Part shown: positions 1-64,000 of the stretch, piece by piece | Layout: every line of letters begins with the position of its first letter | Numbering within the stretch: the first letter of the stretch is position 1 | Assembly (NCBI GenBank): GCA_951406725.2 | Contig: OX597820.1 | Span: forward strand, 98,766,001 to 98,830,000 | DNA: 64,000 nt | Reading direction: 5' to 3' | Source: Octopus vulgaris | Taxonomy: Eukaryota | Position numbers and translations under genes: made by a program | Notes under the pieces: generated by a model | The model's database searches: none | The model's input: the letters and a program-made list of their open reading frames with translations, nothing else | What the model was told of the DNA's origin: nothing

Positions 1-210
1 GCTGCCACACATATATCCTTCCAGCAGCAATCCTATCCAGCCAGAGTTTGCTCAGTATCCAGCAGCTTCACATAATCGTCTGAATTGAGCTAAAGTCCCT
101 AGTCATAGACGTGGGGGTGGTGTGACGTCACCCTCAATAGAGACATATGCGGAAACCATCATAGTTTGGGGAAACTTGGCTTTCATGATATTCATGTCAC
201 GTCCTACAGC
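1..210 (-). mobile_element. Decayed Tc1/mariner (maT/DD37D-like) transposase fragment
   Basis: Minus strand, with frameshifts, reads MKAKFPQTMMV..EGDV..LNSDDYVKLLD..LWLDRIAAGRIYVWQ, homologous to the element at 45397-46293 (HPISIMVFG..VVLPWVKGVATGR). Confidence 0.7.
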
Positions 211-310
211 CTTTACAATGTTCACAGAGCAATAAGCAAGTCATGAAGTCGGCATTTTCATACCCGGTGTAAATCACCATGATACAGTTAACCCTTTTCC
301 AATAGTCAGG

Positions 311-695
311 TGGCTTCCAGTCCCCCATGTCAGCTAACTTATATAACCATAATCTTTCTGCTCCCCAACGCCAAGCTGTTCCTGAGAAAATGAGACATAA
401 AAATCGTCAAATTTAGCCCGAACACCTTGTATACTCCGATTAAACTCGGCTTTCAATATATACTCCGGCAGACAAAAGTTATAATTAACTCAGATGGCTT
501 CTAGTCCTCCATGTCACCTAACTTTTACGCAACTACAACTATGCTCACCAAGCCCATTGAATATTCACAAATACTCCAAGCAATTCTTGATAAAAGGAAA
601 CATTAAAAAATCGTCAAATTTAGCCCAAACACTGTATACTCCGACTAAACTCGGCTTTCAATATATGCTCCGGCAGACAAAAGTTCTAATTAATT
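311..695. repeat. Diverged tandem duplication (~185-200 bp unit)
   Basis: tggcttc(c/t)agtcc..aaaatcgtcaaatttagccc..tgtatactccga(t/c)taaactcggctttcaatatat(a/g)ctccggcagacaaaagtt occurs twice (~311-493 and ~495-695). Confidence 0.85.
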
Positions 696-825
696 TGCTT
701 AGAGATTAAGTAGTTTCCTCTTAATTTTCTCGGAGATTAAATGTGTCCCGGTAATTAACATACATTTCGTTGCAATAAATGTATGTAATAGTTTTCTTGG
801 TTTCACAGAGTCTAGATACGCCAAG

Positions 826-849
826 GGTGGGTGGGTGTGTGTGTGAATG

Positions 850-880
<31 letters not shown>

Positions 881-974
881 GTAGACATTCGTGTGTATAT
901 ACATATATATATATACACACATATATATACGTACATACATACATACATACATACATACAACATACATACATACA

Positions 975-1032
<58 letters not shown>

Positions 1033-1060
1033 TGTATGTATGTATGTATGTATGTATGTA
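826..1060. repeat. Compound microsatellite (TG)n/(TA)n/(CATA)n(TATG)n
   Basis: Directly visible; (CATA)n is followed head-to-head by (TATG)n. Confidence 0.95.
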
Positions 1061-2269
1061 GGGTGGGTACTCGGGTGTTCAGAAAGTACTTACATATTTC
1101 TCTGACATAAATTATACGTCAGTCAGCTTAGGCGTGATTAGCATTAAACGGTATAAAATAACATTTAGATCTAGTTTATCATTTTCTATTCCATCCAGCA
1201 GTGTATCGTCTGTAGTGCGTGTACATTTAAGCTTAACGTCCATTCAAAATATTATCTTCAAAAGTAGCATATTAATAACTGGCTACTATATGAATTTCGA
1301 AACTAGTATAGTAGTGCTACAAACATAACAACGAAAACTATTTGTAGACTATATACTGATGTAGTAACACTCGTAAATGCCAGCCGTGGTATCATCTAAA
1401 GATTAAAAATGGCGATTATCTGTTTGATAAGCCTCGCTCTGGGACACAAATCATTTTGTGTGACGATCTTTTGCGAGAAACACTTGAATCAGGTCTTCGT
1501 TAAAGCGCGTGAGATTTGTCGCATAAACTGAATGAATCATGTTTAACAAATCGACGGCAGATCTCATAAAAATTGCAGAAAAAATACTTGGAAGGGATTT
1601 TGCTTCTTTATGAGATCTTGCACGAGAGCCAAACTCAACGTTCTCCCATTTACTTACAGCATTTACTTGACCAGGAAAAAAAACGAAGTCTCGCTCTTGC
1701 ACTTATTATCTTAATAATTCGTACAGGTTGAATAATATGATAATGGGTTCCCTGCACAGAGGAAAAAAACGAAATGGTCATGGCTGGAATACCTTTGATA
1801 ATTTTGCTCGTTGTCTGTTGACCTGGCAATAAATAATGAAATTGAAAGCAAATACAATGGTGTCATCAGTATGAACAATAAGCTGTAAGCCTCTTAATGG
1901 ACGCAAAAGCTTCTAGAAACAGCTGTCAAATATCCTTTACACTCTACTTACTAGACGTTGCTGCTTTTCTCGGCGCCATTTTTGCTGTTGACGTTGCTTT
2001 TTCTCAGTATTATTTCTTTCATCTTTCTACGGAATTCCCCAGGGAATTTTATGACCAGCTTCATAAATATATGTTTTGGGCTTTTTACATTATTTTTTTC
2101 TTTATTTTTGTTTTGAAAAGTAAAGTAGTGAATAAATTAAAAAGAACGGGATTTCCAGCAACATTTTCCACAGTGTTTTACGAAAAAGATTTGAACATTT
2201 GACATTTGAAAAATACATCGTAAAAAATTTTTGCTTAAGCACACCTAAGCTGGCACTACTAACGAGTCC

Positions 2270-2336
2270 TTATTACCCCCAAGAATTTCATTTTTACACC
2301 CACTTAGGGTAATTTACCTCGGTTCACCGACCCCTG
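2270..2336. mobile_element. hAT-like terminal fragment
   Basis: ttacccc..gggtaatttacctcggttcaccgacccctg; the reverse complement begins CAGGGGTCGGTGAACC, typical of hAT/Charlie-type termini. Confidence 0.45.
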
Positions 2337-2714
2337 GTCTAGTATGTTATAACGGTCTCATTCGATTACGCAATGTAGTGTTATATAGGTTTAAAAAACC
2401 TATCGGAATCGTCATGGCCGAATGCCGTTGATCATGAGATATGTGAAATTAATACTAACCTCGAATTAAACACTAGCAACGACAATAACGGCGAAGGATC
2501 CATGAGGCCACCGTTTTGATCAGCTAGAGATAGTAACTAAATCTCTATTTCGTAAACCTTACGTCGTGAATAAAAAGAATGCATTGGACAGTGTAAATTC
2601 TAAACACAATACCTGAATATAGACGGAACAGTCACGGCTGGAACACGTTTGATCGCAAATCTACTTGATCCAAACTAGCCTGGTGCTAAACAACAACTAC
2701 AGTCTCTGCTGTTA

Positions 2715-3165
2715 GCGAGAAAGTATTTACGCATCGTTTGACCCGAACTGGTCAAAATGCTTTGCGGCGTTTCGGCCCTGTTTACATTATGAGTTCAAAT
2801 TTTGTTGAGGTTGATTTTCCTTTCATCCTTTCGGGCGTCGATAGAATAAGTACCAGTTGTGTACTGGGGTCGACGTAATCGAATATCCCCTCCTCCTAAA
2901 TTATTGGCGTTGTGCCGAAATTTGAAACCATTATTATATTTGTGTTTAAGGCGGAGAGCTGGCAGAATCCGTAGTACTCCGGGTTAAATGCCCAGCAGCG
3001 TTTCATCCGTCTTTACGTTCTGAGTTCAAATTACGCCGAGGTCGACTTTACCTTTTGTCCTTTCGAGGTATATGAAATAAGAACCAATTAAGTGCTGGAG
3101 TCGATGTAAATCAACAAGTCCCCTCTCTCAAAATGCCAGGCCCTGTTCCAATAGTGTAAAGGGTT
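2715..3165 (+). mobile_element. Two diverged SINE family A copies
   Basis: Head aaggcggagagctggcagaa, B-box-like gagttcaaatt and core gtcgacttt..ctttcatcctttcg..taagtacca. Confidence 0.8.
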
Positions 3166-3728
3166 ACTATACTTGTATCTCTTGATATTAAGATTGAAAA
3201 AATCTACCTCATTTGTAAGAAATTATTTTGGACCTGGTTTGTACCCACTAAGCAAATTTCATTATCGCTGTTGTGATTCTGAGCCTATCATATCCAAAAA
3301 AGGACGTTCATATTGTGTAATATACAAGGTGTTCATAACTGGGATGCATTTGATAATAGATGTACAGGATCAGTGCTGAACTGAGCCAAAATAAGAATAT
3401 TTCCAGCGTTTTCTCCACTTTCACCTCTGGCACAACCACTTGTATTCCATCACCACCACCATCAGTACCACACTGCTACCATAACTGCCACTCAACCATT
3501 ACCAATATGTTACCAGATCTAAAGTTAGTATCACTAAAACAATCGCTGGTATATCACCACTAAAAATGGCTGCTGATTTATGCACAAGGCCAACAGCTTT
3601 GAGGGGAAGCGATTAGTTGATACCATTGACTTTTGTTATGTGACTGGCACTATATTTTATCTATCCCGGTGGAGATGAAAGGCACAGTTAACTTTGGATT
3701 GATTTGAACTCATAACGTAAAGAGCCGT

Positions 3729-4290
3729 AAGGCGGCGAGCCGGCAGAAACGTTAGCACGCCGGGTGAAATGCCTAGCGGTATTTTGTCTGCCGTTACGTT
3801 CTGTGTTCAAATTCCGCCGAGGTCGACTTTGCTTTTCATCCTTTCGGGGCCGATAAATTAAGTACCAGTTACGCACTGGGGTCGATATAATCGACTTAAT
3901 CCGTCTAATTGTCCTTGTTTGTCTTCTCTGTGTTTAGCTCCTTGTGGGTAGTAAAGAAATAGGTATTTCGTCTGCCGTTCGTTCTAAGTTCTACCAAAGT
4001 CGACTTTGCCTTTCATCCTTTCGGGGCCGATAAATTAAGTACCAGTTACGCACTGGGGTCGATATAATCGACTTAATCCGTTTGTCTGTCCTTGTTTGTC
4101 CTCTCTGTGTTTAGCTCCTTTTGGGTAGTAAAGAAATAGGTATTTCGTTCTAAGTTCTACCAAAGTCGACTTTGCCTTTCATCCTTTCAGGGTCGATATA
4201 TTAAGTACCAGTTGCGTACTGGGATCGATTTAATCGACTGGCTCCACTTCTCCAAAATTTCGAGCCTTGTGCCTAGAGTAGAAAAGAATG
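3729..4290 (+). mobile_element. SINE family A, tandem trimer
   Basis: Head aaggcggcgagccggcagaaacgttagc followed by three bodies; each long tail ..gtagtaaagaaatag is joined to internal gtatttcgt. Confidence 0.9.
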
Positions 4291-4379
4291 TAAAGAGTCA
4301 TAACAAATGCCACAAGACACTTTTTCTGACGCTCTAATGATTCTTCCAGCTCTTTGCTCTCACCACCGCCACTAAAATT

Positions 4380-4920
4380 AGTTTGAAATTTTGGCTCAAA
4401 GCCATTAATTTTAAGTGGGAGTGGAACAAGTAAATTGCATTGACTCCAGTGCTCAAGTGGCACTTATTTTACCGACCCTGAAAAGATGAACGGCAAAGTC
4501 GATCTCGAAGGAAATTTTATCCGATTTTGCCAGCTCGCCGTTCTCTGCTCTTCGCCCTCCGCCACCATTACTCATTGTCTTTTCTTCTATTGGTACAAGG
4601 CCTGATATTTTGGGAGGATCATAATCGATTACATTGACACCAGTGTTCAACTGGTATTTATTTTATCGATCCCTGGATGAAAGGCTAAGTCAGCCTCGGT
4701 GGAATAATAACAGCATCAACAACACTTAAGATTTCAAATTTTGGCACAAGGGGTGGGGAGTTAATCGACTACATCGGCCTCCAATGTTCAGCTGGTACTT
4801 ATTTTGTCGACCCTGAAAGTTCGGTAGCAAAGATGACATCGGCGGAATTTGAACTCAGGACATAAAGACCAAAGAAACGTCGATAAGCATTTTGTTCGAC
4901 TTAGTAACGGTTTTGCCTGA
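4380..4920 (-). mobile_element. Cluster of three diverged SINE family A fragments
   Basis: Reverse-complement core (ttttatcgaccc..gatgaaaggc..aagtc..ctcgg) recurs three times. Confidence 0.75.
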
Positions 4921-4949
4921 TCACTGTCATCCGCCACTCCACCAGCGAT

Positions 4950-5545
<596 letters not shown>

Positions 5546-5920
5546 TCATTACATTTGTTCTCCGAAATGTCCGATACGTTTCTTTCAATGTTAAAGGTTA
5601 AAATCCGTTCCCAAGGCTAGAACTCTTAATCTGCCATTTCGCTGTATCATCTTCATTAAGTGTTTCTGTAATCCTGTCCGCAAACGTTGATGAATATCCG
5701 TTACTTAACCTTTGTAGCTAAATGAAGATAAACGTTCTCTTCACTCCTCTCTTCTTCTTCTTCTTCTTCTTCTTTTCCTCCTCCTCCCCCCTCTTCCTCC
5801 TTCTTCTTCTTCATTGTTTCTTCCCAGTTACTTCTTCTCGGTTAAGTATCAAACACTAAATGACTAGCACGTTTAATCTGTGATCCAACTAGAGACATTT
5901 CAATTAAAAGATAACAGCAT

Positions 5921-5965
5921 TACTTATTTAAGTCTTCAGCATCTTCGAGACTTTTAGTGAAGAAC
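5921..5965 (-). other. Candidate terminal exon (FFTKSLEDAEDLNK*)
   Basis: Strong pyrimidine tract and acceptor on the minus strand (cctttcctttttctgttgtcttcag) followed by a short open frame ending in TAA; no homology recognised. Confidence 0.25.
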
Positions 5966-6188
5966 TGAAGACAACAGAAAAAGGAAAGGTGTAAAGGAGA
6001 GAGAGAACAATGAGTGAGAACGTATGTGTTTGTCTGTGTGTGTGTGTACGTGTGTGCGTGCGTAAGAGGGAGAGAGAGAAAGAGAAAGTTATACGCATAT
6101 ACACATGTCTGTATATGTGTATATGTGTGTGTATATATATTATATATAGAGAGAGTGGGAGAGAGAAAGAAAGGTTCATATATAAATA

Positions 6189-6564
6189 CGAGCAAAACGC
6201 CACCCGTCCAATGGACGGTGCTGAGTTGTCAAACATTTAAACCAAATTTTCTCAAAACAACTTGTCCGACCGTCCCATAGGCTTCCCCTTTGAGAAACAC
6301 TGATTTAACCTAAATTTGAGACACCAGCAAAAGAAGAAATAAAAATAGACTTTTTTCCTATTCCAAGAAAAACGATTTTACAAATGCACATTCCCACGGC
6401 TTTATCGATCGCATTCTCATCTGAAATCTATTTTTGTAATTTTTTCAAGACTTATACACGCCCTGATATCGTCGGTATCTACATATCAAATTTGAGTGCA
6501 ATCGGATGGAGGATGCCCGAGATCCAAAAGACACACACACAGAGAATGGATTTTATATAATAGA
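6189..6564 (-). mobile_element. Non-autonomous Helitron-like element
   Basis: Minus strand starts TCTATTATATAAAATCC, then a (TG)n tract, and ends with hairpin ccgtccattggacgg followed by ..CTCG (CTRR variant); flanked by A and T. Confidence 0.7.
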
Positions 6565-6582
6565 TATACATACAGATACATA

Positions 6583-6647
<65 letters not shown>

Positions 6648-6654
6648 TATATAA

Positions 6655-7210
6655 GAAACAAGAATACAATTGTTTTCGGTAATTTAGTACAATTGTTTCA
6701 TACTACAACATTTTATTAAAAGCTGTAAATATTATAGCAGATTTAAGATGCCGAGTAATCTTCAGCTAATTTTATATAGGTTTTCCAATAATATAAAGTT
6801 TTCAAATCAATTAATAACATCTTAGGGAAGGTAAATATACAGATAAAGATGTAAATATGAATCTTAGGAACATGAGGTCGTGTAGTTCAGATGCCAACAT
6901 GACCAAAATCTTGTTTACAACTGACTGCTGTAAGAAAATTTCTTTAGTTATAAGGATTGGGGTAAGGGCAGGTAAAGAATTCAAGTTAGTTGAAGAAAAG
7001 ACGAGGAAAATTCAGGATATGTAGAAGAAGAACAGGTTGTCACTAGAACAAAGGGTCAATCTATCTCTGTGGTGACAAAAAAAATTCTTGTCGCTTATTT
7101 TTGATTATAATCACCCCACATATTTTTGTGGGTAACACCATAAAATAATTCTGGTGCATCTAAATTAAGTGCCATATTCATTTGAATCTAAATTGTTGCT
7201 GAACTTATAT
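6655..7210. mobile_element. (TA)n-flanked hammerhead-bearing element with inverted tail (Penelope-like/retrozyme-like relic)
   Basis: Minus-strand hammerhead motif at 6681-6771; 7085-7205 is the family tail in the opposite orientation (matches 62440-62585 and the reverse complement of 7851-7875). Confidence 0.6.
6681..6771 (-). ncRNA. Degenerate type I hammerhead ribozyme
   Basis: aattag-CTGAAGA-ttact..agtat-GAAAC-aatt-GTA-ctaaatt; the first pair of stem II is mismatched. Confidence 0.55.
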
Positions 7211-7225
7211 ATATATATATATATA

Positions 7226-7740
7226 TATAATAGGACAGTCAGTGAGTTCTCAAAATAATACTCAGAGTTTCAAATACCGGAGCAGAAAGGCTCTGGACTT
7301 TTTTTAGAATGTTATGAAAAAAAGAACCTTTGAAGAAAGGGGAGTTACTCTAATAGGCGTGGCAAAAAATTGCAGTGAAAGATGTAAATATATATAATAA
7401 ATTATAAAAATGTACGCAAATGCTAATATATGTGTGCGAGTGTGTACATTTGTACATATATGTGCAAATGCGTGTGTATGTATATATATATGTATATTCA
7501 TACATCTTTATGAGTATGTGGTTGCCTGTATTTTTATAATTTTTTATATATTTTGTATTTTTATTTTTTACTTTATTCCCACGCCTATTAGAGTAACTTC
7601 CCTTTCTTCAACGATTTTTTTTTTCTTCCTAACGTTCTTATGTTAATAATTGATGAAAAATACCTAGAAGCTTTCTGCTCCGGTATTTGAAACTCTGAGT
7701 ATTATTATGACAACTTACTGATTGTCTTATATTATATATT
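7226..7740. mobile_element. (TA)n-flanked fold-back element carrying a hammerhead motif
   Basis: Arms ~7226-7410 and ~7530-7740 are reverse complements (e.g. gagttactctaataggcgtgg / ccacgcctattagagtaact). Confidence 0.8.
7644..7707 (+). ncRNA. Type I hammerhead ribozyme, C3-to-U variant
   Basis: taataa-TTGATGA-a-aaatacc..ggtattt-GAAAC-tctga-GTA-ttatta; stems I and II pair. Confidence 0.6.
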
Positions 7741-7821
7741 TATAGATAAATTCCTCTATTTACATAATATCGAAGTCTCGTTCATTCTTTTGTTGTCATA
7801 TTATTATTATTATTATTATTA

Positions 7822-7852
<31 letters not shown>

Positions 7853-7883
7853 TAATCAAAATAAGCAACAAGAATGACTCCGG

Positions 7884-7976
7884 TAATTTGGTACGATCGT
7901 TTCGTACTACATCATTCTATTAAATGTTGTAAGTATTACAACAGATTTAAGATGCTGAGTACTCATCAGCCAATTA
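7884..7976 (-). ncRNA. Type I hammerhead ribozyme with long stem II
   Basis: aattgg-CTGATGA-gtact[long hairpin incl. tgttgtaa/ttacaaca]agtac-GAAAC-gatc-GTA-ccaaatt; core intact and loop III palindromic. Confidence 0.8.
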
Positions 7977-8062
7977 TAGAGGTTTTCCATTATTACAAAA
8001 ATTTTGAAATCAAGTGGCAACATTATAGAGAAGGTAGATATACAGACAAAATATATATATAC

Positions 8063-8150
<88 letters not shown>

Positions 8151-8159
8151 CATATACTC

Positions 8160-8302
8160 TTTTACTCTATTGTTTCAGTCATTTGACTGTGGCCATGCTG
8201 GAGTACCGCCTTTAGTCGAGCAAATCGACCCCGGGACTTATTCTTTATAAGCCTAGTACTTAATCTATCGGTCATAAACATACCAACATCGGTTGCCAAG
8301 CG

Positions 8303-8305
<3 letters not shown>
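8160..8305 (-). mobile_element. SINE family B 3' fragment
   Basis: tttcagtcatttgactgtggccatgctggagtaccgcctttagtcgagcaaatcgacccc matches the other family B copies. Confidence 0.85.
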
Positions 8306-8336
<31 letters not shown>

Positions 8337-8337
<1 letters not shown>

Positions 8338-8650
8338 GGCGCATGGCTCAGTGATTAGATCGTGAGGTTGTGAGTTCGATTCCCGGACCGGGCTGCGTGT
8401 TGTATTCTTGAGCAAGACACTTTATTTTACGCTGCTCCAGTTCACTCAGCTATAGAAATGAGTTGTAACATCACTGGTGCCAAGCTGTATCGGCCGTTAC
8501 CTTTCCCTTGGATAACTTCGGTGGCGTGGAGAGCGGAGGATATGCATCAGCGACTGCTGGTCTTCTATAAACAGCCTTACCCGGACTTGAACCTTGGAGA
8601 GTAACTTTCTAAGTGCAAATCTCATGGTCTTCCATGACCGAAGGGGGTCT
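8337..8650 (+). mobile_element. tRNA-derived SINE family D (tail Z)
   Basis: A box tggctcagtgattag, B box gagttcgattccc, CORE-like ttgtattcttgagcaagacactt, tail ending catgaccgaagggggtc. Confidence 0.8.
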
Positions 8651-8659
8651 CATATATAT

Positions 8660-9033
8660 TACTCTTTTACTTGTTTCAGTCATTTGACTGCGGCCATGCT
8701 GGAGCACTGCCTTTAGTCGAGCAAGTCTAGTACTTATTCTATCGGTCTCTTTTTTCCCGAACCGCTAAGTTACGGGGACGTAAACACACCAGCAACGGTT
8801 GTCAAGCGATGTTGGTGGGGAGGGGGGCGGGAACAAACACAGACACACAAACATATACACACACATATACATATACATATATACGACGGGCTTCTTTTTC
8901 AGTTTCCGTCTACCAAATCCACTAATAAGGCTTTGGTCGGCCTGGGGCTACAGTAGAAGGTCCCACGCAGTGGGATTGAACCGGGAACCATGTGGCTGGT
9001 AAGCAAGCTACTTACCACACAGCCACTCCTGCG

Positions 9034-9035
<2 letters not shown>
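8660..9035 (-). mobile_element. SINE family B, near full length
   Basis: Reverse complement of aggcgcaggagtggctgtgtggtaagtagcttgc..internal (TA)/(TG) tract..gactgaaacaagtaaaagag. Confidence 0.9.
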
Positions 9036-9083
<48 letters not shown>

Positions 9084-9096
9084 TACATACATACAA

Positions 9097-9132
<36 letters not shown>

Positions 9133-9384
9133 ACGTACGTATATGCACACACACACACGTACGTATATGCACACAAACAATATATCTTTGTGTGTGTGTC
9201 TGCATAGTTATACTTTACGTACAGAGACAGAAAGATTTTTTTAAATAATGCTTAATTGACAGAGGTTGGATAAGTTGTACAGAAAGTATAAGGTTCAGGT
9301 TTTTTGGTAGAATCTAGGTAAAAGTGTTGTGCGCAATCTTACGCCCGCACTAAGTTTATATCGGTCTTTATCGAAGATGATGGC

Positions 9385-9900
9385 GACGACGAGGGGAGGC
9401 GGTGGTGGTGGTGGTGGTGGTGACGGCGGCGGCGGCGCAGGCGGTGGCGAGGGTGGTGACGACGGCGACTGTAACAGCAGCGACGACGAAGACCACCACC
9501 ACCACCGCCGCCACCACAGCCACAACCACCACCACCACCACCACCGCCACCACCGCCACAACCACCACCACCACCACCACCACCGCCACAACCACCACCA
9601 CCACCACCACCACCTCCGCCACAACCACCACCACCACCACCGCCACAACCACCAACACCACCACCGCCACCACCACCGCCACAACCCCCACCACCACCAC
9701 CACCAAAACCACCACCCCCGCCACAACCACCACCACCAACCCGCCACAACCACCACCACCACCACCACCACCACCACCACCACCGCCACAACCACCACCA
9801 CCACCGCCACAACCACCACCGCCACAACCACCACCACCACCACCACCACCGCCACAACCACCGCCACCACCACCACCCCCACCACCACCACCACCACCAC
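9385..9900. repeat. (GGT)n then (CCA)n/(CCGCCACAA)n GC-rich trinucleotide array
   Basis: Directly visible; explains the poly-H/T/P/V/W/G ORFs in the track. Confidence 0.95.
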
Positions 9901-10213
9901 TATCAATATCAAAATGAATGCAACGCTGTAAATTATTACTTTTGACTGGTCACTGATATCATCCAGGTAGAAGAAGCCCACCATAACAACTAACATGTTG
10001 ATAACAACTACAATAGCGGCCACAGCAACAGCACGACTTCACCACCACTACTACTACCGCTACCACAACAACCACCATCAAATACAACATCAACAAGACG
10101 AACAAGGAGGCTAACAATGGCAAACCACTAAATTAATCCCTACCACTGCTTATCTGACATGGTGACAGATATGTTATTAAAAGATCATTAGAAGAAATCT
10201 ATACTATTACTAT

Positions 10214-10248
<35 letters not shown>

Positions 10249-10349
10249 GGAATGGTGATGATATTTTTATTAACCTTATTAGCAAATCAGTTCCTAAATA
10301 TACATTTGCACTCACCCACAGACATATAAACATACATAAATGTATGCAT

Positions 10350-10768
10350 AGGCGCAGGAGTGGCTGTGTGGTAAGTAGCTTGCTAACCAACCACATGGTT
10401 CCGGGTTCAGTCCCACTGCGTGGCACCTTGGGCAAGTGTCTTCTGCTATAGCCTCGGGCCGACCAATGCCTTGTGAGTGGATTTGGTAGACGGAAACTGA
10501 AAGAAGCCCGTCGTATATATGTATATATATATATATGCGTGTGTGAGTTTGTGTGTCTGTGTTTGTCCCCCTAGCATTGCTTGACAACCGATGTTGGTGT
10601 GTTTATGTCCCCGTTGCTTAGCGGTTCGGCAAAAGAGACCGATGGAATAAGTACTGGGCTTACAAAAAGAATAAGTCCCGGGGTCGAGTTGCTCGACTAA
10701 AGGCGGTGCTCCAGCATGGCCGCAGTCAAATGACCGAAACAAGTAAAAGAATAAAAGAATAAAAGAAT
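10350..10768 (+). mobile_element. SINE family B, full length
   Basis: tRNA-like head (tggctgtgtggtaag / gggttcagtccc), CORE-like ccttgggcaagtgtcttc, internal microsatellite and (taaaagaa)n tail. Confidence 0.92.
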
Positions 10769-11082
10769 ATAATTTATGTAGGCAGTGGTGTGCAATGTTT
10801 TACCAAAAAGGCAAACTATAATTGTCATTAAATATCACTGTGTTACAAACACCTACATTGCTAGAAATAAGGGCTAAAACGCTCTGATACTGCAGTCACA
10901 GCACATAGTTGTATAGCTACTAATAGGAACCGTAATCTATATACTTATTGTCATTAAATGTGACTGAGTGTGCCGAAGCACCTATATAGCTAAAAATAAG
11001 ACTTGAAGATTCTTAATGCGGTAAGAAGAGAACAGTGTATATACACTGACAGGGGAGATAACCGCCCGACGACCGTCTCTAG

Positions 11083-11136
11083 AATCACTAGACTAGACTA
11101 GTTTCGCCTATTTCGTAGGCATCATCAGTAGCGACT
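11083..11136 (-). ncRNA. Minimal type I hammerhead ribozyme
   Basis: agtcgcta-CTGATGA-t-gccta(cgaaa)taggc-GAAA-cta(gtc)ta-GTC-tagtgatt: 8-bp stem I with two G-U pairs, 5-bp stem II, short stem III, GUC cleavage triplet. Confidence 0.85.
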
Positions 11137-11149
11137 ACTCAAATTGAAC

Positions 11150-11400
11150 AAACCTTGTTCACTGTGACTTTTGGCTGTTCTCCAAACTGAATGAGAAGGC
11201 AGAGGAGGTTGTGTCAAGGGTTCTGGACACTTCACATTGGAGGACTTCCATTGAGGCCTTCATGAAGTACCTGGAGCTCGACAACAAGTGCACTGAGGTC
11301 AGAGGATCCTTCCTTAAAGGAGTTTAGAGTTTTGTACATCTTTGAAATTATTAAATGCATTTTCTGAAAAAGTTTCAAAATTTCTGGAACGTACTTGGTA
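11150..11400 (+). mobile_element. Mariner transposase C-terminal relic
   Basis: Reads ..HCDFWLFSKL.. and ..NKCTEVRGSF.., matching the mariner DLAPCDFWLF and KCI.RG.Y motifs. Confidence 0.6.
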
Positions 11401-12886
11401 TATGTACATTTTCTCCTGTTTTTTAACTATTTAAATTCTTCCTCTGAGGAAGTAGCTGGTTTCAGTTAAAGATACAACGCTCCATCGTTGGAATACAGAT
11501 AATAAAAACAATCTTACATTTTAAAATTTCGAAGCAGTTGTCTATAGTTATCTTCTTTCAGAGATATTCACATCAGCACGGCAGTTGACCTGTAGAACGG
11601 TACATATCTTTTCTTCTTTGTCCTAAGCAAAGATATTCAGCCTGTCGTGTTTACAGTTGGCAGATGTTTTGATGGAAACGTTCCACCAATATTCCTTGTG
11701 TTGCTGTTTGTCTATGTATTCAATAATAGGGATTTCTCTATATCGACCTATAACCAGCAGATATCTATCAGTTACAGAGGAAGAGTCTAGTGGCTAAATA
11801 TGCATTTCTGTTTCTTAGAACGTCATCAATAGCAAGCATCCACTAGCAACTGCATGGTAAGACAAATTCAGTCTGCACTGATGTAGAAAAAAAGTGATCA
11901 TCAAATCACTGATGTTGCAATTAGCTGGCAGAGGATTAAACATTTTTATAAATGACTGAAACAGTATTAGTTCAAAATAGCATTCTGTATATTATACTTA
12001 ATGTACTTTTCCTGGGGAAAACCAGGAAACTACGGAGTTCATATCAAGAAAACATCTTGTACAGACGTATCATGCTAGAAACACAGAAATATATCAGTAG
12101 CAGACAAGATACTTTCTCGAGGCAAAGACTTCTGTTTCCAGGCTTTCTACAGCATATCTACGTTAAGTATAATATATAGAACCTTATTTCGAATTAATAT
12201 TGCTTCCGTCGGTAATAAAAAATAATAATATTTTAATAATCATTTTTATATTAATATCATACATACACACATACATACATACATACATACATACATATTT
12301 ACATACATATTTAAGTAAATATATGCATACATATTCATCTACTTCGTAGGATATTACGAAGAAAATCTATACTGAAATGCATCCATGCATTTTGAAGAGA
12401 GCTACATTAAACATAAAATTTTAACGAAACCACAGGAAATGCAACTCCTGAGCAATAATCCCACCAAATTTTCACTCATTGACCGAGATTGTTTAAGGCT
12501 AGTTCTTAGCCACACAAGAGTGCATAAAACGAAGCAAGTTAATAAACCTATGCTACTTGAAAGAACATAGTCTACGAATCGTGCACTAATTACAATCTCT
12601 CCACTGGTGGTCCAAAGAGACACATGTCCGTACACAAAGCCAAGTGAGGTGTCGTGAGTCTGTGCTACATTTAAGTGAGAAGTGACATTAATAACTGTAG
12701 TAAAAGCTTCAGTTGTTCAGCTGGGTCGAAACGCACGTTCAGTTCTCTGCATATTAAGGAGTAATGGTTATGTTGAACGTTGAGTTTACCATGACGTATA
12801 AATGTATGTATGTATGTATGTATGTATGTATGTATGTATGTATGTATGTATGTATGTATGTGTGTGTGTGTGTGTATGTAAGTTAT

Positions 12887-13440
12887 GTCAGGTCACTTTC
12901 GAGTGCTACTGGTAACATGTAACCTAGTACAACCTGATGCATGGTCGGGTCGTCGGCGACTAAACCGGCAACCCCACCAAGCTTGCTTGGTGAGGAGGGT
13001 GTTTATTGGACACCCTGCGGGAGGAAAAACAAAACCCGTCAAAGGGCGGAGGAACTCTTGAGAGTCAACAGCCATCCAATAAATGTCTTAAGGCTGTATC
13101 ATGCGCGGGGACATAGAAATAATCGGACTGAATACCCGATCGCGCGGTTAAACCATTGGGAGTGAAGGACTCCTAGCATTGTTAGGGCATCCTTCTAGGA
13201 GAAGGTAACTCAGGTAACTGGGATAACTCCGATATAAAAACCTGCGACTCAGTGGTTACCGATGATGTTGACTTGTTCTTCTTTTCGGATTATGGCTGCT
13301 GTTGCTTAGTGAGTGGGATTGACTCAGTGCACAGCCTTTCCTCACTTAAAAAAAATCTTCTTGTACAGGCATTGCACGATAACAACATTGATTAAGCTTC
13401 GTACAATGGTCATTCTCGATAACGATGGGGCAGCCACCGT
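12887..13440 (+). mobile_element. Non-autonomous RTE-derived element between (TGTA)n tracts
   Basis: GC-richer ~550 bp island carrying gggcatccttctaggagaaggtaactc, a motif typical of RTE 5' UTRs; no ORF. Confidence 0.55.
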
Positions 13441-13614
13441 GTATGTATGTATGTGTGTATGTATGTATGTATGTATGTATGTATGTACGTATGTATGTTT
13501 GAAGAGCTCTTAAATATATTAATTTGTCACTATTGGAGAACTGAGAAAGTACGCCAAGACTGGATTAGTTTCCTTGTTGAAATCTGGGCCAAAGTATATG
13601 TGGTAATTTTCGTG

Positions 13615-15373
13615 GGATTTCGCTTTTGTCTGTGGTTGGAAAGGTACTTGCCCGCATTTTGTTAGAACGTTTAAATACCTTCATAGTTCCAAATATAGTG
13701 TCTGAGTCTCAGTGTGGTTTTCGTTCCTCCAGGGACACAGCTGATTGTATATTTACATTCAGACAATTACAAGAAAAGTGCATTGAACAGAATCTTGCTC
13801 TATACCATTGCTTTGTTGATTTGCGCAAAGCATTCGGTACCGTTAATCGAAATGCTCTGTGGCTAATTCTAAAGAAAATAGGTTGCCCAGAAAAGTTTGT
13901 AAACATGATCAGGGCTTTTCATCAAGATATGAAAGCTAGAGTTAACTTTGAATCATTTGCCGTGGAAAATGGAGTAAAGTAAGGAGACCTTGATGCACCC
14001 ACTCTCTTTGCAATATACTTTGCTGCTGTGTTGTCACATGCTTTTCAAAACTCCGAGGAAAATATTTACATAAAATATCGAACCACAGGAAATGTTTTTA
14101 ATCTGACCAGACTGAAATTCAAAACGAAGGTTTTACTTCGCTCATTAGGGAACTTTTATGCGCTGACTATTGCGATCTTGTCAGTCACTGTGAAACAGGT
14201 CTGCAATTTGTAGCTGCATTTGACTCAGCTTGTGATAATATTGGCTTGACCATCAACTTGAAAAAAACAGTTGTAATGCATCAACCTGTGGGTGGTACTG
14301 TTTGAAACCCCGCTAAAATTTTTGTTAAGAGTAAGTTACTTAAGGTTGTCCATTCGTTCATCTAGTTTGGAAGCTCTGTACAAAATTATGGAAATCTTAA
14401 TACAGAAATACATCTGCAAATTCAAAGAGCAGCAAAAGCATTTGGTGGCTTGTGGTCACGCGTTTGGTGCCAGCGACATATAAGTAACAATACAAAGTTG
14501 GCTCTTTACAAATCATCCCTGTTGTATTCTTGTGAAACATGGACATATTATGAGAGACATTTAAAATTGTTAGACCAATTCCACCAAAAATTCCTTCATC
14601 GCATTTTAAACATTAAATTGAGTTCTTTTACTCCAAACACAGATGTCCTTGCATCTGCAGGCATCACCTGAATTAAAGCTATGATTCTGAGGAACCAAAT
14701 GAGATGGTGTGGCCATATTGTTCGAATGGTGGGTGAATGCATGCTGAAACAGCTGTTTTATGGTGACCTTGCAGAGAGGAAACGCAGTCGATGGAAACCT
14801 AAAAAAAGGTTTAAGGACGGCATAAGGTCTGCTATGAAGTCACATGAAATGGATCCAGAAGATATAGAAACCCTTGCTTCGGATCGAGCTGGATGGAGTG
14901 AAAGCGTTTGAAGAGGCCAGGATAACGCATGTAAGACTCAAAACAGATCTAAGAAAGAATGTAACGATCGAGTATGTGACCTTTTTGTGTGCACAACATG
15001 TGACGGACCATGCACTTCTTTTGCTGGGCTCAAATCTCATTTGCGAACTCATGGAAAACGAACCTCCACCAACTATTTTGCCTATATGTCTGTGCATACC
15101 TTTGAATGCAGTGTAAGCCAGAAGATTTGCATATCTAACGGACGCCTCAAAAGACACTTTAAGATCCACAAAGATCAGAAATTATCTACAGCTCTTGGTG
15201 GTCCAAAACCGATGTGCAATCTATGTGTGTGTCCTTTCAGAACATTGTCTGGTTTAAAAAATCACATCAGATGCCATGATAGTTCTAAGGTGTAGGAACG
15301 TTAATTTCACGAGCAGGCTGTTCTGTTGATCGGATCAACTGGAACCCTCATCGTCGTAGCCAACGGAGTGCCA
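13615..15373 (+). mobile_element. 5'-truncated, decayed RTE (BovB-like) LINE: RT domain, C-terminal C2H2 zinc fingers, 3' UTR
   Basis: [78 protein letters not shown]; several stops and frameshifts. Confidence 0.92.
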
Positions 15374-15590
15374 CGTTTCTACTGGTCTCTGAATTGAGGC
15401 TAAGGCTCTGTTCAATGATGTGGAAATGAATCCCGATGTCCTCCATGTCAGTTAACTTTTCCTCAACTACAACTTTATGCCGTCCGAGTTTTCACCAATA
15501 CATCAGGCTTTTCCTGGAAAAAAAAAAACACCGTCAAATTTAACCTGAACACCCTGTAGGTTGAATCAAAAAGCGAATAATTCAGTCGTG

Positions 15591-15658
<68 letters not shown>

Positions 15659-16084
15659 CCTCTGTGTGTGTGTGTATGTGTGTGTGTGTGTGTGCATCGA
15701 ACAAGGGAGATCCAACCATTCAAAACGTAAATAAAGAAGTACAGCAAATATGAAAAAGAAATAATAAACAGTATAATGCATGCTAAACGTACAGTAATTA
15801 ATTTAGCTAACAGCTGTTAAAACAGTTATAAAACAACGCTTCTATATTGCAAAATAAAATATCTATATAATAATGGTTTTTGATTTAAACACAAGGCTAG
15901 CAGTTTTGGCGAGAGGATGTTAGTCTATTACATAAGCCCAAATTCTTCACTGGCACTTTATTTCATCGACTCCGGAAGCATAAATGCAAAGCTAACCTAA
16001 GCAGGATTAGAATTTAGAACATAAAGACTACGCTTTCCTTTTATGTTCGACGCTCTAACGATTCCGCCAATCTACCACTCTTAT

Positions 16085-16090
16085 AACAAC

Positions 16091-16131
<41 letters not shown>

Positions 16132-16155
16132 TGATGATGATGATGATGATGAAGA

Positions 16156-16189
<34 letters not shown>

Positions 16190-16192
16190 GGG

Positions 16193-16223
<31 letters not shown>

Positions 16224-16236
16224 GGTGGTGGTGATG

Positions 16237-16268
<32 letters not shown>

Positions 16269-16277
16269 GAGAAGAAG

Positions 16278-16309
<32 letters not shown>

Positions 16310-16428
16310 GAAGGAGAAGGAGAAGGAGAAGGAGAAGAAGAAGAAGAAGAAGAAGAAGAAGAAGAAGAAGAAGAAGAAGAAGAAGAAGAAGAAGAAGAAG
16401 AAGGATGATGATGATGATGATGATGATG
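16085..16428. repeat. Compound trinucleotide microsatellite (AAT)(GAT)(GGT)(AAG)
   Basis: Directly visible. Confidence 0.95.
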
Positions 16429-17795
16429 GAGTTTGGACTTCAACATGTGCTCCGATGGTAATGAAACGAGGACAGCTTGCCAGGATAGAAGGCATGTGGT
16501 TGCCAAGTGGTGAAATGATGAAGGTAATTCAACCTCAATCCAGCTATAAATACTTGGAAATTCTTGTGGCAGATGGAATCAAACACCATGACATGAAGGA
16601 AAGACAAAAACAGTACCTGCGGCGAGTGAGAAAAATATTGGCTTCAAAGTTGAAAACCAGAACCATAATTTCGGCAATAAACTCGCGCGCAGTCGCAGTA
16701 GTTTGGTATGGCGCTGGAATCCTGAAGTGGACAAAGGAGGAGCTAAAGGAAATGGACAGGAAGTCAAGAAAGCTCCTAACGATGCATGGAGCCTATTATA
16801 CATGTGCAGACAATGATTGCCCATACATGAAGAGAGCAAATGGAGACAGGGAACTGATGGGTGTGGAAGACTTCGTGCGTATCGAACTCGAGAGCTTAAT
16901 GAGATACCGAGCCCAAAGTAAAGAAACCTTGCTAGTGACAGTTAGGAACGAGGGAGTATTGAGAGCAGAGTACAAAAAGGACAGAAGTACAAAAAGGACA
17001 TGAAGAAGAATTATGCAAGAAGGAACAACACAATCAATTCCATGTAGCTACAACAGAAGTAGCTGGAGAAAATAGGAGCACTATACTGACAGCGGAGAAT
17101 CAAGCTCTGGCCTCGAGGATTGAGCAAGTGTCTCCGCCGTGCCGCATCTGCAATAGAGTGGATAATACCATTGCCCATATCACGAACGAATTCCCTAGAC
17201 TTGCCCCAAAACCACTACAAAGTGTGACGACACGACCAAGTAGCCTATGTGATACATTGGAAACTGTGCAAAAAGTGGGGGCTAGAGATAGGGAATACGT
17301 GGTATGAGCACAAACCGCAGAGAGTGACGGAGTCGGAGACTAGCAAAATCCTCCGGGATTTCTCAATCCAAGCAGATCTGGTGCTAGAGCATAAAAGACC
17401 GGACCTAGTGGTGGTGGACGAGGTGCACCACTTATGTTATATAGTTGACGTTACATGTCTCTTTGGCCAACTAATAGTCAAGAAGGAAAGTGAATAGATA
17501 CAACCCTCTTAAGTACGAAATAGCCCAACTATGGAAAATGAAGGTGAAAATACTGCCAATTATTGTTTGGTCCTTTGGGACAGTATCAGAAGACATCCAG
17601 TGGAATATGAATGAAATTGGAATAGATTGCCCAGTAGAACTGTGACAAGAGGCTTGCCTCCTTGACAAGGCCAGAATAATCAGGAAAGTATTAAACAGCG
17701 GAAAAGAACGAATAGCATGGTACCGTAGGCTGCAGGTAGTAAGCCTGCTACGCATGTAAGACTCCAAGAGCTCCAACAAAACCTGTGATAAAGAG
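16425..17795 (+). mobile_element. Decayed R4/Dong-like non-LTR retrotransposon (RT C-terminus, zinc knuckle, RLE)
   Basis: YKYLEIL..YLRRVRKILASKL..AINSRAV..WTKEELKEMDRKSRKLLTMHG; CRIC..HI; RHDQVA..IHWKLC..WYEHKP..HKRPDLVVVD..IVDV (restriction-like endonuclease). Confidence 0.88.
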
Positions 17796-17880
17796 GAAAC
17801 GATGGTGATGACGATGACTAATATAGGCACAAAGTCTGAAATTTGGGAGAGGAAAATAGCTGATTCATGTCATACTGATG

Positions 17881-17934
<54 letters not shown>

Positions 17935-17938
<4 letters not shown>

Positions 17939-18292
17939 AAATTCAAACATGCACGCAGAAATAAAATGCATTGGCAAAATGTTTTATGCTATTTAAAAGA
18001 GAATTGGGGGGGGGGGATTCTACAAGACTATTTGTTTCAATTTTTAAAATTTTACTGATGTTTGTGTATTTGCAGATCAGTAAAATGGAATGCCAAGTGG
18101 ACAAAACTGAACGTTTTCGACACTATTTGCTTTTTGCATTTAATCGAGGTGTTAAGGCCGTCGAAGCTGCTCGTGATATTTGTACTGTATAGAGAAGTAG
18201 AAATGCCTCAGAGTACAGCGCGACGTTAGTTTTCGCACTTCAAAAATGAGAATTTTGTCCTCGAGGACGGATCACATACCAGTCGACCCAAG
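17935..18292 (+). mobile_element. Mariner transposase 5' fragment
   Basis: MECQVDKTERFRHYLLFAFNRGVKAVEAARDICTV..FKNENFVLEDGSHTSRP, a mariner N-terminal HTH region. Confidence 0.8.
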
Positions 18293-18299
18293 TAAGTTC

Positions 18300-18500
18300 G
18301 AGTTTCTCCCGTTCACTCAGCTGTAGAAATGATTTTTTGACATCACTGGTGACAAGATGTATCTGTCTTTGCCTTTCCCTTGCATAACATCGATGTCGTG
18401 GAGAAGGGAGGGTGGTATGAATGGACTTGCTCGGACTTATACCACGGAGGGTAACTGTTTAGGTGCAATCCCATAGTTATTCATGACCGAAGGGGGTCTT
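18300..18500 (+). mobile_element. SINE family D 3' fragment (tail Z)
   Basis: Matches 8440-8650 (gttcactcagct..catcactggtg..catgaccgaagggggtc). Confidence 0.75.
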
Positions 18501-18519
18501 AACTCTTTATCCTTCTTTA

Positions 18520-19885
18520 TTAAAAGGCAGCAAGTAGAGAGAATCGTTAGAGCAACATTTGTTCTGACCTTTTACGTTTTGAGTTCAAATCCTGCCAAGA
18601 ATACCTTTCACTGGTCGTAATCGAAAAAACAAAGTACAGGTCAAGTACTGGCGGGGGAGCTAATTATTGCCCACAAGGGGCTAAACATAGAGGGGACAAA
18701 CAAGGACAGACAAACGGATTAAGTTGATCGCATCGACCCCAGTGCGTAACTGGTACTTAATTTACCGACCCCGAAAGGATGAAAGGCAAAGTCGACCTCG
18801 GCGGAATTTGAACTCATAACGTAACGGCAGACGAAATACCTATTTCTTTACTACCCACAAGGGGCTAAACACAGAAGGGACAAACAAGGACAGACAAACG
18901 GATTAAGTCGATTATATCGACCCCAGTGCGTAACTGGTACTTATTTAATCGACCCCGAAAGGATGAAAGGCAAAGTCGACCTCGGCGGAATTTGAACTCA
19001 GTACGTAACGGCAGACGATATACACTAAGCATTTCGCCCGGCGTGCTAACGTTTCTGCCAGCTCACCACCTTCAATCTCCTCCAAATATTGATGGTCATA
19101 TGCTTATGGACTTTCAGAATCATAAGCACGTCGGACAAATTGCTTAGCAGCATTTCATCCGTCTATACGTTCTGAGCTTAAATTTCGCAGGTGTTGGCTT
19201 TAAATAACTACCTATTTCTTTACTACCTACAAGGGGGCTAAACACAGAGGGGACAAACATAGACAGACAAATGGATTAAGTCGATCATATCGACCCCAGT
19301 GCGTAACTGGTACTTATTTAATCGACCCCGAAAGAATGAAAGGCAAAGTCGACCTCGGCGGAATTTGAACTCAGAACGTAACTGCAGACGAAATACGGCT
19401 ACGCATTTCGCCCAGCATGCTAACGTTTCTGCCAGCTCGCCGTCGATTAAGTAAGTACCAGTTTAGCACTGGAGTCGATATAAGTGACTAGGCCACTCCC
19501 CCAAATTTCAGGCCTTATGCCTAGAGTATAAAGGATTGTTATCATAAGAACATGACGAGAAGAATACAAGTACGAAGCCAGGTAGCCGCGAAGGATAAGA
19601 AGGAATAAGAACGAAAGGGAGGGAATAATAATAATAAGAAGAAGAAAAAGTTGATGATGATGATGATGATGGAAGGCATGAGCTGGCAGGTTCGTTAGCA
19701 CGCCGGACAAAACACTTAGAGACATTTCGTCTGTGTCTTTACGTTCTGAGTTCGAATTCTGACGATGTCGTCTTTATCTTCCATCCTTTCGGAGTCGATT
19801 GAATAAGTTGGGCATTTGAGTTGACTTGAGTCAACTAGCCTACTTTCCCAAAATTTCAGCCATTGTGCCTACACTAGAAGAATCA
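18520..19885. mobile_element. Nested cluster of SINE family A copies
   Basis: Young minus-strand dimer (18665-19070) and monomer (19208-19442) inserted into older plus-strand copies; a further plus-strand copy at 19672-19880. Confidence 0.85.
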
Positions 19886-20189
19886 TCATCATCGTCGTCG
19901 TCATCATCATCATTATTTTACAAAGGATTTCACCTCAAACATCGGCACTAACACCATCATCATCACCGGCATCATTTCTTCATCATCGACACCACCACCA
20001 CCAACAACAACAACAACAACAACAACACTAACACCGACACCGCCTTTAACATTAGTTTCAACACCACTACACCCCCAGCACACCAAATACTATTACAAAA
20101 CTACCACCACCACAACAACAACAAATACCACAACTACCTCAAACAGAGCACCAACAACAACAACAACAACAACACCAAGTGGTCCACCT

Positions 20190-20270
20190 CATCTTATCTC
20201 TGAACCCCGTCTCGGGATGAAAGGAAGCTGGGATGTGGCTCTGCCCATCAACCAGTTGACATATATTTCC
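20190..20270 (-). other. Candidate exon (EIYVNWLMGRATSQLPFIPRRGSEIR* in phase 0)
   Basis: Acceptor gttttattttcag followed by unique, GC-richer sequence; no family recognised. Confidence 0.3.
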
Positions 20271-20679
20271 TGAAAATAAAACGTGTCACCTATTTTCCTC
20301 TAATATGGTGCCCCTAGGGACCAACTTCTGATAAAGAGTAAACGATTTTATTTCTTTTTTTTTCACGGTCCTGTAAACAAGGCATAAAAAAAAACATTTG
20401 GGGACATACCTAAATGTGTACACCCGTGTTTTTTTTCTTCTAAAGCTGCTCAAATGGGATGATCTTTTAGCAGGAATTACAAAGAACTACAGGCCTAATT
20501 CTAAGTACATCTTTGAAAAAAACAATTAAAAAAAAAACTTGTTTTAAATTTGGTCCTTTCAGAAGTTTTTGGTGCGTCTTTATTTAAATTTCTTGTTGTT
20601 TTGTTTTGTTTCGTTCTTAACTTAAATTTCGTCTCCGCCCCTTCATGATAAACGACGATGCTCACACCACCAAACACAA

Positions 20680-20705
20680 ACGACAACACCAGTATTGTTA
20701 TCATC

Positions 20706-20736
<31 letters not shown>

Positions 20737-21140
20737 TCATCATCGTCATCGTCATCATCATCATCTACAGCAGCAGCATCACCACCACCACCGTCATCAT
20801 CATCGTCATCGCGGTCGTCGTCATCATCATCAAGATCCTCATCATCGTTTCCATTTTCTCTTCTTTTTCCTATAATCATCATCATCATCACCAACTTTTT
20901 ATTCTTCTTGTTATTCTTTCCGCCCTTTCGTCCTTATTCCTTCTCATCCTTCGTAGCTGCCTGGCTTTCGGACTTGTATTCTTTTCGTCATGTTCAAATT
21001 TTCTTCATCATCATCATCGCTATTATTGCCATTCATTATCGCTACTGTCATCATCATCATCATCGCCGTCATCAACATTACCATAGCAATCCTCCTCCAC
21101 CCCATCATCATCATCATCATCATCATCATCATTGCCATCA
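20680..21140. repeat. (CAT)n-rich low-complexity tract
   Basis: Directly visible. Confidence 0.9.
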
Positions 21141-21285
21141 TTAGTATTATATGTTTGGCTTTTGGTTTGTGTTTGCACAAGCTGACTCCAAGTCTCACCC
21201 AGAGACTCAATTTGGTGTTATGTCTAGGGTGCTATATTTTTGGTTTTGCACAGAGTATTGCTCTAGAAAATGTCTGCCAAAACAA
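21140..21285 (-). mobile_element. R4/Dong-like 3' end relic
   Basis: The reverse complement contains ctctgggtgagacttggagtc running into (ATG)n, resembling the 3' ends near 17755 and 58480. Confidence 0.35.
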
Positions 21286-21289
21286 TAAA

Positions 21290-22265
21290 TCCTTATTATC
21301 GTGCCTTGCTCCACTTCACGTCTGACTAAATTGGAACGCATGATCTTTCACTTCCTGTGAAAGGGACGCGTTCCACTTCTCAGGCGCTCCATTTGTGTCA
21401 ATGCCGTTGCTGTTGATACGCAGACATGCGCTTAGGCTACGACATCTCCAGCGCTTCCTAAAGGTGAGCAGATGTGGTCGCCTTTTGTGAAACACGATTT
21501 TCCACAGCTCGTCTCTTTGACTGAGCTGCAGTCGTAGAACAAACGTAGATCGAGGCAGGGCACCTGGCACATGAAGTGTCGTCAGCCGCTCACAGCCCTC
21601 TGTCAGTCGAACATGCGGTCGATGGAAGGTCCACTCAGGCTTGCTACAGAGGGTTAGTGGCGGACAAGTGCAACGACGTTCTCAGGCAAACTATGGGTGC
21701 CGACCAGAATGAGTTTGATGGTCTGTTCCGAAGGACTTTCGACACGGGACCTATGGATAATTTCCAGAAATCTCTGGCCTGGCAGTACTACCGAGGGGCA
21801 TTTCCGGTTCGGGATAAACTCTACAGGTGTGGATGTGCCGTCAGCCGGTCCTGCCCGAGATGCTCGTAGAGCGACGAAATTGTTCTGCACGCTCTCGTCC
21901 AGTGCCCGAACATTGCTAAATTGTGGATTTATGTCGAGCGCCTGCTGTCGCGTGTAAGATGAATCTGGCTATCGGCTGAGTCTATCCTGCCACCTTCCTT
22001 CGGCCGGGAAGGGTAGACAGTGTTTCTGTCTGGCGGTCTTAGCTAAAGAGGTTGTGTAGTGGACCAGGTTGAAAAGTTTGAAGACAGACACTTTCTTCTT
22101 TGACCAAACCCTCATCAACTTTTTCAAGTTCCACTTGAAAAGGAAAGTGAGGGTAGAGAGGGAAGTACTACCTCCCAGTAATTTTGTCAAAAAGTGGGTG
22201 AATGTAGTGCGTATGACCCGAGTGAAGGGGCCTACTCTAAGCATGCGGCACTAGATCAAGATCGG
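21290..22265 (+). mobile_element. Tx1/L1-like ORF2 3' fragment, copy 1
   Basis: KLERMIFHFL*KGRVPLLRRSIC..MDNFQKSLAWQYYRGAFPVRDKLYRCG..CPRC..HALVQC (zf-RVT region)..NFFKFHLKRKVRVE. Confidence 0.8.
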
Positions 22266-22289
22266 ACGAAAAGGAGAGGGCAATGACCT

Positions 22290-22996
22290 AAAGGTCAGGA
22301 CGGTCGTGGTTTTTGTCGGAGAACTTTCGGGCCTGGGGCCTATGGATAACTTCCAGAAATCCCTTACCTGGCAGTGATACCGAGGGGCGCTGCCTGTTCG
22401 AGATAAACTTTATATGCACGGAAGTGCCGTCAGCCGGGTCTGCCTGAGGTGCACCCAGAAGGATGAAGCCGTTCAGCACACCTCAGTCCAGTGCCCGAGT
22501 ATTGCTGACCTGTGGGTTTATGTCGAACACCTGCTGTCGCGTGTAGGTCGGATCCAACTATCAGCTGAATCCATTGTGAAGATTGCCACGCCGCCCTCTG
22601 TTCGCCGGGCGGGGAAGGCAATTTTTATTTGTCTAGTGGCTGTAGTGAAAGAGGTAATGTGGTGGACCCGTTTGAAAGGGCTAAAGACAAGCACTTTCCT
22701 CTTTGGTCAAGCCTTCATCAACTTTTTCAAGTTGAGAGTGGAGAGGGAAATGGTGACTTGTAGTAAGTTTGTTGAAGGGTGGTTGAATGTTTGGGAAATG
22801 GCCAGTGTGAAAGGACCAATTCTGAGCGTGCACCTGTAAAAAAAAAAAGAAGGGCTCTTGCCCTATTGTACAGGCACCCGTGACATTTGTGGGGTTTTTT
22901 TCACGAGGTCCTTAATGCGCCTCCCTATTGTTTTTGTCTTTTATATTGTTGTATGTGTTTTAATGTAATTTTATGTAAGCCCTTGTAGCCAATAAA
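22290..22996 (+). mobile_element. Tx1/L1-like ORF2 3' fragment, copy 2, with 3' UTR
   Basis: GPMDNFQKSLTWQ*YRGALPVRDKLYMHG..CLRC..HTSVQCPSIADLW..; ends tgtaagcccttgtagccaataaa. Confidence 0.82.
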
Positions 22997-23019
22997 CAAA
23001 TTTATCATCATCATCATCA

Positions 23020-23071
<52 letters not shown>

Positions 23072-23593
23072 CATTATTATTATTATTATTATTACTTTTA
23101 TTATTATTATTATTTTATAACAGGCGAAAAGAAAAAGACAGAAAAAAGAAGACAACAGAAAAAAAAGAAAGGAGAAAGAGAAAGAAGAATATTTAATCAA
23201 ACAGCTTTGTAACCTTGCTGGGACACCGCTTTGACTCTATTTTGTGAAAGTTTAGTACGTATATTATTGTCCGCATTACCGAACTGCTAAGTTAGGGGAA
23301 CGCAAACAAACCGGCACTGATTGTCAAGCGGTGCTGGGGGGACTGACGGGATCCTTTTCAGTTAGTCCAAGATGCCAAGCGGTAGGACTGAACCCCGAAA
23401 CACGTGGTTAGGAAGCAAACTTCTTACTACACAACCACGCCTGCGCCAAAATACGGAAAATAATATTTGTATTCATTTTTTTTACACTGGAACAGAATTG
23501 TCCACCTCGCGTCCAACCTTCACTTCATTTCTATAGTAACGGTTGAGTGTCACACTTACTTGTTTGTGATTAAATCACTGCTAATATATTAAT

Positions 23594-23975
23594 GGGAGGC
23601 GCAATGGCCCAGTGGTTAGGGCAGCGGACTCGCGGTCGTAGGATCGTGGTTTCGATTTCCAGACCGGGCGTTGTGAGTGTTTATTGAGCGAAAACACCTA
23701 AAAGCTCCACGAGGCCCCGGCAGGGGTTGGTGGTGATCCCTGCTGTACTCTTTCACCACAACTTTCCCTCACTCTTACTTCCTGTTTCTGAGGTACCTGT
23801 ATTTTAAAGGGCCGGCCTTGTCACTCTCTGTGTCACGCTGAATATCCCCGAGAACTACGTTAAGGGTACACGTGTCTGTGGAGTGCTCAACCACTAACAC
23901 GTTAATTTCACGAGCAGGCTGTTCCGTTGATTCTGATCAACCGGAACCCTCGTCGTCGGAACCGACGGAGTGCTT
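23594..23975 (+). mobile_element. tRNA-derived SINE family C with RTE-type tail X
   Basis: ggaggcgcaatggcccagtggttagggcagcggactcgcggtcg..ggtttcgatt; the tail matches the RTE 3' UTR at 15298-15373. Confidence 0.9.
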
Positions 23976-24212
23976 CAAAAAAATATATATATTAATGTAA
24001 ATAATCAAGACTTCTGACGAGGTGAAGACAGGAAAACAGCTCAGTGTTTAAATTTTGTCGAGGTATGTAAGGGCGACAACTCGGTTACAGCTCGATTAAA
24101 TGGAATTAAAACTACGTTCGGTTACAACTTCAGTTAAATAAAAATTAAAAATACGCTTGTTGTTTTCAATGGAGTCGGATATTAACTGACTTCTTCATTG
24201 GCCTCTATTTTC

Positions 24213-24256
24213 CTCGGCGTTAAGTTTCGGCCGTTGCTGACATCATCAGGCCGAAT
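24213..24256 (-). ncRNA. Degenerate hammerhead-like motif
   Basis: ttcggc-CTGATGA-t-gtc..ggc-c-GAAAC-ttaac-gccgag; stem I pairs but the NUH cleavage site is lost. Confidence 0.4.
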
Positions 24257-24659
24257 AATTAGTTTATTGTGCTATGGTCAACACCAGTTCATCCTCATTT
24301 TCATAAATAAGTTTAACTGCAAACTCAGTGAAAAATAGTGAACACCTATAATGCATCAACCAATACAGAAAAGCTAGTACCTCACTATCGAGACTAATTT
24401 GGCCTTTAAACTCAATCAGCATTCACATTATTATGAAATGAAACATTGGATATGTCGCAAAACCCAACATCAACAATAAATATCCTTGACAAGTTGGCAC
24501 CGCAGAATCGTTTTAAATTATTTTCCCCATTCTCTAATTACTTAATCAACACTGAGAATTTGCTTAAATGCGTAGGCAAAGAATCTTCAAAATTTTAAAC
24601 AGAATATATTTCTGAATTAATTTTTGTAAGTACAGGCATACTTAGTTTTAGTATTTTTA

Positions 24660-24862
24660 ATCTTTTGCTTGTTTCGGTCATTGGACTGCGGCCATGCTAA
24701 GGCACTGCATTGAAGGGTTTAATCAAACAAATAAACACCAGTACTGATTTCTTTTTTTAATCTGGCACATCTTTTACCGAACCGTTAAATTACGGGGTCA
24801 TAAACGAACCAACACCGGTTGTCAAGTGGCGGACAAGGCAGAGCAAAAACGAAGATACATAA

Positions 24863-24944
<82 letters not shown>

Positions 24945-25219
24945 GTGTGTAGATAGATAGACTGATATATATATATATATATATATATACGCTTTTACTC
25001 TTTTACTCTTTTACTTGTTTCAGTCATTTGACTGCGGCCATGCTGGAGCACCGTCTTTAGTTAACCAAATCGACCCCGGGACTTATTCTTTGTAAGCCTA
25101 GTACTTATTCTATCGGTCTGTTTTGCCGGACCGCTAAGTGACGGGGGACATAAATGCACTAGCATCGGTTGTCAAGCAACGCTAGGGGGACAAACACAGA
25201 CACACAAACTTACACACAC

Positions 25220-25225
<6 letters not shown>
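24660..25225 (-). mobile_element. Two SINE family B 3' halves separated by (TA)n
   Basis: gtttc(a/g)gtcatt(t/g)gactgcggccatgct.. at ~24670 and ~25017. Confidence 0.85.
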
Positions 25226-25287
<62 letters not shown>

Positions 25288-25807
25288 TTACAGATTTTTA
25301 TTAATATGTCACATGTTCTTATAAATCATATATTAGCGCTTGAATCTACTCTAGTAGAATCTTTAGCTCCAAACCTTGGTTTCTTAATTATTACACAGGA
25401 TTTTTTGCAGAGACGCATATGTTGTCAGCCACTAAGAGACATGCTCAAGTGGTTAAGGCCAAGCAACTGACAAGCAAACAAGTGGTATTAAGTAGAATAC
25501 TTGCTATAAGGATATTTCTGCTTCAGCAACTCAGCGCTGAATCTGTCTGAAATGTAATGGAAAATCAAAACATTGATGTCCAGGTCACAAAAGCAAAGTC
25601 TGGAGGGAATGGTAGTCATTTCCTTTGATTCCTAGATAGAAGCAAACAGGAAATAACACTTACTATAACAGCAACTATTTAAAGCAGAATTTTTATATTA
25701 TAATATTCTTTCTTTTTTTTATTACTTCAACTAATTCATTTAATTATCTAAACCTAGACACATATTTTCGTTCTAGCTATTGTATTCTTTTAATTATTAA
25801 ATTCCCT

Positions 25808-26030
25808 AAGGCGGTGAGCTAGCAGAAACGTTAGAACGCCGGGCGAAACGCTTAGCAGTATTTCGCCTGTCTTTACGTTCTGAGTTCAAATTCCGCCGAG
25901 GTCGACTTTGCCTTTCATCCTTTCAGGGTCGATAAATTAAGTAGCAGTTGCGTACTGGGGTCGATGTAATTGACTGCCCCCCCCCAGCAAAAAAAAAACT
26001 TCGGGTCTTGTACCTGAAGTAGGAAATAAT
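25808..26030 (+). mobile_element. SINE family A (short tail)
   Basis: aaggcggtgagctagcagaaacg..gcctttcatcctttcagggtcgataaattaag. Confidence 0.88.
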
Positions 26031-26084
26031 TATTAAATGCCCTACTTAGAAATTCTTATTAGACCATCGATTTATTTCATAGGT

Positions 26085-26460
26085 CCAAACGCGGCTGTAT
26101 GGTTAAAGAACTCGTTTGTAATTATGTGGTTTCGGGTTCAATCTCACTGCGCGGCACATTAGACAAACGTTTTCTACTATAGCCCCAGGCCGACCAATAC
26201 TTTGTGAGTGAAATTGCTAAAAAGTGTGTGCGTGTGTACCTTAGTGTTTGCATTTGTGCCACCCCACACACACATCATTACAACCGGTGTTGTTTTCTTT
26301 ATGTCCCTATAACTTAGTGGTTCGATATAAGAGACCGACAGAATAAGTACCACACTTAAAATAAGTACTGGGTTCGTTTGTTTTTTTCGACTAAAACCCT
26401 TAGAAGTTCCCCCGTAAGGCGGCAGTCTAATGACTGAAATAAGTACAAGCTGAAAGTGAA
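26085..26460 (+). mobile_element. SINE family B, diverged
   Basis: ggctgtatggttaa..gggttcaatctcactgcg..ttctactatagcccc..gagaccgacagaataagtac. Confidence 0.75.
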
Positions 26461-26664
26461 AAAATGCTAATGTTACCGTAGCATAATTCTTCCCTCAAAC
26501 TGCTTTAACCCACCTCCAATTTAACTTGTTATTTAGATTCATAACAAAGAATGTTTATTTTTTAGATAATATAATAGCAAGTTGTGCCTAGAGTAGAAAA
26601 GAATATCTTTCTTATTTCCACTTAACTATAATCCGCTTTTTGATTTCTTTTCATCATTTACTAT

Positions 26665-26968
26665 GAAAGCACTTGGCCCAGTGATCAGGGTATTGTACTC
26701 ACAATTGTGAGATCGCGGTTTCGATTCGCTGAAATAGTGCATTGTGTTCTGGAGCAAAACACTTCATCTCCTATTATTACAGTCCACTCAGCAGTATATA
26801 GCTAACTCTGATGCAGTCGCTGACGCCTAGTTCAGAGCAACTGCAAGTCTGCCCACCTAGCCAGCGAGGTAGCAGCATTCGAAAGCTACAACACTGCAAA
26901 GATACGCATCGTGATAAGCGGTGTATTGTATGTGGTTACATGCAATAGCCTGGTCGATACAGTGATAA
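26665..26968 (+). mobile_element. SINE family D-like head with tail Y, diverged
   Basis: tggcccagtgatcagg..ggtttcgattc..gagcaaaacactt; the tail resembles 52255-52360. Confidence 0.6.
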
Positions 26969-27539
26969 TCGTTCACTACCTAACCTTTATTCCAATGTAT
27001 CTATAATGTAACCTATATTCTAATACATTCGTTTTCACCTAGTCGCGTTTAATTTCTTCAAGTTTATTTATGGAGTATGTTACTTTAATTCCACTGTTCT
27101 AACATTTGTCAAACTGTTCTCAATAACAAATAGTTTACACACAGACACTTTATAGAAAAATACACTATAAAAGCTATTAATATTTTCAGATATGCCACGT
27201 TTCATTTAATGTTTCCATATTTTTAACATCAAGTACATTCTACTTTATTGTAAACTTTTTTTCGTAGTATGTATGTATATATAGATTTTTTTTTGCTTCC
27301 TCATAATGTTCCATTGTCTAATCTACATTTTTATACGTTCCTTTTCACACACTTTCCTTTAAATTGATATCTTCAGCTTTATACATGATATACATGTTCA
27401 TATAATTTCACTATTCCAAATTACACCAAAATTGTTCACAATAATAACTTCTAGGGTACACACACACACACACATACACACACACACACACATACACACA
27501 CACACACATACACACACACGCACACACACACATATATAT

Positions 27540-27839
27540 ATATACGCACTCAAACAGAGAGAGAGAGAGAGAAAGAAAGAAAGAGAGTGAGAGATACGAT
27601 TCTACAAAAGGTATTGATATCTTAAGATGTACAAGTATTATAGCTATTTTTTCATCGCATTGATTACATAACCACGCATGCTGTTCTTTACCACAAAAAT
27701 TAAGTTTCCATTCTACCAAGTATCTTCATGTTTTTTCTATTATATATATATATATTATTCAAAGAAATTCTAACTCTGTTTTTTATGTTTTATTTATATT
27801 CTTTATAATATTAATGTAGAATATAGAATATATAGTATA

Positions 27840-27899
<60 letters not shown>

Positions 27900-28048
27900 A
27901 AATGAAATGAAGTATTGGTTGTCTTATTGAATAGATGAAATACTGAATATAAAATATGAAGGGACTAGTATACTTTCTTGGATTATAGCAGTCTTCAAGG
28001 ACCCAGGTTGTGACAGGAGTGTTTTAACTGTTGAAACACTACATACAA

Positions 28049-28081
<33 letters not shown>

Positions 28082-28283
28082 ATAGAAAAAACACGAAGGT
28101 ACTTGGTAGAATGGAAACTTAATTTTTGTGGTAAAGAACAGCATGCGTAGTTATGTAATCAATGCGATCAAAAAAATAGCTATAATACTTGCACACCTTA
28201 AAATATCAATACCTTTTGTAGAATCGTATCTCTCACTCTCTTTCTCTGTCTGTCTCTCTCTCTTTCTGTTTGAGTGTTTGTGC

Positions 28284-28290
<7 letters not shown>
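27540..28290. repeat. Long inverted repeat (~210 bp arms) around (TA)n
   Basis: 27540-27750 is the near reverse complement of 28070-28290 (both give KKIAIIL.HLKISIPFVESYLSLS in the ORF track). Confidence 0.88.
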
Positions 28291-28342
<52 letters not shown>

Positions 28343-28999
28343 TGTGTGTGTGATATAAACAGCAGTAAAGCAACTACGTATGTTTCAAAATTCTTTTACT
28401 ATGAGTTCTGTGTTGCCGCTTTTCAATGCATTTTACATTTAGCCAGTTACACCGTTAATCATTCAATGAAAGCGAGACTAAACTTTATACCATCCATATA
28501 TATATGCATTAAAAGTTGTTCCATCTAGATTTATTGCATTATAATAACATATTGTATTTCAAAGAATCGTTATCAACTGAGCTCTACATTACCTTGTATG
28601 TATATTTACATTAATTCATCAATTCTATATATAGATATATGTTATTCTGTAAATTTAACATAAGTTAATTATTCAAATTTTATACATATCTATAACGATA
28701 AAAGCTGCTTCTTAATTTGGATTATGAACATTTCTGAATGAAAGCAATCATTAAAATCCACTCTGTTCATAAAATACTTAAATTCCAATTTCAATGTATT
28801 CTTATCAAAGTGTGGTTCTTACACTTATTTTATTATTGAAAGATTTCATTTATGCGATTTAATTACAAAACCAATTTTTATTCGCCGCAACATAGTCGTC
28901 TTAAACTGCAAGAAAGTGTTCTTAACCTAGCTAAATAAGTTAACTTAATGCTCGATTTCTTCATATATTCTAACGTTGTTTTTAGGTGCTCGGTATTAT

Positions 29000-29220
29000 T
29001 CTCTTTTACTCTTTTACTTGTTTCAGTCATTTGACTGCGGCCATGCTGGAGCACCGCCTTTAGTCGAGCAAACCGACCCCAGGACTTATTCTTTGTAAGC
29101 CTAGTACTTATTCTATCGGTCTCTTTTGCCGAACCGCTAAGTAACGGGGACGTAAACACACCAGCATCGGTTGTCAAGCGATGTTGGGGGACAAACACAG
29201 ACGCACAAACACACATACAC

Positions 29221-29274
<54 letters not shown>

Positions 29275-29430
29275 GACGGGCTTCTTTCAGTTTCCGTCTA
29301 CCAAATCCACTCAAGGCTTTGGTCGGCCCGAGGCTATAGTAGAAGACACTTACCCAAGGTGCCACGCAGTGGGACTGAACCCGGAACCATATGGTTCGTA
29401 AGCAAGCTACTTACCACACGGCCACTCCGA
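29000..29430 (-). mobile_element. SINE family B, full length
   Basis: High identity to 10350-10768 on the opposite strand. Confidence 0.92.
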
Positions 29431-29637
29431 GTGAGTGAGTGAGTGAGTGAGTCAGTCAGTCAGTGAGTCAGTCAGTCAGACAGTCAGTCAGTGAATGAGT
29501 GAGTGAGTGAGTGAGTGAGTGAGTGAGTCAGTCAGTCAGTCAGTGAATGAGTGAGTCAGTGAGTCAGTGAGTCAGTCAGTCAGTCAGTCAGTCAGTCAGT
29601 GAGTCAGTGATTTTGTGAGTCAGTGAGTCAGTGAGTG
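29430..29637. repeat. (GAGT)n/(CAGT)n tetranucleotide repeat
   Basis: Directly visible. Confidence 0.95.
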
Positions 29638-30294
29638 CTATTAAACGAATAATGGATACAAAGGAAAATTAGACGTAACATATCAGAAAAAGACTCATAC
29701 AAATTGGGAATCAAATGTGAAAATTATATTTAGCAACTAGCAGAAAATCACCCTGAAAGTGGTCTTTCTGCCAGTCTTGAATAAAAGCAGAATTTCAATT
29801 TGATAACAATGTCTCTTTCCACGTCTTTATAACATAATTAATTCGATGTTTTCTAATAAAAACTTTTTCTAATCACAAACTTACTGCTTTTTCACATTTC
29901 ACGAATACTAAAAGCAGAATAAGGGATTTTGTTTTAGATATTGCGAAATAATTACGATAATTCCTACAGTCACCTGCTTGCTAAACCTCTCCTATACACA
30001 CTCACACCCACATGGAGACGCACATTTTCTATTTGACTCTCATACCGCATATATTCTTATCTCGTTATTTCTCCTCCCTTTTATAATATATTAAGTACAA
30101 CCCTTCGACTTTCTCTTCTTCCTTTTGTTCTTCTTCTTATTATTACTTTTATCATCATTGTTGTTATTAATATTGTTATTATTATTATATTGATAGTTCT
30201 ACTCCACCCATTACAACATCGTATCCCACCTTTGATACCACTAACATGCTTAACATCTTTTCTCTTTCTAGAGGTAGTTATATACATACATACG

Positions 30295-30326
<32 letters not shown>

Positions 30327-30490
30327 TACACACACACACATATATATATATATACATACATACATATATACACATACATACATACATACATACATATATA
30401 CATTTATATATATATATATATACATACATACTTCATATATGCAAATATATACACATAAATACATATATATATATTTATACAGACATACGT

Positions 30491-30557
<67 letters not shown>

Positions 30558-30800
30558 TACATCGTTATATAGGCACGCGCACACACTCACACACACAGGC
30601 ATGTAGATTGGCGCAAATGTTGCTTTTCAGCTCTTGATATGACCACACCCGATTTGTTTTTTATTTGAGCTTATCTTCAGAGAAAAGATTCCACAAACAA
30701 CAAAAACTCCAGAAACTAACGAATAACAATAATAATAATAATTATAATAATAATAATAGACCTAAAGTTGGAGCACAGAGGCCAGCTCCCTGACGAACTA

Positions 30801-30846
<46 letters not shown>

Positions 30847-31279
30847 TGAAGGCTAGGTTTTAAGAACTGTTTATGCCACATTTCTGATTGTAACGCCTTT
30901 TGATTCCTCATGAGAATCTTCCCTTAACTTACTTAACTTTAAAAGTTGTATTCCCTAGAATGTTCTTTATAAATATAATAAAGTTCACGAAGAATGAAGT
31001 CATTTTACTATAAAATCGGAGGGCGTTACCTGAACATCTTACTGTTCTATTTCCTCTTGGCAAATTTAATAGTGACAAGGTCACAGTTCGCACGGCGATT
31101 TTGAAACCATATAATAAATAAATGCTGTAATTGAAGGTAACAGTCTTCGTATGATTTTGAATGGTTAATATGTGTTTTCGACGATGCAATCGTTTTAGTT
31201 TCAACAGGCGGTCCCAGATGAAAATCACTGGCCTGGCAAATACATCTCTGAAATTTATATTTCACTAACTAAAAATAAC

Positions 31280-31470
31280 ATTGTTTTCAAATTTTGGCGC
31301 AAAGCCCGCAAGTTCAAGTAAGTCGATAACATCGACCCCAGTCATCAACTGTGGGGGCGGGGTACTTCTTTTTGTCGAGCTCAGTGAAAGGCAAAGTCGG
31401 CCTCGGCAGAATTTGCACTCAGAACGTAAAGACGGACGAAATGCCGCTAAGCCCGGCTTGCTCACCGCCT
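31280..31470 (-). mobile_element. SINE family A, diverged
   Basis: aagtcgataacatcgacccc..gaaaggcaaagtcggcctcggc..cagaacgtaaagacggacgaaatgccgctaag. Confidence 0.75.
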
Positions 31471-31924
31471 TATAACAAACTAACGAAAAATAATTACCAA
31501 CTAACTAACAAAAATACTAATTGCTAATCTGGTGTTTTATTCTCTCACCGTATGTCATTTATTAATTGCATGTTTTTATTAATTAGTTGCTTTATTAATT
31601 ATTTGTTAATAGCAGAGTTTTTTCCTCATTACATTATATATAATTATGCTATTCATAATTTCTTAGGCTCAAACCAAAACAGCCTTCAAATTATAAATAT
31701 CAAACTAGGACAACCTTGAAATTATAATTATCATAACTATTATAGATCCTTGTAGGAAGAATTTCTGATCTAATTCTCTTTATATACAATGTGTATACTT
31801 TGTAATCAATAATAAAACTCTAAACGTTAAACAGTTTGGAAGTTTGGAGTATTTTTAGGCAACTATCCATTATTTATAAAGAACAAGATAGGAAAATCAA
31901 AATCTTTTATTAATTGTAAAATAG

Positions 31925-32303
31925 GTACGGATGTATGGTTCAGAGGCTTGTTTTCCAACTATGTGGCCTTGGGTTCAGTCCCACCGTGCGCACCTTGGGC
32001 AAGTATCTTCTACTGTAGCCCCAGCTTGACCAAAGCCTTGTGTGTAGGGGGTGGATTTGGTAGACGGAAAATGAAAGAAGACCATCGTAAATATATGTGT
32101 ATGGTTGTGTGTGTGCGTGATTGTGTTTGTTCCCCATCACAGCCTGACAACCAGTGTTAGCATTTTTTACGTCCACGTGACTTGGCGGTTCGATAAAAGA
32201 GACCAACAGGTATAATGGGATTGATTTGATTGACTAAACTTTTCAAGGAAGTACTCCAGCCTAGCTGCAATCCAATGACTAAGACAAGTAAAATATAAAA
32301 GAT
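31925..32303 (+). mobile_element. SINE family B, diverged
   Basis: gggttcagtcccaccg..accttgggcaagtatcttctact..ggatttggtagacggaaa. Confidence 0.78.
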
Positions 32304-32842
32304 AAGAGATATTCTGAATCCTGGAAATAAGTCATTTTTAATTCCACTTGTGATTTGAGACGTCTCTGACGATGTATATACATCACACACCCGTTGGCTC
32401 TCTGATAAAGACGCGCAACATGAAGCTTGGACTAAGCTATATCATAAATATGTTCGTTTGTAATTGAATTGTGCATAGCAGGGTTAGCACTACATACTGA
32501 TTTCAACAATTATTTTTTGGAGGTGGAGGTTCCATCTTAAAATTTAAGCCTTTGATCCATTAACCGGGACATTATGTGACATTTTAGAATGGATCGGAAC
32601 AAATGTGCAAACTAGACAAGGTACCGGAGCAACCACTTCAAACTGAAACTACCCCTACCAGACCGTATGTAGGGTAAACCTACGTATAATGACCTTAACT
32701 TTGACAAAATTCTGAACACAAACCATCACTAGTTTCCTAGGATTCTACTATTTCAATTTTACGTATGTATATATAATATGATACAGTGATCTCTCCGTCA
32801 GAGAGGCGACAATTCAATCTCTGATAGTTTATAACAACTTAC

Positions 32843-33041
32843 CGTCAACGGTACCTCCACTACGATTCTTTGAAATTTAGCTGCAGCTAAACGCACTTGG
32901 GTCACCCGGCATTCCTGCTCTGTATTCTAAATGCGAGTAATCCCTCCACAGATCAAGTGCACAAAACTTCACTGAAATGCTCCTTGCCTCGAATGACAAT
33001 CAACCAGAAGCACGTTTTGGTCGGTACGTTCATTCTGTACC
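32843..33041 (-). other. Candidate non-coding or UTR exon (199 nt)
   Basis: Acceptor tttttgtag|GG and consensus donor ACG|gtaagt around unique sequence; stop codons in all three frames. Confidence 0.4.
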
Positions 33042-34079
33042 CTACAAAAATATGAATTAATCTTTAATTGCACTAAACTCACCCTGCTATGAACGTTATA
33101 TTATAGACTCAAGGGTTTTCCCTAGATTAACTAATAAATAGCGTATTAAGAAACTATATAAGCCATGCCATTAAAATATTCAAGAAAATCTTATGATGAC
33201 TGAGTATCAGGTCACCCAATGTGCATATAGACTTTTTATCCATTTTTCTTCTGCTTCACGCTTTTACACGTTTTCACTACATTACATAACTGTTAGTGCA
33301 CGCACTACATTACACAACGTACAGCACTGCATTACACTGTATGCAACACAACTTCACTTGACATACCGCACTACATAACATACAGCACTAGATTACATGA
33401 CAAATTACACTGAATTACACAAGTTATAACACTACATTACACAACACTTTCCACTACGTTACTAAACATACAATAGTACATTACTTACTTAGCACACTTC
33501 TCAACATTATCCATCATGAAAAGCAAGTGCATAACAGTAAAAACAATTTAAAATTATAATTCTGATATGTCGGGCTTCGCAACTCTATATAATTACGCAG
33601 AACCATGCAGTATATGGCAGCTTCTCCAGCTAGAAATAGCAATGAAATTTCTCTCAAACCATTTCCTACTGTCTTAAAACTAGAAACACGTATTAAATAA
33701 TGCAGTCCTAAAATACACTAAACTTTTCGGAATATGAGTCATGAAGGTTAGAATACCTTTAATCATAGATCCGTTGGATCTATATCGACTTGGAGTTGAA
33801 CGACTTACATTTCCAGAAGAAAACCATTCTCTTCATTAACGTATTTTCTTTTGTTATAAATCTTTAAAAACATTACAGATTTTATAATTATAATTTATTC
33901 ATTAGTCGAAGGAGAAAATTAAAGGCTCCAAATTTCTTCCGATTAATCTTGGCTAATATACAGGAAGGACCACTGGATGAGATTAATGTATCCGACATTC
34001 AATCGGCATTGCTAGAGCGTAAACATGAGCAGTGAGTGAATTCTAAAGTGAAACATCTTTTGGTAAAAAGACAACACAA

Positions 34080-34248
34080 TACGTTTTGAGTTCAAATTCC
34101 ACCGAGATCGACCTTGCCTTTCATCCTTTCGGGGTCGATAAATTAAGTACCAGTTACGCACTGAGGTCGATGTAATCGACTTAATTCCTTTGTCTGTCCT
34201 TATTTGTACCTTCTATGTTTGGCTCCCTAGTGGGCAATAAAGAAATAA
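34080..34248 (+). mobile_element. 5'-truncated SINE family A with TSD
   Basis: Core plus long tail; flanking duplication aaaagacaacac. Confidence 0.85.
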
Positions 34249-34364
34249 AAAGACAACACGGAATGTTACAGAACAGAAAATACCTTTACATCTAACAGGT
34301 TAAAGAAAGGGGACAGTCTAAGGTAGTAGAAAAGAAGTAGTTTTGTAGCAACAGAAGAGATTTA

Positions 34365-34580
34365 CGAGGGGTTACTGAAAAGTACTTAACTTTAAGGATG
34401 TTGTGAAAGGCCTGGTTAAAGTCCCAACTATCCGAGTGCTTTTACAGGGCTTAGAAAACTGAAGAACCGATGCAATAAGAGTGTGAATCTGAGAGAGGAA
34501 TATGTTGAATAAAATCATAATTAACTGATGCTCTTGTATTTTCTTTTACCTAAAGCCAGGAACATTTCAGCACACTCTCG
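34365..34580 (+). mobile_element. Mariner-derived MITE
   Basis: TA|cgaggggttactgaaaagt..aggaacatttcagcacactctcg|TA imperfect TIRs; internal RCNKSVNLREEYVE* resembles a mariner C-terminus. Confidence 0.75.
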
Positions 34581-34704
34581 TATAAGAAAATAGAGCAGTG
34601 AGCCAGCAGGTATTAAATATAAGCGTTGAAAGGTTTCCATATCAAGTGAATTTTGTTAATGGTTCTTAGTGCGTTATGTGAACAGTATTCTATTTAAGAA
34701 TAAG

Positions 34705-35400
34705 ACGGCGAGCTGGCAGAATGGTTAGCATGCCAGGCAAAATGCTTAGCGGCATTTCGTCCGTCTTCACGTTCTCAGTACAGATTCTGCCTTTCATCCT
34801 TTCGGGGTCGGTAAGATAGTACCAGTCAAGTACTGAGGTCGATACAGTGGACTCAGCCCCTTCCCCAAAATTGCTGGCCTTGTACCAAAATTTGAAACCA
34901 ATAATCTATGCAAGGATGCAATTCTTGATATGTATGTAATTAGCAAGCGTAGTTTTTTCTGCGAATCAGTGGTATCCTTGTATTTAAGGCGGCGAGCTGG
35001 CAGAAACGTCAGCACGTCGGGCGAAATGCGTAGCCGTATTTCGTCTGCCGTTACGTTGTGAGTTCAAATTCCGTCGAGGTCGACTTTGCCTTTCATCCTT
35101 TCGGGGTCGATAAATTAAGTACCAGTTAAGCACTGGGGTCGATGTAATCGACTTAATACCTATGTCTGTCCTTGTTTGCCCCCTCTATGTTTAGCCCCCT
35201 GTGGGTAATAAAGAAATAGGTATTTCGTCTGCCGTTACGTTCTGAGTTCAAATTCCGCCGAGGTCAACTTTGGCTTTCATCCTTTCGGGTCGATAAATTA
35301 AGTACCAGTTACGCACTGGAATCGATATAATCGACATAATCCGTTTGTCTGTCCTTGTTTTCCTCTCTGTGTTTAGCACCTTGTGTGTAGTAAAGAAATG
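34705..35400 (+). mobile_element. SINE family A monomer plus dimer
   Basis: Monomer at 34705-34900; dimer at 34986-35400 with the aaagaaatag|gtatttcgtc junction and TSD ggtatcc(t/a)tgtattt. Confidence 0.9.
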
Positions 35401-35914
35401 GGTATCCATGTATTTCTATACATGGATGGGTAGATATATATATATGGGTGAATCTCCGAAGATTTAGCTGTTCGACCTACTGAAATACCTACTCATCGTA
35501 TTTGTGTGAAAGTGTTGAGCCTTCCACAAACACGTCTGCTCATCGTTATTCTCAGGAAGAATCAGTAGACGGCGCGTAACAGAGCTGCACGGTTGGACTT
35601 TTAGGCACAATCCATCCTACACGCTTCAACACAGTTTCTATCTATGGTATGAGTCGGCACGAGGCTATAGAAAATTATATATGCCCTAGGTGCTGCACAG
35701 TGAGATCAAACGTGGATAACATGGGTTCTCGTAGCTGCGACGCGAACTTCGTAAGTATTCAACCATACTGTACCTATACACACATGTACAGACACACACA
35801 CACATATAGATACTTAGTTACACAGACACACGCACGCACACACATACACACACACACAGATACTTGGATACTTACACACACATTATACTTGTTGTTGTTA
35901 AAGCTTCTTGAACG

Positions 35915-36328
35915 GATGCGCAGGAGTGGCTGTGTGGTAAGTAGCTTGCTTACCAACCACACGGTTCCGGGTTCAGTCCCACTGCGTAGCACTTTGGGCA
36001 AGTCTTCTACTATAGCCTCGGGCCGATCAAAGCCTTGTGAGTGGATTTAGTAGACGGAAACTGAAAGAAGCCTGTCGTGTATATGTATATATATATATGT
36101 GAGCGTGTGTGTTTGTATGTCTGTGTTTATCCTCCAAAAATCGCTTGACAACCGATGCTGGTGTGTTCATGTCCCCGTAACTTAGCGGTTCGGCAAAAGA
36201 GACCGATAGAATAAGTACTAGGCTTACAAAGAATAAGTCCTGGGGTCGATTTGCTCGACCAAAGGCCGTGCTCCAGCATGGCCGCAGTCAAATGACTGAA
36301 ACAAGTAAAAGAGAGAGTAAAAGAGAGT
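35915..36328 (+). mobile_element. SINE family B, full length
   Basis: High identity to 10350-10768. Confidence 0.92.
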
Positions 36329-36470
36329 AGATGATTTGAATTTACGTCAGCAATTTTTCAAAGGTGATTTGATTGGTTGCCTATAGTTCTTGCTTTGGTG
36401 TATTTTAGACTAAAGACAGAAAAGCATCATGTGTTTTGAAGGGAATCTGTATCCATGCATGTATGGGTGT

Positions 36471-36505
<35 letters not shown>

Positions 36506-36702
36506 GAGAGAAAGAGAAGGAGAAGGAGGAGTGTGCTGTCAGGCAGAGTTAGTGAGAGGAGAACCCTAATTGAAGAATGTTGATCCATTTTCTTGCCCAG
36601 TTTAATATCACCATTGGTGGTAGGTAAATTTTTGTTGGATCCCAAGTATTCTGACAAGGTCTTGATATCTTCATGTGCTGTTGCTTCCTACTATACCTTC
36701 TT

Positions 36703-36935
36703 AAGGCGGCGAGCTGGCAGAAACGTTAGCACGCCGGGCGAAATGCGTAGCCGTATTTCGTCTGCCGTTACATTCTGGGTTCAAATTCCGCCGAGGTCGA
36801 CTTTGCCTTTCATCCTTTCGGGGTCGATAAATTAAGTACCAGTTACGCACTGGGGTCGATGTAATCGACTTAATACCTATGTCTGTCCTTGTTTGTCCCC
36901 TTTGTGTTTAGCCCCTTGTGGGTAGTAAAGAAATA
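36703..36935 (+). mobile_element. SINE family A, full length with TSD
   Basis: TSD tataccttctt on both sides. Confidence 0.92.
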
Positions 36936-37124
36936 TATACCTTCTTTCGTGTAGTGACTCAGTTAGTTAAAGGGTACAAACAGAAGTAGTTTTTTGTAGA
37001 AGCCCTCTGAAACCATTAACTTCTAGACTTCATCTGGCTGCTTGCAGAGGATAGCAGTAACATAGGAGCCGTAGATTTTTTTCTTCATCTCTACCTGACT
37101 ACCAATCTCTGAGCTACTTAAAAT

Positions 37125-37460
37125 AATAATAATAATGAAATGATTGTATACAGTGCTCAGGTGCACCACAACTTGTCAAAAGTGCGTATAAAGCATATGC
37201 AGTATTGTACAAATGTCTGGGAAGCGAACAGTGTATGAGTCAGATACATGCTTGCGTGTGTATGGAGGGGAGAAAATCAAGTGTAGTGTTGGCGAATCTC
37301 AGGAAGCATGGAAGTTGTGAAGGATGCAGTGCTCCGACAACTAACAACTGATGCCGGCAGTTTGTTCCATACTTCAGCAACTCTTAGCGTGTAAAAATGT
37401 TTCCGAAAGTCATGGGAGCTGTGCTGTTTTCTGACTTTTTTAAACATGTCCACGGGTCGA
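37125..37460 (-). mobile_element. CR1-clade LINE 3' fragment
   Basis: Minus strand TRGHV*..RKQHSSHDFRKHFYTLRVAEVWNKLPASVV; runs into an (ATT)n tail. Confidence 0.8.
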
Positions 37461-37829
37461 AGCTCATGTGCGATACGCTACTGAACCCTAAATTTTCATG
37501 TTTAAACAAGAATACACGTATCTAGTGGACTCAAAATATTGGTTTCAAATTTTGGCACGAGGCCAGCAATTTCGGAGTAGGGATAAGTCGATTATATCAA
37601 CCCCAGTATTCAACTTGCACTTTTTATCGACCCTGAAAGGATGAAAGGCCAAGTCAGACTCGGGGGAATTTGAACTCAGAATGTAAAATATTAAAACATC
37701 TGTTGACCATACCGTCGTAGATTACGTACAAGGAGGGAACTTCTCAAGAATCGTTTGACTTGTCGGAAACAACAGCCAAAACTTCTTCGAATTACATTCT
37801 AACGTCTTACAAAATTGACATATTTGTTA

Positions 37830-38049
37830 AGGAGTGGCTGTGTGGTAAGTAGCTTGCGTAGGCGTAGGAGTGGCTATGTGGTAAGTAGCTTGCTTACCAA
37901 CCACGTGGTTCCAGATTCAGTCCCATTGCGTGTCCTCTTGGGCAAGTGTCTTCTACTATAGCCTCGGGCCGAATAAAGCCTTGTGAGTGGATTTGGTAGA
38001 TGGAAACTCAAAGAAGCCCGTGGTATATATGTATATATATATATATATC

Positions 38050-38080
<31 letters not shown>

Positions 38081-38310
38081 GTGTGTGTGTGTGTTTGTGT
38101 TCTGTGTTTGTCCCCTTAGCATTGCTTGACAACCGATGCTGGTGTGTTTATGTCCCCGTAATTTAGCGGTTCGGCAAAATAGACCGACAGAATAAGTACT
38201 GGGCTTACAAAGAATAAGTCCCGGGGTCGATTTGCTCGACTAAAGGCGGTGCTCCAGCATGGCCGCAGTCAAATGACTGAAACAAGTAAGAGAGTAAAAG
38301 AGTAAAGAGT
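37830..38310 (+). mobile_element. SINE family B with duplicated head start
   Basis: ggagtggct(g/a)tgtggtaagtagcttgc occurs twice, then a full body. Confidence 0.9.
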
Positions 38311-38899
38311 ATAATAATTTCGCAATACCCAAGAAAAAGACGAGAAGTGATGGCTGAAATATGCTTGATCGTAGGATTCATAGATTTGTTCAGACAGAAG
38401 TGACTTGGTGCTAAACAGCAACATGCGATTAATGAATTGCACGTTTTTAATAAATTATAGAAATTATTTAAGGTTAATCAAATGTAAATCTCATAAATGA
38501 AGTATTGAATAACTGAAAGCACAAGAATCAGAAAAAGATGTCTTTGATAAAGTGCTTTGAAGAAAAATAAATTAAGTTTAGAAATATTAGTTCGATGGTA
38601 GAAATGGATGAATCCAGTCAGACCTCACACGAAGTGCATTACAGTTTTTAGTTTACCCCACCCCATCCCCTTTTATCCTCGAATTCAAAATCCCACTGCA
38701 AACAACTTTGCTTTTCATCCACCCGGAGAGCAACAACATAAATATTGACGACAGAAGTTGCACACAGAACTTCATTCAATCAACCTTTATGTTATTACAT
38801 CTTCCCTACAAAAACTGGCTTTATTTACAGCTGAGTTTGTTGCGGTTGTCCTTTAGCTTTATATCAACCCTCATTAAGCACACCTTTAATTAAAATAAT

Positions 38900-39112
38900 T
38901 ACAGCCGTGACCATCCCGTCTTTTTAGGGTTAATAGGATCTCATTTTCCAATGTTTCACTTTTTAAGACGGCTGAGTATGATGATTTGAAGGAGATTTGG
39001 TTGCTATTTCTAACATTTCTAGCGACTATGTAGTGGATGCCTCTTTAACTCCAGTTGGTTTAATTTCTTGTTGTCGTGTAATCCCAGATCAGCCCTCATC
39101 CAACAGTCCTAT
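38900..39112 (-). repeat. Dispersed repeat E (also near 2510-2700, 33625-33800, 37740-38420, 53890-53980, 56030-56510)
   Basis: Shared motifs ctagaaatagca(g/a)ccaaat..gtcttaa..ggtcacggctgg..ctggg..aaacaac. Confidence 0.6.
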
Positions 39113-39194
39113 AATATACATGTAGTTCTTGCGCTGCCCCTCCCCCTACCCTCCTCGCCCCTAACAGTCTTACAGTTCAGTTTGTAAAACTTGT

Positions 39195-40131
39195 ATGAGG
39201 TGGCGGAGGAGGTGGTGCTGCCAGAGGAGGTAAGATTGGGAGTGGTGATGGAGGGAGGGCCTCCAACCTGTTACCAATGTGGAGTGGGGTGGGGCACATG
39301 AGGGTGGGGTGTCCCCAGAATGACGAGGGGGTGAGCGGGAGCAGCAGCAGCAAGGTGGAGAGCGGGAGCAAGGTGCCGAGGTGGCGACTCCTGTGAATGA
39401 GAAGTGTCCAAAGGAGTGGAGGAGGAATATAAAACGTGGACTCACCGCCAAAGAGTCCACCAAAGAAAAGGAAGGAAAATAAACAGGAAGAGACATAGCA
39501 GGAGATTCCAACAATATCAACAAGGGAAACCAACGTGGAAAATCAACTGGAAATACAGGGACAAGTAACAAAAATAAAGAACCAAAAAAGAAATGGCAGA
39601 TGGTGACATATTCGAAAAGCACGGAAACTGAAAAGAGAATAACCAAAATGAAGTCGGTGGTGAGAGTGAAGTTAACAACGGAATATTATCCAGAGAACAC
39701 CAAGGCAATTGTAATTGACCAAGAGAGATGTGCAAGATTGAAGGAATTATTTGGAAGTAAGATAAACCCAGCAGGAATACGCGTGGAGTTTGACGACTCG
39801 CCGCGTGTAATAGATTATGAGGACCTAATACCGTACATAAAATGGTGAAAAAAGAGGGGGAAAAAGAAAAAGAAAAATAGAAAGTAAATGTTTAGAATTT
39901 TATGACTATAAAACTGATACAAAAAGAGAAAAAAGAAAAGATATAAAAACATTTAACTAAAACATTTAAAATGATACTGCTTGCAAGTGGGGAACATGCG
40001 GCCATTTCACCTCCATTATTATAATTCATCCTTCATTCGTTCGTTCTGTGTTTTATGTCCCCCAACTGTAGTGTCCTGTCTGTCCTTGTACTGTCCCCTC
40101 TGTGTTATGGCCGTAGTGCCAAAATAAAGAA
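39195..40131 (+). mobile_element. Tx1-like element relic: purine-rich ORF1-like region and 3' UTR
   Basis: Broken K/E-rich frame followed by a tail gtctgtccttgtactgtcccctctgtg..aataaagaa resembling the SINE A tail and the Tx1-like tail at 22970-22996. Confidence 0.45.
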
Positions 40132-40136
40132 TCATC

Positions 40137-41545
40137 TCAGTTGGAGTCAGTGGGTTTTTCGAAAACTGTTGCCAGTTGAACTCGTTCTTCTGTATTGATA
40201 ATTTACTGAGTGTTTGAATATTTTGTGCTGCTTTGCAGCGATTTGTGTGTCTACGTTTGTTTGTTTGTTTTTTTGTGCTTTCTCTTTTCGTAAGAGGAGA
40301 GATAGCTTGGTAAAGGCATGTCTAGAAGACTACAGCTACTCAGGCGTGTCGTCGTCCGAGGAGGAGTTATTGAAGACAATAAACTGAAAGCGGTTAAAAC
40401 ATATTTTGCCGATGTGGCAAAATGTCAGGAGACCGAATTAAATATCGAGGAACTCGGAAGACTTAAAAATAAAATGAGTCGAGATGGTTTCGAGGTAAAG
40501 CTGTCCCCCATCCCGCAAGAGATACGAAACAGGATAAAGGAGAAAACAATAACGTATCGAACATTTTTCTATAAGCAAAAGTAAGATAGATATTGTCACT
40601 ACAGAACAGGTAGAAAAGGCGCTAGGCTAATTTGGAAAGATATCGTATACTTGGCAAGAGGCTCGATGTAGAAGTGATGCTTTTGCCTGCATACCGAGGA
40701 ATGAGAGCTACGAGAATCAGTGTCGAAGGGATCTCACCAGAAATTGATGTGGCCTGGGTGGCAGATTCTAGCATAGTGGTTCTCTAGGCCACAAAAAAGG
40801 ATAGCGTAAATTGGAAGGGACAGACGCTGAGCCTGATAGAACAAGGATCAAATGAGACTTTGGAAAAAATCACCGAGTCAATAATAATGGATGAAACAAT
40901 AATGACAGTCAGGTTCGAAGGCAGAGTTCTACGCTGCTTTAAATGTGGCCTTTCAGGCTACATTAGAGCAGACTGCACTACAAAGATCGAAAATGCAGAA
41001 GAGAAACAACCAAATAATATGGAGGAGGAAATAGAAGAGAAACCAGAGGATCCCAGAAAGGAAGAGGAAGTAGCAGAAACAGAGGATGAATGGGAAAAGG
41101 TCACAGGAAGAAAGAGGAAGAAGGCAAGTGATTTGAACTGTAAACCCCAACCCACACCCATCCATCCACACCCTCTCAGACCCACCCTCCCCCTGCAGAC
41201 ACCAAGCCTACCCATTCCCATCTGACACAAAAACAAAAGAAAAAGTCAAACACACACAAAAAAGTTCAACCCCCCCCCTCAAGTCTAAAAAAAAGGTAAA
41301 AGGTGTAAAGCCTACATATTATATGGATATAATAATGAATTGTTAAATGAAGTGTTTGTCATGGGACGACGTGAAAGAAGTTGCAACTGCTGGGTTTGAT
41401 AGTGTTATGGAGTTTCACAGGTGTGTGTTACCGACTAAAGAACAGGATGAAATAATACATACGTTTAAAGATGATTATAGTTCTTGGGAGTTGGATTACG
41501 ACGAGAACTTACTTCCAAGATTGAGTATAGTAATTTGATTCCGTA
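40137..41545 (+). mobile_element. Tx1/L1-like ORF1 (gag-like) pseudogene
   Basis: 5' UTR then a broken ORF from 40318; VRFEGRVLRCFKCGLSGYIRADC zinc knuckle (H replaced by Y) and a WEKVTGRKRKK motif typical of Tx1/L1 ORF1. Confidence 0.7.
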
Positions 41546-41789
41546 GTTTAAATTTGAGAGGGTTGGTAATGTGTGGCTTAGAGATGACAAGCATTTGTAG
41601 AATTTTTGGTAGCGTTTAAAGAATGATAAGAGAAGTGTATATGACTGGAAAACGTCTAACTTACTGTGCTTTGGCATAACACATTCGATTCTTAGTTCAA
41701 GCTATTACACTTTTTTGTTTCTTTATTGAATGTTAATATCAACAGTAAGCATAGGTTCGTTTCTATTCAAGGTTATATTATATTATATT

Positions 41790-42065
41790 ATCACCGTCAC
41801 CGTGACCGACCAGGCTATCAGATGTTGCTTCACATCGCTGGTCACAATGCGTTTCACATTGCTTTAGCCTTCAAATGACGCCACCCCGCTGGCTAAGCGA
41901 ACAGGCCAACAGAAGAGTGAGAGAAAGAGTACAACAGGGGTCGCCACCACCCCCTGCCGGAGCCTCGTGGAGCTTTTAGGTGTTTTCGCTCAATAAACAC
42001 TCACAACACCCGGTCTGGGAATCGAAATCGCGATCCTTCAACCGTGATTCCGCTGCCCTAACCAT
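41790..42065 (-). mobile_element. SINE family C with tail Y
   Basis: Reverse complement of 52066-52363. Confidence 0.88.
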
Positions 42066-42139
42066 AATATTATATTATATTATATTATATTATATTATAT
42101 TATATTATATTATATTATATTGTTATTGTAGTGTTTTAT

Positions 42140-42988
42140 GACAATTTATCGATTTATTCTTCCACTGCAATTTTTGTTTATCGCTTTTTTTTTAAATTTG
42201 AAGAAAATTCACCTCTATACAGATACATGACGATGGAGAGCCAATTAGAAGTAAAAAAAATAGCATTTTCGACACTCGCTTCTCGTTGCTTTCAATCAAA
42301 GTTCCAAAGCTGCCAAAACCACTCGAGACAGTTGTACTGTGTACGAAAGAGTCTCTATTATTGAAGAAAGTTGCACAGAAATGGTTTTCACCCGTCAAGG
42401 AGAGGGAATTTTACCTCAGTGACTCTCCACTTTCCAGCCGACATACTCAGTTTAATGAGGATCAATTAACTGGGCTTACCCATAACGATCTGCACCAATC
42501 CACTAGGGAATTGGCCCAGCAGATGGTATACTCCCTTGATATATTGGCACCCGTCTTCTTCGCTAGTTGGGTGAGGTCCACACGACCCGACCGGTGACAC
42601 AGTGTACTTTTTCAACAAGACCATGCTCGCCTCCACGTCGCCAATGTGACCAAAAATGCTATTCAAAACCTTGGCTTGGAAGGTCAACTGAATCCACAGT
42701 ATTCTTCTGATACAGATGGTCGTCCTCTTTTTTTTTTTTTTTTTTTTTTGCCGCTCTCAAACAGTTTCCGGAGCATTTCGTACAACAACGACTTGGAACT
42801 GAAAACGTGGTTGAATGAATTCTTCAAGTCATGACTTAGTGCTTTTTACCATCTTTCAAAGCATTGACAAACTTGTCGTGAACAATGGAGGAGAATATAC
42901 TATTAAATGATTTCTTAAAATTGCTGATGTAAAATAAAGAATTAAGTTAAATAGAAAAGAACGACCGAATTTATCTGCCAACCCAGTT
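42140..42988 (+). mobile_element. Internally deleted mariner element
   Basis: AQKWFS..FYLSDSP.S.R.TQFNEDQL..QSTRELAQ; FQQDHARLH; HPQYS-like motif; ELKTWLNEFF; TIR-like end ctgccaacccagt. Confidence 0.78.
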
Positions 42989-43146
42989 CATGAACAACAT
43001 AAATCATCTTTTCTCATTCTTTTAAAGCATAAATCCTTTGTGTATCGTCACATAAACACCGAAAATACAAGTTTTTATAGATATTACTTTAAATCACAAT
43101 TTTCGTTTCCTTCCTCCCAACACCCTTCCCCTCTCTCTTTCTCTCC

Positions 43147-43184
<38 letters not shown>

Positions 43185-43986
43185 CTTCCTCTCAATCTTT
43201 CACTATCATTTTCTGGCTTGTTGCTTTTAAATTGCATATTTTTATTTATTCGTTATTCTCTCTCCCATCACGAGATCAGCATGTTCATAAGTCTTTCGAC
43301 TGAGCGAGTAAAGCAGTGTCTAAATTGGAGAGTAAATCAAGCATTCAGGACGTAGAAGGCTGTGTGTGTGTATGTGTGTGTGTGAGAGAGAGAGTAAATG
43401 AGCGGTTAGTGGGAGATGTGTGAGCGAGGAAAAGTGTATTTCTGGGTTGGTTGTGCAGATATTCTTCGGGGCAAATATTCAGTTGAAATTTAAAATTGAA
43501 AATAAAGGAAGTGGAAACTGGGTTTTTGACATTTTGTAACAGGATAACCACTCACTTGAAGTCGGTATTGAATGGTTCTACGCACACACGCACGCACGCA
43601 TACACACGCGCGCGGGCACACACACACAACGGTACAAAATTATTCGTATAAACAGAAGGGTTAGAAGTAATTCAAACAGAGGAATAAGCTTACGCCGTGA
43701 GAAAAAATGAATCTAAAGAAACGTTTCGGAAAACTCACTTTATCAAACATATAAAGAAATATCAAGTAGAGTTGTTATAAATATATATTGAACTAAAGAG
43801 ATGGGGGAAGAGGGGAGGAAAAAGACTTTAAGAAAAGGGGCGTAAATCGTATGGAGATATGGAGAGGGAAACGATATCAGATTTGCCACATGTTAAGGAA
43901 ATATGCGCATATGTATGTATGCATGTATATACATATATCCGTGTGCGTCCGTGTGTATGAATGAGAGTATTTGGGACTGTATATGC

Positions 43987-44035
<49 letters not shown>

Positions 44036-44706
44036 GCGACGCCAGGTCATCAGCATCACTCGAGCTGTTTACAGATTTCCCATAAAACACATGTCTGCTC
44101 GAAGAATTTCACGTTTTCCCGCAATATTTATAATCTAAAATTACTTATTTTTTATATCTAGCATTATGTCTTTCTCCATTTCTAAATTAAGGGTAAAACT
44201 AAAGCAACCCTGCAAAACACAACTGATCATACGCAAAGAATTTGCCTGTACTCTTGACAAGAAATGCAAGTTAGTCTTTTACACATACTAGGCTCGTTCG
44301 TATTAACTGGATAATTCTTGTTCCTTTAAGGATATTGTAGAACGGTAACTTTTCATGGACTGATATTTAAATTTTAATCTCTATAGAAATTTGTTTCAAG
44401 AAAACATTGAATTCAGTTATTTTTAATTTAACATGGGCTGTATCTTCTGAGCCCGCGTCTGACGCACGTGAACGTCTGCTACGAATGATATTTTTTGACA
44501 AAGGGCACCTCTAAGATGATCGCCAGATGCTGAACGAAGGTAATTGAACAGCGACCAGGCTCAATAAAAAGAGCCCGAGTTATTGGCTGAAATCGTATAC
44601 TTGAAGTAAATGTTGGCAGAAATTTAATCAGCTTGGAAATACACGTTCCCTTTATTAAATTTATACTCGGGCTAAGCCCGAACAATCCGAGTGCCGGAGT
44701 CGCCCT

Positions 44707-44756
<50 letters not shown>

Positions 44757-44767
<11 letters not shown>

Positions 44768-45153
44768 CATTAAAAGGCTTCCAAATAAAGAAGCAAGTGC
44801 TAGATACACAAGGGGGGCGGATAAATTCATGAAATGGACTGAAAATTAAAAACGTTTACCATCTCAGCTATTCCTGTACTGCAGTTTCATCTTCTTTTTT
44901 AGCAAAAATTCATGAAATGGAATGAAAATCAAAAACGTTTACCATCTCAGCTAATCCTGTACTGCAGTTTCATCTTCTTTTTAGCAAATGAATAGAATTC
45001 TATTCATTTGCTAAAAAGAAGATGAAACTGCAGTACAAGGATTAGCTGAGATGGTAAACATTTTTGATTTTCATTCCATTTCATGAATGTATCCCCTCCT
45101 TGTGTATCTAGCACTTGCTTCTTTATTTGGAAGCCTTTTAATGTATTTATATA
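44757..45153. repeat. Near-perfect ~400 bp palindrome next to (TA)n
   Basis: Centre gaattc at 44995-45000; the left arm has an extra ~83 bp tandem copy; contains GAAAC-tgca-GTA half-hammerhead motifs. Confidence 0.92.
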
Positions 45154-45243
45154 TGAATAACGTATGGTCTAATGACTAATTCGTCTTTTGTGCTAGGTCA
45201 CTGGTAATAAGAATTTATTTTTATTACGCTATTTACTATGTTT

Positions 45244-45383
<140 letters not shown>

Positions 45384-45396
45384 GTGTGTATACATT

Positions 45397-46293
45397 CAGG
45401 GTGTGGTGAATAAACTGTCGTCTAAATTACGCAAAAATGAAAATAACACTAACATCTCATTTTAACAGATATATTTACGAAAATTACATAAAAATATCAT
45501 GAAATACTAGGGAGTAAAATTATTCTATAAAATCGCCATTAGCTTCAACCACGGCTTCCAGACGACTTCGGAATCTCCTGCAACTCTTCTGGACAGTCTC
45601 CTTGTTTAAGTTGGTGAACGCTGCCATAATCCTTGCTTTCAGTTCATCTTTCGTTTTACAAGGAGTTTTGTTGGTCTCTCGCTCAAATTCGCCCCACACA
45701 TAATAATGAAGGGGGTTGCAGACTGGGGAGTTAGGTGGCCAGATGTTAGGGGTGATGTGGTCGCAAAAATTGTTTGACAGCCATGACTGGTTTCTCCTGC
45801 ATGTGTAGCATGTTACAGAGTTCTATTGTTAGATATAGATCTTCCAGTAGCAACCCCCTTCACCCAAGGCAGCACTACCTCCTCCGGGCATTTGGTGTAG
45901 GCCTCCGGGTTGTGTCTGAGGCTGTGTGGGAAGATGGAGGCAGCTTGATTTTTGGAGAGATCACAAGTGTTCACTCCAAATACCATGATGCTTATCGGAT
46001 GTTTACTTTTTATCACTCTCGGTACATGTTTTGCGGGACATGGCAGATCCTCAAATTGACACGCAATCTCTCTGAAATGTTCGTATTGGAGCTGCTTCCG
46101 GCGCGAATGCCAAGCTGTACAGCATGTCATTTCCAAATTTCTGGCAGAGTGGCTCGCGTCATGGTGCTGTTTTTGTCACAGACGGTGCTCAGCTGACCCT
46201 ACTATACTGTGTAGTCGACAAAATCATAAAGAAACAAAGCGTATGCGCGAAATTTAAAATATTAAACGGCGACAATTTACCCATCGCACCCTG
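45397..46293 (-). mobile_element. maT/DD37D-like Tc1/mariner element with both TIRs, internally deleted
   Basis: TIRs cagggtg(t/c)g(g/a)tg(a/g)(a/g)taaa(c/t)tgtcg; minus strand HPISIMVFG..IWPPNSPVCNPLHYYVWG..KDELKARIMAAFTNLNKE..RSRLEAVVEANGDFIE. Confidence 0.9.
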
Positions 46294-46507
46294 TATATAT
46301 GTGTGTGTGTGTTTATATATGTGTGTGAGTGTGTGTATATATATTTGAGTGTGTGTATATATATATGTGTGTGTGTGTTTGCATGTATGTATATAAAATG
46401 TTTGTCCAAATTAGTGATATTGAAGTTTACTTCATTTGTTGTTGCATTCATGGTTATTCGTTATATAACAACACATACACACTCACACACACTCATACAC
46501 ACATACA

Positions 46508-46559
<52 letters not shown>

Positions 46560-47789
46560 CGTATATACTTACATACATATTTATGTATATGCGTATATAT
46601 ATATGTGGGTGGGTGTATACATATACATACATACATACATATATACATACATATATACATACATACGTACGTACGTACGTACATACATGCGTACATACAT
46701 ACATATGTAATGCGGGTACGCGTGCATGTGTGAATATTCCTACGAGTATTTGGTGTGTTTATGGAAATAAATTGCAAAACCAAGTCAACTTCTATTTAGC
46801 AAACAAACTGGAAACGAAGTGAGGCAGAAACTGTCATCTCTCTCTAGATATATATATGATTTAGTGTTGTTCTAAGTCGCCGTTCTGAATGTTATCAAAC
46901 ATCAAATGAACTCGACGAAGCTAACAGGTCTTTCAGTTTTCTCTTCTCTAAAATTCCCATGGAGATTTTTTACTGATCGCGAGACCAGACGATATCATCA
47001 CGTCGATTTTTTGTTTTTCCGTAAATGCCTCGTCCCTAAACGAAATAAAAGAAATGCAATAGACAACAATAACAGCAACAAAAAGTAGCTGTAACAAGGA
47101 CGGTAACTCAAGATCAAAATGTATAACAGTAAACATATCTACGTATATGTTTCACTTTCCTTTCTTTCTTTCCTTTATTTTTTTTTCTTGCCATTTTCCC
47201 TATTTATTTATTTGTTTGTTGATGTATTCCACTGTACGTATTTGTGACCTTGACACAATGTAAATCGGAGACAATTGTAGTAGTAACAAAGTACCAAGAA
47301 CAACAACAGCAACAATTAGAGCAACAGCAGTAACAGCAGCAGCAGCAGTTGCACCAGAAGCAGTAACAATGATAACAGTCTACAGCAGTGGTGGTGGTGG
47401 TGGTGGTGGTGGTGGTTTTGGTAGTAGTTGAAAATGACTGCGTTATCAAAAGAAAGGTCAGCACCGGCAGGAAAATGAGCAGCAACAGCAACGCCAGCAA
47501 CAGCGACAGTAATACCAAAAAGCCGCAGCAGCAGCACCACCAGCAGCAAGGGAAACAATTGTAACATCTAGTTCAGGGTTTCTCATACAGCGCCGGGTCA
47601 GACCCCACCCTATTCCTCCCTCTTCAAAGGCCGCCTTTGAGATTAAAACTGGGACGAAAAAAATTGCTACGTTTAATAAAATTAAAATATTTTTAAAGCT
47701 TTTTAAACTTCGCCAACTCCATATCAAAGACTGATGAATTCTACGAAAGCAAGCCCTATTTTGGCGGGTAAGGATAAAAAAGAACGGTT

Positions 47790-48110
47790 CTCTGGGGCAA
47801 GTGTTTTTTACTATAGTCCTGAGCCGATCAGAGCTTAGCGAGTATATTTGGCAGGCGGAAACTGAAAGAAGCCCATCCTATACACACACACACGTATAAA
47901 TATGTGATCTTATCTCTCTCTCTCTCTCTCCCACTGCCGCTTGACAACCGGTGTTGGTGTGTTTACGTCCACGTGACTTAGCGGTTCGGCAAAGAAAAAC
48001 GTTATGATATGTGTTGGACTTTAAATATAAGTTATGGGGTCGATTTGTTCGACGAAAAGCCTTTGGGGTCGGTGCTCCAACACGACCGCAGTTCAATGCC
48101 TGGAACAAGT
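47790..48110 (+). mobile_element. SINE family B, 5'-truncated and diverged
   Basis: gggcaagtgtttttt..cggaaactgaaagaagccc..gacaaccggtgttggtgtgtttacgtcc. Confidence 0.8.
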
Positions 48111-48539
48111 TTGTCAATTTGACAACCATTGATCCACTCAATGAGGATGCAGCCTCGTGAAAATAAAATGGTACTTTATTGGTATAAATGACGCTTGTGG
48201 TTTTTTTATAAATCTAGACAAGTGGTGTTCACAAAGGGTTTTTTTTTCCTCTTTCTGAAATCAATGTAGGTTTGACGTGTGGTGTTTGGGTTAGGTGCGA
48301 ATGATGCTTGGTGAGGGAGCATTGAGGAAGAATGAAAGGTCATGACCATCTGCACATTACAGTGCGTTGTTGGATGCAGCAGCAAATATGTCATTGACAT
48401 ATAGAAAGAAAAACGTGGCAGGGACAAAACTGATCAAAACCTTGGGAAACACCAGAGTTCATGTAGAGCGGAGAAGAAAGAACAGTACCTGCAGATGTTG
48501 CAATAGTACATTATGAGTCCATCTCCTGCTCGTTAATCT

Positions 48540-49270
48540 TTGATATTCATTCCTCCGTTTTCAATAAAATAAAGTACTTGTCACGTACTAGGGTCGATAT
48601 AACTGACAACTCTTTCCCCATAAAATTTCTGCCCTTATGCTTAAATTAGAAACACTCAGTGTTTGATTAACAGAACCGGTAGAGCATCGGAAAAAAATGT
48701 TTGTAATATTTCTTCCGAAGCCCGATAAGTAAAAGAAAATAAAAGACAACCCATATTTTAGCATGTATGGGTTGGAATTAACGGGGCCGTCGAATTAGTG
48801 TTTTAAAAATTTCGGTCTCTATTCAAAACCCGCCGCGTTCAACTATGCCTTTCCTCCTTTCAGGGTCGAGAAAATAAAGTACGACTCCAATGCAATCGAT
48901 TATCCTCATCTCCTAAAATCGCTGACCCTGGGCCAAAATGTGGCTAACTGGCAGAATCGTTAGCATGCAGGGCAAAATGATTAGGAGTATTTCGATTCCT
49001 ATTTTAAGCTATAAACCGAATGTACACCACCCCATCTTTTCCACCTCAGTTATAAAGTATTGATCGTGTACAGAAGTAAGAAATCGATGAGAGAGATTGG
49101 TAAAGCAGTATTTCGTTACGGCCCTTTATTATTTAAGTTCAAATCCCACCAATATCAGCTTTACCTTTCATCATTCCGGGTTTGACAAAATAAAGTACCA
49201 TTTAAGCATTGTGTACAAACGTTACCTTCTCCTAAATTGTGGGGCCTTGTGCCAAAGTTAGAAATCAGTA
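48540..49270 (+). mobile_element. Cluster of old SINE family A fragments
   Basis: Repeated degraded cores (ctttc.tcctt..g.aaaataaagtac). Confidence 0.6.
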
Positions 49271-49314
49271 TTGTGTTATTCCTGTTGCTTCACTCAAAGT
49301 AAGTCCTAGTTTAA

Positions 49315-49499
49315 CCTTTTAGCATTCAGATTACTCTATTAAATGCAATGCTTTGAATGAATGATTCTCATAGCATTCAGATTTTTATTTTTAGCATGAC
49401 ATGGCAGGATAGATGTTGTGAGATAGATGTCTGGTCAGTTTGAACATATAACAGGTAGAATCATTTGGACCTGATATGGTCGGTTCAAACGCTAAAGGA
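49315..49499. mobile_element. TTAA-flanked MITE (piggyBac-like)
   Basis: TTAA|ccttttagcatt..aacgctaaagga|TTAA. Confidence 0.7.
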
Positions 49500-50819
49500 T
49501 TAATAGATGTAGTATCAAAGTCATTCCACATGTGACACTTCTGTCTTTTGGGAGGTTTTGTTTTCTAGAAACATGTAGGATTCCTTTGTAATCTATCTCT
49601 CTGTAATTTAAGGGAGTTTTGACTGCTGTTCCTAGAAATCAATACGATTATACGTATAATGGTTTCAAATTTCGGGTCAAGGTCTGTAAGTTCGAGGGAA
49701 GGGTAAGTCGGTTTGATCGACCCCAGTACTTAACTGGTACTTATTTTATCGACCCCAAAAGGATAAAAGCCAAAGTCAAGCTCGGTGGCATATTATGTCA
49801 GTAACATAATAACACCGGGAGAGCATCAGACACAATATTTTTCTCTAGTTGTGTCAAGTCTCGCCGAGAGCAGTTCCCTCTTTCTCTCTCCTCGTGTTTC
49901 TCCCACTTTCTCTTCCTCTCTCTCTCTCTCTCTGCCTTCCTCTTCCCTTCCCTCTATCCCTCTCTCTCTCCTCCTCTATCCCTCCCCCTTGCTCATTCCG
50001 TCTCTTCTCGCCTCTCACTTTCTTCACTCTCTCTCTCTCTCTCTATCTTTCTCCATCATCTCCCTTTCTCGCCCTCCTCTTTCCCGCTTTCTATTTCTCT
50101 CTTTCTCTATTTTTCTCTCAGCTTTCCATAATCGATAATAATGTACCACCCAATATATTGGCATCGATTCAGTCTATTCCATATAAATTCGCCCATTCTT
50201 ACACTATTCGTCCTAGTTTCTAATCAAACAAACCATTATTATCTGCTTCTCCAATTCTTTTGTTTTGTTTTTTTTTTTGTTTTCTGTCACTATTCTTGAT
50301 GATATTAATGATGATGATCACGACGATGATGAGGATGATGATGATGATGATGATGATGTTATTGACATTGTTGTTTGTTATTGTCCTTGCCATTGTCGTC
50401 GTCGTCCTTTTCTTCGCCCTTGTTATTGGATGTCGTCATTGCTCTCGTAGCTGTTGTTAATAGCTTCACTTTTGCTATGAATTCCCATAAAAATCCTTTA
50501 AAGAAAGAAAAAAAAAAGTTTATCAAAAAACGAAAAAAAAACAAACAAACTAACCGGCCTATGGGACCTGTAAAACCTTGAACTTAAATTGTTCCACTCG
50601 ATGCACTTTAACTGGAGTTGTAGACGCCATTGTTGTCTAAAGCTTTAGTCAATAAGAAGCCACGAAGATAGTAAACACTAATATAACAACAATGTTGACA
50701 TCATTAATAACTAAAACAACAGTAAATAAAAAAAAGAAACAGAAAGAAACCGTAAAAATACTACGAAATAAACAAATCACCGCTCAACTGATACGAAAAT
50801 ACTGGAACCGCTCCATGTA

Positions 50820-51390
50820 CTATTGTACATTATATTACACTACGTATCACAATATGCACGTTACTATACCGCATTACACTTCATTACAATATATTGCACT
50901 ACTCTATTCTGAATTAGACAACACTACAATATATAATATACTATATTAGAGCACACTACAATATACTACTCTATATTATATACTACACTGCATTATACTA
51001 TATTTTTCTATATTACAATATACTACATTACACCAGCTGTATTAGACAATACTTCAATCTATAACACTACACTATATTAGACTACACTATACTATATTAG
51101 ACTGCACTACAATATATAACATTACACTATATTAGACTACACTATACTTTATTAGACAACACTACAATATATAACATACTATAATACACTACACTATACT
51201 ATATTATAATACATTAGAGTACACTACACTGCAATATACCACACTACCTTATACTATATTAGACTAAATAATACTATAGTACACTACCCTACACTATAAC
51301 ACTAAATAGTATATCGCTCAACAACACTACGCAGCATCATACTATGTTACGATCGCTATACATCCCGACTATGTTACGCTACACTTCCCG
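50820..51390. repeat. Degenerate (ACACT/ATACT)n pentamer tract (similar at 33270-33500)
   Basis: Recurrent tacac/tatac/cacta with ~5-nt periodicity. Confidence 0.8.
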
Positions 51391-51709
51391 ATTATTTTCA
51401 TGCAGCAGTTGTCCTAGTTATTTTTCCTGTTCATTCAGGAAATTTGTAGTACTGTGTTCATTCACAAATATGCTTCTTCTCGAAAAGTAACGCTTACACT
51501 ACGATTCACTGGAAAGTTTTAATAACATAGAAACGTGATTAAAGTCGTCGCCATAATGCTAAAGATGAGTCTAACTCAGCATAGCATACCATGTTTAATT
51601 AATGTTAATCAACTAAAATTAATTGAAGCCAAAATTTCATTATAATCTTGTATTTTCTTTTCTCTTTTTTCCTTTTTCATCACTAAGAATTTGATTTTAA
51701 TTATATCAG

Positions 51710-51938
51710 GGTGAGCTGGCAGAAACGTTAAAACGCCGGGCGAAATGCCTAGCGGTATTTCGTCTGCCGTTACGTTCTGAGTTCAAATTCCGCCGAGGTC
51801 GACTTTGCCTTTCATCCTTTCGGGGTCGATTAAATAAGTACCAGTAAATCATTGGGGTCAACATAATCGACTTAATCCCCTTGTCTGTCCTTGTTTGTCC
51901 CCTCTATGTTTAGCCCCCTGTGGGCAATAAAGAAATAA
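51710..51938 (+). mobile_element. SINE family A with TSD
   Basis: TSD aattatatcaggg. Confidence 0.9.
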
Positions 51939-52065
51939 ATTATATCAGGGCTTATTACATTATGTATATTTGCACCTACTTTACTATTAAGTTTTTAAAG
52001 CAGCTGGTGTCCCTAGGTATTCTCCCCTTGCCCACCATTAAATTAGCCTTCTTATATTATCTATG

Positions 52066-52363
52066 TGGAGGCGCAATGGCCTAGTGGTTAGGGCAGCGGA
52101 CTCGCGGTCGCAGGATCGCGGTTTCGATTCCCAGACCGGGCGTTGTGAGTGTTTATTGAGCGAAAACACCTAAAAGCTTCACGAGGCTCCGGCAGGTGGT
52201 GGTGATCCCTGCTGTGCTGTACTCTTCATCACTCTTTCTTCTGTTGGCCTGCTCGCTTAGCCAGCGGGGTGGCGTCATTCAAAGGCTAAAACAATGCGAA
52301 AGCATTGTGACCAGCGATGTGTAACAACATCTGATGGTCTGGTCGGTCACGTGATCACGTGAT
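52066..52363 (+). mobile_element. SINE family C with tail Y
   Basis: ggaggcgcaatggcctagtggttaggg..ggtttcgattccc head; tail ..gcttagccagcggggtggcgtc..gtcacgtgat. Confidence 0.9.
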
Positions 52364-52676
52364 ATTATCTATACCATTCTGCTTTTTCCTGTTGTCTGGC
52401 TGTTTTGTCCGTGTATTACGTCAAAGAGGGTAAACAACTCGAATAGAGAAAGATATCTAGAGTGAGTGAGGAGGGGGAGACAAGGGGAGCAGAGGTGAGA
52501 CTGAGAGAGAGAGAGAGGGAAATAGTGGAATCAGTGACAAAAAATATGAAGGGAATACACGAAAGAGAGTAAGCGGCAGAAGGTCTATATCTGTGTGTTC
52601 AAATCGCAGGCACGGTTGAAATGTATAACATAATGAGACCATGTCCTGATCTATATAAATTTATGCATTAAAAGTG

Positions 52677-52993
52677 AGGGCGCGTGGCTTAGTGGTTAGG
52701 GCATTCGGCTCATGATCGTAAGGTTGTGAGTTCGATTCCCGGCGACGCGTTGTGTCCTTGAGCAAGACACTTTATTTCACGTTGCATAGTCCACTCAGCT
52801 GGCAAAAATGAGTTGTACTTGTATTTCAAAGGGTCAGCCTTGTCACTCTCTGTGTCACGCTGATTATCCCCGAGAACTACGTTATGGGTACACGTGTCTG
52901 TGGAATGCTCAGCCATTTGCACGTTAATTTCACGAGCAAGCTGTTCCGTTGATCGTATCAGCTGGGACCCTCGTCGTCGTAACCGGCGGAGTC
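52677..52993 (+). mobile_element. SINE family D with RTE-type tail X
   Basis: gggcgcgtggcttagtggttaggg..gagttcgattccc..tgtgtccttgagcaagacact; tail cacgttaatttcacgagca.gctgttccgttgatc. Confidence 0.9.
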
Positions 52994-53369
52994 TTTAAGG
53001 TATGCATTAAAAGATACATCGATGGCTCGGAAATTAAGGTGAAATACCTTTAGATAGCAAATGGTTGAGTGTTACACTTTTATCTTTTACATGTTCCAGA
53101 CCAAAGGTCGAGGCCATGCTGGAGCACCACCATTATTCATTTTTGTTTTTCAATTAGGTTTAAATGCTTATCGGTACTATGAGAGTAGATAGATGCATAC
53201 ATCGGCAGAAGGGAAAGTAGATTTGATACTTAATTAGACAGACAGACAGATAGACAAAACTGACAGACAAACAGCCAAACAGACCGACATACAAACAGAC
53301 AGACAGACAGGTAGGTAGGTAGGTAGGTAGGTAGGTTAGGCTGCAGATATATCAATAGGTATGCAGAGA

Positions 53370-53601
53370 AAGGCGGCGAGCTGACAGAAACGTTAAAACG
53401 CCGGGCGAAATGCTTAGCGGTATTTCGTCTGCCGCTACGTTCTGAGTTCAAATTCCGCCGAGGTTGACTTTGCCTTTCATCCTTTCGGGGTCGATTAAAT
53501 AAGTACCAGTTACGCACTGGGGTCAATATAATCGACTTAATCCGTTTGTCTGTCCTTGTTTGTTCTCTCTGTGTTTAGCCCCTTGTGGGTAGTAAAGAAA
53601 T
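53370..53601 (+). mobile_element. SINE family A, full length with TSD
   Basis: TSD aataggtatgcagaga. Confidence 0.92.
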
Positions 53602-53996
53602 AGGTATGCAGAGACAGAGAGACAGAGAGACAGAGAGACAGAGACAGACAGACAGACAAATTAACAGATATACAAATCGATAACTAAACTGAAATGAAAT
53701 TTTACATTTAAAAGTACAGTTTTGATCAAGTGGCAGGATTTCAAAAGTACTATCTGAAATAACTTGTTTGTGTTTTATATAATAACAATGTTTTCAAATA
53801 TGTTGACTTACACTGTGGAATTTCTACGAGTTTCTAGTACAACATTATACTATACTGCGAACCAGCAGGATTCCTCTCTGTGACAACTCACTCTGCTAGA
53901 AAGTGCAGCCAAATTTTCCCAAGAAATTTGGAGAATACGTTGCGTAACATAGTCTGACATATACTGGAACGATGATAGCCGGAGTGTATTCCGTCA

Positions 53997-54387
53997 TCTC
54001 TGTATATATAAAGCTGAAGTTGTCTGTGTATGGCAGGTTTGGTAGCCTTCAACTAACACTATCTCCTCAGAGAACCTGCGGTGCAAGTTGACCAAAATTG
54101 AGAGTATGATAGAAGGTTTGCTCTTCATTCCGTAGAAGAAAAAATTCAAATCGGACCATGTTAACACCAAAAATTATTTACATCAAAAAGGTGGGGTTTT
54201 TTTCTATGAAAATCCCTATTTTTTACGATTTTTTGACTGCTGTGTCGCCATTTTTCGGTGTATTTCAACTAGAAAAATGTTCACTTAAAGAGAATAACAA
54301 GCTACATAATGCAAATTTTTTACTTTTCAAAAATTCCAATTCTAAAGGGTCGAAACAAACCCGAGCAACGCCGGGCGATACTGCTAG
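53997..54387 (+). mobile_element. Non-autonomous Helitron
   Basis: A|TCTCTGTATATATAAAG 5' end; 3' hairpin cccgagcaacgccggg followed by CTAG|T. Confidence 0.85.
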
Positions 54388-54877
54388 TTCAGTGTTAAAG
54401 TGAAGCTAAACAGCAGCAACTCAACACTACATTTTAGTACTAAGTTACGTTATTACACTATGTAGAGGTAAATCAGTGGAGAGGATATTATATTTACATT
54501 GTTTTATTTGAAATGCAATTTAAAAACAATGGACGCCGATCAGAGACTTGCAAACGTGCGAGAGTAGCGAAGGAGTGTTCGTAACTCGATAAGAAAAAAT
54601 TTCTCAAAAGAAATTTGTAAACCAACGTTTTCCTCACCGATATGAGTCAACATTCAGCAGCGAATAAGAAAATATGTTCTGTTCCATTTTTCACACTCGC
54701 CAGACGACCGTAAATGAAAAAGCCCGAAGAAAGATATTATAGCCATAATCAGTTTTGCTTTCTCCTTGTGTGTTCTCTGTCTCACTTAAAAATATACAAA
54801 TGTATTCTGATCAATCATAAATTAATTTATTAATTCTTATATATTTGTTAAAAAGGTAAATATATATTCAAAGTGGA

Positions 54878-55250
54878 GGTGTAAGTAGCTTGCTTACCAA
54901 CCACATGGTTCAGTCCCACTGCGTGGCACGTTGGGCAAGTGTCTTCTACTATAGCCTCGGGCCGACCAAAGCCTTGTGAGTGGATTTGGTAGACGGAAAC
55001 TGAAAGAAGCCCGTCGTATATATGTATATATATATGTATGTGTGTGTGTGTTTGTGTGTCTGTGTTTGTCCCCCTAGCATTGCTTGACAACCGATGCTGG
55101 TGCGTTTATGTCCCCGTCACTTAGCGGCTCGGCAAAAGAGACCGATAGAATAAGTACTGGGCTTACAAAGAATAAGTCCCGGGGTCGAGTTGCTCGATTA
55201 AAGGTGTGCTCCAGCATGGCCACAGTCAAAATGACTGAAACAAGTAATAA
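54878..55250 (+). mobile_element. SINE family B
   Basis: High identity to 10350-10768. Confidence 0.9.
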
Positions 55251-56532
55251 AAAAAATATTCAAAAGATTTTACAGCACATCAGCTATTTTATTACACAGG
55301 TGAGCTTTTATATGTAACAGATAAAATAATTTAATCATGTATATAGTATCATATATTCTATTATTATTGCTCTATTAATGAACACCTCTTGTATTCATTT
55401 ATGTCTAATGCTGTTTCGACTAGGCTTTCTTCTTTTTTTTCCTGTCTTAGTGAGGAAAGAACTGTGTCATGGACCCTTTTTTTTTGCTTCAATGACTACA
55501 GGAATAAGTTGTCCTAAGACCGGAAACCAAACCTGAATATTTGCAACAGAGTGTACTTTACTGAAGGCACGCACCCAAGAACCAGGTGGTGGGAGAGGGA
55601 TGAAGTCTACTACTCAACAACAGGCTCTTTCCCTTTGACGGGATTCCGCACTGCCTGCGTCTACTAAGCTTCACATTCACCGCTTTGATTGACCGAGAAA
55701 GAAAACAATTACTTATTCAAGATACCACCCAGTAGGATAGAACCCGAAAACACGTTGTTAGGAAATGAACTTATTAACTACAGTCATGCAAGTCCCTATC
55801 TTTACGTATCATCGTTCTGTGCCTGTTTCGTGCTGCCATTCTGAATATGAACATGTTATTGGGTTAGCTTTGAAATTGCAGACTAAGGGGACTTCAGCAA
55901 TCTTGTTCGTTACACTACAGTTTCGGAGAATAGTAAACAAGAAAGTTTAAAACTTAAGAAACTTCATATTTGACAGTCAAAGATTCCTGGTGGCATACCA
56001 GTCAATTACAAGACTTCCATAATGCAAATGAGGACGTCCCTACGTGGTCATTCCACTTGCTAGAAATAGCAGCTAAATTTTCGTCAGAAACAGCAGCTAA
56101 ATTATCGTCATTTTGGATGGCTTCGTTGTTAAGGTGTTGGGCTCACAATCACAAGCTCTTGGGATCGATTGCTCTTTTGTATCTTTGAACAAGGCATTTC
56201 ATTTGACGTTCTTACAGCCTACTAAGCTGTAAAGGTGTACCACCCAAGTGTTGATGTAACCCTTTTTTCTTCCCTCCGGCTACCACAACCTCGATGTTCC
56301 GCTGGGTAAAAGGTGAGACGGGGAAAATGCTGTATATGTGTCTTCGAGGCTACAGCGACACCTGAAACAGCTAATGATATCATGGCATAGAATACAAAGT
56401 CATAATCACTTGTTTTCTTTATTCACTCCTAAATATACAAAACATTTGATGGTCACAACAATATGTCTTTCTGGATAGATCTACTTTCATCAGGGTTTAC
56501 CTGGGACTCCATCAATATGACAAAGAATAATA

Positions 56533-56765
56533 ACTATTTCTTTACTACCCACAAGGGGCTAAACACAGAGGGGACAAACAAGGACAGACAAACGGATTAA
56601 GTTGATTACATCGACCACAGTGCGTAACTGGTACTTATTTAATCGACCCCGAAAGATGAAGGGCAAAGTCGACCTCGGCGGAATTTGAACTCACAACGTA
56701 ACGGCAGACGAAATACGGCTACGCATTTTGCCCGGCGTGCTAACGTTTCTGCCAGCTCGCCGCCA
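56533..56765 (-). mobile_element. SINE family A, full length with 20-bp TSD
   Basis: TSD atatgacaaagaataataac. Confidence 0.92.
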
Positions 56766-57649
56766 TATGACAAAGAATAATAACATGTATCAAAAAGAAT
56801 TGAAACCCCAAGTTCATACAATGTAGGATTGAAATGCAGCCAAATGCATAAAGTTTTTGACTAGCTATGCAAATGATTCGAATTAACATAAGTTTGCCAG
56901 TACTCTGTTTTGCTTGTTGGAAGAATACGTTATCCCACAATACTTCAGCTATCTAGAAATGTTATCAGATCACTTGCAAACACTACCAGCGGTAGATACG
57001 CTTTACAATCGGGGAGGTTTATACCGCTCATCTTAATTATGGTATGAAGTCCAGGCTAAATACTGGTTCTTGGGTGATTTGCGGGATTCAGAAGAAAAAG
57101 AAAACACGGGAAACGGAAATAATGTGACTAGTTTGATAAAATTATTCATAAGTCTGCCAAATGTGCAGATGCATAATTACAGTAAAAGATAATATTATAT
57201 TCCACAACCATATAAAACCAAGGTCTCTGTATTTAGGACTCCTTCAGTCAAGGATGACACATGAGTTTCTGTATCTGCAAAGTTTCTCTCCAAAGTGCAG
57301 GCCTAAGCAAAATTTTCTATTGTCTAATATCAGAAGCTGCTCATACATACAAGTTTTCGCTCTCCATTCCACTGACGATGTCCAAAGGAAATGCAAGCCC
57401 CGACACAGCATGGCGCCAGTATTTTCGCTGGCATTGCTGTCAGAATACAGTGTACCGCAATAGATATCACAAATCATCTTGTACGACACTTTAACAGTTC
57501 CATCAATCTACCTCCCAAGCGGGACGTAGCGATTCTGAACCAATGCCCCGGGTCTTTCTATACCACGTTTTAACGACTCTATTAATTTGTCACCTTGATA
57601 TCTTTGGGCCATCCTTAGAAAGACAATTGTCCGTACTGAGAGAATATTG

Positions 57650-58070
57650 TGGATAATAAACGTGACATTACTGTTGTATTTTGTGTGGGTCATACTGCCT
57701 ATAAAAACACGCACGCTGATTATTGTTTCACTTCAGTTTTATTACTAATCAATTAGTTAATCAATTTCTATTGGTTAATCAATTAGTATGTCAAAGACCG
57801 TTTGTCACTGTATGTAACCTTATCAATGACAAAGTATCTCTGTGAGATGAACAGTAAACATGTAATAAATGCTGAGGATAAAGAGATTCTTGATGTGCAA
57901 ATAATCTTTGATAAAGTCACAGACTGTGACGAAAGGCCTTTGCTAGACTAATCCATTAACCAGTATATCAATTGTTTAATTATCTAATTGATTGGTAATA
58001 ATACAGAAGTACAGAAGTGAGACATAAGCCCTCCCAAAATACAATATCAGTTCAGTACACGATTTCACAC
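57650..58070. mobile_element. Diverged fold-back element/MITE
   Basis: tcacttc..attactaatcaattag..ggttaat..ttgtcac..ttatcaa is mirrored by its reverse complement at 57905-58025; outer ttgtattttg/caaaatacaa also pair. Confidence 0.7.
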
Positions 58071-58109
58071 CAAGAATCTTGTAGAACAAATACATATTCC
58101 AACAAAGAA

Positions 58110-58510
58110 TACATGGCCATCGACGATAAGGCAATGTAATCAAATTCTACTGTTCTAGATGTTTCTGTAGTATCAGACAGAAATTTCACAAAAAAAAAGT
58201 CAGACAAAAACTAGAAACAGAAATTGCAATCTAAAACATATAATTCTAAATATCGAGAATGTATGAATGGAAGCCCAAATAATAATAAAACAAAAATACA
58301 AATTATAATGGGAGTCCTTGGAATAGTGAATCACGTAGGTATGATAGACTCCCATGGGTGCTTCAGATTCAACAGTCTACTAAATTATGTCTTGCTAAAT
58401 CATACGTAAACTAGGAACATAGCCAATCCCACGGTTACTCTCTCTCATTTGACACTTGAGAAACAAGTTACGGCGGGTTTTGGTGAGAACCAAGTAACTT
58501 GAAACAATGA
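58110..58510 (+). mobile_element. R4/Dong-like RLE C-terminal relic
   Basis: LLFLDVSVVSDRNFTKK..IIMGVLGIV resemble RLE motifs (IDV.VP.D, PIV.GALG); ends before (AAC/AGC) repeats. Confidence 0.45.
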
Positions 58511-58579
58511 TAGATCATTGATAAAACTGAGAGAAAACAACTTGGATAACAGCAGCAGTAACTACAACACTAACAATAG

Positions 58580-59810
58580 CAATCCCTTCTACTATAGGCA
58601 CAAGGCCTGGAATTTTGACTGGAGGTGGGGCTAGTCGATTACATCTGTACTCAACTGGTACTTATTTCGTCGGCCCCGGAAGAATGAAAGGCAAATCGAC
58701 CTCGGTGGAATTTGACGGACGAAATACCGTAAAGACGTAAAGACGGACGAAATGCCATTAAGCATTTTGTCCGGTATGCTAACGATTCTGCCAGTCCGTC
58801 GCCTTTATTCTGTCTAATTTTAGCACAAGATCCGAAATTTGAGAGATGGGAGCCAGTCGATTACTTCGAATCTAGCGCTCAACTGATATTTATTTTATCG
58901 ACCCCGAAAGGAGGAAAGAGAAAGACAAAGTCAACCTTGACTGCATTTGAACTCAGAACGTAAAACCGGAAGAAATGCCGCTAAGCGTATTTTCTCGGGG
59001 TACTAATAATACTTTCTAATATAGGCACAAGGCCTGAAATTTGTAGGAAGTGGACTAGTTGAGTACATCAACCCCAGTGTTTCTCTGAAACTTAATTTAT
59101 CGACCCTGAAAGGATGAAAGGCAAAGTCGACCTCGGCGGAATTTGAACTCTGAACGTAGCGACGGGCGAAATGCCGCTAAGAATTTCGTCCAGCGTGCTA
59201 ACGATTCTGCCAGCTCGCTGCCTTTTCGGCGTGCTAATAATGATGATAATAATCCTTTTTTTCTATAGGTACAAGCCCGGAAATTTGGGGGTGAGAGGGG
59301 CTAACCGATTCTATCGACCCCGCTCAAAATGTTGTGTGGGATGATAACAGTTCTGCCAACTCGCCGGTTTTGCAACAAAATTTAAAATGATTTCAAACAT
59401 AAGAACAATGCCTCATATTTTGGAAATGGGTTATTATCGGTTGTATGCCCCTGAGGTACTTGATGGGTACTTATACGGTCAACCACAGTAGGATGAGAGC
59501 CAAAATCGATAGCGTCGGAGCTAGAACAGACGACAAAGAGAAACATAGCTAAATACTGCACATTACCGTTTTTAATCAATCCACACACACCCACCCTTAA
59601 AAATATTGGTTTCAAATTCCTGCACAAGGCCAGAAACATTGGGAGAGAGGGTAAGTCGATCACATCGACCCCAGTGCTCAACTGGTACTTATTTTATCGA
59701 TTCCGAAGGATGAATGGCAAAGTCGATTTTAGTGTCATCTGAACTTTCAGCACGTAAAGACAGACGAAATGCAGCTAAGTAAGAATTCTACCAGCTTGCC
59801 GCCTTTTCCC
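58580..59810 (-). mobile_element. Head-to-tail cluster of ~5 short-tail SINE family A copies
   Basis: Repeated ggcacaaggcc..gtcgatt..ttatcgaccc..gaaaggcaaagtc..ctgccagctcg. Confidence 0.85.
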
Positions 59811-59928
59811 AGCCTCTAAAAGTATTAGTAATTATTTCTAATTCAGGCACAAAAGAAGGAACTTGTGGATGAGGGAGCAATTATGTTGATGCATGTATTT
59901 GATTAAAACTATATTTTATCGATAATAT

Positions 59929-59973
<45 letters not shown>

Positions 59974-60269
59974 TGTGTGTGTGTGTATACGTTAATATAT
60001 TTATTTTCATATCCTCACATAAAACTGCACACATATTTACGCACTTCCATATAGCTAGAAGAACAGCAGCTTATAAGCATTCAGGATGAGCGTACTCGCC
60101 AAGACATGTTGACATAGTGACACAGATAAAACTTATATTATGGCGCAGACGTTCCATTGAAATGCAGTTTAGTTTTATCAGATCATATCACAACTATACA
60201 AATGGCTTGCACAGACATTGCACACGTGTATATAAGTATGTATACATGTGTATATATATATATATATAT

Positions 60270-60525
60270 ATACAATAAGAGGCTTCCAAATAGGAAAGTG
60301 TTGTGCTAGAAAGAGCAGTAGAAATCTCAAAACAAACAACATTTTTAATTTTCATTCCTTTCGAGAATTTATCCTTTTTCTTGTTGTTTTTGAGATTTCT
60401 ACTGCTCTTTCTAGCACAACGCTTTCCTATTTGGAAGCCTCTTATTGTATTTCTATGTGAATAATATATAGTCTAACGACTACTTCGTTTTTTGTGCTAG
60501 GCCACTAGTAATTATAATTTATTAT
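60270..60525. repeat. (TA)n-flanked fold-back element related to 44757-45230
   Basis: Arms aagaggcttccaaataggaaag..ctcaaaac and gtttttgagatttc..ttggaagcctctt; shared downstream gtctaa.gacta.ttcgt.ttttgtgctagg.cact.gtaat. Confidence 0.8.
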
Positions 60526-60558
60526 TGCCCTATGTATTATATATATATATATGCACAT

Positions 60559-60591
<33 letters not shown>

Positions 60592-60601
60592 CACATACAC
60601 A

Positions 60602-60975
60602 CAGGGTGCGGTGAATAAATTGTCGTTTAAATTACTAAATTATGCAGAAATGAAAATAACACTAACATCTCGTTTTAACAGATATATTCACCAAAATTAC
60701 ATAAAAATATCTTGAAATACTAAAGAGTAAATATATTCAATGAAATTGCCATTGGCTTCAACCACGGCCTCCAGACGACTTCGGGATCTCCTGCAACTCT
60801 TCTGGGCGGTCTTCTTGTTTAAGTTGGTGAAAACTGCCATAATCTTGCTTTCAGTTCATCTTTGGTTTAACAAGGAGTTTTGTTGGTCTCTCGCTCAACT
60901 GCGCCCCTCACACCTAATAATCAATGGAGTTGCAGTCTGGGGAGTTAGGTAGCTAGATGTTAGGAGTGATGTTAT
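60602..60975 (-). mobile_element. maT/DD37D-like element, 3' part with one TIR
   Basis: Homologous to 45397-45770. Confidence 0.85.
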
Positions 60976-61374
60976 TCAGGTCAACATCCGAGCGTTAGGT
61001 ACTTTTTAAAATTACTCTCTTGTCAGCCAGGCATAATCTGCACTTCCTACTGCTATTGAAGTACGGTTTGCATCTTTCTAGGACCTTCCACTTTGTAGTG
61101 TACTCCGCGGCGCTTTCTCTCAAAGTCCAGACGTGCTTGATTAGAGTTCTGACGTTATGTCTCTATGGGCTGTTGAAGGACTTGTGGTTATCAAAGCAGG
61201 TTCTGAAGGGTCCTTCCGTTGCTCCCACATACTTCTCTACGCTCGGTTGTTGTTATTTCTGCTTTGTAAACAACTGTCTCCGTATTGCAAGTTGTATTAT
61301 CTTTGGATGAGCATCATGCCTCGCCTCAGGTGTGGGCCTGCCTAGTAAAATTTTATATACCTACTAAATTCTTG

Positions 61375-61730
61375 TAGCTTGCTTCCCTACCACATGGTTC
61401 CGGGTTCAGTCCCACTGCGTGGTACTTTGGCCAAGTGTCTTCTGCTATAGCCTCGGGCCGACCAAAGCCTTTTTAGTGGATTCGGTAGACGGAAACTGAA
61501 AGAAGCCCGTCGTATGTGTGTGTGTGTTTGTCTGTGTTTGTCCCTCCAACATCGCTTGACAACCGATGCTGGTATGTTTACGTCCCCGTAACTTAGCAGT
61601 TCGGCTATAGATACCGATAGAATAATTATTGGGCTTACAAAGAATAAGTCCTAGGGTCGATTTGCTCGACTAAATGTTGTGCCCCAGCATGGTTGCAGTC
61701 ATATGACTGAAACAACTAAAATAATAAAAG
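61375..61730 (+). mobile_element. SINE family B
   Basis: gtagcttgc..gggttcagtcccactgcgtgg..gactgaaacaa. Confidence 0.88.
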
Positions 61731-61736
61731 AACACG

Positions 61737-61791
<55 letters not shown>

Positions 61792-62052
61792 GTAATAGTT
61801 AATAGCTGTCTGCTGGTCAAAAATAATGTTCCCTATAAATCTTAAATTCCTGCAACACTGACCTAGCTTTTCTGTCACCATAGAAATAAACTAAACTTTG
61901 TAGGTTGTGTACTTACACCCCCTTCCTCCCATAATGTCCTTATTTGGGTGGTTTCTGCTTCACTGTCTTCTTTTGCGACTTCTTTTAGCCAATATAGCCA
62001 ATCTCTTCTTCCAACAACGTAGTTTGTGAAATGAATAGATGTGTGATCAACA

Positions 62053-62187
62053 TCTTTTCCTCATATATCAGGAAATTACATCTGCATTATTATGGATACA
62101 TTCATCTTCTCTGTGAATAAAATCTCTCCTCATATCTCCGGAAATTACATCTGCATTATTATGGATGGATTTACCTTTTCTGTGAAG
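62053..62187. repeat. ~70 bp tandem duplication
   Basis: cctcatat..ggaaattacatctgcattattatggat..ctgtgaa occurs twice. Confidence 0.85.
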
Positions 62188-62340
62188 CTAACAATCTTTT
62201 TAAAAACCTTTTATAAAACTGTGCATCATTAGAAAACATTTTAAGTCTGCTTACAATCTAACTTTGCTTTTCATAGAACTCTCTTCGATACTTCATGAGT
62301 GTAGCCTCACCCACTAGGATGTTTGGAAAACTCATATGTG

Positions 62341-62431
62341 TTTTGGCTGATGAATACGGGACACTTGTATTTGCTGCAATATTAGCAGCTTTAAATAAAA
62401 CTGTTCTTCGTATGAAACAATTGTTCTGAAC
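62341..62431 (+). ncRNA. Type I hammerhead ribozyme with long stem II (same family as 7884-7976)
   Basis: ttttgg-CTGATGA-atacg[long hairpin]cgtat-GAAAC-aatt-GTT-ctgaa, followed by the family tail and (TA)n. Confidence 0.72.
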
Positions 62432-62593
62432 AACTAATCCATTCTTGTTGCTTTTTTCTTGTTTATAATCACCCCACATTATTTTATGGTTAATGCCATA
62501 AAGATTTCTGGTGCATCTATGTTAAGTACCACATTTATGTGAATTCATTGGAATTCACTTGAATCTTAATTGTTTTACTGAAATTATATATAC

Positions 62594-62662
<69 letters not shown>

Positions 62663-62917
62663 TATGTGCGTGTGTATGTATGTATACACAATCATACATA
62701 TATACAAGCATGTGTACTGGGAAACGCTGAATATCTGTGCAAATCATCTATATATATATATATATATATACCTTTAGAACATATACAAACACACATGCAT
62801 ACGTGCATACATATATACCCTGTCGTTGATGTTGAAATTCCAATGAAGGAGCCTTGTATCTAGGTTACAAACCGATTCTTTCTCTATTGGCAAGAAATCT
62901 TGAAATAAACTTAATAA

Positions 62918-63248
62918 TGACATACATACATGCATACATGCATACATACATACATACATACATACATACATACATGCATACATACAAACATACATGCATA
63001 CATACATGCATACATATATGCATACATATATGCATACATACATGCATACATATATGCATACATTCATACATACATACATACATGCATACATACATACATA
63101 CATGCATACATGCATACATACATGCATACATATATGCATACATTCATACATACATACATACATACATACATACATACATGCATACATACATGCATACATA
63201 CATACATGCATACATACATACATGCATGCATACATACATACATACATT
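62918..63248. repeat. (CATA)n/(CATG) tetranucleotide array
   Basis: Directly visible. Confidence 0.95.
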
Positions 63249-63504
63249 TCTGTACAGCAGTAGGCAAACATCAGCTGTCCAAAAATCTTAACATAAATTT
63301 AAAGATAAAAGGAAAAGCCCTTACGTTTCAGAAAGAAATGATAAATGATAATACAATCGGATTTTGAACTTAAATTTATACCTGTAATTACTAGAACACT
63401 TGTTATATAATTAACTACTCCACCAACAATATTGAGAAACCAGAACGAATACGATGAAAAGCGCATGGCAGTTTTCGTCCGTGTGCTTTTTCCTCATTTT
63501 TCAT

Positions 63505-63920
63505 CTGTTTGAAGAAAGGCTGAAGACGCTCGACCTTTATTCTCTAGAAAAACCACGACGCCGTGGTGATCTCATTCTTGCTCACAAAATCATTAACGGA
63601 AAGTGTAACCTCTCGAAAGAGCTGTTCTTCACTCCTGCTCCAGAGCGTCGGCTGCGGGGTCACTCCGAAAAGCTCTATCTGCGACGATTTCATCTCAATC
63701 GAAGGAGAGGGGCTTTCTCCATCCGGGTTGTGGACCCGTGGAATAAGCTGCCGGACGAGATAGTGAAGATGCCGACGACCGCTCGGTTCAAAGTCTCTCT
63801 TGACCAGAAATTGCCTGAACTCTTTGCATGAACACCCTCCCTGTACATAACTCCATGTGCCCCTACATGGCCTTGCTTTTTGGTTTTTGAGGTAAAAAAT
63901 TAACTTAACTTAACTTAACT
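63505..63920 (+). mobile_element. CR1-clade LINE 3' fragment with (TAACT)n tail
   Basis: EERLKTLDLYSLE..RRGDLI..HKII..RLRGH..FSIRVVDPWNKLP; 3' UTR ends in a pentamer repeat. Confidence 0.9.
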
Positions 63921-64000
63921 ATTGGGTAGGCTGTTGCATTCATGACAATAATTTCAAAAGTTTGATCCCGGTCAGTATGCAATGTTCTTCAGCACTTCAC

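What the first reader, a model, noticed from the sequence alone, without database searches (positions are those of the whole stretch)
11083..11136. Compact, apparently intact hammerhead ribozyme unrelated to the long-stem family
Seen on the minus strand: AGUCGCUA-CUGAUGA-U-GCCUA(CGAAA)UAGGC-GAAA-CUA(GUC)UA-GUC^UAGUGAUU. All core residues are present, with an 8-bp stem I, a 5-bp stem II and one extra U after A9, as in many Penelope-associated hammerheads. It is solitary, next to a ~125-bp-period diverged direct repeat (10820-11005) and a mariner relic. If the minus-strand candidate exons are real, it would lie sense in an intron and could cut the pre-mRNA (inference).
Basis: partly seen in the sequence, partly recalled or inferred. 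Interest (0 to 1): 0.75.

Follow-up and report, generated by a model that had tools for sequence, protein, structure and literature searches.

The report
Dead copy of ancient octopus retrozyme
This hammerhead motif is real, but it is a truncated fragment of an old, decayed repeat family with hundreds of copies, likely a self-cutting RNA parasite copied by Penelope-type jumping genes; this copy is predicted to cut poorly and appears broken in a related species, so it is ordinary.

Summary
The motif is real: a type I hammerhead at 11136-11083 (minus strand), beyond chance. It is not solitary. It lies in a 199-bp fragment (11143-10945) of a non-coding 342-bp unit with roughly 300 dispersed copies, all about 12-13% decayed. 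Copies form partial tandems, share a 3' end beside microsatellites and often carry inverted arms: a non-LTR retrozyme with a Penelope-type footprint. Helices covary among three sister lineages, so the ancestral ribozyme was genuine; only this subfamily has the extra U.

This copy shows no sign of function. It has lost the distal arm of stem I, its palindromic stem III likely needs a partner copy that it lacks, and the family's ribozymes decay as fast as their flanks. The orthologous copy in one related species is missing about 22 nt, inferred to span the cleavage site. Its near-perfect core fits chance among so many copies. The neighbouring '125-bp repeat' is an adjacent fragment of a sister retrozyme. 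No host exon was found. The scan has reported other, younger octopus retrozymes on other DNA; this family was not among its look-alikes. New member of a known kind; low interest.

The parts
11083..11136 (-). Type I hammerhead motif (stem I, core, extra U at 11121, stem II, GAAA, stem III, predicted cut between 11091 and 11090)
   Evidence: Sequence, descriptor scan, weak Rfam HH9 match
11092..11102 (-). Palindromic stem III; predicted not to form as a monomer hairpin but to pair with a second copy (-10.9 kcal/mol duplex)
11071..11078 (-). Orphan 3' strand of distal stem I; its 5' partner, present in family copies, is missing here
10945..11143 (-). 5'-truncated copy (unit positions 105-303 of 342) of retrozyme subfamily A
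10772..10937 (-). 3' fragment of sister retrozyme family C (about 357-bp unit), without its hammerhead; source of the '125-bp repeat'
   Evidence: 82% to the C majority sequence
11149..11411 (+). Truncated dispersed repeat, mariner-like by recalled motifs; its junction with the retrozyme copy marks the orthologous locus in other organisms

Best explanation
This is a 5'-truncated, likely inactive copy of an old 342-bp hammerhead repeat family, most likely a non-LTR retrozyme that was copied by Penelope-like retrotransposon enzymes. Shown: the unit, its dispersion, partial tandems, shared 3' end, inverted arms, two subfamilies plus a sister family, covarying helices, decay, and disruption of the orthologous copy in one related organism. 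Inferred cycle of the ancestral family: tandem copies were transcribed; two hammerheads paired through their palindromic stem III and cut at GUC; the unit RNA (circle or uncut multimer) was bound by a Penelope-type RT/GIY-YIG protein, which nicked TA-rich DNA and began reverse transcription at a fixed internal site about 200 nt 3' of the cut, stopping at random and often adding an inverted arm. This copy later lost (or never had) the part 5' of unit position 105 and decays neutrally; its clean core is the tail of a chance distribution.
For: Dispersed family: (each scored only 40 of 288, 472, 638 candidates); 14 exact matches to a 22-mer give about 300 copies at 13% decay (my estimate). Anatomy on 66 non-redundant of 105 loci: 35 of 87 segments end at unit phase 338-26; 53 of 87 are followed by a microsatellite versus 378 of 2640 control positions; 30 of 87 exceed one unit; inverted arms in 26 of 66 loci; 5' ends spread over all phases. 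Majority unit: 36.8% GC, longest open frame 37 aa, circular fold z=-8.3. Star-like tree of 72 copies, subfamilies of 37 and 35 at 100/99 support, median tip 0.12, this copy 0.098. No protection of ribozymes among copies not retrieved by the hammerhead query: 104/640 inside vs 444/3206 outside (A), 219/1628 vs 1004/7732 (B). Compensatory pairs: A vs B in distal stem I (6 C-G, 5 G-C of 14 rows); A vs C at 2 of 6 stem I and 2 of 5 stem II pairs, with a different palindromic stem III. Context folding: stem I 0.00-0.22 in five spans of 101-451 nt, stem III <=0.02. Orthologues: organism E carries a 22-nt gap in two studies, alignment stopping at 11104; organism C has 6 of its 11 differences in 11083-11174. 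The genome encodes intact 781-aa RT + GIY-YIG frames.
Against: This copy differs from the subfamily majority at only 1 of 54 ribozyme positions (a pairing-preserving G-U) against 20 of 148 outside (P about 0.0055 alone; expected about 0.8-1.6 such copies in 150-300, observed 2), and it is the only exact match to a 33-mer in the genome. Organisms B and D are identical here, though they are very close relatives. The isolated 54-69-nt motif does fold stem I (0.73-0.83). No autonomous partner was found: of 50 Penelope and long-stem loci only L127 holds a unit copy, lying outside that element. The offset between inverted arms is loose (14 of 36 pairs at 30-80 nt, range 11-200), not a sharp Penelope tail. 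The place of the gap in organism E is inferred from contig coordinates, not read as an alignment.
Confidence: 0.87

Rival explanations
1. The unit is only the pseudo-LTR of an extinct autonomous Penelope-like element; short copies are its 5'-truncated stumps and no independent retrozyme RNA existed.
For: Same insertion footprint as Penelope elements (PMC8557442 passages); extra base after A9 is typical of their hammerheads (PMC4209133); the long-stem family in this window is such an end (L114).
Against: What lies 5' of a unit is the end of the same unit, up to 2.1 units (L049, L020, L083, L105); no sequence link to 30 GIY-YIG loci except a neighbouring copy at L127. Only 30 of 150 listed GIY-YIG hits were fetched, and the 66 family loci were not scanned for RT remnants.
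Confidence: 0.08
2. This copy was co-opted by the host as an intronic or regulatory self-cleaving element, like the amniote RECK/HH9 hammerheads.
For: 1 of 54 differences inside vs 20 of 148 outside; identical in organisms B and D.
Against: Inferred loss of stem III and the cut site in organism E, excess of changes in organism C (6/92 vs 5/271, Fisher P 0.034), missing distal stem I, poor context folding, no host exon found.
Confidence: 0.04
3. Chance match to a hammerhead pattern.
For: Below Rfam gathering score; z 0.24 for the 81-nt fold.
Against: 0 of 300 simulated windows; covarying helices across three lineages.
Confidence: 0.01

Closest known systems
Metazoan non-LTR retrozymes (coral, Mytilus, axolotl; PMC7229834, read parts 2-3 of 6 and passages; vertebrate survey 10.64898/2026.07.22.740005, read parts 1-3 of 5)
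   Same: 150-450-bp non-coding, low-GC unit with one type I hammerhead, tandem and monomer copies, highly self-paired predicted circle, weak palindromic stem III as in the dimer-acting amphibian motifs.
   Different: Apparently extinct (no young copy seen), arrays of at most about 2 units in the loci examined, extra U in one subfamily; this copy is 0.58 of a unit; expression and cleavage untested.
Hammerheads and insertion structure of endonuclease-bearing Penelope-like elements (PMC4209133, parts 1-2 of 4; PMC8557442, passages; PMC11167929, abstract and passages)
   Same: Extra base between positions 9 and 10.1, palindromic stem III, (TA)n-type targets, inverted 5'-truncated arms, fixed internal 3' end.
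   Different: No reading frame; long stem I with a distal helix rather than the 4-5-bp stem I of minimal motifs; no sharp 30-40-bp tail shown; no sequence-linked autonomous partner found.
Domesticated intronic hammerheads of amniotes (RECK, Rfam Hammerhead_HH9; PMC6155905, passages)
   Same: Type I topology; weak HH9 model match (20.7 bits).
   Different: Not conserved across orthologues, truncated, no host gene shown.

Membership tests
Type I hammerhead ribozyme | Core CUGANGA, GAAA, UH with three helices | tested here: met
   covariation
Type I hammerhead ribozyme | Internally looped extension of stem I for loop 1-loop 2 contact | tested here: not met
   Present in the family majority sequence, cut off at 11143 in this copy; the contact itself was not tested
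Type I hammerhead ribozyme | Rfam gathering score | tested here: not met
   HH9 20.7 of 52 bits; sister copies 22.7 and 28.1 of 48.5 to Hammerhead_3
Type I hammerhead ribozyme | Self-cleavage | not testable with these tools
   Needs an assay
Non-LTR retrozyme | 150-450-bp tandem unit with one type I hammerhead | tested here: met
   342-bp unit, 30 of 87 segments longer than a unit; family level, this copy is partial
Non-LTR retrozyme | Non-coding, GC under 50%, strongly self-paired | tested here: met
   37 aa longest frame, 36.8% GC; z=-8.3 on the majority sequence
Non-LTR retrozyme | Two consecutive units with complete hammerheads (activity criterion of Li et al. 2026) | tested here: not met
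   This locus has one hammerhead
Non-LTR retrozyme | Expressed as linear and circular RNA | not testable with these tools
   Only contigs were available
Penelope-like element (autonomous) | RT + GIY-YIG frame flanked by the repeat | tested here: not met
   None at this locus; no link in 30 GIY-YIG loci
Penelope-like element (insertion footprint) | Fixed 3' end, microsatellite targets, inverted arms | tested here: met
Penelope-like element (insertion footprint) | 30-40-bp tail on one arm only | tested here: inconclusive
   14 of 36 arm pairs offset by 30-80 nt, range 11-200
Domesticated intronic hammerhead | Conserved above flanks in orthologues | tested here: not met
Domesticated intronic hammerhead | Sense in an intron of a host gene | tested here: inconclusive
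   No host domain in 90 of 229 candidate frames scanned; sequence beyond the window not examined

The most novel reading that the evidence does not exclude
After the family died, this one copy was kept by selection in the lineage of organisms A, B and D as a host self-cleaving element in a minus-strand transcript, working without its distal stem I: an invertebrate parallel to the domesticated intronic hammerheads of amniotes.
Probability: 0.04. Interest if true: 0.7.

Novelty: new member of a known kind. Interest (0 to 1): 0.2.

Why it matters
The single copy matters little. The family is a small natural experiment: three sister lineages keep one RNA scaffold and one 3' end while the hammerhead helices change compensatorily, stem III stays palindromic with a new sequence, and one lineage alone carries the extra U. 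This supports dimer cleavage and Penelope-type mobilisation of animal retrozymes, both already proposed in print, and gives matched constructs to test them. It is also a caution: with hundreds of decayed copies, one near-perfect hammerhead is expected by chance.

Tried and rejected
No RNA holder listed; one run guessed as RNA held one 204-nt paralogous contig at depth 2.6: no weight given. Rfam scans of the window and of 9000-13500 gave no hammerhead. My first majority sequence was contaminated by the unit's internal inverted repeat and was rebuilt. A pattern-based subfamily split misassigned about a dozen B copies; the tree split was used instead. The structure string was misregistered; one search replaces it. 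A wall of 5' ends at the cleavage site was looked for and not seen. The count of segments crossing the cut site (75 of 87) is inflated by the queries and is not used. L127 as autonomous partner: rejected, a separate inverted Penelope stump 130-170 bp away with unrelated ends. A candidate exon at 1454-1702 gave no usable Atlas hit. Luense et al. 2017 on dimer cleavage is not held; seen only as cited in PMC6765202 passages. Searches for a printed description of this family found none; supplements of the retrozyme papers, Repbase and Dfam were not seen and may list it.

Full report
Observation. The minus strand at 11136-11083 carries the motif as written. A descriptor scan recovers it with an 8-bp stem I, one extra U, a 5-bp stem II and a 4-bp stem III; a strict version finds 0 hits in 300 simulated windows and this one in the real window. 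Rfam gives nothing at gathering score and a sub-threshold Hammerhead_HH9 match on a 141-nt stretch (20.7 bits, E 0.0038).

It is a repeat copy. A search of the own genome returned 43 matches on many contigs from 40 scored of 288 candidates, at 76-92% identity apart from the window itself; two unit-length queries gave 58 and 60 matches from 472 and 638 candidates. A 22-mer over stem III has 14 exact matches, about 300 copies at 13% decay (my estimate). The copies define a 342-bp unit of 36.8% GC with no frame over 37 aa, whose majority sequence folds as a circle at z=-8.3, with the hammerhead at the tip of a long rod. The window holds unit positions 105-303 (11143-10945).

Anatomy of insertions. 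Of 105 loci fetched, 66 were non-redundant. Among 87 segments over 100 nt, 35 end at phase 338-26, 53 run into a microsatellite within 30 nt (background 378 of 2640), 30 exceed one unit (up to 2.1), and 26 of 66 loci have divergent inverted arms; 5' ends fall at all phases. These match the Penelope-like footprint described in PMC8557442 (passages). The arm offset is only loosely tail-like (14 of 36 pairs at 30-80 nt). Copies longer than a unit require a circular or an uncut multimeric template; PMC11167929 (abstract, passages) shows internal initiation on unprocessed RNA for one Penelope element, so a circle is not proven. The genome has intact 781-aa RT + GIY-YIG frames, but no sequence-linked partner appeared in 30 GIY-YIG and 20 long-stem loci.

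The ancestral ribozyme was real. A tree of 72 copies (6 of 78 short rows left out) splits into subfamilies A (37) and B (35) at 100/99, star-like, median tip 0.12. B lacks the extra U, has a longer loop II, and swaps one distal stem I pair (6 C-G vs 5 G-C in 14 rows; 88.5% of cells paired against 30-41% for slid controls). The fragment at 10937-10772 belongs to a sister family C of about 357 bp with the same scaffold, compensatory changes at 2 of 6 stem I and 2 of 5 stem II pairs, a different palindromic stem III and GUA at the cut. C also lacks the extra U, so it is likely derived in A. This fragment explains the '125-bp repeat'. An extra base at this place and a palindromic stem III acting in dimers are known (PMC4209133, parts 1-2; PMC7229834, parts 2-3).

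This copy looks dead. It stops at 11143 against a mariner-like relic whose upstream part is also missing, losing the 5' arm of distal stem I; such looped extensions are needed for monomer cleavage in amphibian motifs (PMC6155905, passages). Stem I is near 1.0 in the family context but 0.00-0.22 in five native spans of 101-451 nt; it reaches 0.73-0.83 only in the isolated 54-69 nt; stem III stays at or under 0.02, while two copies would pair at -10.9 kcal/mol. No second hammerhead of the family is in the window. Family ribozymes are not protected: 16.3% vs 13.8% (12 A copies) and 13.5% vs 13.0% (30 B copies) among copies not found by the hammerhead query; all 12 core positions survive in 12 of 37 and 9 of 35. 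Against this reading, the window copy has 1 of 54 changes inside and 20 of 148 outside (P about 0.0055); 0.8-1.6 such copies are expected among 150-300 and 2 were seen.

Orthologues. Contigs spanning the retrozyme-mariner junction exist in four other coded organisms. B (11079-11449) and D (11083-11176) are identical; C has 11 differences in 363 nt, 6 of them in 11083-11174; E, in two studies, has 27-29 differences and 22-23 gap letters, and its alignment stops at 11104. From the contig coordinates the 22-nt gap lies between 11103 and 11036 and most likely starts at 11103, removing stem III and the cut site (inference). The insertion predates these splits and was not kept intact.

Host gene. 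90 of 229 complex frames of the window were scanned with Pfam: RT, zf-RVT, Mos1 HTH and sub-threshold zinc fingers only. A long intron cannot be excluded.

Verdict. It works like, and at family level is, a non-LTR retrozyme with a Penelope footprint; expression and cleavage are untested. Searches found no paper on this family; supplements and repeat libraries were not seen. Earlier scan notes describe other, younger octopus retrozymes; none matched this sequence. New member of a known kind, interest 0.2.

Noticed in passing
window 7860-8010 (-): Long-stem hammerhead (59-nt stem II region, palindromic stem III) of a young family, 95-99% identical copies, 1569 candidates; found as an inverted pair beside a GIY-YIG frame in L114, so likely a Penelope element end.
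   Followed up: partly
window 62347 (+): Another long-stem hammerhead-like motif with palindromic stem III, different sequence.
   Followed up: no
window 10772-10937; L176-L229: Sister retrozyme family C, more abundant: a 22-mer of the shared scaffold has 534 exact matches; further variants in L179, L180, L192 have yet other stem II pairs.
   Followed up: partly
L156:2245-4590: Intact 781-aa RT + GIY-YIG frame, many copies of the same length: a young autonomous Penelope-like family.
   Followed up: partly
window 31095-31122 (-): Reads IWFQNRRA, like homeodomain helix 3 (recalled motif), but without a clear acceptor site or the usual continuation; no Pfam hit.
   Followed up: partly
window 24209-24249 (-): Degenerate hammerhead-like core that fails the helix test.
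   Followed up: no
run X12, contig 4: A paralogue in organism E identical to the window over 11083-11144, paired with an inverted arm: clean copies occur in other species too.
   Followed up: no
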